64,000 bases of DNA from Zygnema circumcarinatum SAG 698-1b (Eukaryota > Plantae > Zygnematophyceae). The notes below the pieces were generated by a model that was not told where the DNA came from, searched no databases, and saw nothing but the letters and a program-made list of their open reading frames with translations. The translations under genes and the position numbers were made by a program. Below are positions 1-64,000 of this stretch, one piece after another; within the stretch, counting starts at the first letter, position 1; every line of letters begins with the position of its first letter. The stretch is from the NCBI GenBank assembly GCA_037447605.1, contig CM074807.1, positions 2,986,327 to 3,050,326 on the forward strand, written 5' to 3'.

Positions 1-234
1 TATGCTTCAACCAACGCAGTGGAAACTGGGCACTTTCTGCTCTGAATGCTACGCTTTGCCGCACAAAGAGGCGAATTCAGCAGCCCTGGCAAGTTGGAGG
101 AAAAGAGAGCGCAGATACTCGCGTTTTGAATTTTAAAATTGAAAAGAAGACCCTCCACAGGCAAAAACAACTAGAAAGGATGTTGTCATGTACTTTCAAA
201 AGAAAGTGAGGCGAGACAAGGGCAGGCGGCTCAC

Positions 235-616
235 CAGACTTTGGTTATAAACTGCATTTTTGGAGGCTCAAACGGGTACGCGGCTGTATAAAAGAAATGA
301 AAAACTCACAGCAGTCAATCCCTGGAACGACTCTGGATAGTTACTTGTCAACCGACAGCAATTCTCGTTGCCACAAATCGAAAGTTGCGGGGAAACATAA
401 TTATGTTCATCCTTCTATTTCAGAAAGGGGAAACTTACATGGCAGTGCAATGTCAACTGAAAAAATCCCTCCTTCATATGGTGTCCCTGAAGGGCCAGTT
501 ATGGTGCCCCGCATGTGCGCAAGATTATCTCCACATATCTCCACGCTCACTCCAGAAAGTTGGCGGTCCCTGTGAATCTCTGCTAGCTCTTTCTGTACAC
601 GTGACAGGTCCAGCAT
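235..616 (-). CDS. UBC27: Ubiquitin-conjugating enzyme E2, UBC27/UBE2K-like (5' part; gene runs off the left edge)
   Basis: Exon 439-616 gives MLDLSRVQKELAEIHRDRQLSGVSVEICGDNLAHMRGTITGPSGTPYEGGIFSVDIALP. Exon 235-283 gives SAYPFEPPKMQFITKVW. Junctions are GT-AG. This matches the N-terminus of plant UBC27 (MIDFSRIQKEL...GTPYEGG...YPFEPPKMQF.TKVW). The catalytic HPN...C exon is not in the window. Confidence 0.9.
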
Positions 617-875
617 TGTGGCTTGCGAGCAGATAGCTCAGAATCTCAACCAAACGTGCACTACATGAACAGTCTTTTTCCGGCTTCTGAGAAAAAAAAA
701 AATCACCTCTGCATCGCCACCATTGCCTGCTGCATGCCCTTCAAACTCCCTCCCTCCCCTACTCCTCCATCGTTTCCTCCAGCACAATCAGCTCAAGACT
801 CTGTAAGCACCTGTGCGCTAGCCGTCCCTCATATACATATATACATACATATATCCTTCCCTAACCCCCGTCCCG

Positions 876-975
876 CCCACTGACCACTGCCCACTGCCCA
901 CTGCCCTCTGCCCACTGCCCACTGCCCACTCCCCTGCCCTGCCCTGCCCTGCCCTGCCCTGCCCTGCCCTGCCTG
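876..975. repeat. Compound simple repeat, (CCCACTG)n followed by (CCCTG)n
   Basis: Read directly upstream of the UBC start codon. Confidence 0.9.
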
Positions 976-1907
976 CTTTTCTGAGCCTGCAAGCGAGGGA
1001 GCAGCCCAGCAAGAGAGGACCCTGCAAATGGACAGTGCCCCTTCTGTGGGCGGTGTCCGTACATTCGTACACTCGTACGGTCATATGAAATGTACGGTAC
1101 AACTCCCTCGGCTCTATCGCGGCGGAGAGAGTGAGAGTTCAGTTACCGGTGGAGCGCGCTTGAAGGGGAAGGAAGGAAGGAACAAAGGAGGGCAATGGCA
1201 CATACTGACATACAGTACTTCATCCTCAAAAAAACTAAGTGTTGGGTTGTGGCGGCTTCAGGAGCTCTGCGGGCGAAAGGTTTTGGTCGTGTGTTAACTT
1301 TGCAAGGAACTTGGAATGATGTGAGCGAGCCAATGATGTTGTGGTGAAGGCACGCACCAAAGGAGCAGTTCTAGAGACAACGAGGATGGCAACTAACGGA
1401 GGGTGAAGAGAGGGCTCAACCGGTAAACCGCCATGATGGGATGGTGTTTTCTCATCACCCTCTAGTGAGGGAAACAGGTCATGAAAGCCATGTAGCGTGA
1501 GCGCCTCGTGAAACAACTTCAACGTGATTTTATCCCTCTCATTGCATTCTTTGATTTTCTTTTTCCTTGTAAGTTTTCTCTGCAATACCCACTAACACAC
1601 GCGTGCCAAACTTTCTAAGTATAGGCATGTGACCTCTGTACTTATTTGCCAGGATCACCAACTACTACCACACCCTAAAATCAGCCTTTCCTGCCGTCTA
1701 TAGTTTAAGCTCTCTCATCCAAAAATCATCAAAGGCATCTGAAGCTGTCAAACGCAGTTCTTTAAGTATGAGTGAATGCAACATGCGGAGACACTTCTTG
1801 CTTATTTTGCAGTTCTATCAGTGGACGGGAGAAGAAATTGAATCAAAGAAATATTGCAAATTTGCCTTCCAAAAGTTGCAAAGAGGAACATGAAGGTGAG
1901 GCTCTTC

Positions 1908-4179
1908 TCAGAACGGTCTTCGGTGGCCTGCCCCGAGATCGGCCGCCGGTGAATAGTTGCAAACAAAAAACTGAGCGACGCCCTTGAAGTCTCCATGATA
2001 AGGACAGAACACCTGCATCGAGAAACATACGTCTGAATGAATTCTGTAAGCGTAAATCAAGCAGAGTGAAGTATATCCATAGCTTCAGATACATTTCTGT
2101 GTTTCCTCCTACCAATCTCTTCCATTGCCTCAACTTCTTCCCTCGTTAGCTAATAGAAGCTTTGGAAATAGCTGGAGGTAAGCAAAAGGACAGAGTAATG
2201 CAGACAAACCGGAGGGGAGATGGAGATTGATAGCAGCAGTGAATGGAGTCACCCTCACCTCCCCGCAACCAATTCTGGTAGTGTTCCGCCAAACCACCTG
2301 CAGATAAGCTGCACAATTCTCATCCTTGTCTCCTACACAGTGATTCCGTGCACGATTGTATAACTCCTTCTGCTCCCACCAGCCATCATCATTCATGCTT
2401 AACAATTAGGTTGGCGACGCAAAAAGTAAGAGAAAGATGAGATACTTCGTTTGAATATAGAAAGAAGAACGCAGCCATGTTCCTGTTCTTTGCATCATAG
2501 TGCATAGACTGTTCTGCAGATTGAGCGAGCTCCTTAAATAGTCTCTTTCCCGACTTGATCAGTTAGTGCCTCCGGACAAAAATACAACAAGGAATCTCCA
2601 TGTGAGAATAAACTATTCCTTCTGACGGCTTCAATGAAAATCACCTGTTTCCTCCAATTCTCAACGGCTTCTTCCAGGGTCCATGCCTCTCGGCCATGCT
2701 CGTAAACACCCCAGAACACATTCTCTCCATATTGTTCATTATCTTCATTGAACTCGGGCGAGCAGTTCAAGTTTTGCCCGATAGAGTCTGCATGCCTTTG
2801 GGCGAACCGAGCCAGGGAGGCATCCCATGACAGCGGGGCATCGGAATAGAGCCGCTTTCTGGCCAACATCCAGCAACTGTCACTTCATCATGAAGTCATC
2901 TTGATAGTGTGAACATCGCGATTCAGGACCAACTGACATTCACCTCTTCGGCAAAATAAGGTCAAAAGTTGAAGTGTTTCAATGCAACGGAACAAACGTA
3001 AGCGATAGCTCTTGCGGTCGCTTAATGCTAAACAAAACATCTGTGAGGGTACAATTCATCGGTTCAGGCAACAGCTCAACATAACATTCAAAGAGATCGA
3101 ATTTATGGCTCCCACTAAATCCATGCATTGCTGATTTTCTTATTGTATTGAACACCCGGGAGTGCAGACTTTTCTTAGGCTTCCATCACGCATGGTAACG
3201 TACTAACCAAGGGAGCCGAGGACGGACCTCTCCTCATTGTGAGCAGAAAGCCAACGCCTAATTGATCGTTTATCGTAGTTCAATAAGCGCCTCCCAAATG
3301 GCCGATGAATATAATCTTCGTTACGCACAAACGGACTCACCTGATAACCCAATTGACTCTGCACAAGTGGCAAAATTAGCATAGCATGAGTCAAACCGTG
3401 CATGCAGCGTAGGCAAGGACAAGCGCAATAAGCAAGAATACGTCAGACCTGTGCAATGTCTGTAATCTGAAAGATACCAGCTTAGGTGGAATGGCACGAA
3501 AACAGTCTGAGCTGACATATGCAGTTTAATTTAAGCTGCGTGGAATAAAAGTTCGAAAAAAAAATCATTAAAATATCTACAAGCGCATTCTCGAAAGTGG
3601 ATGGAACTTGGTGAAAACTACCGCTATCATCCAGTCTTCTCTAATAGAGTTTATCCGGTCAACGTATTTGGAATAAGAACAAGCACAGGGTACATTAAGC
3701 TATGCCTTATCGCTCAAGCTATCACTACCGTTTGACTATTTGAGGATCAGCACCTTAATGATAGGCTGCTCACCAACACAACACTTACCAGTACTATAAG
3801 GTCCAAAAGGGCAATGACATGACATTATCACAATCAATAAGTGGCATACGCTGAATTCTCTCTAAAATGCGAGAAACGTGAACCTTAAGGTATACAGGGA
3901 ACCCACTCTGCGAATGTGCGCCCGTGTCTCAGTTGGCGTAAGTGAGCCTCGTCCTCTTACAATAGCCACAGGCAGCTGATTCGCTGACGCATCTGTACAG
4001 GATCAAGCTACTTGCAACTTGTTTGAAGAAAATTCATGAACAATGAAATGGGCATAGAAAAAACACAGAAAAGCACAATATTTTTCAAAGCAATGTTCCA
4101 GCTACGACATACCGTGAATAACCGAGCTGCAACCGCCACAGGCGAGTAAGGACAACACCAACAAACACAGTCTTCTCAT
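1908..4179 (-). CDS. Secreted CAP/SCP (PR-1-like) protein
   Basis: Exon 4113-4179 is a signal peptide (MRRLCLLVLSLLACGGCSSVIH). Exon 3228-3358 ends WLSAHNEER. Exon 2645-2858 gives KRLYSDAPLSWDASLARFAQRHA...QYGENVFWG...AVENWRKQ. Exon 2259-2369 gives KELYNRARNHC...CAAYLQVVWRNTTRIGCGE. Exon 1908-2012 gives VFCPYHG...FFVCNYSPAADLGAGHRRPF*. All CAP motifs are present. One tiny exon between 3359 and 4112 is needed to restore the frame. Confidence 0.9.
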
Positions 4180-4300
4180 TGTTGCAATGCGCAGGGGCCC
4201 TTCACTGCTGCTCTGTCATTGGCAACCAGAAGCATGAGAGCGAACTTCTTTTAAAGAAGGGCAGCCATGAGCCACCTTTGCCTGCTCCTCGTCCAGGAAG

Positions 4301-4392
4301 CCATCCATCCATCCATCCATCCATCCATCCATCCATCCATCCATCCATCCATCCATCCATCCATCCATCCATCCATCCATCCATCCATCCAT
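4301..4392. repeat. (CCAT)23 microsatellite
   Basis: Perfect tetranucleotide array in the spacer between the divergent CAP and SEC6 genes. Confidence 0.97.
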
Positions 4393-4756
4393 CCTTCCTC
4401 CGCACATGCATGCATGCATCATCGTCCTACCGTACAGCTCCGTCCGTACGATGCGGTTGTACAAGAGCACCACAAATTGATAGATCAACTTTTAATCCGT
4501 TGGTGGATCTTGACCAATTCAGAGTTAAACGGGCCGGTCTATGCAGGATGGTGATCAATGGCCGTACAATCAAAATCTGTCGCAACAGCCAATGAGATGC
4601 GCTTATTTCACACGAATTTCAAATATCTGGCGAAACTGGGACCATAGATCTGTTGTGGTCAACGCCACGGATCCACTCCAGTCAACGCCTGGTCCCGCCT
4701 GCCGCTGCGATACTCCCGCGCCGGTGACAGTGAGGGAGAGCGGGCGAGCGGGAGCG

Positions 4757-4845
4757 GGAGAGGGAGAGGGAGAGGGAGAGGGGGAGAGGGGGAGAGGGAG
4801 AGGGGGAGAGGGAGAGGGAGTTGGAGGGAGAGGGAGAGGAAGGAG
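4757..4845. repeat. (GGGAGA)n purine-rich tract in the SEC6 5' leader
   Basis: Read directly. Confidence 0.85.
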
Positions 4846-4860
4846 GAGCAGGAGGGCGCC

Positions 4861-7800
4861 ATGAACGATGCGCTCATCGAAGCGCAGGAGGCGGCGGCGC
4901 GCGAGCTCGCGAAGCTGCTGCCCTCGCCCGACCTCCTCGCCAACATTGCTGCGGTCAGGGCGGACTATGCCGCTCGCCAGCAGGTGCGCAGGAGCAGGCT
5001 TGGAAGGGCCGGGGGATGTGGGAAGTCCTCGTCCTTTGGCTCGGGTCGTAGAGGAAGATGTGGTTAGGCCTGAGCGCGTCAGACAAGCGCTAAGGATGCA
5101 ACCTGTTGCTTGTCTATGCCCTGGGAGTTCAGGATTTTCTTGTTGAATTATCTCTGAGAAGCAGGGCTCAAGCTTGCATTGTATCGCAAGAGCAGATCAC
5201 GGGCTGCGGGTCGATGTATTTAAGGGAGCCGCGCCATAGAGCGACAGAGGGATAAAGCAATGCAGCATCACTTGAGCCATAAACGAGTGCTAGGTGACAT
5301 TGGCTCTAGCTATAGAATTGCTTACAGGGTTTGGACATACTTTCTCAAGTTATCCATTTAGCATTCGTCCTGTATTGGCATCTATTGCTAGGTTTTGTGT
5401 TTCTGTATGGTGCTTAACACTGCAGTCTTTTACGAAGAATGCAACATGCTCGAGGTACTGGATGGCGGCTCAATAAGTTTTCCTCAGATGCCATTCTTCC
5501 CTTCCTGCGCATAGATTTTTTTGAGTCAATGAAACGACCTGGGCAGGGTTCGCATTGAGTATAATTAAAAAACCGCACGCTGCAAACCGCAAACCGCTGT
5601 TGTAATTAAATTTCATGTTTTGAGGTGGGTGCATGGTTGTTTTAAACTTTTAATTAGTTGTTTTACCAACTTGCAAAAGACTCACCTTATTTCAATTATT
5701 TCGCATCGAGGAGAATGTGCCCGAATTCCGTCTGACAAAAAATTACTTTTTGTATAGACGTCTTCTAATTCACGTTTCATGACACAAGGCATAGTTGGAG
5801 GTATTGCGTTTGTTCTCAGAATAAGATAGAGAAAATTGGGCAGCCTTTAACAGCAATGTTTGAGCTTCTGGCAAAACTTACAAATCCTGATTCTCAGGTC
5901 GTGCAATTGTTTAGAATAAAAATTATATTCATGCACAGTATTGCCGCGTACCCTATTGCTAGCATTGTCTTTTCGTTACTTCATTCTTACTGCAGTGTCT
6001 GAGTGGAACCATCGCTTATTGTTAAAGATTGAGCTTGCATTCGATTTCCAGCACCTCTGATTAAAACGTATTTCTTCTTCGGTTTGAGGGCTAACAGGCG
6101 AATGATGCACAGTTGAGCTCCAGTGTGACATCACAGGTGACGTCAGACCCCTTTTGCACCAGTCCCTGCAGCGAAGAAACTTCTGTTCAGGCTGCCCATA
6201 ACTTTCTTCCTTTTGAACAGCAGTGTGCAGTTTAGTTTCTTTTTAGTCCATTTTGTATTTTGTTTAACTAATTTAATTGTGTTGTTGGTACACGTGTTCA
6301 GGTGGAACATGCTCGCACTGGCATCGATGCTTTGTCAAAATCACAGGCCACCATTGTTTCTTTGCGCCAGAATTTTGTAACGATCGAAAGGTAAAAATTT
6401 CTCTCGCTCTCTCTCTCTCTCTCTTTTCAATCACAAACTGAATAAGGTTTATGCATCCGTTTAGACTTTTCAGTATAAGAGGAAGCTGTCACTGTGAGCT
6501 TACTCGTCTAGAGTTGTCTTCAGCAACAACATTCAAAAGGCATAAAGCCTGCAGAGGGAAGATAATGAAGGCTAGGTGGGACCTTGCAGGCTGTGTAAAG
6601 AATGCGATGCTTTGATCGAGAATCATGACCTTATCCAGAAGCTCAGCGTTGTGCGCAATAACCTCAATACAACGCTCAAGGTGAGAGAAGTGGCCTTTGT
6701 TGAACTGTGGAGTTAGGCATCCCCTGAACTCAAACTTCCCTCTCTCGTACTTTTCTGCGGTCTCCTGCTTTCACAGAAGGATGTATACAAGGAAGAAGGA
6801 ATGAAATAGTATTGATGCATACCAAAAGACATTGCACCTTTCTTTTTGGCTGGAAAGCTTGTGGTGCATCTCATAACATGGCTGTTGCTGTGAATTGTCA
6901 CAAAGTCTCTGCACTATTTCCAGCATCGCACCTTCATAGCAAAAGCCATGCAGCGAGAAGGGGTATCTCATGGACATTCAACTATCGCTTGCATCGTCTT
7001 GATGGCTTTAGCAACTTTTTTTTTTCATTATGGTGCTCGATTCCCAACAGCGCTTCCCTAAGTCTCCACTGTGTTCTTTGAAGAGGAACAAACTTCCTGT
7101 GTGTGTGTGTGAAACTTCTTCGTGCCTATGTTACCAACCTTTGGTCTTGATGTAACTCTCTTTTGGGGAGGCTCTCTCCTTGTGCAGGATGTAGAGGGTA
7201 TGCTATCAATCGCAGTGGAAGCTGCAGAGGCGCGGAATTCATTGGAGGAGTCAAAGGAGCTCATCAGGACGTATGAGGTGCTTTGCTACCTCCTATTAGG
7301 GGCCCTAAAGGGAGATTCTTCACTGTGAAGCGGTACAGTCCTGCTGCAGTCAGTCTCGTTCTTTATAGAGAGCCCCTCCTCAGTTTGATCGAGCATCTCA
7401 TCTGATGTTGCGGACCTCTGTAAGACCTCACAGTCTTTAGATGTGAAACAAACCCATTGTTTATAGATGGAGAGTTTTGCATCATTGTTCTCATTTTCCC
7501 TTCTCTTTGAGCAGCATTTGACTGCTTTGGAGGGCAAGCGGCGATTCGCTCTCGCTGCTGCAGCTTCTAGGCCCGAGGAAGCAGGGAAGCTGAGGTGGGA
7601 GAGGGGGGCCCTACTTGCTTTCCTGCTAGAGAGGGAGTGGATAGAGATAGTGTGCAGATGACGACTTTCCAATGTGAATCCGATAGAAGCATTGCTACTT
7701 AGTATGTTGGATTACGGGTTGAACTTTCTGGACCATGGTCTATACCACGCATGGTTCTTATTGCTCTTTGGGTAGTTTGTTAGGTGAGTAGCGGAGGGAC

Positions 7801-10800
7801 ATAAGTTTGAAGGACTTTAAATCCAGTTCAAGCTGTAACCTGAAAGCCGTTGCATAGCACTCGAATTTTGTTTACCGACCTTCCAATAGCTCCTTGGCTA
7901 GAGATATGTATCTCCTTTCATCGCATGCATCGTTAATGCCTTCAGCTGCGGTTGTTCCATTCCGTAGCCTTTCAGATCTTTCCATTATCAGAGTTCAGTT
8001 CGTGGTTTCGTTCTGGCCAATGTCTGAACCTGTTCTTGGGCTGCAGGGAATGTCTGGAGGATGTGGGCCGTACAAAGGAGATATTTGAGCAGACTCTGTG
8101 GGGATATATCGCCGACTATTTGCACCTTGCAAAGGAGAGGTTAGAGTCACTTGAACCACAATAATATTGCGATTTTGCCTGCCTGAAGCTGGATAAAGGC
8201 TTGTCAATTTCTCCCTTCCCGCGAGCTTTCCATTGTTGGCGGAGGATTAGCGTTGGGAATTGTCAAACCTTTCCAATGCTTTCGCCAGTCAAATTGAGTT
8301 TGCCAATTTGTGCTGGTATTGAATTTGGAAGATGGAAAGAGAGAGATGAGAGAGCTCCCAGTACTGATCTTGGCTGAAATCGATCGACTCTTGTAGGCCC
8401 CCTTTTGCTATGTCCTTTTCAGTCCTTGTCCTTACTTTGTTTATTGAAGGCTGCTCCTTAGAGTCAGAATGCAGTGCTGACAAAGGAAAGGATATCTGTC
8501 CTAACTTGATTCATCAGTGGGAATCTGGGGGGCATTGCAGACCTCAAACTCTAGTGCGGGCTTTGACGTGAGTGCTCTGCAACTGTATACCTTTCCTTCT
8601 TGTTGAATGCTGATATTGAATTTTGGTTGGTTGTTTGGTTGGTTTGTCCAAAAAAAAATGGGAATGGTTCCCTTTGCTTGCATCCTAACAGTCGGTAGCC
8701 CTTTGTGGGGAAAATCCATTGTTTTGTGAATGCCAAGAGGCATCTTATGCAGAAGAAGTAATCGGAAGCGTAATTCTAGTTCGTGAGCATGAATAGTTAG
8801 CAAGCTAGTTTGGTTAGCCAGGGAGAAAGAAATGATGAGTGGTTTCTGGATGCATTGGCAGAGTCGTGGAGATGCAGGAACTGTACGATGAGCAGGTGAG
8901 AGAAGAAGCGGCGGAGACCCGCAAAGGGGCGGAAGTTACATCGCCCCCAAAGAAGGGGCTCAGCTACAAAGACAAAGCTTACGAGCAGATACAAGTCGCA
9001 GCGCAAAACAGGTTCAAAAAACTCCTCACCAAGGTAAAAGCAGCTCATGGCTCCAATCTTCAATATGTTACCCATTCATGGGATCACTATGCAACTGGAT
9101 TGGCTTTTGTGTCATCTGCAAGGGTCCCTTTGATCATCTGGTCTATGTTGCTTCTATCTTTCCCTCTCCCTCTCCCTCTCCCTCTCTCTCTCCCACTGTC
9201 TTGTTGGGCTCGTTAGGGAAGCAGCAACGTTGAGTCGTTGAAAAATTGACCAATTTGTAGAACAGCGACAACAGGTGCCTCGCTCATGCTGACAATAACG
9301 AACTTTGCCGTTTTGTGCAGCTGGTCAATGAAGATATGAAATTGGCATTAGAAGAAGCAACTGCGGTAGGTGCTCCTATCATTTTACCATTTTACTTGCG
9401 AGCCAGAATCTGGTCAAATCATCTCACTTGAGATTAGTCAGAGGACTGTAAATAAAGTCTGCTTCCCTTTTTCCCACTGCCCGTGGTCTTGCCCTTCACA
9501 GCTTCTTTTAACCATGAAAGTTTTGCAGCTCTACTAAAAGCAAGTCTTATAAGCAACAATAGTCCACTGCCCTTTTTTGCAGATTTCAAGTGAGCTGGCG
9601 GATGTGTATGATTATGCAGCCCCTTGCTTTCCTCCAAGGTGAGCTTCATTTCTCGCTCCCTCCCTTTCCCCTTCTTTTTTTTTTTTGTTATTCATAACCT
9701 TTCGTACCTTGAAGTGGAGTAGCTCTCTCAGATCCGGAGTTGTGTGGTTTATTTTTCCTGACATTTTCTTGAACTAGATCAGATAAGTCTCACTCTTCCA
9801 CCACTGCCTTTTTTCTTGTTCACGTTGAGGCTGGAAAAGCCCGATGTAAAGCATAGTCTGACACTTGACTATGGCTGCAATTTGCTGTAGGTATGAACTG
9901 TTCAAGTATGTTGTACAGCTATACACGAGCCATTTTGTGGAGATGCTCCAGAAGTTTGGGAATCGGGCGGCAGATATTGACAATTCAGACATCCTACAGG
10001 TGTGCCTGCAGACATTCCCTTAGTGCTCGAAACGCCCCTTATTCTTCATTTTCTCTTCTCTATCTCTAACCCTGCGCAAACCATTCTTTGAGCTCCTATA
10101 GATACTCGTTTTCGCCTTCTTTACTGTGTTTTTGACCTTTTCGAATGATCTCTTTGTGCTTTGGCAGCTGATGGGATGGCTAAATAAGACCGAAGATCAG
10201 ATGATAGAGTTGGGAGTGGAGGAGTCAGTAGCTACTGCTCCTGCAGAGAGTGGGGCTTTGGAACCGCTCATAGAGGAATACGTGAAGCGGATGTCGACCA
10301 GTATGAGGGTGCGTCCAACTCCCTATAGCCACACTCTTCCTTGTCCTTTTCATTGCTACTTATTTCCCAATGTGTTTACACTCCGTGTATCCTCCCACAA
10401 CTCATCTGACCTCCCTAGTGGTTCTCATTCAGCCCTTGAATCTGTACTTCTTTTTTGCGTGTGTTATAGTTTTGGTTGGCCAAGTCTTGGTCAACTCCAT
10501 TGCGAAAGAGAGAGAGAGAGACAGAGAGAGAGAGAGCGAGAGAGAGAGAGAGTTGTTCCCTAACTGGTTTGCGAGGCCGGTGCTGCAGACGTGGCTTATC
10601 AACATGTTGGAGCGAGACAAGGTGAGCGATTGCCCAGCCCCAAACTTCTCATTCTTCATACGTTTCTATTCTCCACCCAGACTCTATCCTTCGACAACCA
10701 TCACCGACTGTTACTTGCACGTGTTTCCCTTTCCAACATAGCCATCATGTTCTGCAGCCACTCCTTAGTTCAAAGCCTTTCATAACGCCACATTGTGCCC

Positions 10801-13800
10801 CCCAACCATGGCTCAATTCGATGCATCCCATCCCATGACCTATGTCATCTGCACATGTCCTTTGTTCCTCTCTCAGGCCCCGGACCACCCTCCGCGGCCC
10901 CGCGAGGGCGACGGGCGGCTGTACACGCCTGTGGCCGTAGACACGTTCCGGCTCTTGGGGGAGCAGGTGCAGACCGTGCAGGAGCACAGCACAGGGCTCA
11001 TGCTATTCAAGGCGGCGCAGGCCAACCTGCAGGTGAAGGAGGAAGGGTGGGGGGGGGAGGGAGGGGGGCGGGGGAGGGAGGGAGGGGGAGGGAGGGAGGG
11101 GTGGGGGAGGGAGGGAGGGGGGAGGGAGGGGGAGGGAGGGAGGGGGAGGGAGGGAGGGGTGGGGGAGGGAGGAGGGAGGGGAGGGAGGGGGAGGGAGGGG
11201 TGGGGGGTTACTGAGGGAGGGGGGAGGGAGGAGGGGGAGGGAGGAGGGAGGGAGGGAGGGAGGAGGGAGGGAGGGGGGGGAAGGAGGGAGGTGGGGGAGG
11301 GAGGGGGGGGTTGGGGGGGTGGGGGGGTTAAGTACTAACTAGTAGGAAGGTCCTACTCAGGAAGACTTCATGTTGGCTCTCTTTGTCAGTTATGGGGAGG
11401 CATAATGCAAATCGATGAAGGGACAAGGGACAAGGGGAGGGAAGGGAGAGGGAAGGGGAGTGATTGGTTGTAGAGCATCGGTGCTCAGGAGGATTGGGTG
11501 CTGCTGGTGTTTTTCTGCGAATGGATTTGGGTTGAGAATGGGTAAGGTGGTGGGCTCGTAAGGTTGAAGCTTTTGCACGTGTGGGATGATGGGAGAGAGC
11601 AGGTGATAGCAGATTTTCAGGCTTTAGAGAAGGAGCGATTGTCCGAGCCGGTAAATGAGATTGGCCTGGAGATGCTCTGTGCCATGGTGAGCTCTCCTTT
11701 ACCACCCCATAAGTTAACCAAATTGGCTGGACGAAACAAAGGTTGCATCATTCTGCTCTGCAAATGGGAATAGCTCACTCTGATGACAAAACTTCGAAAA
11801 TATTTCAGGCCTTTCGACATCAGATCGGTTGGCCATATATGTCAATGGAGAGCCGCATTGGAAGTGTCATTTCTTACAACGTAGCAGGGAACATGTTTGC
11901 AATGCTATTGCTGCTTCATTCTCCTCGTCCTTGTTAGTGAGAGTGAAAGAGTGGAACTATGAAACTCATCCTCAGAGAGGTGACAAGGACTGCAGAATAT
12001 CCCTTGGACAGGTGAACAACAATGTGCGCTGCCACGATTTGGCTGTGGAGTTAGCCAACAGCATTGTGGACTCGCTTGTGCCCAAATACTCCAATCAGGT
12101 GCTTGAGTCATGCCTGCGTTCAAACGGCCTAAGCTGCCTCTGCAGTTCTCTCCATGAGTTCAGAAAGATTGATGTAGCAAAGGCGGGCCAAATGAATCGA
12201 ATATGAAAATAGAATATCGAATAAAATATGGCTAGAAATTCCGTACGATCTTATAGTCCCTTGGGGTGGGTGTGGGCTGCAGCTCGACTTCACAGATGCA
12301 GCTAACGGCTTTCTGGAAGTTGCCAAGGTGAACGCTATAAGCATGACATAGTATGATACATGATGCATGTTTGTCTTGCTTTTTTGTTGGATATCTCCAT
12401 GAAGCATGAGAAGGTGGGTGGCATATATGTGGAGCAACTCTGAAATGTGCTTGAGGAAAGAAAGGCGGACAGAGTTGTTTGACCTCTCAAAAACAGAGAA
12501 ATGAGAGAAAGGAAAGAGAAGGTTCACCTGTAGCGGAAAGTCTGCCCTTTCTATCCTCCCTTTGAGTTGTTCAGTAGGCCCTTGCTTCCTTCGCCTTTCC
12601 ATACCGCAAGCAAGCCTACTTCCATACTAAGGTTAGTTTTTTGGCAAAGCGGAGAACCTTACAAGTCTGTGTGCTGCTGTCGGTGTGCAGGTTGCAGTGG
12701 AGCAGACGGTAGAGTTCATATTCGCAGATGTTGGAGTGAAGGAGCTCGTGGGAAAGCTGTACTCTGATGGTACTTTCAGACCCTGCTTTTGCCCATCTGA
12801 ACATGAACAATGGTAGACGCTCCCTGTGTGGCACTTAGGGAATGTGCTGCACTTGGAACAAGATGCGTCCTCATTCTGCTCAAGCTATTCCTTTGTTGGC
12901 CTGCTGAACTTGACTGCATTGGCAGTTTTTGTGCAACTGCTGGGTAGTGAGTGGGATGAAAACGTGGCGCTTGCAGATTGGCTGAACTGTATAGTGACTG
13001 AATCCTTGATCGCAACACTTGATGACTACTTTCGTGATGTCAAACTGTGAGGGCCACTAAGCCTTTTCCCTAAAGACTCTGGACTTTATAACTTTCACCG
13101 TCGTTAAGAGTGCATCTACTATTTCTTGACGTGCATTTCTGCTGTTTCATTCTCAAGATCGACGTGATTCCCACATTGAATTTTACATTCGCCTTAATCC
13201 TTCTACCAATTGATTCTGAATGCTCCAACCAGTCTGCAGAGCTTGCCAGGCTGAAATGGCCAACCATCCACATAAAATTGAGGAGTTTTTGTCCTTGTAA
13301 CAGATGGATAGAGGAGAGGTCGTTCCGCAAATTCGCAGAGGCATGTTTGGAGAAGACATTAGTGGTGTATGTGGATGCTCTGCTGATGCAGGTAAACCCC
13401 CCCTGCATTCCCTCTCTGCAGAGTATGTAAATATTTCATCTGCTAGTTTGCACACTGGTGTGGATTCACTCTGGCTGAGATTTCCTGTATTTGCTGTTGT
13501 TGGATGCAGCGACGTTATATAACAGCAGAGACTGTAGAGCGGCTAAAATTGGACGAGAGGCAGCTGGAGGACTTTTTCAAGGAGACCATCAATGAAAAGG
13601 TACGGGTTAGCAGTAAGCCATTCCTTAGGGGTTCTGTCCTGCACTCGTGCTAAAACGATAGGCAGCATGGCCTTACAGGAATCTCCAGTCGAGCAATCCA
13701 TTGCCAACAGACAGAAAGCTATGCACTTATACGACCATCGCCCTCCCCCTCGTCCCACGTCCCACCCCCTTCCCCTCTCTCTCGTTCTTTTCCCTTTTGC

Positions 13801-15147
13801 TTTTTTTTTACCGTTAGAACGTTGTTAAATGAAGAAAATGGCCGCGTCTCTGATGCTTTGCTCGTCAGTGAGATTCAAATGCCACCAAGACCGGTAGATC
13901 AAGATATTATTGAGAAGTGAAATGTTGGAATTTCTTCCATCGTTGGGCCCTCACAGATACGATGAAGTGTGTTTTGGGAAGCGAAGAAAACATACGTTTA
14001 CAGGTTTCTTGCCTCATTTGTATCCTTCATTTTCACTGATAAACGACTGGCAACAATGGCTTTGTGGGAAGAGTCGGCTGATAGTCACTTCTGGCTGTGA
14101 CAGTGAAAATTCAAGAAAGAAAGACTGTTTGGCTCTGCTGGTTTTGCAGAGGCTCAAGGATCGCATTGAAGCTCTGGCAGACATCAGGGAGCTCTCTTCT
14201 GCAGACAGTGTGGAGACCTTCACATTGAGATACTCTAAGCTGCTCTCAGCTCATCCTGACTGCCCTGTAAGTATACGCAAGGAGTGACTGGTTTGGTTGA
14301 TCTGAGCAGAGTCAAAGTTTGCCGGTGCTACCTTCAGTGGGCGGAGGCGATGCACATGTTCAGTATTGGAACTGGTTCAAGACTTGGCAGTTGGGGTGTG
14401 AGTACTTAGTAGCAGTTTCGACCAATTGTCGTCTAGAATTCTTGGAAGCACCATCCGTCTTCAGCAAAAAATGAATTCTTGAAGGCAATTTTTTTAGGCA
14501 GAATGATGAGAGTTATTGGTAGGGAAAAGGCCACAGAATGGAAAGCTGCAAGGTGAAAGAGGAGGGAACGAGCATTTCTTACCCTCGTTTCTTAATGGAC
14601 TGGATGGGGAAATGGGGTTGATTGACCAGCCTGAAGTAGTGGAGAAACTGCTGCCACTAAGGGAGGGCATTCCCAAAAAGGAGCAGCAAGAGGTAAGCAC
14701 ACATGCTCTCGCATTGGGCGTACAGTACGGAACATAGGACTCTGACTCGCATGCAGGCAAACTGAGCAAGTTGACGGAACCCTAAAAGCCCTAAGACAAA
14801 CCGTTGACCTTCATGTCCTCTCTTCATCGTTGTTTTGTGCCCCTCTCTCTATTTCGCCAAAAACGTAGTCAATAAGAGCCGGCAACAAAACGAGCGATGA
14901 CTTGTTGATGGCTTACAAGGATCATAATAATCGGACGTTTACGGAGTCTCGGTTGGATGCGGCCACAGTTTTCAATTTCAATTTGCTGTGGGTGGGAGGG
15001 ATGCAGGTGGTGCAGGAGTGCAGGGAAATCTACGAGACCTCCCTTCGGGCGCAGAGCACTGAGAAGCCAAAGACGGGATTCCTGTTCTGCCGTCTGGAAG
15101 CCCTCAAGCAGAAGCAGGGTCTCTTTGACGCCTTCATCCGCCGCTGA
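4861..15147 (+). CDS. SEC6: Exocyst complex component SEC6 (EXOC3), 25 coding exons
   Basis: Exons: 4861-4983, 6098-6136, 6302-6390, 6590-6680, 7188-7277, 7515-7594, 8047-8139, 8541-8567, 8862-9033, 9321-9365, 9583-9638, 9891-9999, 10168-10308, 10589-10621, 10877-11032, 11603-11686, 12012-12098, 12283-12327, 12691-12769, 12977-13046, 13304-13391, 13510-13599, 14150-14266, 14630-14692, 15007-15147. All junctions are GT-AG and in frame. The product is colinear with plant SEC6 ([71 protein letters not shown]). Confidence 0.97.
11036..11330 (+). repeat. G/A polypurine low-complexity tract (GGGA/GGGGA) in SEC6 intron 15
   Basis: About 295 nt of almost pure G and A with many G runs of 3 or more; G-quadruplex and triplex potential. 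Confidence 0.9.
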
Positions 15148-15197
15148 TCCCGCGAGAGAGGCGAGGCGGAATGCCACTCGAGCCTGCAGCGTAGAGC

Positions 15198-15233
15198 TAC
15201 ATTAGGGCTGATGTCAGCATCAGCCCTAATGTA
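15198..15233. other. Perfect 16-bp inverted repeat (hairpin) in the SEC6 3' region
   Basis: TACATTAGGGCTGATG - TCAG loop - CATCAGCCCTAATGTA, 50 nt after the SEC6 stop codon. Confidence 0.9.
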
Positions 15234-15907
15234 CTAATGATATCAGCACGGGTCTCAAAATGACGTCACGTTATTAAAGCAAGAATGTTAAACTTATCGA
15301 GGTTGCATGTCGACAAGAAGGCTTTCGGTTATGTCATCATGTGTGGAAGTTGAGAAAGCTGCCGGCTTTGCTTTTGACGACATCATGTGGTTAGAAAGTC
15401 CTCCGCACATCACACAAGGTAGTGTCATTAGTTGTGAAGGTAATAGAGAGCACCTCATTTAGCTTGCAGCATCTTAAAAACATGTCATGTGATATATGTA
15501 GAACCTGTCGAAAGTAAGAAAGGTTTCCACTCGTTGGAAAGGTCAGGACGGAGCCATTCTCATACCTAAAACCTGGCGGGTGAAATATTGGTCAGAGTTG
15601 ATCACCAACTGTTCACTATCAAGTGCACGGGGCGAAGTACGGCCTTACGTGTTCCGCGACCGTGGAGAGAAAAAAAAACATTGAATTGTGGATTGTCGTT
15701 CAAATAGTGATGCCATCAAAAGTACATAGAAAGGGTCAATATGGAGAAAAATGTGGTACCCGTTGTCTCTTATGTGTCTTTTTCACTAGTAAGCAATTGA
15801 GTACTTTGTGTCGTGTGGGGGGGGGGGGGGCTCATCTAAAGATGTCACAGCTTCTCTGCTTCATAACTTCCCTTCTTGCCTATGAGCTCACAGTAACAGT
15901 GACGTTG

Positions 15908-18527
<2,620 letters not shown>

Positions 18528-18674
18528 GGTCTTATATTATTCCCTCTCTCCCTCACTCCCCCTCTCTACCCTTTTTTCACTCTCCCTCTGCACAGACCTG
18601 CAACTGCAAGGCACTCGCGCTTGCATTTGGAGAGGCCACGTCAGATACATTAGCCAATCATAACGTGTAGAAAT

Positions 18675-18930
18675 TGTACACGTGGCACGTTCCATTTGTC
18701 TGCTGTACATTACTGTAGTTCGCAAGAGAAAGCTCATCAGACGACGTCTGTTCTATGCTGTCCGAACGCCGTCCCAGTCGAGTTGAACAGTACAGTTCTG
18801 TGTCACAGCGGCTGATCTCAAGCGCAGCGTCGTTGTAGTGTGAACGGTCCGGCCCTTGCGGGCAGCGCACGCGCATTCCCCGCCGCTGGGAGGGAGCCAC
18901 GGCTCGCCACGTGGCTGCTTGACACGTGGC
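18675..18930. promoter_or_regulatory. G-box/ABRE cluster in the SMP-30 / oleosin-like bidirectional promoter
   Basis: CACGTG at 18679, 18908 and 18923, each followed by GC (ACGTGGC is the ABRE core). Confidence 0.6.
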
Positions 18931-19274
18931 ATTTCGTCGTGTTGCGCCACAATACTGTATAGAGGGTCTCACGCGCTCAAGGCCTGCCCATCTTTGGCAC
19001 TTCCTGAAGCAAGAGATTGAGAACTGGTACTCGGCTCCTGTAAAATTATATACGATTGTCAGATCCAAAGTAATGATTCTGAATTTGACAGCCTAGCTGA
19101 AGCAGCGGCGGGCCTTGGCGGAGGCGCTTTTGGAAAGCGTTTCTTGGCGGGAGCTTTCAAGATAAGAAGTTGCAAGGCTTGAAGGCTTGAAGGCGCTCCT
19201 GCAGAGAAGGCCCGAGGCGAGGAGGAGGAGGAGTAGGAGAAGGAGGAGGTTTTCAAGCATTCAGAAAGCTGAAA

Positions 19275-21140
19275 ATGCCACAGAGTTTTGAAACTCCGGC
19301 GAGATGGCCGACCTGGAAGTGTCTGTTGATAGCACTGGCAGTCTTTGTCTTCTCTCCTGTTCTTCTGGCCATTCTCCCGATTTTTCTCATCAGTGTCACT
19401 TTTTTATCCCCTGTAATCGTACCTTTGCTCATCGGTGGATATGCATGCGGTCTGTTTCAGGTACAAGGGAATGATCAAATGATTTTCTCAGATTTGGAAG
19501 TAATGAATGCATGTTGGCTACTATCTGGATTCAGTCTCTACCCCTGATTCATCCATATTTTGGTTTTATTAATTTTTATTAGTATGAGCAAGTCAGCCTA
19601 CATACATGTAACAAGATTGCAAAGTGATACATTTCATCGTAACAATTTCCTCTTACTGCTGTTTCGTTTCTGTCCTGATTCGATAATTTTCTTTATATTC
19701 TTGGATTTGAGAGCTTAGAGAACGATTTACGTTGTAAGCTCAGGATCAGAATCCGTGAGGATTATGGAAGAGAAGAAAAAGTATTATAGTATTCAATATA
19801 GCGCATGTGCTGCTGTTGCTTTCCCATGTGCACTGAAGCAGGTTTAATATTTCTGAGACATTACGAAGGAGAGAATGACATTACGAAGGAGAGAAGCTGA
19901 TGCATTTCCAAAAATGATTTTTTTCAAAGTAGTCATCTTGTGTTGCTTTTCTTAGTTTTAATGGTTTCTGCTGACTGTGAACAGAGATCATCGGTGCCTC
20001 AACAGAAGCTTCCTGAGAGCCAGGCTATTTCGGAACTCGGTAAGTTCGAAGGGTGCAGACTATAATGTATTTTTGGAAAATTTCAGACTGATGTACAGTG
20101 GTAGTGATCTGGAGATGATCTTTTGTTTGGATTCAGTCAAACAATGGAATGGAATGTGGAATGTTTGTCCCCTAAACGATCTCCATTTTTTGTTGGAATT
20201 GATCAAACTGCTAGTGATTGTGTTTGCAGATAGCCTGCTGTCGCCTGGCAAGTCCGGTCATGTTCATGCTCGCGAAGGTGATCCTGTTGAAGGCAACCTT
20301 GCATTGAAGCGTCTTCGGCAGGTTTGTCGACTGCATTTTCTCACACCTAAACTATGGCCATGCGGCATGTGTGTCACTGCAGGTTGTTTTGTCGCATATA
20401 GCATGATATTTATCGCTTTTACATTGGAATACTATTTGATGTGATTTAGAATTTTGTAATTAACTCGTCCCTGTTTCTTGAATGGCGATAATTTCATCCA
20501 TAGCAGTTGCTTTTCATAACTATGCATTTCCCTGGGGCAGGATGCTGGAGGGAGTCAAGTGTCTAATACTAATGTAGAAGGTCGTTATTCTAAGGAAGAT
20601 CCAGCCACGCTGGCTGACAATTTGATGGAGGAAACCTACCGTGCTGCCAAGCTCGAGGTAAAGAATACGGTACTAAACTTCAGGTTATTGGTCGTACTCA
20701 GCAATTTTTCAGTTTATAGTTCTGCTAGAGTCATTGTAGCATTGTTTTCAGAACAATGTTATTGGCTTTTCAAGCTTTTAGTTGCTCGGCATTCAACTAT
20801 GCAATGGTTCGTATTTTTGTGAAGTAAAAGCTCATGTAAGAGCTCCATACAAGCAATCCTCCGTCATCTTGGTTATCCATTGTGTTGCTTGCAGGCTTCG
20901 GAAGAGTGGAAAACCCCAGAAAAGGTTGCTCCGCAGCCTGATCTTACGAGGCCATCTATTGAGAAGTCGAACCCGTACAAACCCTTGGAAGGAGCTCCAC
21001 AGAATGGCGCAGAAATTGAGGAGGAAGTTAAATCCGTTACGAGTGACAAGGCCAGCCCTAAAGAGGACACTCCGAACAAGTTTATAGATCGGGCAATTCA
21101 AAACATTGCGAAAGCCTTCGCAGGACACAAGTCAACATAA
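19275..21140 (+). CDS. Uncharacterised ~231-aa protein with an N-terminal proline-knot-like hydrophobic hairpin (oleosin-like or lipid-droplet candidate)
   Basis: Exons 19275-19460, 19985-20039, 20230-20321, 20541-20657 and 20895-21140 join in frame through GT-AG junctions. The N-terminal ~45-aa hydrophobic stretch is LLIALAVFVFSPVLLAILPIFLISVTFLSPVIVPLLIGGYACGLF. The rest is hydrophilic and low in complexity. The function call is inference. Confidence 0.75.
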
Positions 21141-22391
21141 GAGAGTTCAGATGCTCATTGCTTGCCACGTTTCTCAGGCCGTTAACAGTGTGATTCAATG
21201 CTGCCGGTTGGATAGGTAGCTTGAACAAACTCCTTTCCAAAGCTTGGATGTTTTTCTGCGAGGAAGATTTGTTGCTGGACAGGACTTACTGCAAGAGCTT
21301 AAAAAAGTCAGTCAGGTAGTTGTCTGTCTCCAAGGCTCTTTGCGCTTGGCAAGGGTTACATCTGACCATTGGCTGCTGGTAAAGACCCTTGGCTCGTGTG
21401 GGGTTTCAATCACAATTGTTTCAATCGACTGTAGACCGGTACATGCTGCTGTCAACGGGTTTCACTTCCTGTCCTGCGATGGGCGCGCACGCGCTTTCAG
21501 GCCAGGACTGACTTGCGCGCTGGATGATAGGTTCTTTGCTACATGTGACTCCATTCTAGGCATGTGCCTTAGGGCGTCGTTTCTGAGGGGTTACGGTTTC
21601 AGACACGAGCGGGATGTCCGGACAAGTGGCCGTCATAGCGTGAACACAGGTGGGCCTGCGCGCCCATATTTGGCAGCATGCTTTGGAGATGACGATAACT
21701 GACAGCACTCTCCAGCCAGCCAATTCACAAGACCGTCGTTGGGAGGGGGGGAGGGGGGGGGGAGCGCGGTTTCTGTTTCTCAGCTCAGGATGGGCAAGGA
21801 CTGCCATCCAGGAGCACGTGGGTCGTAGCCACATCCACACTTCACAAAGTGCACAAGCTGTGTTCTGGGCTTTGAAGTCGATCGACGCGGACAAGCTTTG
21901 ATCGCTAATCCAATCAACCACTCTGACGGAGCCACATGAAGGTTTTGCATGACTTCATAGCCACGAAACAGCGGAAACTTCTTTGATGCTGGTTCCGTCA
22001 AAATCCCATCCAAAGAGCAATACAAGTACCCCCCCTCCCCGGCCCCCTCTCCCAAAAAAAGAAAGCGAGGAGAGTCGGCACTTGAATGCAGCCTGCACCT
22101 TTGATTGCGGTAGAAACAATCCACGAGAAGAATGAAAGAATGCACGAGCTCCGCGCAGTAAAAATAACGAGAATCTCCCCGACGTTGACAGGTAGGCGCA
22201 TAAAAAAAGGGCAGAAATCCCATCCTAACAGAGAGCGGGGGGGAGAGAGAGAGTACTCTTTTCACCTGCCACTGAGTAAAGCCTAACCATGGCGAACTAA
22301 ACCTCAAGATTGAGAGAAGGACAGCGCAGCCACTACTGATAAGCCCTTCGATTTGGCTTTCTCCGGCAGGCAAAGAGTCTCCCGCCGCTCC

Positions 22392-25300
22392 TCATATAAG
22401 ATTTCTTGCAAGAACCTTCTCTCTCATATTGTAAGCATGTGAAATAATCTGCACACAGAGGCATGGACAACACACCCATGGCATGCTCGGCTAGGATTCT
22501 CCTTCGTGTACAAGTCTAAATACAAAGAAATTAAGCAACATCTTTATCTGCCATCATCACTTTTTACCACTTCAAAAGTATCCTCAATGCATCAACTGAA
22601 GGACAGCCTTTCCTGGCAAGCAGCTGATGAAGATTCTCATCAAATTAAGAGCACGCTTCACTTTCCAATGGACAATTCTAGAGCACATCCAAAACTTCAT
22701 TCAAGAAAGGCCAAAATCCCGACAGGGGGCAATCGGCCAAGAAAGGTCTGATTGCTCTGCCACAGTGCAGGAGACCGACCTGACTCATATCCTGGCGAGG
22801 AAGATGTTGAACGAATCCCAGAAGCTCTGTACTGTCCATCTCTAAAAGCTGATCACTACACATCTCAAGTATTGCTGCACACCATGACCAACAACCACAC
22901 CTTGATAAGCCATACCATTCCTGTTACGAGAAACAGTTCTAATATTGTAAACAGAGAACAAGAATGAAGATTTGGGGCTGAAACACTCACACAAGCAAAC
23001 GTAAGGATGGAGATCAAATCCCTCGTCACTAGAAAAATACGTATCCCAAAGTCGCAAGACGCAAGGAAAGGGCAGACCGCGACATAAAAGAGACTGCACA
23101 GCAGGAAAGGAAGAGCAATCATTGGAACACTGGGATCATTGATATGATATATTTACAACAGAATCCAAGACACTGCAAAACTGGTAGAAATTGACATCGC
23201 AACTAACTGAATGACTAATCGCAAGTCCAACATAAGGCAGTTGCAGATGCAAAAGCAAAGATATTCAGAATTATAATGCAGAACCCAGGCAGATAACTGC
23301 AGGGGCCATTAGCGATTCCAAAGGCAGACAAAGGCAACAAGCCAATTGCCTTACCGGAACTTGAGGATATGCCCCTGAAATACGGCATTTCTTAAGATCA
23401 GACAAAAACCAAACGGAACACGAAAGTGCACGTCAACATGGAAGATCCACTCGTTAGCAAAAAGCGAAGTGAATATCTTACATGGAGCCAGGGGGCAGCC
23501 CATGATGATGGTTCAACTTCTTCCTCCTCAAAAGTCTCATATAAAGCAGGTTGAAGATTTCTGAAAAGCGTCATGAACTTAGCGAGGGTATGTGAAATGC
23601 GATCACCAGCGAAGGCATTTTCTGCAAGAAAACCAAAAAAGCAAAATCGATTATCATCGATTGTTCAGCTTACAAAAGAAAGGCAGAGTGAAACTGGATA
23701 GCTAGAAGTTCCATTGAGCACCTCCACGTCTAGCACAAACCAAACAAGAGAGTGCAGCAAAAGACGATGTTGCAACGAGACAACAAGAAGTTCACCAACT
23801 GAGGGGAAGACGCATGGAAGTAACGACTGCTTACGATGTCTCGCCATCAAAGCTTCAAAACAAGAATGTATGTCATGCTCATTGCCTATACAGTACACCA
23901 ATGGGCCCAAGAGATGCACCATATCCGGGCTGCAATGAACAACCAGGAACCCGGTCAGCTATAGTCAAACACAAAGGCTCTAAATACCAAGTTTCATGGC
24001 TGCTATATGAAAACTTGACGGAAAACTGAAGCTTCCAAATGACGGTGATGATTACGGATCAATCGCTTATACGTCCACATCATCAGTTTCAATGTAAACC
24101 TCACTTTGCAAATCTCTGGAGAGTCACTAAAAATCAGCAGAATGACAAAGGGAAAATACTAGCCAGATCTTCTGTCTTGCTTGTCACAGCATGAATGCCT
24201 CGTAACATGTAGTCAGAAGTCACTTACCTATAATCTAAATGGTTGTGGCTACTTAAGTACGCACTCAACGCTCGCTCGAACACTCCGCGGATCCCTGGTT
24301 CATGAAACCAGGGAACTTCTGGCCGATACCGCTTTACCTCTCCCTGTAGGCCAAGAGAACGAAGGAAGGAAACAATCAGTACTTTGACGATATAGAAGCA
24401 CACGATACAACATCCACACCTTCTGTAGAAATTCAGCTCGAACATCACTGCTCCAGAAACCCTACAAGCTTATTGGAAGAAGTACAAGACTCAAAGGTCA
24501 CACAACAGACTTGGTCCTGCACCATGTGCTCTAGTCGTTTGAAAAACTTGCACTATTGAAAAGCGTTCCTATGCTTAGGCGAGCAAGGATGGCAATCTCA
24601 CCCTGACATGTTTCATTACGTCCGAATTCGCTTTACTAAACTCGCCATAATCTACTGATTTTCTCCGTTCTAAGCCGACCTCCTCAGCTGCAGAATAACA
24701 CATGGAAGACAGACTCAAGACAGTATATCAACTCACAGAATGGATCAAAATAGAAACAAAATACGGGACTCCTCATCACTAGGCTGCCGAGCAGGACCTT
24801 AGATCCACTCCTGAGACCATCCTAACTACTTTATTGCGATTTTTTCAGATTTTGCAGACGCAAATTGCACATTAGAATTCCGAAGATATCCAACTGCTAT
24901 AAGCTACTCCGTCTACTACTACATTCACCATAAAGTCACCACTATCACCAAAAGTAAGCAGCCGCCTTGGAGATACAAAGGCAAAAAGGAGTGCTCACAT
25001 CGATCAGGTTTTGCAACGCCGAGCAGAAACATCCACACTTGGCCTCGGAGCTGCGACGGAATTCCTTGTCTAGCCAATTCCCGCAGTCGCTCCACCTCTA
25101 CTTGAACTTCTGATGACAAAATCTCCTCAAATTCCGCCAAGGTTTCTGCATCTTCCTCCTCTTCCGCTGCTTTGGAATTCAATAGTGTTCGTACTGATAA
25201 TCTATCCGAGCCATCTGAACTAACTGTTCTGCTGTCGCTGAAACCGTTTGTATCTGTTGACACGATTACGGGCACTGTTGTCGTAACCACAACAACAGAC

Positions 25301-25988
25301 GTCCGTCGAGATGGGAAGAAAGGTCAATACAAACGGAATTCAGTACAAAAAAGAGAGGTCAACTTCCAGATGCGATGCCTACGCTTCTTCCACTCAACAG
25401 CCTACCATCAGAATTGTGGAAGGAGGGAAAACGAGTGCAATTGGAATCAGTCGCATGAAAGAGAGAGCACTGCGAAGGTGCGTTAGCAATTGGCGAAGAA
25501 TTGGTTGCAATTGGTGAGGAACGAGTTAACCTGCCTGAAAACCACTCCTTCGATAGAGGATCAAGATCGTCTGGACCGATAAACTCGTTTCTGTATCCGT
25601 AGGGAGGATTAGAGCCCGACATTCGCCCGCTTGTAGCGCAGGAACACAAAACAGAGTGGTTCAAGCCACACAAGAGCCGGCAGCTCAGCGGCTCAGCAGG
25701 CGGGCCACCGCGATTTTCAAACAGCAGCCCGCCTCCTCGTTCCGAATTTCGTATTGACATGTTTGAGCATTTTAAATACCCATCCACGCGCTTGCCTTTC
25801 CGAAAACCCTTCCAATCTACACTCCGATCATCTACCAAGAGTTGAAAAAACGTCCCGGGATGCTGCAAATCTCATAACCAATTCTCGCTACCATCCTCCC
25901 TCGCAATTTACCTCCTCCCGTCTCTCACGCTCCCCCCTGTTCCACTGACGGCAGCCTCCTCGACCTCTCCCTCGCAGGCAGCCGCCAT
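22392..25988 (-). CDS. TBC (Rab-GAP) domain protein with atypical catalytic motifs
   Basis: Well-supported internal exons include 24999-25253 (VERLRELARQGIPSQLRGQVWMFLLGV), 24602-24687, 24228-24343 and 23835-23929. Further exons encode WAAPWLH / SLLCRGLPFPCVLRLWDTYFSSDEGFDLHPYVCL / FVQHLP. The last exon is 22392-22448 (IISHAYNMREKVLARNLI*). The 5' end is uncertain: ATG at 25622, or ATG at 25988 via exon 25912-25988. Confidence 0.85.
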
Positions 25989-26571
25989 GGCAGCGAGACG
26001 ATGGCGACTACTCCAGCTCTCCTGCTCCTCCGCCTGCTTACCGCCACACTGCTGGCCGCCAGGTGGCGCCCTCCCATTGGCCCTCGCCGGGGGGCACATT
26101 TTCTGAGGGCCACGGAAAGGGGCGGGCGCGTCCGCCTCCAACCAAAACAGCGGAGCCGTACGGACCGCCAAAAACGGCCGTCGCCAACGACCGTACTATT
26201 TCGTACGGAAACCAAATAAATGGCAGCCGTCGGATCGAGAAATTTGGACGTTCTGGACCGTCCGATCGACCGGTGCTGAATACCGCGGAAGACGGATGTA
26301 CGGCCGTCACGAAGCGTATGACCGTACAGGGACAGGGAAGGGGACAGGGTGACAATGACGTCATTCATACGAAAACACAAGTGTGCCTTGTCTGTAGCGG
26401 TTCGCGAAAATTAAAGTTAGGAAAAATGTGCGGTTCCGAATTGTTCTTTGGTTCGCTTAAATTAGGGCTGGAGGGTCCAATGGCGGGACGGGGGCCGGCG
26501 GCGCGGAGGCAGGTCTTGGAGCAGCAGGCAGCCGGGCCGAGTCAGTCGACAAGGGCTGGAGGAGCTATGGA

Positions 26572-26822
26572 TAGGGTTAGGGGTTAGGGGTTAGGGTTAG
26601 AGTTAGGGTTAGATTAGGATTGGGGTTGAGGGTTAGGGTTGGAACCTTAGAGGTAGGGCTGGCTAGAGGTAGGGTTAGGGTTAGAGGTAGGGTTAGGGTT
26701 AGGGTTAGGTCTAAGGGTTAGGATTAGGGTTAAGGGGTAAGGGTTTGGGCTAGGGTTAAGAATTGGGGTTGGGTTAGGGTTAGGATTAGGAGTAGGATTA
26801 GGGTTAGGGTTAGGGTTAGGTT
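26572..26822 (+). repeat. Degenerate interstitial telomere-like (TTAGGG)n tract
   Basis: About 250 bp with roughly 13 perfect TTAGGG units plus variants (TTAGAG, TTAGGA, TTGGGG, GTAGGG). No TTTAGGG unit occurs inside the tract. Confidence 0.85.
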
Positions 26823-26994
26823 TCGTTGGAAAAGTTGATCGGTTGTCGATTAGTTCTAAAGAGTTCGGGGCCAAACTTTGGGCTTGCACATATGGTGGTG
26901 ATGATGGCAAATTAGCCGTGGATGAATCTCAAGAGCTCAGTCTCATAGCCGTTCAAACGTTTTCCTTAGTCATTTGTGACCGACCGGATCCTCG

Positions 26995-27070
26995 TGGTTC
27001 CTCATGTTGTTGTTGGCCATGTGCATTTGATGGCATCGCCATCTTAAGATCAATGCCAGATCCATTTCAT
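26995..27070. repeat. Dispersed ~77-bp repeat, copy A
   Basis: About 85% identical by eye, with one 3-nt indel, to 62435-62513, in the same orientation. Confidence 0.8.
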
Positions 27071-27837
27071 CTCAAGTTATATTTTGCATGCATGTATTTT
27101 CCTGGAATTGAACCGCCTGCAATAGTAGAAGGGCTTTACGGACATGGACGGGGATGTGAATGGATATGTGTATATGTGTGTATGTGTATGTGTTATTTGC
27201 ATGGGCATTGCTGGATTTTTCACGCATGTGCATGCATGGCATATCTGAATGTGCAATCCAAATCTGTTTGCGTGGCGATCGGACCACGCGATGACATCTT
27301 TGTCACGTGGTCAAGGATTATGCTAAGGATAATGTTCAGGACTTCGCGGCTCCACTTGCTCTGAAAGTTGCAAGGAGCCGAATACAAGTAAACATGAACT
27401 AAACCTGTCTGCTCCCAGCAGTTGAAAGTGACTGAATTGGGCACAAAGTTGGGCACAAAGAAACAGCCATGGAGCTCGTATTGCTCACTGCGAAGCAGGC
27501 GACTAGCTTCCCCATCCTCACCTGCTGACCATGAGCAAAAAAGGGAGCAGAAAAATAGATTCTAGCCGATCGACTACCAGCAGAGTCTAAAAAAGTAAAA
27601 ACTGTTTCTCTATGCTTAACAAAAGCAACGGCATCGCCTGCACGTTACTGCGCCGAACAGAGCTCAGAATCAGAATCGTATAGCGGATCAAATAGGCTCA
27701 ATGCCGAAGGTGAACATGAACGTGCCCTTGGGAAGCTCCATATAAAACGCAGCCGAATAAGGCATTATCGCCGTACTTCCTCAGTGCTGCTGGGGAATCA
27801 TTTGGGAAAAGAACAGCTCTTTGAAGTTTAGAGAGTT

Positions 27838-30800
27838 TCAAGCGGTGACTTTGGCATGAGCCGTGATCCATTGAACCATCGTGGCCACTCCAAACCCAGT
27901 GCCCCCCCCCTTCTTTTCGCTCCACACCGGCCCTGCAATGTCCAAATGGGCCCATGGAATCTCCTTGTCCACGAACTGTTCATAAACAACACGAGGACAA
28001 AGGTGTCAACTGCTTCATACTGTCGCATATTCCTCGGAGCTCGCCCAAGACTTGCAGTTTTGAACGGCACATGCAGTAAAGGTTGCAGCGAGGAGATGCA
28101 TGAGGATGAAGGACAGGGACGTTATTGGATGAATAGTCTGTGTAAAAGCTGGGTGACGCTGCCCTTCCAGAGAAATGCTGCCTGAAAACTAGCTAGGCGT
28201 CAAGCACCAAGGATTACCTCTTTCAAGAAAAGTGCTGCTGTGATGGAGCCTCCTGGACGGCCGCCAGTATTCACAGTATCGGCAATATTCGATTTCAGCA
28301 TTTCTCCATAGCCTTCCTCCATGGGCATTCTCCACAGCTTCTCTCCTGCAGCCTTAGAGGCTGCATCCAGCTCCTCAGACATCGAGTCATTTGGAGTGAA
28401 CATGCCTGCAGGCAGCGCCAACCCCATCGCAGCTGAGAAAATCAGTCACTCCTCCTCCTTGGGGTGCACCAATAAGGAGGCAAGGGAACAATTGACGAAC
28501 AGCTGTTTGGACAAGAGTGGTGAAAAGAAATGCTGAGTACGTGAGACCTCCCACGCGCAGCAAGCACAGGAAAACAATAGCGGATACAGACTTTCAAAAT
28601 CATCACGAAGGAGCAATCAGACCTGCAATGTCATTTCCGAGCGCAATGATGCAGGCGCCAGTCAATGTTGCCATATCCACAATCTGAAAAGCCACAAACA
28701 AGTTGTTAAAATTGATATAGAGGGAAGGGCAGCGGATCTTAAAACGAGTCTACCTCTGCAAGTTCCCACTGCTTCGTTGCTACTCTAAAGGGGCACCAAA
28801 GCACTTTCTGCCCCCACAAAAGAACTCAGGTGCTCCAATGCAGAATGACAGATGCACCTAAACATCGAGCAAACTTCCTTCTCCGCACCTTGAAGTTCGG
28901 ACTGTCATAATGTCATATTTTTGGGATAAGTTCGTTTAACAGCACTCAGAAGCCTTTCGTTATTTATCTTCTCTTCGGCTAACAATGAATTAGACCCCAT
29001 ATAAACCTAATGTACCTTGTGAAACTTGAGAGCTGGAGATGGCATCACAACAGACAATACACCAAATGCTTTTGGCAATAAAGAGCACATTCAACCAGTC
29101 ATTCAACTTCTCACCCCACCTTATTAGGGCCCAGCTTGCAGGCATAGACAAGAGCATCTGCAAGTGTGAGGCGGCCCTCCGCATCTGTGTTATTCACCTG
29201 CCATGATTCCAAGGATGGATAGTGAGAAAAACGGGAAATTGAGGCTGCCGCAGTCCATGTAAGGCTAGTGTCATGATCGATACCGAGCTGTTCTTATTAC
29301 AAATCTTCAATACTGAAGACTATGATGAAAAATCATTGGTTCCAAAAGTGACCCTCTTGGAAGAATGGACTGCCTTCAAACAACCCAAGTAACTATGCAA
29401 TTTCGCCTTCTCTCCTCTCAACTCACATAAGACCGCTGCACGTTGAAAACATATAGAAACAGTCCCTAATCTGTTACATTGTATGAAAGAAATAAATCCG
29501 ACGGCTTCAATACTGAAGCAACAAGCAGACCTTAGATACTAACCGCTTGCCAAAAACCGAGTTTTTGCTTCCCTGAACTAAAAAAAATATATATATTTGG
29601 CCTGACATGAAATAGCTCCACCCACCTCAATGGTTCTACCATTAGAAGCTGTCAAAATATCTCCTGGCCGCATGCCCGTTCCACTGATCATATTCTCACA
29701 GGCCGCAACAATAAAGTGGACCTGAGACACGTCAAGGCTTTCTTATAAGCGCCCAGTTCATCCTTTACAACGACACACGGAAACTGAATCTTGTAGAACT
29801 AGCATCTCTATTCGCAAAACACCTCCACGAATACAATCTATTGGTGTCTTTGCATTGAAGCGAAGCGAGGTAAAGCGAGGTGAAGCGAGGTATAGAAATC
29901 AACTCCAAATGAAGAGGAATAAGCCACCTTCAAGAGGACAACTCCTACCTCAACCCCAGGGGGTTGGAGAGCTCCGATAGCCTTAGCAGCTCCAAGTGTA
30001 GCTCCCGCTCCGCCCATGTCAAACTTCATGAGCTCTATCATGGAACCGGGGCCTGCCTTGATGTTGTAGCCTCCACTACAGCAACCACACAGAATCCCAC
30101 CGTCAGGGAACTAAGTAACATTGTTCTAGTTAGTTAGTTAGTTAGTCGTTCGTCGTGGAGGCCAAGAGCTCTGCCAATTTCTGCATATGCCTTGTCAAAG
30201 CAAGCATTTGCAAAGTCCAAAATAATGTGTATTGGATTGTAAAAAGCATATCGGACCCTAGTTCACCTGTCAAAAGTGAGTCCCTTCCCGATAACAGCGA
30301 GCTTTGTCTCAACAGGTCCTTCAGGAGTGTATTTAAGATGAATGAAGCGCGGTGGATTAGTAGAAGCAGCAGAAACTCCCAAATATGCGCCCATGCCAAG
30401 CTGCTCACACTCCTTCTCGTCGAGAATTGTTGCCGTCATAACATCGCTGTGTGCAAAAGCGATGGCTTCTGCCACTTCCGCAAGGGCGCCTATGCAAAAA
30501 ACCAATCAAATCTTAAGCTTGCTAAACATCAACAGCCAGTGGCGCATTAGCAAAGGCTTGTCACATGACAAGCGCGAAAATCACAGGCGATGCATTCCGG
30601 AGAGAGGCAATCTTTGGCAGCAAACTTTATAATTAAATGGATCACTAAGGGCGTTAAGCATATGGTATAATCTTCTTCCAGATGCATACTTGCAAGTATA
30701 ATTCGAATACTGCAAAGATGTAAAGTGGTTCAGCTCTGCAATCCCAGAAAGTAGTTTTCAGTACCGTGACGAGCTTTCAAACCGCTTCTCAAACCTGTCT

Positions 30801-32959
30801 TTGAACCAACAAGACGGCTTAACGTCAAATTTCGCTCATGAAAGATCACCCAACACGTCCAGACTCGCCCCTTGTGCCCTTCTTGCCCTTTACTTTGAGG
30901 AATACATACAAGGTGTCAAAACGTTGGCTGGGGCATTGACAAGCTGCTTGGTGAGGATGATGCCAGCAGCAACGCGGACAGCACGGCCAATCGCCTCGCT
31001 GATTTCTGCACTGCTGCCAAGGCCAAGAATGGCCACTGACTGCAGCGAGGGTGGCTTCACCTCAGCCTTAAATCTGGAGTCCTCAAACGCTCCAAGCAAT
31101 ACCCCTGCCATCAATCAAAGCATATTCAAACTATGTCAAGAAGCACAGTCCCTTCCGTTCCATGGGTGATGTAACATAGCACTACATGCAGGTAGCACGC
31201 CAAGCGTAAGTCATGAACAGCAAGAGCTCATCCTCACATAGCCTTGTCAATGGTGACATATAGGAGGTTCCGTGTGGTCCCGACTTCTCACCTTCAGAAA
31301 CGAAACCAGCTGCTGCTGCTGCTGTTGCATGTGCGAGGTCTGATGCACCAATGACGCCCAGCGCCGCTGTTACTGCTTTTGCCTGCTTTGCTGCAGTGGC
31401 AAGCACTCCGCCAACGCCTTTCCAAGCCCCTGCTGAAGATGCGTTTTCCTTCTTTCCCAGCCCTGCCAGTCCAATCCTCTTGACTCCCTGGCCTTGAAGC
31501 CTGACAATTACTGTCTGGCCTGGCTTGGCTTTGAATTCCTCTTCGGCTGCCACTTCGCTCAGAAGGCCTGCCAGAGCAGTGTCCACCTCTTTCAATGCAG
31601 GGTCAACAAAGTTGTTCGCGTCATCCAGAGCGTCCTGAAAGACTCCAATGAGGAGGAGGTCGCCCTTGAAATCCATGGGTGGAGTGTCAAGGCACTTGAA
31701 TTCAATCTGTAAAAGTAACAGGCAAGCACTAGTTCGATTATGTCATGGCCAATTCGCCGCTCTGAAAAAAATAACATATCTTCATAATCGGGAAAAGAAA
31801 ATAGACTTACTTATCCTTATACCAGCTCCTTTTCCATACTAGCTTACTCCTATTCTCCAAGGCCAAGGTCTTCATCAAGTTCTCAATTCTGTCCAATCTT
31901 CCAAACGTCGGCCTCCTTGATATCAGTCCCCTTTGCTTGATGTCCAATTAAGGAGTTCAGTTGAATTCCTTTTATTGTGTTCTAGACTTCCAGATGCCTA
32001 TACTGAGGTCTTGACAATACCTCCGGCACAGAAGGCTTGGACGGAGTTGTTAGGCCGACAGTGGTGGCACCATTTGAAGAGGCGGACGTAGCAGGTTGAG
32101 CGACTGTCAAGGGCACCTCCTGTGCACGAGCAACCAGACGGCGGACTGCCAACTCCTTGCATCGCTGCTCCTTTACAGAGGTGATGTGTCTACTTCTGAC
32201 AGCACTCCCAAACCAGCCTGTTGCAATGGAAACAGCAGCTTAAAGACAAGTTAAAATGAGCTGAATTAGTGAATGACAACGTTTCAGAAGTTACGTTGAA
32301 AACAATTGTTTGTTTCTCATTTGTTTACCTATTATGTCTGCATAAACAACGACACACAGGACGAAGGAGGATACATAAAGGAAAGAAAACGCCTAAGGTG
32401 CTAAAATACAAAAGCGCAATACCGCTTTGCGCCTTGATTCAGAAAGAAATCAAGGTTTATTCTTCTGGACATATTAGTTTCTCGTTTCGGCCCACTACAT
32501 TGCATGTAATTTGTATGCATGTCCTTCAAGATAAAAATTGTGACTATGGTTGACAAGGTGGAGGATAAGAATAGTTTTCGTCACACAACTGTGTGCTTCT
32601 AGAACGTCGTGTACCTTCATTAAATGCCATGCGTCAGAAACATGGCACTTGCCTTAAAAATTCTCAGCAGAGGCACGTTCGTGCTACTAGTAACATACTT
32701 TTAAATTCTCAGACATATGCTGGTTTTTTTACCACAAAATGCACCTAAATTACTGTGACATCAGATCCCTCTATACCCTCTGGAATAAACCAGCTCAATT
32801 CAGTTACGTACCATTCTGCAACTGTCTCAGCGGCAGCGAAACATTGCCACTTTCCCGCACTCCGCTTCTCCCATCCCTGCTGCTGCCTGTTGCAGGCAGA
32901 GGTGACGACAGACGAGCAGTCTGCGCTGGCAATAGCATGTCTGCCATCACTACTGCCAT
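27838..32959 (-). CDS. LAP: Leucyl aminopeptidase (M17 family) with N-terminal transit peptide, 11 exons
   Basis: Exons: 32812-32959, 32021-32217, 31292-31706, 30910-31104, 30267-30489, 29949-30075, 29626-29721, 29120-29197, 28623-28683, 28218-28405, 27838-27975. M17 signatures: [47 protein letters not shown]. Confidence 0.96.
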
Positions 32960-33245
32960 TTTCCGCAAAGCTCTCCCTCCGCCCCTCGCCACTTCTGGTG
33001 CCTTCCCCGAGCTTGCAGGCCGCGCCTTCCCTGCCAAGCAACCCGAGCCTAAGCAGGCGCCCTTGAACTTTGAAGCCTTGGAAATGTTCAAGGACGAGGG
33101 AAATGGCAGCAAGGTGAAGGGGGAGTGTGAGCCAATCAGGCCACGTGGCCCCGAGGGCACATGTGACCACAGTTTGTAAACACTGAACAGTACTGTAACT
33201 GCGAACTGGAGGTGAAACGGACGGTGTGGATGTCCTCCGCCGTAC

Positions 33246-33397
33246 CATATATAGGACGGCCAAGATGAATCCAGCGAGCCTGGCGTTTGGACGGCTCAGA
33301 TGCGTCCGGATGATTCCAATAGACGGTTAAGATTCATCCAGCGCGCTTGTAATGGGCCGTCGAGCATTTATCCATGTCGGAAATGAACGGTCAAGAT
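33246..33397 (-). promoter_or_regulatory. LAP upstream region: TATA-like box plus four RACGGYYMAGAT motifs
   Basis: TATATA near 33247-33252. Motif copies: GGACGGCCAAGAT (33254), GGACGGCTCAGAT (33289), AGACGGTTAAGAT (33321), GAACGGTCAAGAT (33385). A CCAAT plus G-box lies at 33132-33147. Confidence 0.55.
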
Positions 33398-34529
33398 GCG
33401 CCCCCTATGTACCAGGAAACTGCAAGGCCTCGTTTTCAGACCACCCTCCGCGGCAGCTGGTGAGGGGTCTTGGTCTAGGGCAAAAAACTAAGGGAGAAAA
33501 ACGTGTGCAAGTCTACGGCTGATAAGAAGATTACTACGCTGAAGTGGATAGGAATGGGAGCGAACCAAATGCTATGGCGGTTTACCGCCCCTTCTGTTTA
33601 TTCTTGTCCTTCATCTTTCCAAGTCTCAGATGGGCCTCGGTTAGTTTTGCATAACCAAAGACCTCAATGTGCACGCCTTGTTGAGCTTTTTAATATGGAC
33701 GAGAGCTTATAAGTCAGCCCTAAAAATTATCATATTTTTCTGGATCGAAGATCGGGAAGATAATGGCTCGTAGCGGTTGTCAGTAAGCTGCATGTCCATC
33801 ATGCGAAGCCCAAGCTATCCTCGTCTGTCCTCCTCCGTACTCCTCCACTCCAGCCATCTCTTAGATTTCACCGAGATGTTCAGAAAAACCTATGTCTTAA
33901 AATGATGGCCTGCTTGAACGCGATTTTATTCGTGTGTTTTGATATGAATACAACAGGCTCCTAAGAAGGCTGGTCGTTTCAAGGTTTTATGAATTCGGTT
34001 GGGGATCCCTCCATTTTAATTTCTTTAAATTAGCATACATGTCCTTATGCTACAACTGAAGCCAAGTGGCCCTACCAATCATCCCTAAGAATGTGATGAT
34101 CAAGTAAGCTGAATCTGGGGGGATCATCCATATGAATACAAAGATCATCCGTATGAATTTGGTTTTATGCCTGCGCCTTAGAATTTCCAACACCACTCAC
34201 GTGCCATTCATTGAGAACCATTTTCATTGCAAAAGTGGAATCATAAATTCGCTTTCCAAAAAACTTTGTACATGACGTTACACACTGAAGTATCAGCAAC
34301 TGGGGAGTGCAGCGCTCTACGTGCCAACAGCCTCCTCACATGCCTCTTCGAGGCTCACTTGCCCAAACCAAGCTCGACACGCACTCAACACTTTTATGTA
34401 CCACGCATTAATACAAACCTTCACACGTATGGCTATGGCCGTCTTTCTGACAGAGACGCTTCACACTCTCACATACAAACTTCACACCTTAACAGTCCAT
34501 TACTCTTTTGTGAGCCTTGACGCTGTCCA

Positions 34530-36139
34530 TTACTGTCCAGGCAAGTTGGACTTGGCATCCGCCACGACATTGTCAGCCTTGTCCTTAACCTTCTCCACCT
34601 CAGAGTTAGCCGATCCCGTCAAATTCTGCAAAAATGTTAAAACACATAGCTTTAGCGTCATATGCTCCCAGTCATGGGTGCTGTTCAGCATCATTAACTA
34701 TGAATGGTGAACCGCGTGAAACAATTCCAGCTATAACATCCGGTCTTACCTGGAAGGCACCCTGAATGGAGGAAAACAAGTTCGGCGATTGGTCGGTCAC
34801 ATTCGAAGCTTTGCTGGCCACATCGGACGCGCTGGACTTCACGTCATCCTGTGTTTCACACATGTGCCATCCAAATATTGACTCAACTCCAGCTGACTAT
34901 ATTTCGGCTTCGCACTTGTCATAAAGATGATTGATACAAAAACAGCCAAACGATTATTGAAAACAGCGACGAAAAAACGAAGGTTTATCCCGATAACACT
35001 GTCAGAGGAAACCGAGCCATAAGATTGCAAGAAATTCACCTGCACTTGTCCAACAATGTCTTTGGCCTGCTCGCCTGACTTGCCCACTCCTTGCTGAATT
35101 CCCTGCAAAGCCTGAGCAGGCCCACTGCCAGCCCTGCAAGCAGAAACGGTGCATTTCAGGTGACCTCTAAAGTACACGTACAGAACCGCAGAAAGTCACT
35201 GATGGTTTAGATGGCAGAGGCACTGGACTCAAGACGAGCCAAAAAGAGAGCAACTCCGCGCCTTATCCAGCAACTGGCTTCTCATTCATAGCAGCCAGTT
35301 TTTTTTAGCTCGTGCATTCTGTTAAATCACGAAGGCAGGAGCCTCACTTCTGAGCAAGCTGGGAGGTCTCGTCGGGAGCAGATCTGCCTGGGCCAAATCG
35401 TGGAGGGGACTCATTTGTAGTCAGAGTGTCAGCAGCCTTCAGGAGCTCATCTGCCTTGTTTGCAGTTCGCTCCGCTCCATCAATGCCAGGGCCGGATGTT
35501 GCAAGGGAAGATCCACTAAGGGTGACGGAAAGAGCCGCGGCTGCTCCGACAAGGGAGCTTATGAAGACGCCAGTTTTGCTCGGTTGCGCTGACTCGACCT
35601 CCTGCAAAAAAGAAACAACCCGTAAGAATAGCGCTCAATATAAAATGATGCAGTAATGTAGAGCGGTTGAATTAAACAGAACAAAGAAATATACAGGGCA
35701 ATGCTGCATCTCCTATTTCGAGTAAAAATTTGTTTGCGACCAGCCATCTTGCTTACGACTGCAGTGTTAATTCCAGAAACAAAGTGGAAACTTTGCAAGA
35801 CAGGATGCTCACAGAGACTTCAAGAAATGTGAAAATATTTCAAGATAGGAAACAACTCATGTCTGACCGCCTGCCTTAACCTGAAAATCAGTGCTGTAGC
35901 AGACGAATCTTTCATTGCAACCTGCTGATAGACATATATACAAACGCTCATCTTCATCAAAAAACGGATCATACCTCTGCGGATGCACGAATGGCTCTAT
36001 ATGCCACTCCGCGTGAAACAGAGCGCTGCTTTCCCATAAAAACGACAATGCCAGACTTGCCGTTTGGGCGAGCGCTTGGAAGCACTGCCGGCACGGAACA
36101 AGAAGCGGCCATGGTGGTTGCTGCAGTGATAGTTGCCAT
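34530..36139 (-). CDS. Plastid-targeted LEA-like hydrophilic protein (~235 aa), probable thylakoid-lumen signal
   Basis: Exons 35975-36139, 35348-35601, 35040-35133, 34750-34848 and 34530-34625 join in frame. A Ser/Ala/Arg-rich transit peptide (MATITAATTMAASCSVP...AYRAIRASAE) is followed by a hydrophobic VFISSLVGAAAALSVTLSGSSLA segment and an A/S/D/K/Q-rich amphipathic mature part. Confidence 0.8.
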
Positions 36140-36330
36140 ACTGATGATTTGCGCAACTCAGAAAGGTGCGTGAATAGAAAAACTGCAGAAAATATTCCTC
36201 TTCAAAGCTTTTTGCACTTGTCTCCAACGCTGCAAGTTTGAAACTCTTGCAGCCCCTTTTCAAGCCTTACGCCCTGCCAGGGCTGGGACAGGTGGCGGTT
36301 GGCGGTCGTTTCAAGGCCATGGCTAAGGGC

Positions 36331-36472
36331 GCCACGTGGCAGCTCAGGGAAGGACAGAAACGACAAGGAAGGTTCGAGAAGACTGCGGCTTCCAAGGGGC
36401 GGACCCCGAGCGCGCGACGCGTGGCACCGGCGGACTTCCCAGCAGGACAGCTCTCCACGTGGCGGCCACGTC
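36331..36472. promoter_or_regulatory. ABRE/G-box and CE3-like cluster in the LEA-like / ADH bidirectional promoter
   Basis: GCCACGTGGC at 36331, ACGCGTGGC (coupling-element-like) at 36417, CCACGTGGC at 36455 and GCCACGTC at 36465. Confidence 0.6.
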
Positions 36473-36839
36473 GGCGTTGTTGAGAACGCACTCAACGACA
36501 AAATGTCGGTGCCGCCCCACGCGACCACGAAAGCGACAAGTTTACATTTTGCACGCGGGTGAATTACCGCCGACAAGGTCTAGAAAAATCTGCAAATGTG
36601 TTCACACTGGGAAGCCAATGCCGGCCTTCGTCGTTGTCGGCGTAAGGGACAAGTTGAATACAGTACTGCAAAGGTGCATGTAGCGCGCTGTTACAGTTGG
36701 AGTTCAACTGGAAATGGATTTTCTTCCGGACGGTGCGCATGTGAATGCTGAGGGGGCACAGGCAGCCCCTTTCCCTGCCGGCCCTGCTCTGCTTTGGGAG
36801 CCGCTGCTCCCAAGCTACAGGGGAGGGCAGCGGGCAGCC

Positions 36840-39807
36840 ATGGCCATGGCGTCGGGTCGAGCAATCCTCTCTCGCTCGGCGAAACGCTTCAGTTCACGGT
36901 GGACAATGGTTGCTGGTATGCATGGCCTTCCATCGTCTGGCATGCTTAGTGAGGCCGATGAAGGGCCCATTGACGGCCGCAAGTACAGCATAGGGAATGG
37001 GCCTTCCACCATGAAGGCGGCAGTCTTGTGGAAGGCGAAGGGGTCGCTGGAACTGGAGCTTTTGCAGATTCCCCGACCAAAGGCGGGGGAGGTTCTTCTG
37101 AAAGTAAAAGGTATTAATTTGCACCTCAATGACGCTGGGAAGCCGGGTGTGCAGGAGAAAATGCTTCTGATTGTCAGATTATTGACAGAGCGTTTGTTTC
37201 GAACGGTTGACATGTGTTATTTTTTCTCATAAAAACTTTATACTTCCCATGCAGAACCTTGAATGCTTGCTGTGCCGGAGGAAGAATAAGTCTAGAAAGT
37301 CGTACGCCGATGACTTGAACCACTGCTGCTTCCCCATCCCACTCTCGTTCCTTACCGCAACGGTCACAAAATGTTTAACATTTTCGCGCCTCGCCAACTC
37401 CTTGTTGAGTGTGAATAAACCATCTCTAACAATGACGGACAGTTGGTCGTGACTTGATTTTATCCAAACTGATCCCTACATCGTGGCTTTTCACGTCTGG
37501 AGTTATCTGACATGTAATTAACTTATGGATTAATCAAAATTTTCCGGAGCTTGCAGCATGCGGAGTCTGCCATACAGATCTGCATGTCCTGAAGGGCGAC
37601 CAGCCGTTCCCCATCCCATGCGTCCTCGGCCACGAGGTGACCGGAGAGGTGGTGGAGCACGGGCCCAACACCGACCCAGGCACCGTCAGGAGGTGGGAGT
37701 CTCCCAATGGGCAGCTATTCCGGCCCTTAGAGAGTGCTCTCGGCCCCTTCATCCCTTAGAGCGCATTGCTTTACTTAGGTGTTGCACCTCCGAGATGCAG
37801 CCTTGGCAGTTTGCCCTAGCTGAGCGAGGTGCATCACGGTCAGAGGGGGTGATGTGGGGCAGAGTGCCCCTTGGATCACGCGTTGTGGGGGCGTTCATAA
37901 TGCCCTGCGGTGGCTGCTATTTCTGCACCCAGGTGCAATTTCCACTGCTGCATTATCAAAGAGCAGCAAAGGCTTGAGTAGTTCGCACTGTTTACAGCGC
38001 CTAAGCTTTGCGGTACCGCCCTGCAGGGTAATGAGGATATCTGCTCCACATTCTTTGACTATAACCGTATTAGGGGCGGTCTCTACGACGGTGAAACAAG
38101 GCTTTTCCGTGCATCTAATGGAGCACCTATTTCCATGTACTCCATGGGTGGCTTAGCGGAGTTCTGTGTAATCCCTGCCACGGCTGTGACTCCTCTCCCC
38201 TCGTCTCTGCCATATGCGGAGTCAGCTATTATGGGGTGCGCCATGTTCACAGCCTATGGAGCCATGCGCAATGCAGCCGACATGCGGGCAGGGCAGACCG
38301 TGGCTGTTATTGGAACTGGTGGTGTTGGTTTAAGGTACTCCCAACATTCAACTTGTCTTCTTAAAAAAGCAAATTGAAAATTTCTCTGGAACGATTTAAG
38401 CCTTGAGAGCTTTTATCGCAGGGCTTTAGCAATAAGGTAGTCATTATCTTTAGGAATCTCCTCAGTGTGCGCATCCAACTTTTCATGCTGACATCAAGCC
38501 TTTGACTCAACAGTACCTCGCCCTGTGCTCCCCCTACGCCCTCTCTCCCTCTCCCTGCTCCTCGTTTTCTCCCCTCTCTCTGGAGGTCCTCCCAGTTGCG
38601 TTCAGGTAGCCAAAGCCTTCGGTGGAAGCGCCATCATTGCTGTGGATGTGGCTGAATCCAAGCTTGAAAGGGCGCGAACTCTGGGAGCGACTCACACTAT
38701 CAATGCTTCTTCACAGGATGTGGTGGCCACTATTCAGGTGAGGACCTCCCTCAGCCAAAATGAAACAGAAGGTCTTTAATAGAGCATGTGCGAATGTGTT
38801 CCCCCGCCATATTAGCAGCCCCAAATTGGTTCTCTCCTTCACTTTTGTTCTTGTCCTCCCTTTCTCCTCTCAAGTTAGGTTAGAAAACCCTTTCAGCTGG
38901 AAGTAAACGTTGCTTTCTGCTTTACCCCCTGACAATGTAGTGTCACTTTAAAATCCATGCAAAGAGCATGGCATGGAAAGGGTATATGATGTCTGAAAAA
39001 GTGCCTTCACATATCCAGGAAATCACAGGAGGGCTCGGAGTGGACATAGCGGTAGAGGCTCTCGGCAAAGCGAGCACATTTGCGCAGGGGGTTCTCTGTG
39101 TGAGAGATGGAGGGAGGGCAGTCATGGTGGGAATTGCGCCCAAGGGCGTAACTGCAGAGGTGGATATTGCACGCGTGGTGCGCAGGAATGTGAGTCCCTG
39201 CGAACCTAATTTTTTCTCAGTCTTGCTCTTTGAACCAGCAGATGCGGTGATGGGAAGGAGAGGAGCTATAGATTGTAGAATATGAGCTCGTCGATAGTTG
39301 GAAAATTCCATGGTTGAAATCCTTGTCTCTTGTTTTGACTTCTGGCTAAAACCAAACTAAGTCTTTCTGGCTCGGACTTCTCTTTGGTTCTTGGAATGTT
39401 GGTGGCTGAAGCCCTAAGCTGTGTGGTGGCTGAAGCCCTAAGCTGTGTGGTGGCTGAAGCCCTAAGCTGTGTGGTGGCTGAAGCCCTAAGCTGTGTGGTG
39501 GCTGAAGCCCTAAGCTGTGTGGTGGCTGAAGCCCTAAGCTGTGTGGTGGCTGAAGCCCTAAGCTGTGTGGTGGCTGAAGCCCTAAGCTGTGTGGTGGCTT
39601 TGCCTGGCTCAGATCTCCATTGTGGGGTCCTATGGCGCCAAGGCGCGCAAGGACCTCCCGACCCTCGTGAGGATGGCGGAGAGGCGCCTGCTGGACGTCG
39701 CCTCCGCCGTCACGGAGCGGCACCCCCTCGAGGCCGCGGCCCAAGTGTACGAGGCCCTGGAGGAGGGGAGGATCGTCGGACGGGCGATTGTGGACATGGA
39801 ACTGTGA
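36840..39807 (+). CDS. Zinc-binding (GroES-like/MDR) alcohol dehydrogenase with organellar presequence, similar to Arabidopsis At5g63620/HER2, 7 exons
   Basis: Exons: 36840-37110, 37557-37692, 37863-37932, 38027-38334, 38596-38737, 39019-39189, 39613-39807. Motifs: [70 protein letters not shown]. Confidence 0.95.
39401..39599 (+). repeat. 24-bp minisatellite, 8 perfect copies plus a partial copy, in ADH intron 6
   Basis: Unit GGTGGCTGAAGCCCTAAGCTGTGT in head-to-tail array with no spacers. It ends 13 nt before the acceptor AG at 39611-39612. Confidence 0.95.
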
Positions 39808-39995
39808 AGGGCAACGGAGGGCTGCAACGGAACGCTTTATCATTTACACTGATCCGGTGGTGGCCTTATAGTCCAGATTCGATGTCGCCACAAAGTCAAG
39901 CTTCTTGTGGAGTAAAAAGTTGTTGTTGTTGGATGTTTGTGAGTGGTTTCCTCATCCGGAATTTTCATAGTTGTTGTGTTGGACAAAAAATGGTT

Positions 39996-40018
39996 CCCTA
40001 AACCCTAGAAACCCTAAA
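39996..40018. promoter_or_regulatory. Tandem telo-box / short CCCTAAA-type repeat
   Basis: CCCTAAACCCTAGAAACCCTAAA between the ADH 3' end and the SYP7 promoter. Confidence 0.5.
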
Positions 40019-40159
40019 GTTTGTTAATCTAAAATGAAGAAAATGCCAGGCTGAAGTTCGCTGTACCGTACGTCGACCGGCGTCGCGGTTATTGTGGCAG
40101 TCACAGTCGTAATACATTGGTATTTTGGCTAGAGTTTCCACAACGCCCTACCCGATCGC

Positions 40160-40650
40160 GCGCCGCCACGTGGCAGCTTCGGTTCACGTGGCGACCACGT
40201 TGCCATAGCTGCCACGCTGGCTCACAAAGGACACGTGGCGCGCTCCCGAGCATGCCATGTACGAAAGTCTCGCAAGCCTGAACGTGAAATTTGACGTGGC
40301 GCGTTCCGGGAGGCGCTGACGGAGTCCCAAAATCCTGACGCAAACAAGGTGGGAAAACGGACGGTCAGGATGTGTCCACGTGTACAGCCCGACGACCAAT
40401 GGGGTGCCGCGTGGTGGTTCTTCATCCCTGCGGAACTTCCACCCTGGCACGCAATGAATTGCCACATGGCACTCTCTTTTGTAAGAGTCTCAATTGGACG
40501 GCTGGATCTGTTCCGTTCCTTCATCCGACGGTCAGATTGAGATCCACTGAAGGTCGACGATTGCACTCCAAATCTGGATTCTGGATTTGGTGAACCTGCA
40601 GGCGAATCGTCCAATGAAGACCCGCCACGTGTATAATTTGTAACGTGGCG
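40160..40650. promoter_or_regulatory. Dense G-box/ACGT cluster upstream of SYP7
   Basis: CACGTG at 40167, 40185, 40232, 40377 and 40626, plus GACGTGGC (40293) and AACGTGGC (40642). Three ACGG...GAT motifs lie at 40359, 40496 and 40525. Confidence 0.6.
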
Positions 40651-40894
40651 AGTTCCTATTGGTGGATGTTTGACACAGAAAAAACTGACTTCCTCCTGTC
40701 CGCGTCGGCTGAAGAGGGCGCGGCGGAAGGGTGCTTTCTTTCCTTTCCCGCGCTGGAAGCCATGGCGGGGGGGCGCGCTCCGGTCCGCGGCCTGCGCTAC
40801 TTGAGGAGGGAATTTGTGGATCTGGATCAGGAAGGGAGGAAGGGTGGGTGGTGGTTTAGGAGAAGGGGAAGGAGAAGGGAGGCTTCGGAGCAGG

Positions 40895-43322
40895 ATGAGT
40901 CTGCTGGACGTGCTTACGCGAGTGGAGGCGGTCTGCAAGAAATATGAGAAGTATGATATGGAGAAGCAGAGGGAGAAACGGCAGCCTGGAAATGACGTGT
41001 TTCTGCTTCTGTATCAGGATATGCTGCTCCAAATTGGCGCTGCTGAGGAGGTGCGTATCAGGAATCGGCAATGAAGCGTGGTAGAAGCCATCTACTTGTG
41101 TTTTTGCGTAGTTTTTGACCTCTTATTGATAATTTTCTTATTTTTTTTTTCAGAGATCTTGTGAAGCAGCCATTGAGAGGAATCGGGCCACCATGGCAGC
41201 CATAAACTCAGAAATAAGGCGCAGGAAAGCGGCCATTGCCGTTGAAATCCCCAAACTCGAGAGACTGGCCTCCCGCAAGGTGAGATTCCCCCCCCCATTA
41301 TTTTTGGCAAATAGATTGCTCGTTGCATACAACGAAATCGGCAAAACAGTAAGGCATGGCCTTGCTTTCGGGCATGACTCGTTGAATTCCTTAATTTCAC
41401 GCAGTGTAAGGGAAGTAAAGAGAAGCACGTTTGTAAACAGAGTGTGTATCATAGTTCTACTCAACATGACCTTCTGACGTGCTTGCAGGCAAAAGGGGTC
41501 TCTGCCGAGGAGCTTGCTGCTCGGCCGAACCTTGTCGTGGCCTTAACGGAAAGATTAAACAATGTTCCTGATGGTTTAACGAATCGCTCTGGAGCTACAT
41601 CTGCTGTCAAGAAATCAGAAGCTAAATACGGTTTTCCAATGGAAGGTAACCTACCAATTCAGGTCAAACAGTTTTTTGCACTTCGTAGCTCGGCAATTTT
41701 TTTTTCGGTCTGCATTCAGCATTTAGTGATTATGTCAAACAAGTTACTCTATGGGCACAACATCGCCACAGTGGTGACCGAAAAAGGAGAAACAGGCACG
41801 TAATGCTTGAAGTCCCGCTTGAATTGACAAAAGTGCTGAGTGACTGCAGGTGACTTGGAGTCTCGGCCGGAGTACTGGAAGGAGACAGAACTCTCCACAG
41901 CATTTCGTTCCGAGTTTAAAGAGAGGAAAGCTAAACAGGTGAGCTTCAACGTTCGTTCGGTTTAAGTGAAAAGCTCACTCACTTGTCATATCTCGGAAGT
42001 CTTTATTCGTGGAGAATTCAACTGTACTCCCCACAACTACCCCAAGGTGCAATCGAATTTGTATTCCGTTACTTCCACGTACAAATGCTGTGGTTCTGAT
42101 GTCGCCGCTGTTTTCTTAAAATGAGTCGTTGTCCTACAAACTAACTTGTCTTCTGAGGATGGAGTGGCAGTGCAGGACCAAAACCTGGACATCATATCGG
42201 AAGGTCTTAATACTCTGAAAAACTTAGCAACTGATATGGGAGAGGTGAACCCCTTATCCATCACCTGGCCCTGCAATTTACCATATGTTCACAGAGGATG
42301 TCCAGAGTTTCCTCTGGAATTCCATAGATTCTTTTTTCAAGCCTCGCTTCGTCTACTCTTCCTGCAGGAACTTGACAGACAACAACCTCTGGCAGATGAA
42401 ATAGAGTCCAAGGTGGGTCTCACTCCTTTCACGCCCCAAACAGACACTCTTGTAGAGGTAATGCATGCTTTGCATCGTCTTCCATATGGCACTGCTACAC
42501 CATAGGATATCATTAACAACCGTTCAAAATGGGCTGATGTTGCACAGCAGACTTTTCCATGTTGTCTGAAGATAACTCGTCAGTTGCTGTAATTTCCAGG
42601 CGGTCGCATCCACAGAAGAAATGAAGCAGACCAACCGCCGGCTGAAGCAAACACTTCATCAGGTAAACACCATAACTGCTTAGGGTGATTCTTCCAAAAC
42701 CCTATTATTCCCAGTAAAACATTGGAGGACAGGTGCTCAAGATCCTTTTTTTTTCGAACACCAATAGCAGACGAAGGGTTCACAGACTTTGCTCAGCATA
42801 CCCCATCAAACACATTGAGTGCCATATAGAGTTGTTGGGGGTTTACAGTTCCATTGCTCGACGTATGCTTGCAGATGCGTTCGAGCCGAATGTTCATTAT
42901 CGACATCATCCTCCTCTGCATTATTCTGGGCCTCGGAGCATATCTCTATAAGTGAGTTCTACCCGACGGCTGATGAATCATCCAACGTCCTGGTTGTCTA
43001 ACGCACGATTTCCGGCACCTTTCACAATTTTATAGGAGCCCAGGAGCCAGTGCTTCATCTTGTTCTCTATCGCCAGATTCCCGCTTTACGCCTTGCTGCT
43101 CCTTTTTTGCTTTGTGTACCTCCAAGCATTGACCTCGCTTCCGCCAGCAACTGCGCTGAATCTCTTCTCCCCTCACCCCAGCATGTGTGAATTCTTTGCA
43201 TTTGTCTCATCTGATCCTCCCTGAGAGTAGGAGCGACGTCTCCCCGTGTGGAAATGCAGAAGAGCTGCGTCGTCATGCGTCATGTAACTTCGCCTGGATT
43301 TTGTTGCAGGAGTCTGAAGTGA
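40895..43322 (+). CDS. SYP71: Qc-SNARE syntaxin of plants SYP7 family (SYP71/72/73-like), 9 exons
   Basis: Exons: 40895-41050, 41154-41279, 41489-41645, 41850-41938, 42176-42244, 42368-42412, 42600-42662, 42875-42951, 43310-43322. MSLLDVLTRVEAVCKKYEKYD, QDQNLDIISEGLNTLKNLATDM, ELDRQQPL, and a C-terminal TM segment IDIILLCIILGLGAYLY. Confidence 0.93.
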
Positions 43323-43656
43323 CTTATTTACTTCAGGCCGTAACAGGCGGCGGTCCCTAATTACAACACTTCAGCTGATGTTGATCCAAGTGTTCGACCT
43401 GTGTTGGTGCAACGACGTACCACTTTACGGCTGTTCAACTTAACCGCAGTGGACTTATTAGCACATGTTTTCAATAACGCATATACCTGGGGTTGTCGTT
43501 CTCGCTTTTTTACCCCTTAACTAAGTAGTGGAGGTATTGACCAGTTCAACTATGCTGAACTCAGGGGGAGATGGAAGCAGCACTATAAGTCTCCAGATTC
43601 ATGTTCGTCATCACAATAGGTTGCTGAGTCTCCCTGCGTACAGTGATTGACGAGGG

Positions 43657-43885
43657 CAATGGGCACTGATGACGATGATGCTGCTGATGATGGTGATGAT
43701 GACGATGATGCTAATGCTGATTCTGATGCTGCTGCTGATGATGTTGATGCTGCTGATGACGACGGTGATGATGATGATAATGACGATGATGTTGAAGAGG
43801 ACGATGACGAGTACCCAGTGCGGAGTATGGTGATTACAATGACAGTGATGATAATAATGATGACGATGACCACAGTGACAACGAC
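43657..43885. repeat. Degenerate (GAT/GAC/GCT)n trinucleotide tract
   Basis: Read directly between the convergent 3' ends of SYP7 and EF-Tu. Confidence 0.85.
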
Positions 43886-44251
43886 ATTGATAAAGTTGTT
43901 TTATTGAGCAATTTTCTCAATTCCATATGAAAAAACCTGTAGGATTTTGTTGTGTTTGTATGACAGGGTGTCCAACCGATGTGCTGAAATGAAGTCGCAA
44001 TGAGCCAGCGCATGCCTACCGAAAAACCATTCCATGAATTCGTCTACCTCTATTTCTTCACACTCGCCACAGTCCAAAAAACGTGCCCGGCCAGATGACG
44101 GTTTATCCTTTACTCAGCGCTTCCTAGACTGCGGCCTCGACATACTGAGCGGCCTTCACGTGCCCTTACCTCATTCAGTTCCACTCCTTTCTCTCTTGCC
44201 TGCGCTCTCAACATGACGCTGCCGAAACATGCGGACCATGTCAAGTTCCTA

Positions 44252-47200
44252 TCAGTCAAGCAGCTTCGATACCACTCCAGCTCCCACTGTCCGCCCTCCT
44301 TCTCGCAAAGCAAATCTTTGACCTGCAAAAGCAAAAGATCAAGTCAATAAAACCGAGAGATTCGAGAAAACCCAGCTACAGCTGTTACTCCCATCTGAAA
44401 CACGAACTTAGGAACACTGCAACTTTAACTAAATCAGTGGCAGCTCATAACACGGTGCCCTTACCCGCATCAATGGCCACCGGCGTAATGAGTTCAAACT
44501 TGGCAGTCAGATTGTCTCCCGGCATCACCATTTTCACATCTTCTGGAAGATCCACCCGTCCCGTCACATCCGCAGTTCGCAGGTAGAACTGCGGCCTGTA
44601 GTTGGAAAAGAAGGCCGTGTGCCTTCCTCCCTCCTCCTTTGTCAAGACGTAAATCTCCGCCTCAAAATTTTTGGAGGTCTTGACAGTGTTTGGCTTGCAA
44701 ACCACCTGCAGCCAATGCCAACCCTTACTCTCAGTGTCAAAGATTCCCTTATCTGCGGCCTTTGCCAGCCACTGAGCAAAAAGCAGGAAATCATCTCCAC
44801 GAGAACATGTATTCCAGAATAGAAGAAAGCCATTGATAGGATAAAAGCAGCCCAGTCATTAAGTTTCCAGCTTTGTCCACTTTTGCTAATTCAACAAGAT
44901 AGCCATCAGCAATGCTCACCTGTCCGCGCTGAACGTCCTCTCTTTTGATACCACGCATAAGCAGACCCACATTATCTCCAGCCTGCAAAATGTCCTCTCA
45001 CCGCAGCCTCTACAAGGGTGTGAGCTTGCATCCTACTTGATCTCTATATCACATCACTACAATTTCACGAAAGGTTCTTTGGAGGCGTGTGAACTGGTAT
45101 TGACCGCACCTGGCCTTGATCAAGACTCTTCTTGAACATCTCCACGCCTGTCACTGTTGTCTTGATCGATCCAACCTGCAACCCATATGGAGGAATTGTA
45201 AGCATTTTACAAAAAAAGTTTTTCACGGAGGAGAAAAGAGTTTTTAGAACGTTCGTCCCAGTTGCTCCTCTCAAACCTTTCTTCCACGACAAAGTCTGAC
45301 AAAGCAAGATCAAGACACAAGGGTTGCAGTCAAGAGAAGCAAGAAAAAGCAAAACAGACGCAAATGCAAAGCAAAGCAAGGCTAAGCATGAGGGACTAAA
45401 GTATAAGCCGCGAAGCAAGATTGACTCCTTTCTACATACTGAGCTAGCCATGAGGCTCGCACACACTAGTACTCACCTTAATTCCCACAATCTCCACTTC
45501 ATCTCCCACTTTTACAATGCCTTGCTCCACTCGACCTGTGACGACCGTTCCTCTTCCCTGCCATAATCCAGCTACGTCCTTGTCAAACGAGAGCTATCTG
45601 AACCTTTCCTGAAATCTGAGTATCTCAACGGCGAATCAAAGCACTTGCGGAAATGCAGAGTCCTCCACAACCGTCATTTCGAAACGGTGACAGGTGGCAC
45701 GGAGAGCGGCCATGACACTGCCACAAAACATTCTCTTTCACGCACCTGAATAGAAAAGACATCTTCAATTGGCATCAAAAAAGGTTTTTCCAGCATTCGT
45801 ATTGGTTCGGGGATGTATGAGTCGACTGCCTCCATGAGCTTAAGGATTGCTTTCTTCCCAATCTCCTCGTTTGTACCCTGTAGAGCCGAAAGAGCTGATC
45901 CTCGCACAATTGGAATGTCATCTCCTGGAAACTTGTAGAAGGTCAAAAGCTCTGTGGAGTACCCAGGCCCCAACGTACACAATTAAATATACAAAATGCG
46001 CCTAGTGTTCAGTGCCTGCAGTCCACAATGTTTAATTCTCATGTGAGACATAGATTATCTTATAAGAATTTGTGCCAGGTTTGACAACCTGGTAAACTGT
46101 TCTGCAGTTAATGTACTCTAACTCCTCAAACACAGACCTCCCACATTATCCCCCCCTACCTCTCAACTCCATTTCAACAAGTTCAAGCAGCTCCTCGTCG
46201 TCCACCATGTCCACCTTGTTTAGGAAGCAGACAAGTGACGGCACACCTACCTGCAAGTCAATTCAATGCAGCAATTGTAAAGCATGTACAGCCTTGCACT
46301 GCAAAATCTCCGCCCATCGCCCCCTACCCCAAACACCCTCCTCCCCCCAACACAAGTCTACCCTGCTAAGAGTGGCTGATAATAATACATCATGGAATCT
46401 GTGCTCCCTTTGGAAATCAATATAAGATTAAGAAGTATCACCTGGCGAGCCAAAAGAATATGCTCCCTTGTTTGGGGCATGGGCCCGTCCGGCGCTGACA
46501 CTACAAGGATGCCCCCATCCATCTGCGCTGCTCCTGTGATCATGTTCTGTTCATTGCACCCCCAATCCCAGCTTCCTTGCTTCTGATCAGCTTCGTTTAA
46601 AGTTCTATTGTTTCGTCTATCTAAGGGTACACAGTTATATAACTCTTTACATCTACTTCGAGGCGAGATATCAAAGTTCAAGGACGAAGGGCCACCTTGA
46701 CATAATCTGCGTGTCCAGGGCAGTCCACGTGAGCATAGTGACGCTTGTCTGTCTCATACTCCACGTGTGCCTGCACCTCAGCTGCGCTCCCTCTTGCTTT
46801 ATCCACACCAGCAGATCTTCAGCTCACATACAACTTTGACCAGTGATCTGCAGTTTGGCGGTTTGCCAGCACTCAGAAGAGGCCCAGCAACAACCAGTCA
46901 CACTTGACGCATAACAGAACTCTCGCCACGTTGGAATCGGCACAATTCTCAATCAACTCGTGTGTACACGATCTAAAGGAAAGTCTTCTGATGTTCATTC
47001 AGCATAAATGAACATTCAGGTGTGCAGAGAGCGCGTTTTTCCTATGAATTTGGGCAGCTCATCGTCCTGCCATGTTATTTCATGCAAGCTGCCAAAAAGA
47101 AGTCCACTGCCACCGGCAAAGTAGTCCACGGGACAAGATGTGTTTTTGACTCCGAGACTGCTACCACGGCGTTGCAAAAAGGAATGGTTTCGCTCACTGT

Positions 47201-48370
47201 TGCAATAGTGATGCCTCGAGCTTTTTCTTCGGGGGCCTTGTCGATTTCATCAAACGCAATCGCTTTTGCCTTGCCTTCATCTGCCAAGACCTGCATAGAG
47301 CAGGATACACAAGTGCAACCAAACTGTTCAGTGCTACAACATATACAAAAACAATAACCATGATAAATGTCAAGATCCTAAGACGAATGATATGACCAGC
47401 TAGGGAGAGCTCTAAGTATAAAACAAGAGTGCGGAAGCGGAGAGTTTTGCTCCTAAATGTCTGTAATGCCAGGAGAAATACCCTTGTAATTGCGGCAGTG
47501 AGGGTTGTCTTTCCATGATCCACGTGTCCTATTGTTCCGATATTCAAGTGAGGCTTCCTGCAGGTGAATTCTCATGCCCGATGTTCAAAGTAGCTAAAAA
47601 AAATCATCATTTGAAAGGTCTAATCTAGAGCATGGGAAGCTTTTACATCGACGATATTTTTACGGTCCGTGGCACAGACCCCCAGGATATGAGGGTCATA
47701 AGGATGCAATTGTTCATGCTAGGATTTAAACCATAAACCCTTCCGGAGACGCATGACCACCGAAAGCCAGGAATTACTTTGAAACACCTGAAGAACGAGA
47801 CTTCTTCAGAAGGTTAATTTTGTCTAGGATCACCAATTTGTAACTTCAAATTGGCACTGAAACATAGAAACAAGCGCTCTCCGCCCATGGCGAATTTATG
47901 CCTTCAAAACAGCACACTTTAACTTCCAAAGTGTTGAGAATGAACCAAAAAAAAAACCATTCTGAAAACAGTCAAATGAAAACGAGTACGACAATGTCCT
48001 TCTTCTCCTTGATGAAATTTCCATCCCTCTAAATCCACACCAAGCTCGCTCCTGTGTGCTGACTCCAACCCTCCCTCCCTCCCTCTCCATCCTCACACCA
48101 ACACAACCTCCACTACTTTGTACCAAAAAGGGCAAACAAAGAAACCCTGGAAACTCACGTCCGTGTGAATGTAGCAAAGCCTCGAGCATCATGGCGATCC
48201 CAAGGAAGGAAGCCCACATTTGAACCCAAAGAGCTTAATCCAGAAACAGTTCCAAGGTCTTGAATAGCAGCAAGAGGAGGAAGTGGAGCGACTCTGGAAG
48301 ATGTTCCGACCGCAGCTTGCACTCTTAACCGACTGAAAAGGCGGCCAAGAGCAGACCTTCCGCAGGCCAT
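44252..48370 (-). CDS. TUFA: Mitochondrial translation elongation factor Tu (nuclear-encoded)
   Basis: Exon 48159-48370 encodes the presequence [19 protein letters not shown]...FATFTR. Exon 47482-47557 gives [24 protein letters not shown]. Later exons give [67 protein letters not shown], and the last exon gives [23 protein letters not shown]. Confidence 0.97.
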
Positions 48371-48503
48371 AGCGGCCGAATAACCACCTTTTTGCAAACA
48401 CCTAAAGCTTAAGTGAATGTTGAGAGGAGAAGCTTTCTGAGGTAGCTCTCAGGCGAGAGGCTCCCATTACCATAGCTGCTGCAGAGCAGCTCGGTCTCTC
48501 TTC

Positions 48504-48703
48504 AAACCCTAACTTTGCGCGGCTTTCTCGAGGGCCGCTTCCAAGGTTCCATGTGCTAACGCTGCTTGCGTTCCGTACTCACATTCCCAACAGCGATCCC
48601 GAGCACAGTTCGTTGGGGCCTCAGTTAGAGTGCTCTGACACAGTTCCATGTGGAAAGATTTGTTGAACGGGATACCATGTGCATAGAGCGACAGTTAGGG
48701 TTT
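48504..48703. promoter_or_regulatory. Pair of oppositely oriented telo-boxes in the EF-Tu / thioredoxin-like bidirectional promoter
   Basis: AAACCCTAA at 48504-48512 and TTAGGGTTT at 48695-48703. Confidence 0.6.
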
Positions 48704-48768
48704 GAAGGCGGTGCTGGGTGGTGAACTTGATCACTGTGAGCGGGCAGGGCGACAACTAAGAGGGCGCC

Positions 48769-49245
48769 ATGGACGCCTTCTTAGAGAGACTTGCTCACAC
48801 GTGCCGTTACTATACGGGTTTCCCTCGCTCTCCCTGCACCGGAAATGTATATGATTTCTCATCGGAGAAGGATTTCGTGAGTCTCCTCTCGGAAGGCGCT
48901 CCTGTAGTTGTCGCCTTCACTGTGGAGTGTGAGCACACTAAGCATTTGGACAGGGTGCTCTGCGAAGCATCTGAAGAATGGCATCCCCGGGTGCGATTTC
49001 TTAGAGTAGAGTGTCCTAAGTATCCGGGCTTCTGTATTTCCAGACAGCGCAGAGATTATCCGTTCGTCGAAGTGTTTCAGAATTCGAGGGTGGTAGGAAC
49101 CGAGGAATCTGGAAGCGGAAGCGGAGGGGCGACTATCACGAAGTATACTGTGAGCGTCATCCCTTACACGTATGACGTGAGTACATATGGATTTGAGGAG
49201 TTTTTTAAGAAGCTGGGCATGCAGCCTGTTATGAAGCGTTCGTAG
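48769..49245 (+). CDS. Intronless thioredoxin-fold protein lacking CxxC (resembles the plant At5g57230-type family)
   Basis: Single 158-aa ORF. RYYTGFP...SEKDFVSLLSEGAPVVVAFT...KHLDRVL.EA..EWHPRVRFLRVECPKYPGFCISRQRRDYPFVEVF...YDVSTYGFEEFFK matches a conserved plant thioredoxin-superfamily protein as I recall it. Confidence 0.85.
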   Translation: MDAFLERLAHTCRYYTGFPRSPCTGNVYDFSSEKDFVSLLSEGAPVVVAFTVECEHTKHLDRVLCEASEEWHPRVRFLRVECPKYPGFCISRQRRDYPFVEVFQNSRVVGTEESGSGSGGATITKYTVSVIPYTYDVSTYGFEEFFKKLGMQPVMKRS

Positions 49246-50473
49246 GAGTGCTTCAGAATTGGGGGGTATAGTAGAGATAGAAAATTCCGTAGGTAAAAGT
49301 GGAGGAGCGTTCCTGATGAGCCACACAGTGAGCGGCACCTCTGCGAGTATTTGTGGGTTTCAGCAGTTGTTTCAGTAGCTGGAGTTGCAGCTACATCGTT
49401 CAGTCGACGGCACAGAACCGAAACCTATTTGCTCACAGAATATTTGACAAGTCAGGCTTGATGCCCATAGGCCAGCAAAAGAATTTTCTCGCATTCAACC
49501 AGTTTCGATCATCCTCTCACGTATTCATTCCACACTCATTTTGAAACGGAGTCTCATCCCACTTTCAAAAAGTTCTCTTTTGGCCCTGCGTGGGACGGGC
49601 CTTCTGTCAGGTCCGGGCTTTCTGGCAACATCTGCAGGGTGAGTTTGTCCTTCTGCTGCCCTTCAGCACTTCAGCTTCGGCTCTTCTCTTCTCTGCGACG
49701 CTGGACTGTAAACTTGGCTGTGCATTACTTTCTCTGCTGCTACTTTTTTCGCTCTATGTGTGCATTTCCGGATGCTTCAGGCCAGGTCTGCTGCTTCCAT
49801 GGCACTTTTTTACTCTGTTATCTAGTGTTGCTTAGTACGGCTACTTGGCCTCTCTAATTGGCTTTCCTCATGGTCTTTCCAAATGCAGCCATTCTCGGCC
49901 ACGAGGGGGCGATTTGGAGAGCCGCATTTAAAGGAGGAGAGATTGCTGCCTGCATGAAGATGATCTGGAGTAGTAGATGAAGGGAACAGGCTTGGCAAGT
50001 GAGTAGGACGGCATCCGACTCAAGAGTATAGGAGACAATGTATCGTCAGATATTAGATGAGATGCAAAAATCACGTTTTGTCCACCAAATTTCTCCAATT
50101 GCTTCATGTGCTGTATTCGATAGGGCTGCATAAAGTGGCAGGTACATAGGTTCTGCTGAAATGCCTCTGTTAATGGGCATCACATAGATGCACTAGGGAG
50201 AGAGTGAATCCATCATGTCCATATGAGGGGGAGCGCAGCTTAAATGAAAACCGCTATACAGACGCTGAATGGAAAACATGTTCGTCTTTATTTTTCAATC
50301 AATTTGCAAGAGGAATACGCTCAAGTCGAATAGTACCTATTTGATTTCCAACCTGTATTAAGAGGATTTATTTGACGAATGACGCTTGCTTACGCCCTAC
50401 GAGTAAAGCAGGAAGCTTGTGTCTACAAGCTCGTCCTTTTATTCTCGCAATATATTACTCTGCATTTGGTCGT

Positions 50474-53400
50474 CTAAAGGAGGTATCTGACTAGCAGGCC
50501 TAAAACTAGCAGCGGTGTGACTGGTCTCAGCAGCAATCGTCTCGACTTAGCCAGCAGCGATCCCTTCTTTACATTTGCGGCCTTTGAACTATTCATATCT
50601 GTTGCAGCTGAGTCTCCCCTATCGTCTGACTGTTTGCTATCCATTTCAGCGCATGACTCGTCTAACTTGTCACTATCAGCGAAGGCTTGCGCCTGCTCTA
50701 CAGCCTGCACTAAACCGCCTGCCTTTACATCGAGGTGAGTGTGTCCCGCACCTGCATTCTGCCACACCACGGGCTCCCATGGCATAGGCTGCCCCTCCAT
50801 TGCATGCACGCATGCGTCTGCGATAAGGGGCCGAACAAATCGTAACTTGGGGCCTGTAATCTCCATCTGCAACCAAGTTCCAGGAGGCAAGTAAAGGCTT
50901 CTGCCCGAATTTAGAAAATGGGGTCCTTTCAATGAGATGGGAGAGGGGAAGGAAGGGACAGGGAGAGAAGGAAGAAGGCGAAGGGTGGGGGGGAGGAAAA
51001 AAAAGAGACAAAAAGAGAATATGAAATTGTCATGAGAATTGAAAGATGTTCTAAGCCACAAAGAGAGCAAGCACTTTGCAAAGCAAGGAGAGCAAAGGTG
51101 AGCAAGGAAGGAAGGAAGGAATGTACCACAGTAGGATGGACCGAGTTCGTAAGAAGTGCTACAAATATATTGCGGTCAGGATCAATCCAAAGAGAGGTTC
51201 CTGAAGCGCAGAGCCAGACATAAATTCTTCAGCCCCTTGAGTGAAATCAACCCATGTTTAATTCCTTCACTGTCCGTCATTTCTGAGTAAAGCCTCGACA
51301 TTATGTCTAACCAATAGTCCGGCGTGAAGCATGTGGAACAAGGCATGGTAGCACAATCCGCGATTTTTTTTAAAATTTTTATGAGTCGTTGCTTCTTTCT
51401 TGAAATTTCCCGAAAGAAAAAGATGAATACTTTCACAAAGACCTACAGAGGAGTGTTTAATTTCGTCATGCCTCAGCCACGGACCTGTGAAGCCCGTGTG
51501 GCCAAACGTCCTTGGACCTAAGAACTGTCCCGCTGATGTATACCCATCTAAAGCGCGCCTAGCTGATACATCCCATCTGCACATAACAGACCCATTACGG
51601 CATTTGAAACCAGTAAGGACAGACCAACCACACGAAAAATGGAGCGAGCATAAACAGAATGTTGTCTAAGTTAAGATATCCTACACAACGTTATGCTACC
51701 AATAAGCGCATGAACAATTGGCGCCTGCATTTACAAAGGCATAAGAACCACCATGCAAACTGAAGCCAAGGAGCAGTACATTGAGATAACAACCACTCAA
51801 TAGCTTACCCAAGTGCAAAGGGTCGAGGATTTTCCGGTGTCACCGGTGCCTGTGTGGTGAAGAGCCGCAGTGTACTTTCCTTGAAGTATCGGCGTCCTGT
51901 CCGCAGGTCTACGCCTCCTGACAAAATCATTTGTGCATACTGCAACACCCCCCACAGAACAAACGCTGCTAAAAAAGTTTGTCTGGCTGTACTCTGACTG
52001 ATTTAAGGTTGCTCCTCCTCCCGCCACCTTTCAGAAATGCTCAATTGTGGAGACTAGTTCTCACAAAGAACATCTCTGATTTGAGGGCGCCCTCATGCTT
52101 CTTTCGTAGACATGCTCAGAAGTGAAATTGCTGACAGAGATGAAGCAGAAAGCTCGCTTAAAAAATTGGCACTAAACCTGGAATGTCATGGCAGACATTG
52201 CCAAGGCTGCAAACAATGATGGTAATTCAAGAACTTGTGAAGCAGACTGCCCTCCAGTTTTCTTAATTGCTGTTGCTTGAGAAGACAAAATGGAAACATC
52301 CATGGTGGGTATTCTGTTTCGAGGGTTGTTCTCAAACCAAGGAGATACTAAGGTCTGTTGTTTTCAGACCTTATTTCCTTCAGGTGCTTTCGGCACCAGA
52401 TTAGTCTGAATGCCAACTGCACTAATCAACAACTTCTTGTTTACTTCGACTACGACACACAGAAGTTAGAGGACGTATTACTTGCGACAATTAGCCAAGC
52501 CGAATTCTGATGCTACAAGGTTTCGAGCGGTTTTGAACGCATCCTGACTTCTGACATCTACGAACATCACGAAGTATGCCCTCCTTGTTGAAACCTTTAA
52601 CCAGCTTTTGCTGTGTTGCATGTGCTTGTATACCCAAAATATCTTTGTAGTAGTGCTTTCTGGAGTGTGCAGTCCCTTCGGACCAGTAGCGTGTTTTCCG
52701 ATCAGCACAATTCTTTCAATTCAATCAATTCTTTACCCACGAACACACATGAACAACTTGGATAAGAGAAGCTCACTCTAGAAACGTCAAGGATGGAGGA
52801 GAAGAGGCCTGCATGCCCAGCGATGCCGCCAAGGAGCCAGGAGGTTGGGTCATGCACTGCACGACCGAAACAACAGAGAGGTTAGTTATCGCGCTTTATC
52901 CTTTCACAAACCTCAACTTAGGCTATTGATTCTGGCACACATAGGATACTTTTCCCGGACACCTCATTAATCCTGTCGTCTTTCAATGTATTTGCGAAAA
53001 TGCCGTGGTTTTCCACATTGCCTAGTCATTCCCACTGGCCAAACAAGAGCAGGCACGAGTCTTGAACCTCTCTTTCGCTTCACTGCTATTGACCAGTAGT
53101 GTGTCAACAGGGGTCCGATCAACTTCTGCAGAAAGGCACAAACCTTCCCCCCATAGAAGTCGGCGTCGATGAACTAAATCTACTTCTGTTGGGACCACTA
53201 ATGGGTCAAAGTCGCAAAGTTCAAGTGGTCGAAAGCCTGTCTGCACCATTCCCAGCTGCAGTCGCCCAACCTCATTTCAGTTTTAGGATACTTGCGTTGC
53301 CAAACCATCCAAGTCACAAGCTGCAGCTGACAATGAATAATTTGTGCTTGACGAAGGTATAACCCAAAGAGGGACTTTAACACTTTTCAGTTGCCCGGTG

Positions 53401-56246
53401 CATCCTCCTTCCCGTTCAACTGAGGCTGAGCACTATGTGACAAACATTATGCGTTAAATTCATGAAAAATTAACAAGAGAATTTGAGCTCTCGTTAGCAT
53501 CCGATGTCTTACAACTACCATTCACATCCACCTTTATGTCCCAGTCACGTAGTCACTAGCTTATAGAGGACCATGCTCCTCTTGACGGACTCCAGAGTTG
53601 GTTAACTCACCGGTTTGTACAGCTCTCTCTCTACAAATTCTGCAAGAGGCCTCTTTGCCAGAGTCTCCACCACCAGGGCCAGAACTATCATGGAAAGGTC
53701 GCTGTAACGTGCTTGAGCCCCTGGAGGGTACCACAGCTTATCCTTGAGGATGAAGTCCATGACCTGCAGAGGCGCCCCATTTGTTGTCAAGAAAAGAAAC
53801 AAGCAGGATCTTAACAAACTCCTTGAATATTGAAAGGTTGGCCAGACATACATGCCAACAAGGGGCAGGAAACAAGTAGTCGAGAAAAGGAGAAAGCACC
53901 AGTTTCCTGTTTGATGGTGGGCTAACCTGTTCTGTGGTAGTGAGTCCCATATCAAAGAACGGGTGAAACTCTCTTAGGCCGGCCGTATGTGTCAGCAGCA
54001 TGCGTACAGTCACCTCCTGCTTTCCATTGACTCCGAATGCGGGAACATACGTACAGGCAGGCGTGTCCAGGTCTGCAGGATACACATGAGTGTGATTGGT
54101 AGGGTCAAGCCGTTACATCTCTTCCAGTGAATCCTACATCGAGAGAGTTTTGCTTTATCCAAAATAGAGAAGGTGATGATGCAGCAGTGCTTAATAGCAA
54201 AACAAGTATGCAGTTGCTAGGCAGAAGACGTTTACGGTTGCCAGCAGGTTTCTTTTACGAACACAAAGCCAGATAATAGAGAAATGACTAAACAAAGTTC
54301 TTTGTCTTCATCGAGTGTTCAATTCTTATGAATAAGGTCCAGTGACCTTCATCGGTTGCATTTAAGTTTACTTTAGCAAATGCTTGCGACTAGTTAGTTA
54401 CCTATCAGGCCTCGGTCGTATAGAATCATAACTGCAGGAACTGTTGCCATTATCTGCCAACAATTGCAATGGTCATAAGCCCTGTCAGCATTGGCGAACT
54501 CAGGACGTATCTGTTGTGCATTTTTCTCCATTACAAAAATCAATCTGCATTCTCCATGGAGGACATTCAGTACAGGACTACCGTTCACAAGGAAAGGAGG
54601 AATGGGAGATCAAAGACGCGGCAGTCTTACTTTAGTGAGCGAAGCAAGGTCAAAAATTGCACGAGAACGAACTGGCATGTTTGATTCACTGCAATTCAGA
54701 GATCAAAAAATTGTTAGCTCAAGTGCGTAACCATCGATGATTGAAGAGCATGATTGACCCTTCACTAAGAAGTTTCCTCGAAACTCTGTCCTACTCTGTC
54801 CTGCGCTAAACTAGATGGGCCAATCGTTTTGTTTATCCTTTTCTGGAATTTTAGGCTCCTCCAAAGTCCAGATATTGGTGAAAGAGGTCCAAAACCCATT
54901 TCAAGGTAATTTGAAAACCATTAAGAACTTGCTGGAACTTATGGGCACTCGGGGTGGTCAAGGATCCCAAGTGCAATTACATACTATGTGTAAGTCCCAT
55001 ATGCTGTGGTGAGTTCCTCCACATCCATGAACGACCACAAAAGGAAAACAACGCGTCATGTTAGTGAACGGGTGTAAGGTTCTACCATAAGAAAATATAC
55101 GGATGAGGTCGCCTAGATGCCAACCACTCCCATTCTCACGATGCATTGCCTTCAGGTTGAAACTGACAATGTAGCTGAGTCATTTTTTTCGCGACTCAGC
55201 ATGAATAAGCCTCACCTCGCAGCCTTACTCGCCACTAAGAATATCTTGCAAAATCTATGAGAGAGCATGAATCTGAGATGACTTCAACGACCCCTCCATT
55301 GCTCGTGCAGAGATTTCATGTGAGAAAAATGCGAATTTCCGACTTTTATATTTGTAAATGACTCCCAAGCCTGACTTTTAAGTCTCCAAAGAGGCTTCCA
55401 CAAGCATGCCGCAACCAAATTGTGAGATTAACATTTCAGACTCAAGCTTCTGTTTGCCCGTTAAGAATTGAGACAGAGAAGAGCATATGGTGTCCGACCT
55501 GATCCAGACTAGAAAGACCACAGACAGAAGAGGCATCCTGCTGATTAAAATGTAAATTCGAATCTCTTCAGCATACAGACTGGAATGATTCGCGGTAATC
55601 AAGCCGGTTTCAGCTAGACAAACCTTGATAAAAGCAGGGAATGCTACATCTGCCAAACGCGACTGCACCGCCAGGAAACACCCTCTCCGAAATGGCCTGC
55701 AGTAATGAACATATAATGAACGAATGAGCAAGTTTACATTCGGCCAAACAGGCTCCTTTTGTTTCAAGCTCCTTGACATCGTATAGTATGCAGGAGTTTG
55801 GCTAATGCCGACCACAAGCCGGCCTTAAGGATTCCAGAAGCGTTTTAAGAATTCCATTAATCTCGTGAGGCGGTAGATCCACCTCAAGCAGGAAGCACCT
55901 CACTTCAGTTCTTTGTTCGGGCACCTTGACATGATCGCGAACAGGTGATGATCTACTGCTACTATTGATCCCCGGCTATGCTAACTATTGCGGCTAATCT
56001 TAAACACAGGAAGATCATCTGCACACACTCTGCCCGGTTGCAGACTTCACTGAAACAACGTAAGCTTAATGGCGGCCAGGCTCCACCGTGACAGACTCAC
56101 ACCTTATGCATTATCTCACTGATTGTCAGACGATCGCCTCCCATCCGAATAGTAGAATCATTCAAGATCCCTTGGTGCATGCTGCTTTCAGCAAACATTG
56201 ACGGTACAGCCATTGGCTTCTCTCTGTACGCTGAATCCTGAACCAT
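50474..56246 (-). CDS. Serine hydrolase of the beta-lactamase/penicillin-binding-protein fold (PF00144-type), ~508 aa, C-terminal hydrophobic tail, 13 exons
   Basis: Exons: 56103-56246, 55624-55696, 54985-55003, 54631-54688, 54402-54453, 53927-54072, 53611-53763, 53144-53255, 52777-52856, 51809-51939, 51485-51576, 51127-51200, 50474-50866; they join in one frame. Motifs: AISERVFPGG, FDLASLTK (SxxK), RMLLTHTAGL, RYSDL (YxN-equivalent), GEVHDP, GHAGLFS, FGHTGFTGTSLWIDPD...LLTNSVHP. The start codon is the least certain part. Confidence 0.9.
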
Positions 56247-56599
56247 ACTTTAAACAAGCTGGTGCCTCCCTGCACCCTCCACGCCCTCCCTGCACCCCTC
56301 TTGGATGCCGGAGCGCGAGAACGCTTCTTCGCATCCCTTCCTAGCCCCGCCCCCACTCCACCTCCCCCTCCCCCTCCCCCTCCCCTCAGCTCTCTCCCCC
56401 ACCCTTCCCCCTCCCTCGCCGCTTTGAGGTTTGAACTGCGGCTGTCAGCGCCGGCCCGGTGAAACGGTCCGAGGAGCTGTCCGTACACAACCTCCCGGCC
56501 AATCACGAGCCACCACTCTATGTGCTCAGTGCTACCCGTCCCGTGTTACGAATCCCTGTTCAACAAACTAACGCGATTGGGCTCCATGTGACAGCGTTA

Positions 56600-57165
56600 G
56601 CCTTGAAAAGGGGGGACACGTGGCAGCCTGTGGCTCAAAAAGGGGCGGCCCGCTGCGCCCTCCCACAGTCGCGGGTCGATTTTTATTCGAAATTTTGGGA
56701 GGCCTTGCAAGCGCGCCACGTGTCGATCTGGATGTCTTTTTCAACACGTGGCTAGTGATAATTGGCTGAAATCTTGCCCCTCCGGTGTACTTTAGCCGCC
56801 ATTAGGGGGTGTCAGACTTAACAAAATCTTACGAAAAGCGTTACGAAAAAAAAGGTTACGAAAGTACTCCGCCGCAGGAGGATCGCGATTATACTGGAGT
56901 ACTCGTTCTGATGTCAAACTTACGAACACGCGTACTGAAATTTTTTAAGTCTGACACCCCCTATTTTCGCGCTTTTCCTTCAACGAGAGCCTTTTGCGAT
57001 CGACAATCGAGGGCGCCCGGCGTCTCGAAATCGACGGTGGAAAGGGAAACCACTTGTGTAGGTCAGCGCCAGCCGAGGTTTGACACGTGTCTGGGACGGC
57101 CGCCGGAGGGCCGAGGGAGCCTTACCGGAGTTGCGTGCGTACGGTGCGGATGCGGCCACGTGGCC
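56600..57165. promoter_or_regulatory. G-box cluster upstream of the serine hydrolase
   Basis: CACGTG at 56617, 56717, 56745, 57084 and 57157. Confidence 0.55.
56803..56963. mobile_element. MITE-like element (157 bp between TA dinucleotides)
   Basis: Perfect 17-bp TIR GGGGGTGTCAGACTTAA (56805-56821) and TTAAGTCTGACACCCCC (56945-56961), flanked by TA on both sides. The interior contains TTACGAA x4. Confidence 0.8.
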
Positions 57166-57784
57166 TCGCGTCTGCCGTCAAAACGTAGGCCGGCGGCGGG
57201 TTAGCGTTGACGGGCGCCGTGTCGGGCGCTGGGCTCGGTACGTGGTGAGCTCGAGCCTCGGGAGGTATGAGGCGAGGGAACGCGAGGTCTTTTGTTTCGC
57301 TTTTCTTTTTAGAAAAAAAAAAAAAAAAAGTAATGGACGTGTATTGCCCTGCTTGTGGGAGTGAGATTGGGGGCTCCAAGCAGGTTTGCTATTTTGGGTC
57401 GATGTTGGATGTGGGAGCTAACAACGGCGGTAGTTGAACATCTGCCCTACAAGTGACTACTGACGAGGACAGGAATAACTACTACATAGGATGGTCCCAA
57501 CAGAGTAGAGAGCGACATCATATTCTGGTGTAACACTTCCAGGATCTACCTTCCCATAGCAATAAAATAACGTTAAGGTGAATGGCATTGAATGATGTAA
57601 TTACATCGTCGAACTAACTGAATCTCGCAGTAGCTTCCTCAGGCAAAGATTTAGATTGCCAGGCTGAACATGCTCCCACCTGTCCCCCCTAACCGACTCG
57701 TGACTGTGTCAACATCCCGTAGCTGCACATTCACAACGAAAACGTCCCGGCAAAAATGTGAACTCGTCCAATATCTCTATGCCA

Positions 57785-61723
<3,939 letters not shown>

Positions 61724-62434
61724 TGCTTTGCTTTGCTTGATAAGTGATTTGCTTTGCTTTGCTTTGCTTTCCTGGACTTGAGCTCCTCCCAACCGCGCCC
61801 CAAGCCTCCCCTCTCCTGCCACCAACACCTTCTCAACGAATTGCTCGCCTACGGTAATTCTGCCAAGTTCTCCGCCTCGTGGATCAGTCTCTCTCCAAGC
61901 AGAGAGAGACGAGGCTCAGGGCGGGACTCCATGGAGCGTATACTGGGTCCATACAAAACCAATCACATACTGCCACGTCAGAAAATGTGTACACATGGCA
62001 GCCAATGATTGGCGATTGCTTAACAGAGTGCCCTTGTCGGCCTGCCCTCAAGAGAGAGGGGACGCGCAACGGCCAGCCCAGCCGCCAGCTGAATTTCGTG
62101 CCGTACGGTAGGAAGGTATGTCCGTACAACCTTCTAGAAGCCTCTATCCACCATAAACAATATGGTAGTTAAGAAAAATTGCAAATGTCATCACCAATAG
62201 GCGCCTGCCACGTACGACGAAATGTCAAACATAATTGGCTTAACATATACCTTTTGACTTGAGCCGCCTCTTTGACCTTCCAAAGAAAAAGCCTTGCGCA
62301 AAAGCCCTTCTCCTGCCGCACATCGGCGACCTTCGCGGCTGCTTCGAGGGGAGGGCTTCAAGCGTTGTTGAGCCTATGCGTAGCTTTCCGCTCCTAACCT
62401 TTCCTCTTGTGTCCTTGGGACTTTTGCGCCCAGT

Positions 62435-62513
62435 TGGTTCCCCATGTTGATTTTGTCCATGTACATTTGATGGCATCATCGCCATTGTGAGATCAATGCC
62501 ACTTCCATCCATC
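62435..62513. repeat. Dispersed ~77-bp repeat, copy B
   Basis: Similar to 26995-27070; lies about 710 bp upstream of the ASP1 ATG. Confidence 0.8.
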
Positions 62514-64000
62514 CCCCTTCGCACCTCACGTTACATGAAGGTAAAACTACGAGCCGGCTCGACCAAAAAGGCCCAGCTACGTATTTTTCCCGTAAAATGT
62601 GAACCAATCATGGCGCTCCACGTGGAGAATAATGACACGCGGCATGCCTGGATTTGCTGCAATGGTCACCGCGACACCTGGCTCGAACCATTCCCATTTC
62701 CCAGCCGGCCGTCACAGCACGGGCACCGTACGGGGGTCAGGGACAAAAAGCAAGTGCCACGTCAGTGATCTCGTACGGCCGGCCCACCGTGCGTTATCCG
62801 GCCACGTGTCACGCTGGGAGGCCCCGATCGCAAAGCTTGGCGGCGCTGACAGGAGCTTCGGGAAGCTCGCTCGGCCGTCGCGTCACGGGGGACGGGAGGC
62901 TGACCACTGTACGGAACCACGTTCGAGGAGTGGGAATGAGAGGAGGGTAGTGCTAAATTCACACCTTTTTTGTCTAGGCACAGACATTTTTTCGCCGGGC
63001 AGATTTTAAAAATAGACAAAACGCGCGCGAGCGCGAGCCCGAGATCGAGTCCCGTGTTCTTCGTGGCCCGAGCGCGGTCCCATCTCTGCACAGTATTGAG
63101 CTATGGATAAGTAAGATAAATAGGAAACAGGCATGCATGCATGGGGCTTCTGTGACTAGCATTCGACTGTAATCACTACTCACCTAACAGAAAATGAAGG
63201 TTTGCCACCCTTTCCGTTTTCAGAGAATGGGACGGCCTCTGGAACCTGCTCATCTATTGGCAGCAAACAACGAGCTAACGATGCTAGAAGTGAAACCAAA
63301 ATGAAGCTCAAGTCGTTTCTTGGACAAAGAACTGTCAGCTTCATGTGGATACAGACCCAAAACGTGGCAATCTGCTAAATCAGCAACACAATCTCGAGTC
63401 TTGCAAATCCTCTATTGGTCCTGATTTGTAGATGAATTATAATCAAATCATTCTTGCATTATGAGAACAATATTCTGCAGGCCTCCCTTAGACCAAACGC
63501 AGTGGACCAAGAGCGTGTGTTCATTTCGTTAGTGTATATAGTTAGTTTAGATTAGCACGTTTTGTTGGCACTTAGTTCCGAGGGATGTGCTCAGAGTGTT
63601 CCTACCTTTATGGAGGATTGTCTAGCCGGCCGTACAGGCCTTTAGGGGAGGTGTGTGCGCGTAGGCGCGCGCGGAGTTCGGAGTTCGGACAAGCTTGCAG
63701 TCGTACGGTGCGGCATGCGAGTGTACGAATGCGAAGCGCTGATTGGTCGCGGCGTACGCGTGGAGCGCGAAGTGCGCGACACATGAACATCAATGGTGGT
63801 GCGCGAAACAGCGGCGGGAAACGTCCGTAGTGTGACTAGTGTCTTTTCGGAATGTCGGTAGCGAATCAAGTTGCGCCACGCGGACTGAGAAACGGGACCT
63901 GACCGGGCGGAGTAGCAGTACGTCTAAGCTAGCGTAGGTCGGTGCCCCGTAGGTTTACGGGAACGACTGTTGACGATCGTCGTTTGGCTACGTCGGTTGG

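What the first reader, a model, noticed from the sequence alone, without database searches (positions are those of the whole stretch)
50474..56246. Intron-rich, bacterial-type PBP/beta-lactamase-fold serine hydrolase with an intact catalytic set and a C-terminal anchor
Seen: 13 exons, including a 19-nt one, rebuild a ~508-aa protein. It has SLTK (SxxK), YSD (YxN position) and HTG (KTG position), plus the VFPG, GEVHDP, GHAGLFS and WIDP...LLTN motifs. It ends with a linker and a hydrophobic tail (LLLRPVTPLLVLGLLVRYLL*). Established: this motif set typifies bacterial PF00144 serine hydrolases, including the Bacillus peptidoglycan-recycling amidase AmiE/YbbE and similar domains fused to NagZ-like glucosaminidases. 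Mosses and several streptophyte algae retain plastid peptidoglycan genes. Inference: an anciently acquired (endosymbiotic or horizontal) enzyme that could recycle muropeptides or D-amino-acid peptides, or hydrolyse microbial lactams or esters. Caveat: I see no clear plastid transit peptide, so a tail-anchored, cytosol-facing topology is equally likely.
Basis: partly seen in the sequence, partly recalled or inferred. Interest (0 to 1): 0.7.

Follow-up and report, generated by a model that had tools for sequence, protein, structure and literature searches.

The report
Bacterial-type wall-recycling enzyme gene in alga
This is a real, expressed 13-exon gene of a conjugating green alga for a bacterial-type serine hydrolase whose closest bacterial relatives recycle cell-wall fragments. 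Green plants gained it once from bacteria, kept it from tiny green algae to Ginkgo, and added a membrane anchor at the tail, so it is an untested candidate for clearing fragments of the thin bacterial-type wall around their chloroplasts.

Summary
Spliced RNA contigs from two studies show 11 of the 12 GT-AG introns. The twelfth boundary pair flanks a 19-nt microexon that restores the reading frame and sits at the same place in Marchantia and Physcomitrium. All 11 internal exon lengths equal those of Marchantia. The 508-aa protein carries SLTK, YSD and HTG plus the YfeW/PBP4B-type signature, a roughly 100-aa linker and a terminal hydrophobic helix.

Orthologues occur from Prasinoderma and prasinophytes through streptophyte algae, bryophytes, a lycophyte and a fern to Ginkgo. 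None from an angiosperm ranked among the hits. They form one clade (100/99) joined to Rhodothermota-type bacterial enzymes (100/100), so the origin is horizontal transfer rather than the cyanobacterial endosymbiont.

Of the 80 nearest bacterial loci, 38 are fused to NagZ-type GH3 or NamZ domains, and 24 more lie beside such genes or MurQ. The best reading is therefore an AmiE-like MurNAc-peptide amidase, tail-anchored with its catalytic domain in the cytosol. The activity, the target membrane and any link to plastid peptidoglycan are all untested.

The scan has not met this gene on other DNA. Its notes report NagZ and NamZ homologues elsewhere in this genome; I did not check those.

The parts
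56247..56342 (-). 5' untranslated part of exon 1 (minimum extent)
   Evidence: RNA contigs run from 56102 to at least 56342-56350. An in-frame stop lies just upstream of the ATG.
56103..56246 (-). Exon 1, coding part (aa 1-48): short N-terminal lead, no transit peptide evident
   Evidence: Joint 55695>56102, cut +1. Canonical GT-AG. Orthologues have only 22-54 residues before the FPG motif.
55624..55696 (-). Exon 2 (VFPG motif, first strands of the domain)
   Evidence: Joints; translation.
54985..55003 (-). Exon 3: 19-nt microexon coding AYGTYTY
   Evidence: It restores the frame and has AG/GT flanks. It matches the orthologues. A 19-nt exon sits at the same place in Marchantia (L082) and Physcomitrium (L083). 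It was not resolved as its own joint in the RNA contigs.
54631..54688 (-). Exon 4: catalytic S95-L-T-K98
   Evidence: Joints; motif; these columns are invariant in alignment A1.
54402..54453 (-). Exon 5 (52 nt): helix after SxxK. It is skipped in some transcripts, which shifts the frame.
   Evidence: Joints 54072>54402 and 54453>54631, and the skipping joint 54072>54631 in X2-X4. The skipped form ends after 118 aa.
53927..54072 (-). Exon 6 (LLTHTAGL region)
   Evidence: Pfam PF00144 at 40.3 bits on this exon alone; joints.
53611..53763 (-). Exon 7: Y184-S-D motif
   Evidence: Pfam PF00144 at 35.7 bits; joints; invariant Y-S-D.
53144..53255 (-). Exon 8 (PTE motif, start of GEVHD). It is rarely skipped.
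   Evidence: Joints. The skipping joint 52856>53611 was seen in X2 only; the skipped form ends after 245 aa.
52777..52856 (-). Exon 9 (VHDP, GGIAGHAGLFS: subfamily signature)
   Evidence: Joints. The signature is shared with E. coli YfeW and the bacterial relatives.
51809..51939 (-). Exon 10
   Evidence: Joints.
51485..51576 (-). Exon 11: H349-T-G motif (GHTGFTG)
   Evidence: Joints; motif; invariant in A1.
51127..51200 (-). Exon 12 (WIDP, LLTN)
   Evidence: Pfam PF00144 profile positions 292-313; joints.
50537..50866 (-). Exon 13, first part: last conserved helix of the domain, then a poorly conserved linker
   Evidence: Joint 50866>51127. The linker is unalignable between orthologues. It has pLDDT of about 30 in the model of the Marchantia orthologue.
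50474..50536 (-). Exon 13, end: basic patch plus terminal hydrophobic segment (putative tail anchor) and stop codon 50474-50476
   Evidence: Maximum hydropathy over 16 residues is 2.14. The same feature is present in nearly all eukaryotic orthologues. The terminal helix has pLDDT 85 in the Marchantia model.

Best explanation
The stretch is an expressed nuclear gene of a zygnematophycean (conjugating) green alga. It encodes a 508-aa serine hydrolase of the beta-lactamase/PBP fold (Pfam PF00144, peptidase S12), in the subfamily of E. coli YfeW/PBP4B and the bacterial AmiE-like enzymes.

Shown:
- the 13-exon structure and its expression;
- an intact SxxK / YSD / HTG set, with 56 of the 59 positions that are strongly conserved in the bacterial subfamily;
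- a single eukaryotic clade restricted to green plants, nested beside Rhodothermota-type bacterial enzymes;
- a gene structure, including the 19-nt microexon, that predates the split of Zygnematophyceae and land plants.

Inferred with good support: a common ancestor of green plants acquired the gene once from an FCB-group bacterium. It lost the secretion signal or glycosidase partner seen in bacterial relatives and gained a disordered linker plus a C-terminal membrane anchor. The catalytic domain therefore faces the cytosol from a membrane that is not yet identified.

Inferred with moderate support: it works like B. subtilis AmiE. Ser95 would attack the amide bond between the lactyl group of MurNAc and L-alanine in soluble wall fragments (muropeptides), releasing the stem peptide. 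The most likely source of those fragments is turnover of the peptidoglycan layer of the plastid envelope, after they reach the cytosol.
For: Gene and expression:
- Eleven GT-AG joints appear in RNA contigs of four runs from two studies.
- The microexon and frame are established.
- All 11 internal exon lengths equal those of Marchantia, and the 19-nt exon is also present in Physcomitrium.

Family:
- PF00144 matches single exons and scores 205 bits on the Marchantia orthologue.
- NCBIfam's best match is PBP4B at 150-170 bits, far ahead of every other family.
- The protein is 30.6% identical to E. coli YfeW over 330 aa (E 2e-45), and they share DLASxTK, YSD, WG[EQ]VHD, GHAGLFS and GHTGxTGT.
- yfeW lies directly after murQ-murP.

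Link to wall recycling:
- Of the 80 nearest bacterial loci, 27 are GH3(NagZ-type)-hydrolase fusions and 11 are hydrolase-NamZ fusions.
- 24 of the 42 stand-alone genes have GH3, NamZ or MurQ within 6 kb. An example is the NamZ | GH3-hydrolase | MurQ arrangement in L045.
- AmiE is a PF00144 protein of the murR regulon (PMC10653849, Table 1). With NagZ and NamZ it degrades peptidoglycan sequentially (PMC8054146).
- The window protein keeps the bacterial consensus at 56 of 59 strongly conserved positions.
- The Cymbomonas orthologue carries a LysM domain.

Phylogeny and distribution:
- The eukaryotes form one clade at 100/99, and their union with the Rhodothermota-type group scores 100/100.
- Inside that clade the deeper branches among early-diverging algae are unresolved. 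Zygnematophyceae plus land plants (98/99) and the land plants (100/99) are each recovered, and branching within them is broadly as expected from the species.
- The window protein pairs with Mesotaenium at 100/81.
- Orthologues occur in Prasinoderma, Picocystis, Chloropicon, Cymbomonas, Mesostigma, Klebsormidium, Zygnematophyceae, liverworts, mosses, Diphasiastrum, Psilotum and Ginkgo.
- Prasinoderma, Chloropicon, streptophyte algae, bryophytes and ferns are reported to hold the peptidoglycan synthesis genes. Most seed plants and core chlorophytes have lost them (PMC7455551, PMC10784329).

Topology:
- The conserved basic patch plus 14-17 terminal hydrophobic residues, and the short N-termini, are shown.
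- The Marchantia model has a confident domain at 1-375, a disordered stretch at 376-478, and a helix at 480-493 with pLDDT 85.
Against: - No enzymatic, localisation or genetic data exist for any eukaryotic member that I could find.
- A cytosol-facing enzyme cannot reach polymeric peptidoglycan between the two envelope membranes. The model needs muropeptides to be exported to the cytosol, which is unproven.
- I could not obtain the B. subtilis AmiE sequence. Its place relative to this clade is therefore untested here.
- The orthologues fall well below NCBIfam's PBP4B cut-off (150-170 bits against 385).
- The terminal hydrophobic segment is short (14-17 residues), and in this alga an arginine sits inside it. 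Membrane insertion is therefore not certain.
- Some peptidoglycan-bearing lineages, such as Micromonas and glaucophytes, did not appear among the hits, so the co-distribution is not two-way.
Confidence: 0.5

Rival explanations
1. It is a DD-carboxypeptidase or low-affinity penicillin-binding protein, like E. coli PBP4B. It would trim terminal D-alanine from peptidoglycan precursors or free stem peptides rather than cut the MurNAc-L-Ala bond.
For: - NCBIfam's best match is the PBP4B equivalog model.
- The protein is 30.6% identical to YfeW and shares its signature motifs.
- HTG in place of KTG and a YS[DN]-type second motif are typical of S12 DD-peptidases such as R61, by established knowledge; R61 is among the fold matches.
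- PBP4B is described as a DD-carboxypeptidase (PMC5061867, reference 19).
Against: - The scores lie far below the PBP4B cut-off (150-170 bits against 385).
- The bacterial relatives nearest to the green clade are fused to, or sit beside, exo-glycosidases that act on the sugar end of muropeptides (NagZ, NamZ) and MurQ. That arrangement fits AmiE's place in the pathway (PMC8054146).
- The physiological role of PBP4B is itself unsettled, and its gene also sits in the MurNAc operon.
Confidence: 0.15
2. The chemistry is the same (muropeptide amidase), but the target is foreign bacterial wall. The enzyme would be a relic of bacterial prey digestion in a phagotrophic green ancestor, or a means of degrading microbial wall fragments that enter the cell. 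Plastid peptidoglycan would not be its substrate.
For: - Anaerobic bacterivorous ciliates are reported to have acquired pbp4b, NamZ, murQ and anmK by lateral transfer for wall-sugar catabolism (PMC13198582).
- Cymbomonas carries the LysM-bearing orthologue; by my own knowledge it is a bacterivorous green alga.
- The catalytic domain faces the cytosol, not the envelope lumen.
Against: - The gene is kept, with conserved structure and catalytic residues, in non-phagotrophic mosses, liverworts, lycophytes and Ginkgo.
- Its distribution follows lineages reported to keep plastid peptidoglycan genes, and it did not appear in angiosperms, which also meet bacteria (PMC7455551).
Confidence: 0.15
3. It is a general esterase, lipase or amidase of the beta-lactamase fold (family VIII carboxylesterase type) that acts on a membrane lipid, a secondary metabolite or a xenobiotic, with no tie to peptidoglycan.
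For: - The closest solved structures are esterases and acyltransferases: 6kjr, EstG, EH7 and EstB, at TM-score about 0.7 when normalised to the target (sequence matches).
- A membrane anchor would suit a lipid substrate.
- No eukaryotic member has been assayed.
Against: - Those structures are only 17-23% identical.
- Sequence relatives at 40-49% identity are the NagZ/NamZ/MurQ-linked enzymes.
- The subfamily-specific positions are almost all retained.
- The family is missing from eukaryotes that lack peptidoglycan.
Confidence: 0.12
4. It is a beta-lactam hydrolase that protects the plastid's penicillin-sensitive wall synthesis from microbial antibiotics.
For: It has the beta-lactamase fold with an intact serine nucleophile, and it occurs in lineages reported to keep the plastid peptidoglycan gene set, which includes penicillin-binding proteins (PMC10784329).
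Against: - It has HTG and YSD in place of the KTG and YxN of class C enzymes.
- The orthologues' scores on NCBIfam's class C model are 47-60 bits against a cut-off of 415.
- By established knowledge, moss plastid division is inhibited by beta-lactams, which argues against an efficient lactamase.
Confidence: 0.04

Closest known systems
[quoted passage not shown]
   Same: - Both are PF00144 serine hydrolases (PMC10653849, Table 1).
- The bacterial relatives nearest to the algal protein show the same partnership with NagZ, NamZ and MurQ, either as fusions or as neighbouring genes.
- This is the best model for how the algal enzyme works.
   Different: - AmiE is secreted and is encoded in an operon.
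- The algal protein has no signal peptide, carries a linker of about 100 aa plus a C-terminal anchor, and is a stand-alone nuclear gene with 12 introns.
E. coli YfeW / PBP4B (NCBIfam NF002968; gene after murQ-murP)
   Same: - It is the best-matching curated family.
- It is 30.6% identical over 330 aa.
- It shares the motifs DLASxTK, YSD, WG[EQ]VHD, GHAGLFS, GHTGxTGT and IDP.
- Its gene lies in a MurNAc-recycling context.
   Different: - The orthologues score 150-170 bits against a cut-off of 385, so this is not an equivalog.
- YfeW is the outgroup on a long branch in the trees.
- It is described as a DD-carboxypeptidase.
Rhodothermus marinus RmNag3 and similar GH3-GH3C-beta-lactamase-domain proteins of Rhodothermota and Bacteroidota
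   Same: The C-terminal domain of such fusions is the nearest bacterial relative of the green clade. Identity is 45-49%, and the union of the two groups scores 100/100. RmNag3 is an active N-acetylglucosaminidase that carries such a domain (PMC6987092).
   Different: Those are secreted three-domain proteins of about 980 aa. The green-plant proteins lack the glycosidase part. The function of the hydrolase domain of RmNag3 has not been tested either.
Uncharacterised plant orthologues (Physcomitrium LOC112274301, Marchantia Mp5g10020, Klebsormidium 'beta-lactamase', and others)
   Same: They are true orthologues: 62-67% identical, with the same exon structure, the same tail and the same catalytic set.
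   Different: None. The window's gene is simply the copy from a zygnematophyte that is not in the databases I searched. All of these orthologues carry placeholder names, and I found no study of them.

Membership tests
Pfam PF00144 beta-lactamase fold / MEROPS S12 serine peptidases | Profile match above the gathering score of 27 bits | tested here: met
   Exon 6 scores 40.3 bits, exon 7 scores 35.7 bits and exon 12 scores 18.3 bits, at ordered profile positions. The Marchantia orthologue scores 205 bits.
Pfam PF00144 beta-lactamase fold / MEROPS S12 serine peptidases | Catalytic motifs SxxK, Yx[ND] and [KH][TS]G, in that order | tested here: met
   S95LTK, Y184SD and H349TG, each found once. 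These columns are invariant across 20 eukaryotic and bacterial members.
YfeW / PBP4B equivalog (NCBIfam NF002968) | Whole-protein score of at least 385 bits | tested here: not met
   Orthologues P0009, P0004 and P0152 score 150-170 bits. PBP4B is the best family but the score is below the cut-off.
YfeW / PBP4B-AmiE-like subfamily (broad sense) | Shared signature beyond the catalytic triad: WG[EQ]VHD, GG.AGHAGLFS, GHTG[FW]TGT, IDP | tested here: met
   Shown in the alignment with E. coli YfeW and bacterial relatives. The window protein has the bacterial consensus at 56 of 59 strongly conserved positions, and YfeW has it at 47 of 59.
AmiE-type exo-MurNAc-L-Ala amidase | Genetic linkage with NagZ, NamZ and MurQ (operon or fusion) | tested here: inconclusive
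   The feature is met by the nearest bacterial relatives: 38 of 80 are fused and 24 more are adjacent. It cannot apply to a eukaryotic gene, and none of these genes lies in the window. Earlier scan notes report NagZ and NamZ homologues elsewhere in this genome; I did not check them.
AmiE-type exo-MurNAc-L-Ala amidase | Hydrolysis of the MurNAc-L-Ala bond of muropeptides that have a free non-reducing MurNAc | not testable with these tools
   This needs an enzyme assay.
AmiE-type exo-MurNAc-L-Ala amidase | Grouping with B. subtilis AmiE in a tree | not tested
   I could not obtain the AmiE sequence. The paper that describes it is not held.
Class C beta-lactamases | NCBIfam bla_class_C score of at least 415 bits; KTG and YxN motifs | tested here: not met
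   Orthologues score 47-60 bits. The motifs here are HTG and YSD.
Tail-anchored membrane proteins | A single hydrophobic segment at the extreme C-terminus, no N-terminal signal or transit peptide, and the bulk of the protein on the N-terminal side | tested here: met
   Nearly all orthologues end in a basic patch plus 14-17 hydrophobic residues, with 0-4 residues after them. Their N-termini are short. The terminal helix has pLDDT 85 and follows a disordered linker. Membrane insertion itself is not shown.
Plastid-imported peptidoglycan enzymes (Mur ligases, PBP, and others) | N-terminal transit peptide | tested here: not met
   Only 22-30 residues precede the FPG motif near the start of the domain in Marchantia, Klebsormidium, Picocystis and Diphasiastrum, and 54 in the window protein. 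No predictor of transit peptides was available.

The most novel reading that the evidence does not exclude
The protein is one leg of a complete bacterial-type, exo-acting muropeptide breakdown route (NagZ, then this AmiE-like amidase, then NamZ) that green plants took from an FCB-group bacterium. The acquisition may have come from one fused or clustered locus. The route would run on the cytosolic face of a membrane and dispose of, or recycle, fragments shed by the plastid's peptidoglycan layer. It would be lost together with that layer in most seed plants and core chlorophytes.
Probability: 0.25. Interest if true: 0.8.

Novelty: new variant of a known kind. Interest (0 to 1): 0.6.

Why it matters
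Plastid peptidoglycan in green plants is known almost entirely from its synthesis genes. What removes or recycles it is close to a blank. This gene gives a concrete, testable candidate:

- It has a conserved, catalytically intact enzyme domain.
- Its bacterial relatives are tied to MurNAc recycling by fusion and by gene order.
- Within the hits I could see, its distribution follows lineages reported to keep the peptidoglycan gene set.
- Single orthologues exist in the two tractable models, Physcomitrium and Marchantia.

Its cytosol-facing, tail-anchored design is unexpected for a wall enzyme. It suggests that wall fragments are handled outside the plastid.

It is also a clean case of an ancient bacterial gene transfer that later acquired 12 introns, one of them bounding a 19-nt microexon held fixed since before land plants arose.

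Tried and rejected
- **Twelve-exon model.** The model taken straight from the RNA joints (exon 2 joined to exon 4) was rejected. It shifts the frame and ends the protein after 92 aa.
- **Other microexons.** Mechanical rules (AG/GT flanks, right phase, no stop) give 57 candidate inserts. Only the one at 54985-55003 matches the orthologues.
- **Hornwort origin.** I first suspected a hornwort, from the neighbouring LCIB note and the roughly equal 62-67% identity to all land-plant orthologues. The trees place the protein inside Zygnematophyceae, next to Mesotaenium.
- **Presence in a haptophyte.** The 'Pavlova lutheri' row and the 'Pico_ML_1' row are nearly identical to each other and very close to Picocystis, so this looks like mislabelling or contamination.
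- **Cyanobacterial (endosymbiotic) origin.** No cyanobacterium appears among the best 80 genome loci or the 120 listed proteins. A deliberate test with cyanobacterial PF00144 proteins was not run.
- **Full-length searches with the window protein.** The spliced 508-aa protein has no reference, so I did not hand it to the protein database search (search for homologous proteins), the family libraries (Pfam, NCBIfam) or structure prediction. I used single exons and orthologues instead. The spliced protein was used only inside scripts.
- **B. subtilis AmiE.** The founding paper is not held and no route to the sequence was open.
- **Literature.** Searches for any study of the plant family found nothing specific. 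One genome-mining paper only mentions 'beta-lactamase' among HGT-derived genes it found in plant genomes.
- **Solved structures.** The nearest are only 17-23% identical, so they say nothing about the substrate.
- **NagZ, NamZ and MurQ in this window.** None is present.

Full report
**Observation**

The gene lies on the minus strand from the ATG at 56246 to the stop codon at 50474-50476. I laid assembled RNA contigs of four runs from two studies on 50400-56350. They gave eleven splice joints, all reading GT..AG on the gene's strand, plus unspliced pieces.

Joining the exons as seen left the N-terminal 72 codons out of frame with the rest. A 19-nt exon at 54985-55003, flanked by AG and GT, restores the frame and adds AYGTYTY. 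Mechanical rules allow 57 other inserts. Only this one matches the orthologues, which read [AG]-[YF]-G-T-Y-T-[YF] at that point.

I mapped the annotated Marchantia polymorpha and Physcomitrium patens proteins onto their own genomic loci. Both have a 19-nt exon at the same place. The Marchantia exon lengths are 48, 73, 19, 58, 52, 146, 153, 112, 80, 131, 92, 74 and 447 nt. After shifting three ambiguous cuts to canonical sites, the window gene has 144, 73, 19, 58, 52, 146, 153, 112, 80, 131, 92, 74 and 393 nt. All eleven internal exons are the same length, and all twelve introns are GT-AG.

The product is 508 aa. It carries S95LTK, Y184SD, H349TG, GEVHD, GHAGLFS and WIDP...LLTN, and it ends in a hydrophobic tail.

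**Family**

Single exons match Pfam PF00144 above its cut-off. The spliced protein has no reference, so I searched the representative library with exon 6 alone and then worked with the full-length orthologues it returned.

- In scripts, the spliced protein scores 582-592 bits (phmmer) and is about 67% identical to Spirogloea and Marchantia proteins of 494-509 aa.
- NCBIfam places the orthologues nearest to PBP4B/YfeW. The E-values are 1e-44 to 1e-50, against about 1e-17 for the next family, but the scores lie below the equivalog cut-off.
- E. coli yfeW sits directly after murQ-murP. It aligns at 30.6% identity and shares the extra motifs of this subfamily.
- B. subtilis AmiE is listed as a PF00144 protein of the murR regulon (PMC10653849). 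It is the exo-MurNAc-L-alanine amidase that acts between NagZ and NamZ (PMC8054146, PMC5061867).

**Bacterial relatives and their context**

A scan of one genome per bacterial species returned 80 best loci. Rhodothermales lead at 45-48% identity. They are followed by Ignavibacteria, Chitinophagales, Balneolales, Gemmatimonadota and Acidobacteriota. No cyanobacterium is among them.

- In 27 loci the domain is the C-terminal part of a GH3 (NagZ-type) protein.
- In 11 loci it is fused to NamZ.
- 24 of the 42 stand-alone genes have GH3, NamZ or MurQ within 6 kb, often directly adjacent.

Rhodothermus RmNag3 is a characterised example of the GH3 fusion, although its hydrolase domain was not assayed (PMC6987092). 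This is strong fusion and neighbourhood evidence that the bacterial subfamily works on MurNAc-containing wall fragments. The window protein keeps the bacterial consensus at 56 of 59 strongly conserved positions.

**Distribution and origin**

The word-index search with the Spirogloea orthologue, plus cluster look-ups, named orthologues in these taxa:

- Prasinoderma, Picocystis, Chloropicon and Cymbomonas (the last with a LysM domain);
- Mesostigma, Klebsormidium, Spirogloea, Mesotaenium and Closterium;
- Marchantia, Riccia, Sphagnum, Physcomitrium and Ceratodon;
- Diphasiastrum, Psilotum and Ginkgo.

No protein named as angiosperm, core chlorophyte, red alga or glaucophyte is among the 120 listed, although bacterial hits down to 38-40% identity are. 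Unnamed clusters exist, so this absence is likely rather than proven.

A careful maximum-likelihood tree of 75 rows gives the following (the 132-row quick tree agrees):

- one eukaryotic clade (ultrafast bootstrap 100, SH-aLRT 99);
- that clade joined to the Rhodothermota-dominated group (100/100);
- inside that clade, unresolved deeper branches among the early-diverging algae, but Zygnematophyceae plus land plants (98/99) and the land plants (100/99) each recovered;
- the window protein paired with Mesotaenium (100/81), within the group that also holds the other Zygnematophyceae (90/51).

So the source genome is a conjugating green alga. The gene entered the green lineage once, before its three phyla split, from an FCB-group-like donor.

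Published surveys report the full peptidoglycan gene set in Prasinoderma, Chloropicon, streptophyte algae, bryophytes and ferns, and its loss in most seed plants and core chlorophytes (PMC7455551, PMC10784329). The match with the present family is suggestive. It is one-way, and I did not test it statistically.

**Architecture**

The model of the Marchantia orthologue has a confident catalytic domain at residues 1-375. A stretch of about 100 residues with pLDDT near 30 follows, and then a terminal helix at 480-493 with pLDDT 85.

Nearly every full-length orthologue ends in a basic patch followed by 14-17 hydrophobic residues, with 0-4 residues after them. The linker between the domain and the tail cannot be aligned between orthologues. 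Only 22-54 residues precede the domain in most orthologues.

This is the layout of a tail-anchored protein whose catalytic domain faces the cytosol. The bacterial relatives, in contrast, are secreted, lipoprotein-like or periplasmic (PMC6987092, PMC8054146). I cannot say which membrane receives the anchor.

**Mechanism and rivals**

The reading best supported is an AmiE-like amidase that removes stem peptides from soluble MurNAc-peptides in the cytosol. The likeliest source of those peptides is plastid wall turnover. I give the whole chain 0.5. Within it:

- gene, family, single bacterial origin and vertical descent: above 0.9;
- tail-anchored, cytosol-facing topology: about 0.7;
- MurNAc-peptide amidase chemistry: about 0.5;
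- plastid source of the substrate: lower still.

The rivals are a DD-carboxypeptidase like PBP4B, the same chemistry aimed at foreign bacterial wall, a general esterase, and a lactamase. The foreign-wall rival has a parallel in ciliates, which took up pbp4b, NamZ and murQ by lateral transfer (PMC13198582). The esterase rival rests on solved structures that are only 17-23% identical.

**Context from the scan**

Earlier notes on the same genome describe homologues of NamZ (followed up) and NagZ (first reading only). They also describe leaderless NlpC/P60 and LysM-lysozyme genes. I did not test them, and they count as leads only. If they hold, the alga would have all three exo-acting enzymes of the B. 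subtilis route.

**Novelty**

The bacterial family is known, and the plant orthologues already sit in databases under placeholder names. I found no paper on them. What is new is the recognition that green plants carry a tail-anchored, cytosol-facing version of a wall-recycling enzyme, with a distribution that resembles that of plastid peptidoglycan. I rate it a new variant of a known kind, with interest 0.6.

Noticed in passing
window 54402-54453 (exon 5) and 53144-53255 (exon 8): There are exon-skipping transcripts. The joint 54072>54631, which skips the 52-nt exon 5, was assembled in three of four runs. The joint 52856>53611, which skips exon 8, was assembled in one run. Both shift the frame and would end the protein after 118 or 245 aa. 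This may be unproductive splicing, but contigs cannot show how common it is.
   Followed up: partly
window 48769-49245 (+) and 48978-50473: RNA contigs that cover the last exon run on for about 1.4 kb past the stop codon towards a convergent, intron-less 158-aa ORF that looks thioredoxin-like by eye. This means either a long 3' UTR or overlapping 3' ends of two genes.
   Followed up: no
window 46358-47547 (-) and 57785-60532 (-): By eye, the neighbouring ORF fragments look like an organellar EF-Tu-type GTPase (GHVDHGKTT and related motifs) and an aspartate aminotransferase. This is an ordinary nuclear gene neighbourhood with no other wall-related gene.
   Followed up: no
L082 (Marchantia) and L083 (Physcomitrium) against window 50474-56246: All 11 internal exon lengths are identical between the alga and Marchantia. 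In Physcomitrium the first two exons are merged and exon 7 is 3 nt shorter. The 19-nt microexon differs at 5 of 19 bases in Marchantia and at 6 of 19 in Physcomitrium.
   Followed up: yes
proteins P0167 ('Pavlova lutheri') and P0172 ('Pico_ML_1'): These two public entries are almost identical to each other and very close to Picocystis salinarum in the tree. The haptophyte label is probably contamination or mislabelling. I take Pico_ML_1 to be a Picocystis strain, from my own knowledge of the name.
   Followed up: partly
protein P0166 (Cymbomonas tetramitiformis), residues 456-497: The orthologue of this prasinophyte carries a LysM domain after the catalytic domain. That fits a GlcNAc/MurNAc-glycan substrate.
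   Followed up: partly
window 56290-56420 and 50930-51010: There is a C/T-rich low-complexity tract just upstream of, and within, the 5' end of the transcript, and a purine-rich tract inside the last intron.
   Followed up: no
window 52117: One run (X3) reads A instead of C inside intron 9. This is a likely strain or allele difference.
   Followed up: no
loci L018, L023, L031, L045, L048, L058 (Acidobacteriota): These loci share a recurrent compact arrangement: NamZ on the opposite strand, then a GH3-hydrolase fusion, then MurQ. Other Acidobacteriota instead have hydrolase-NamZ fusions.
   Followed up: partly
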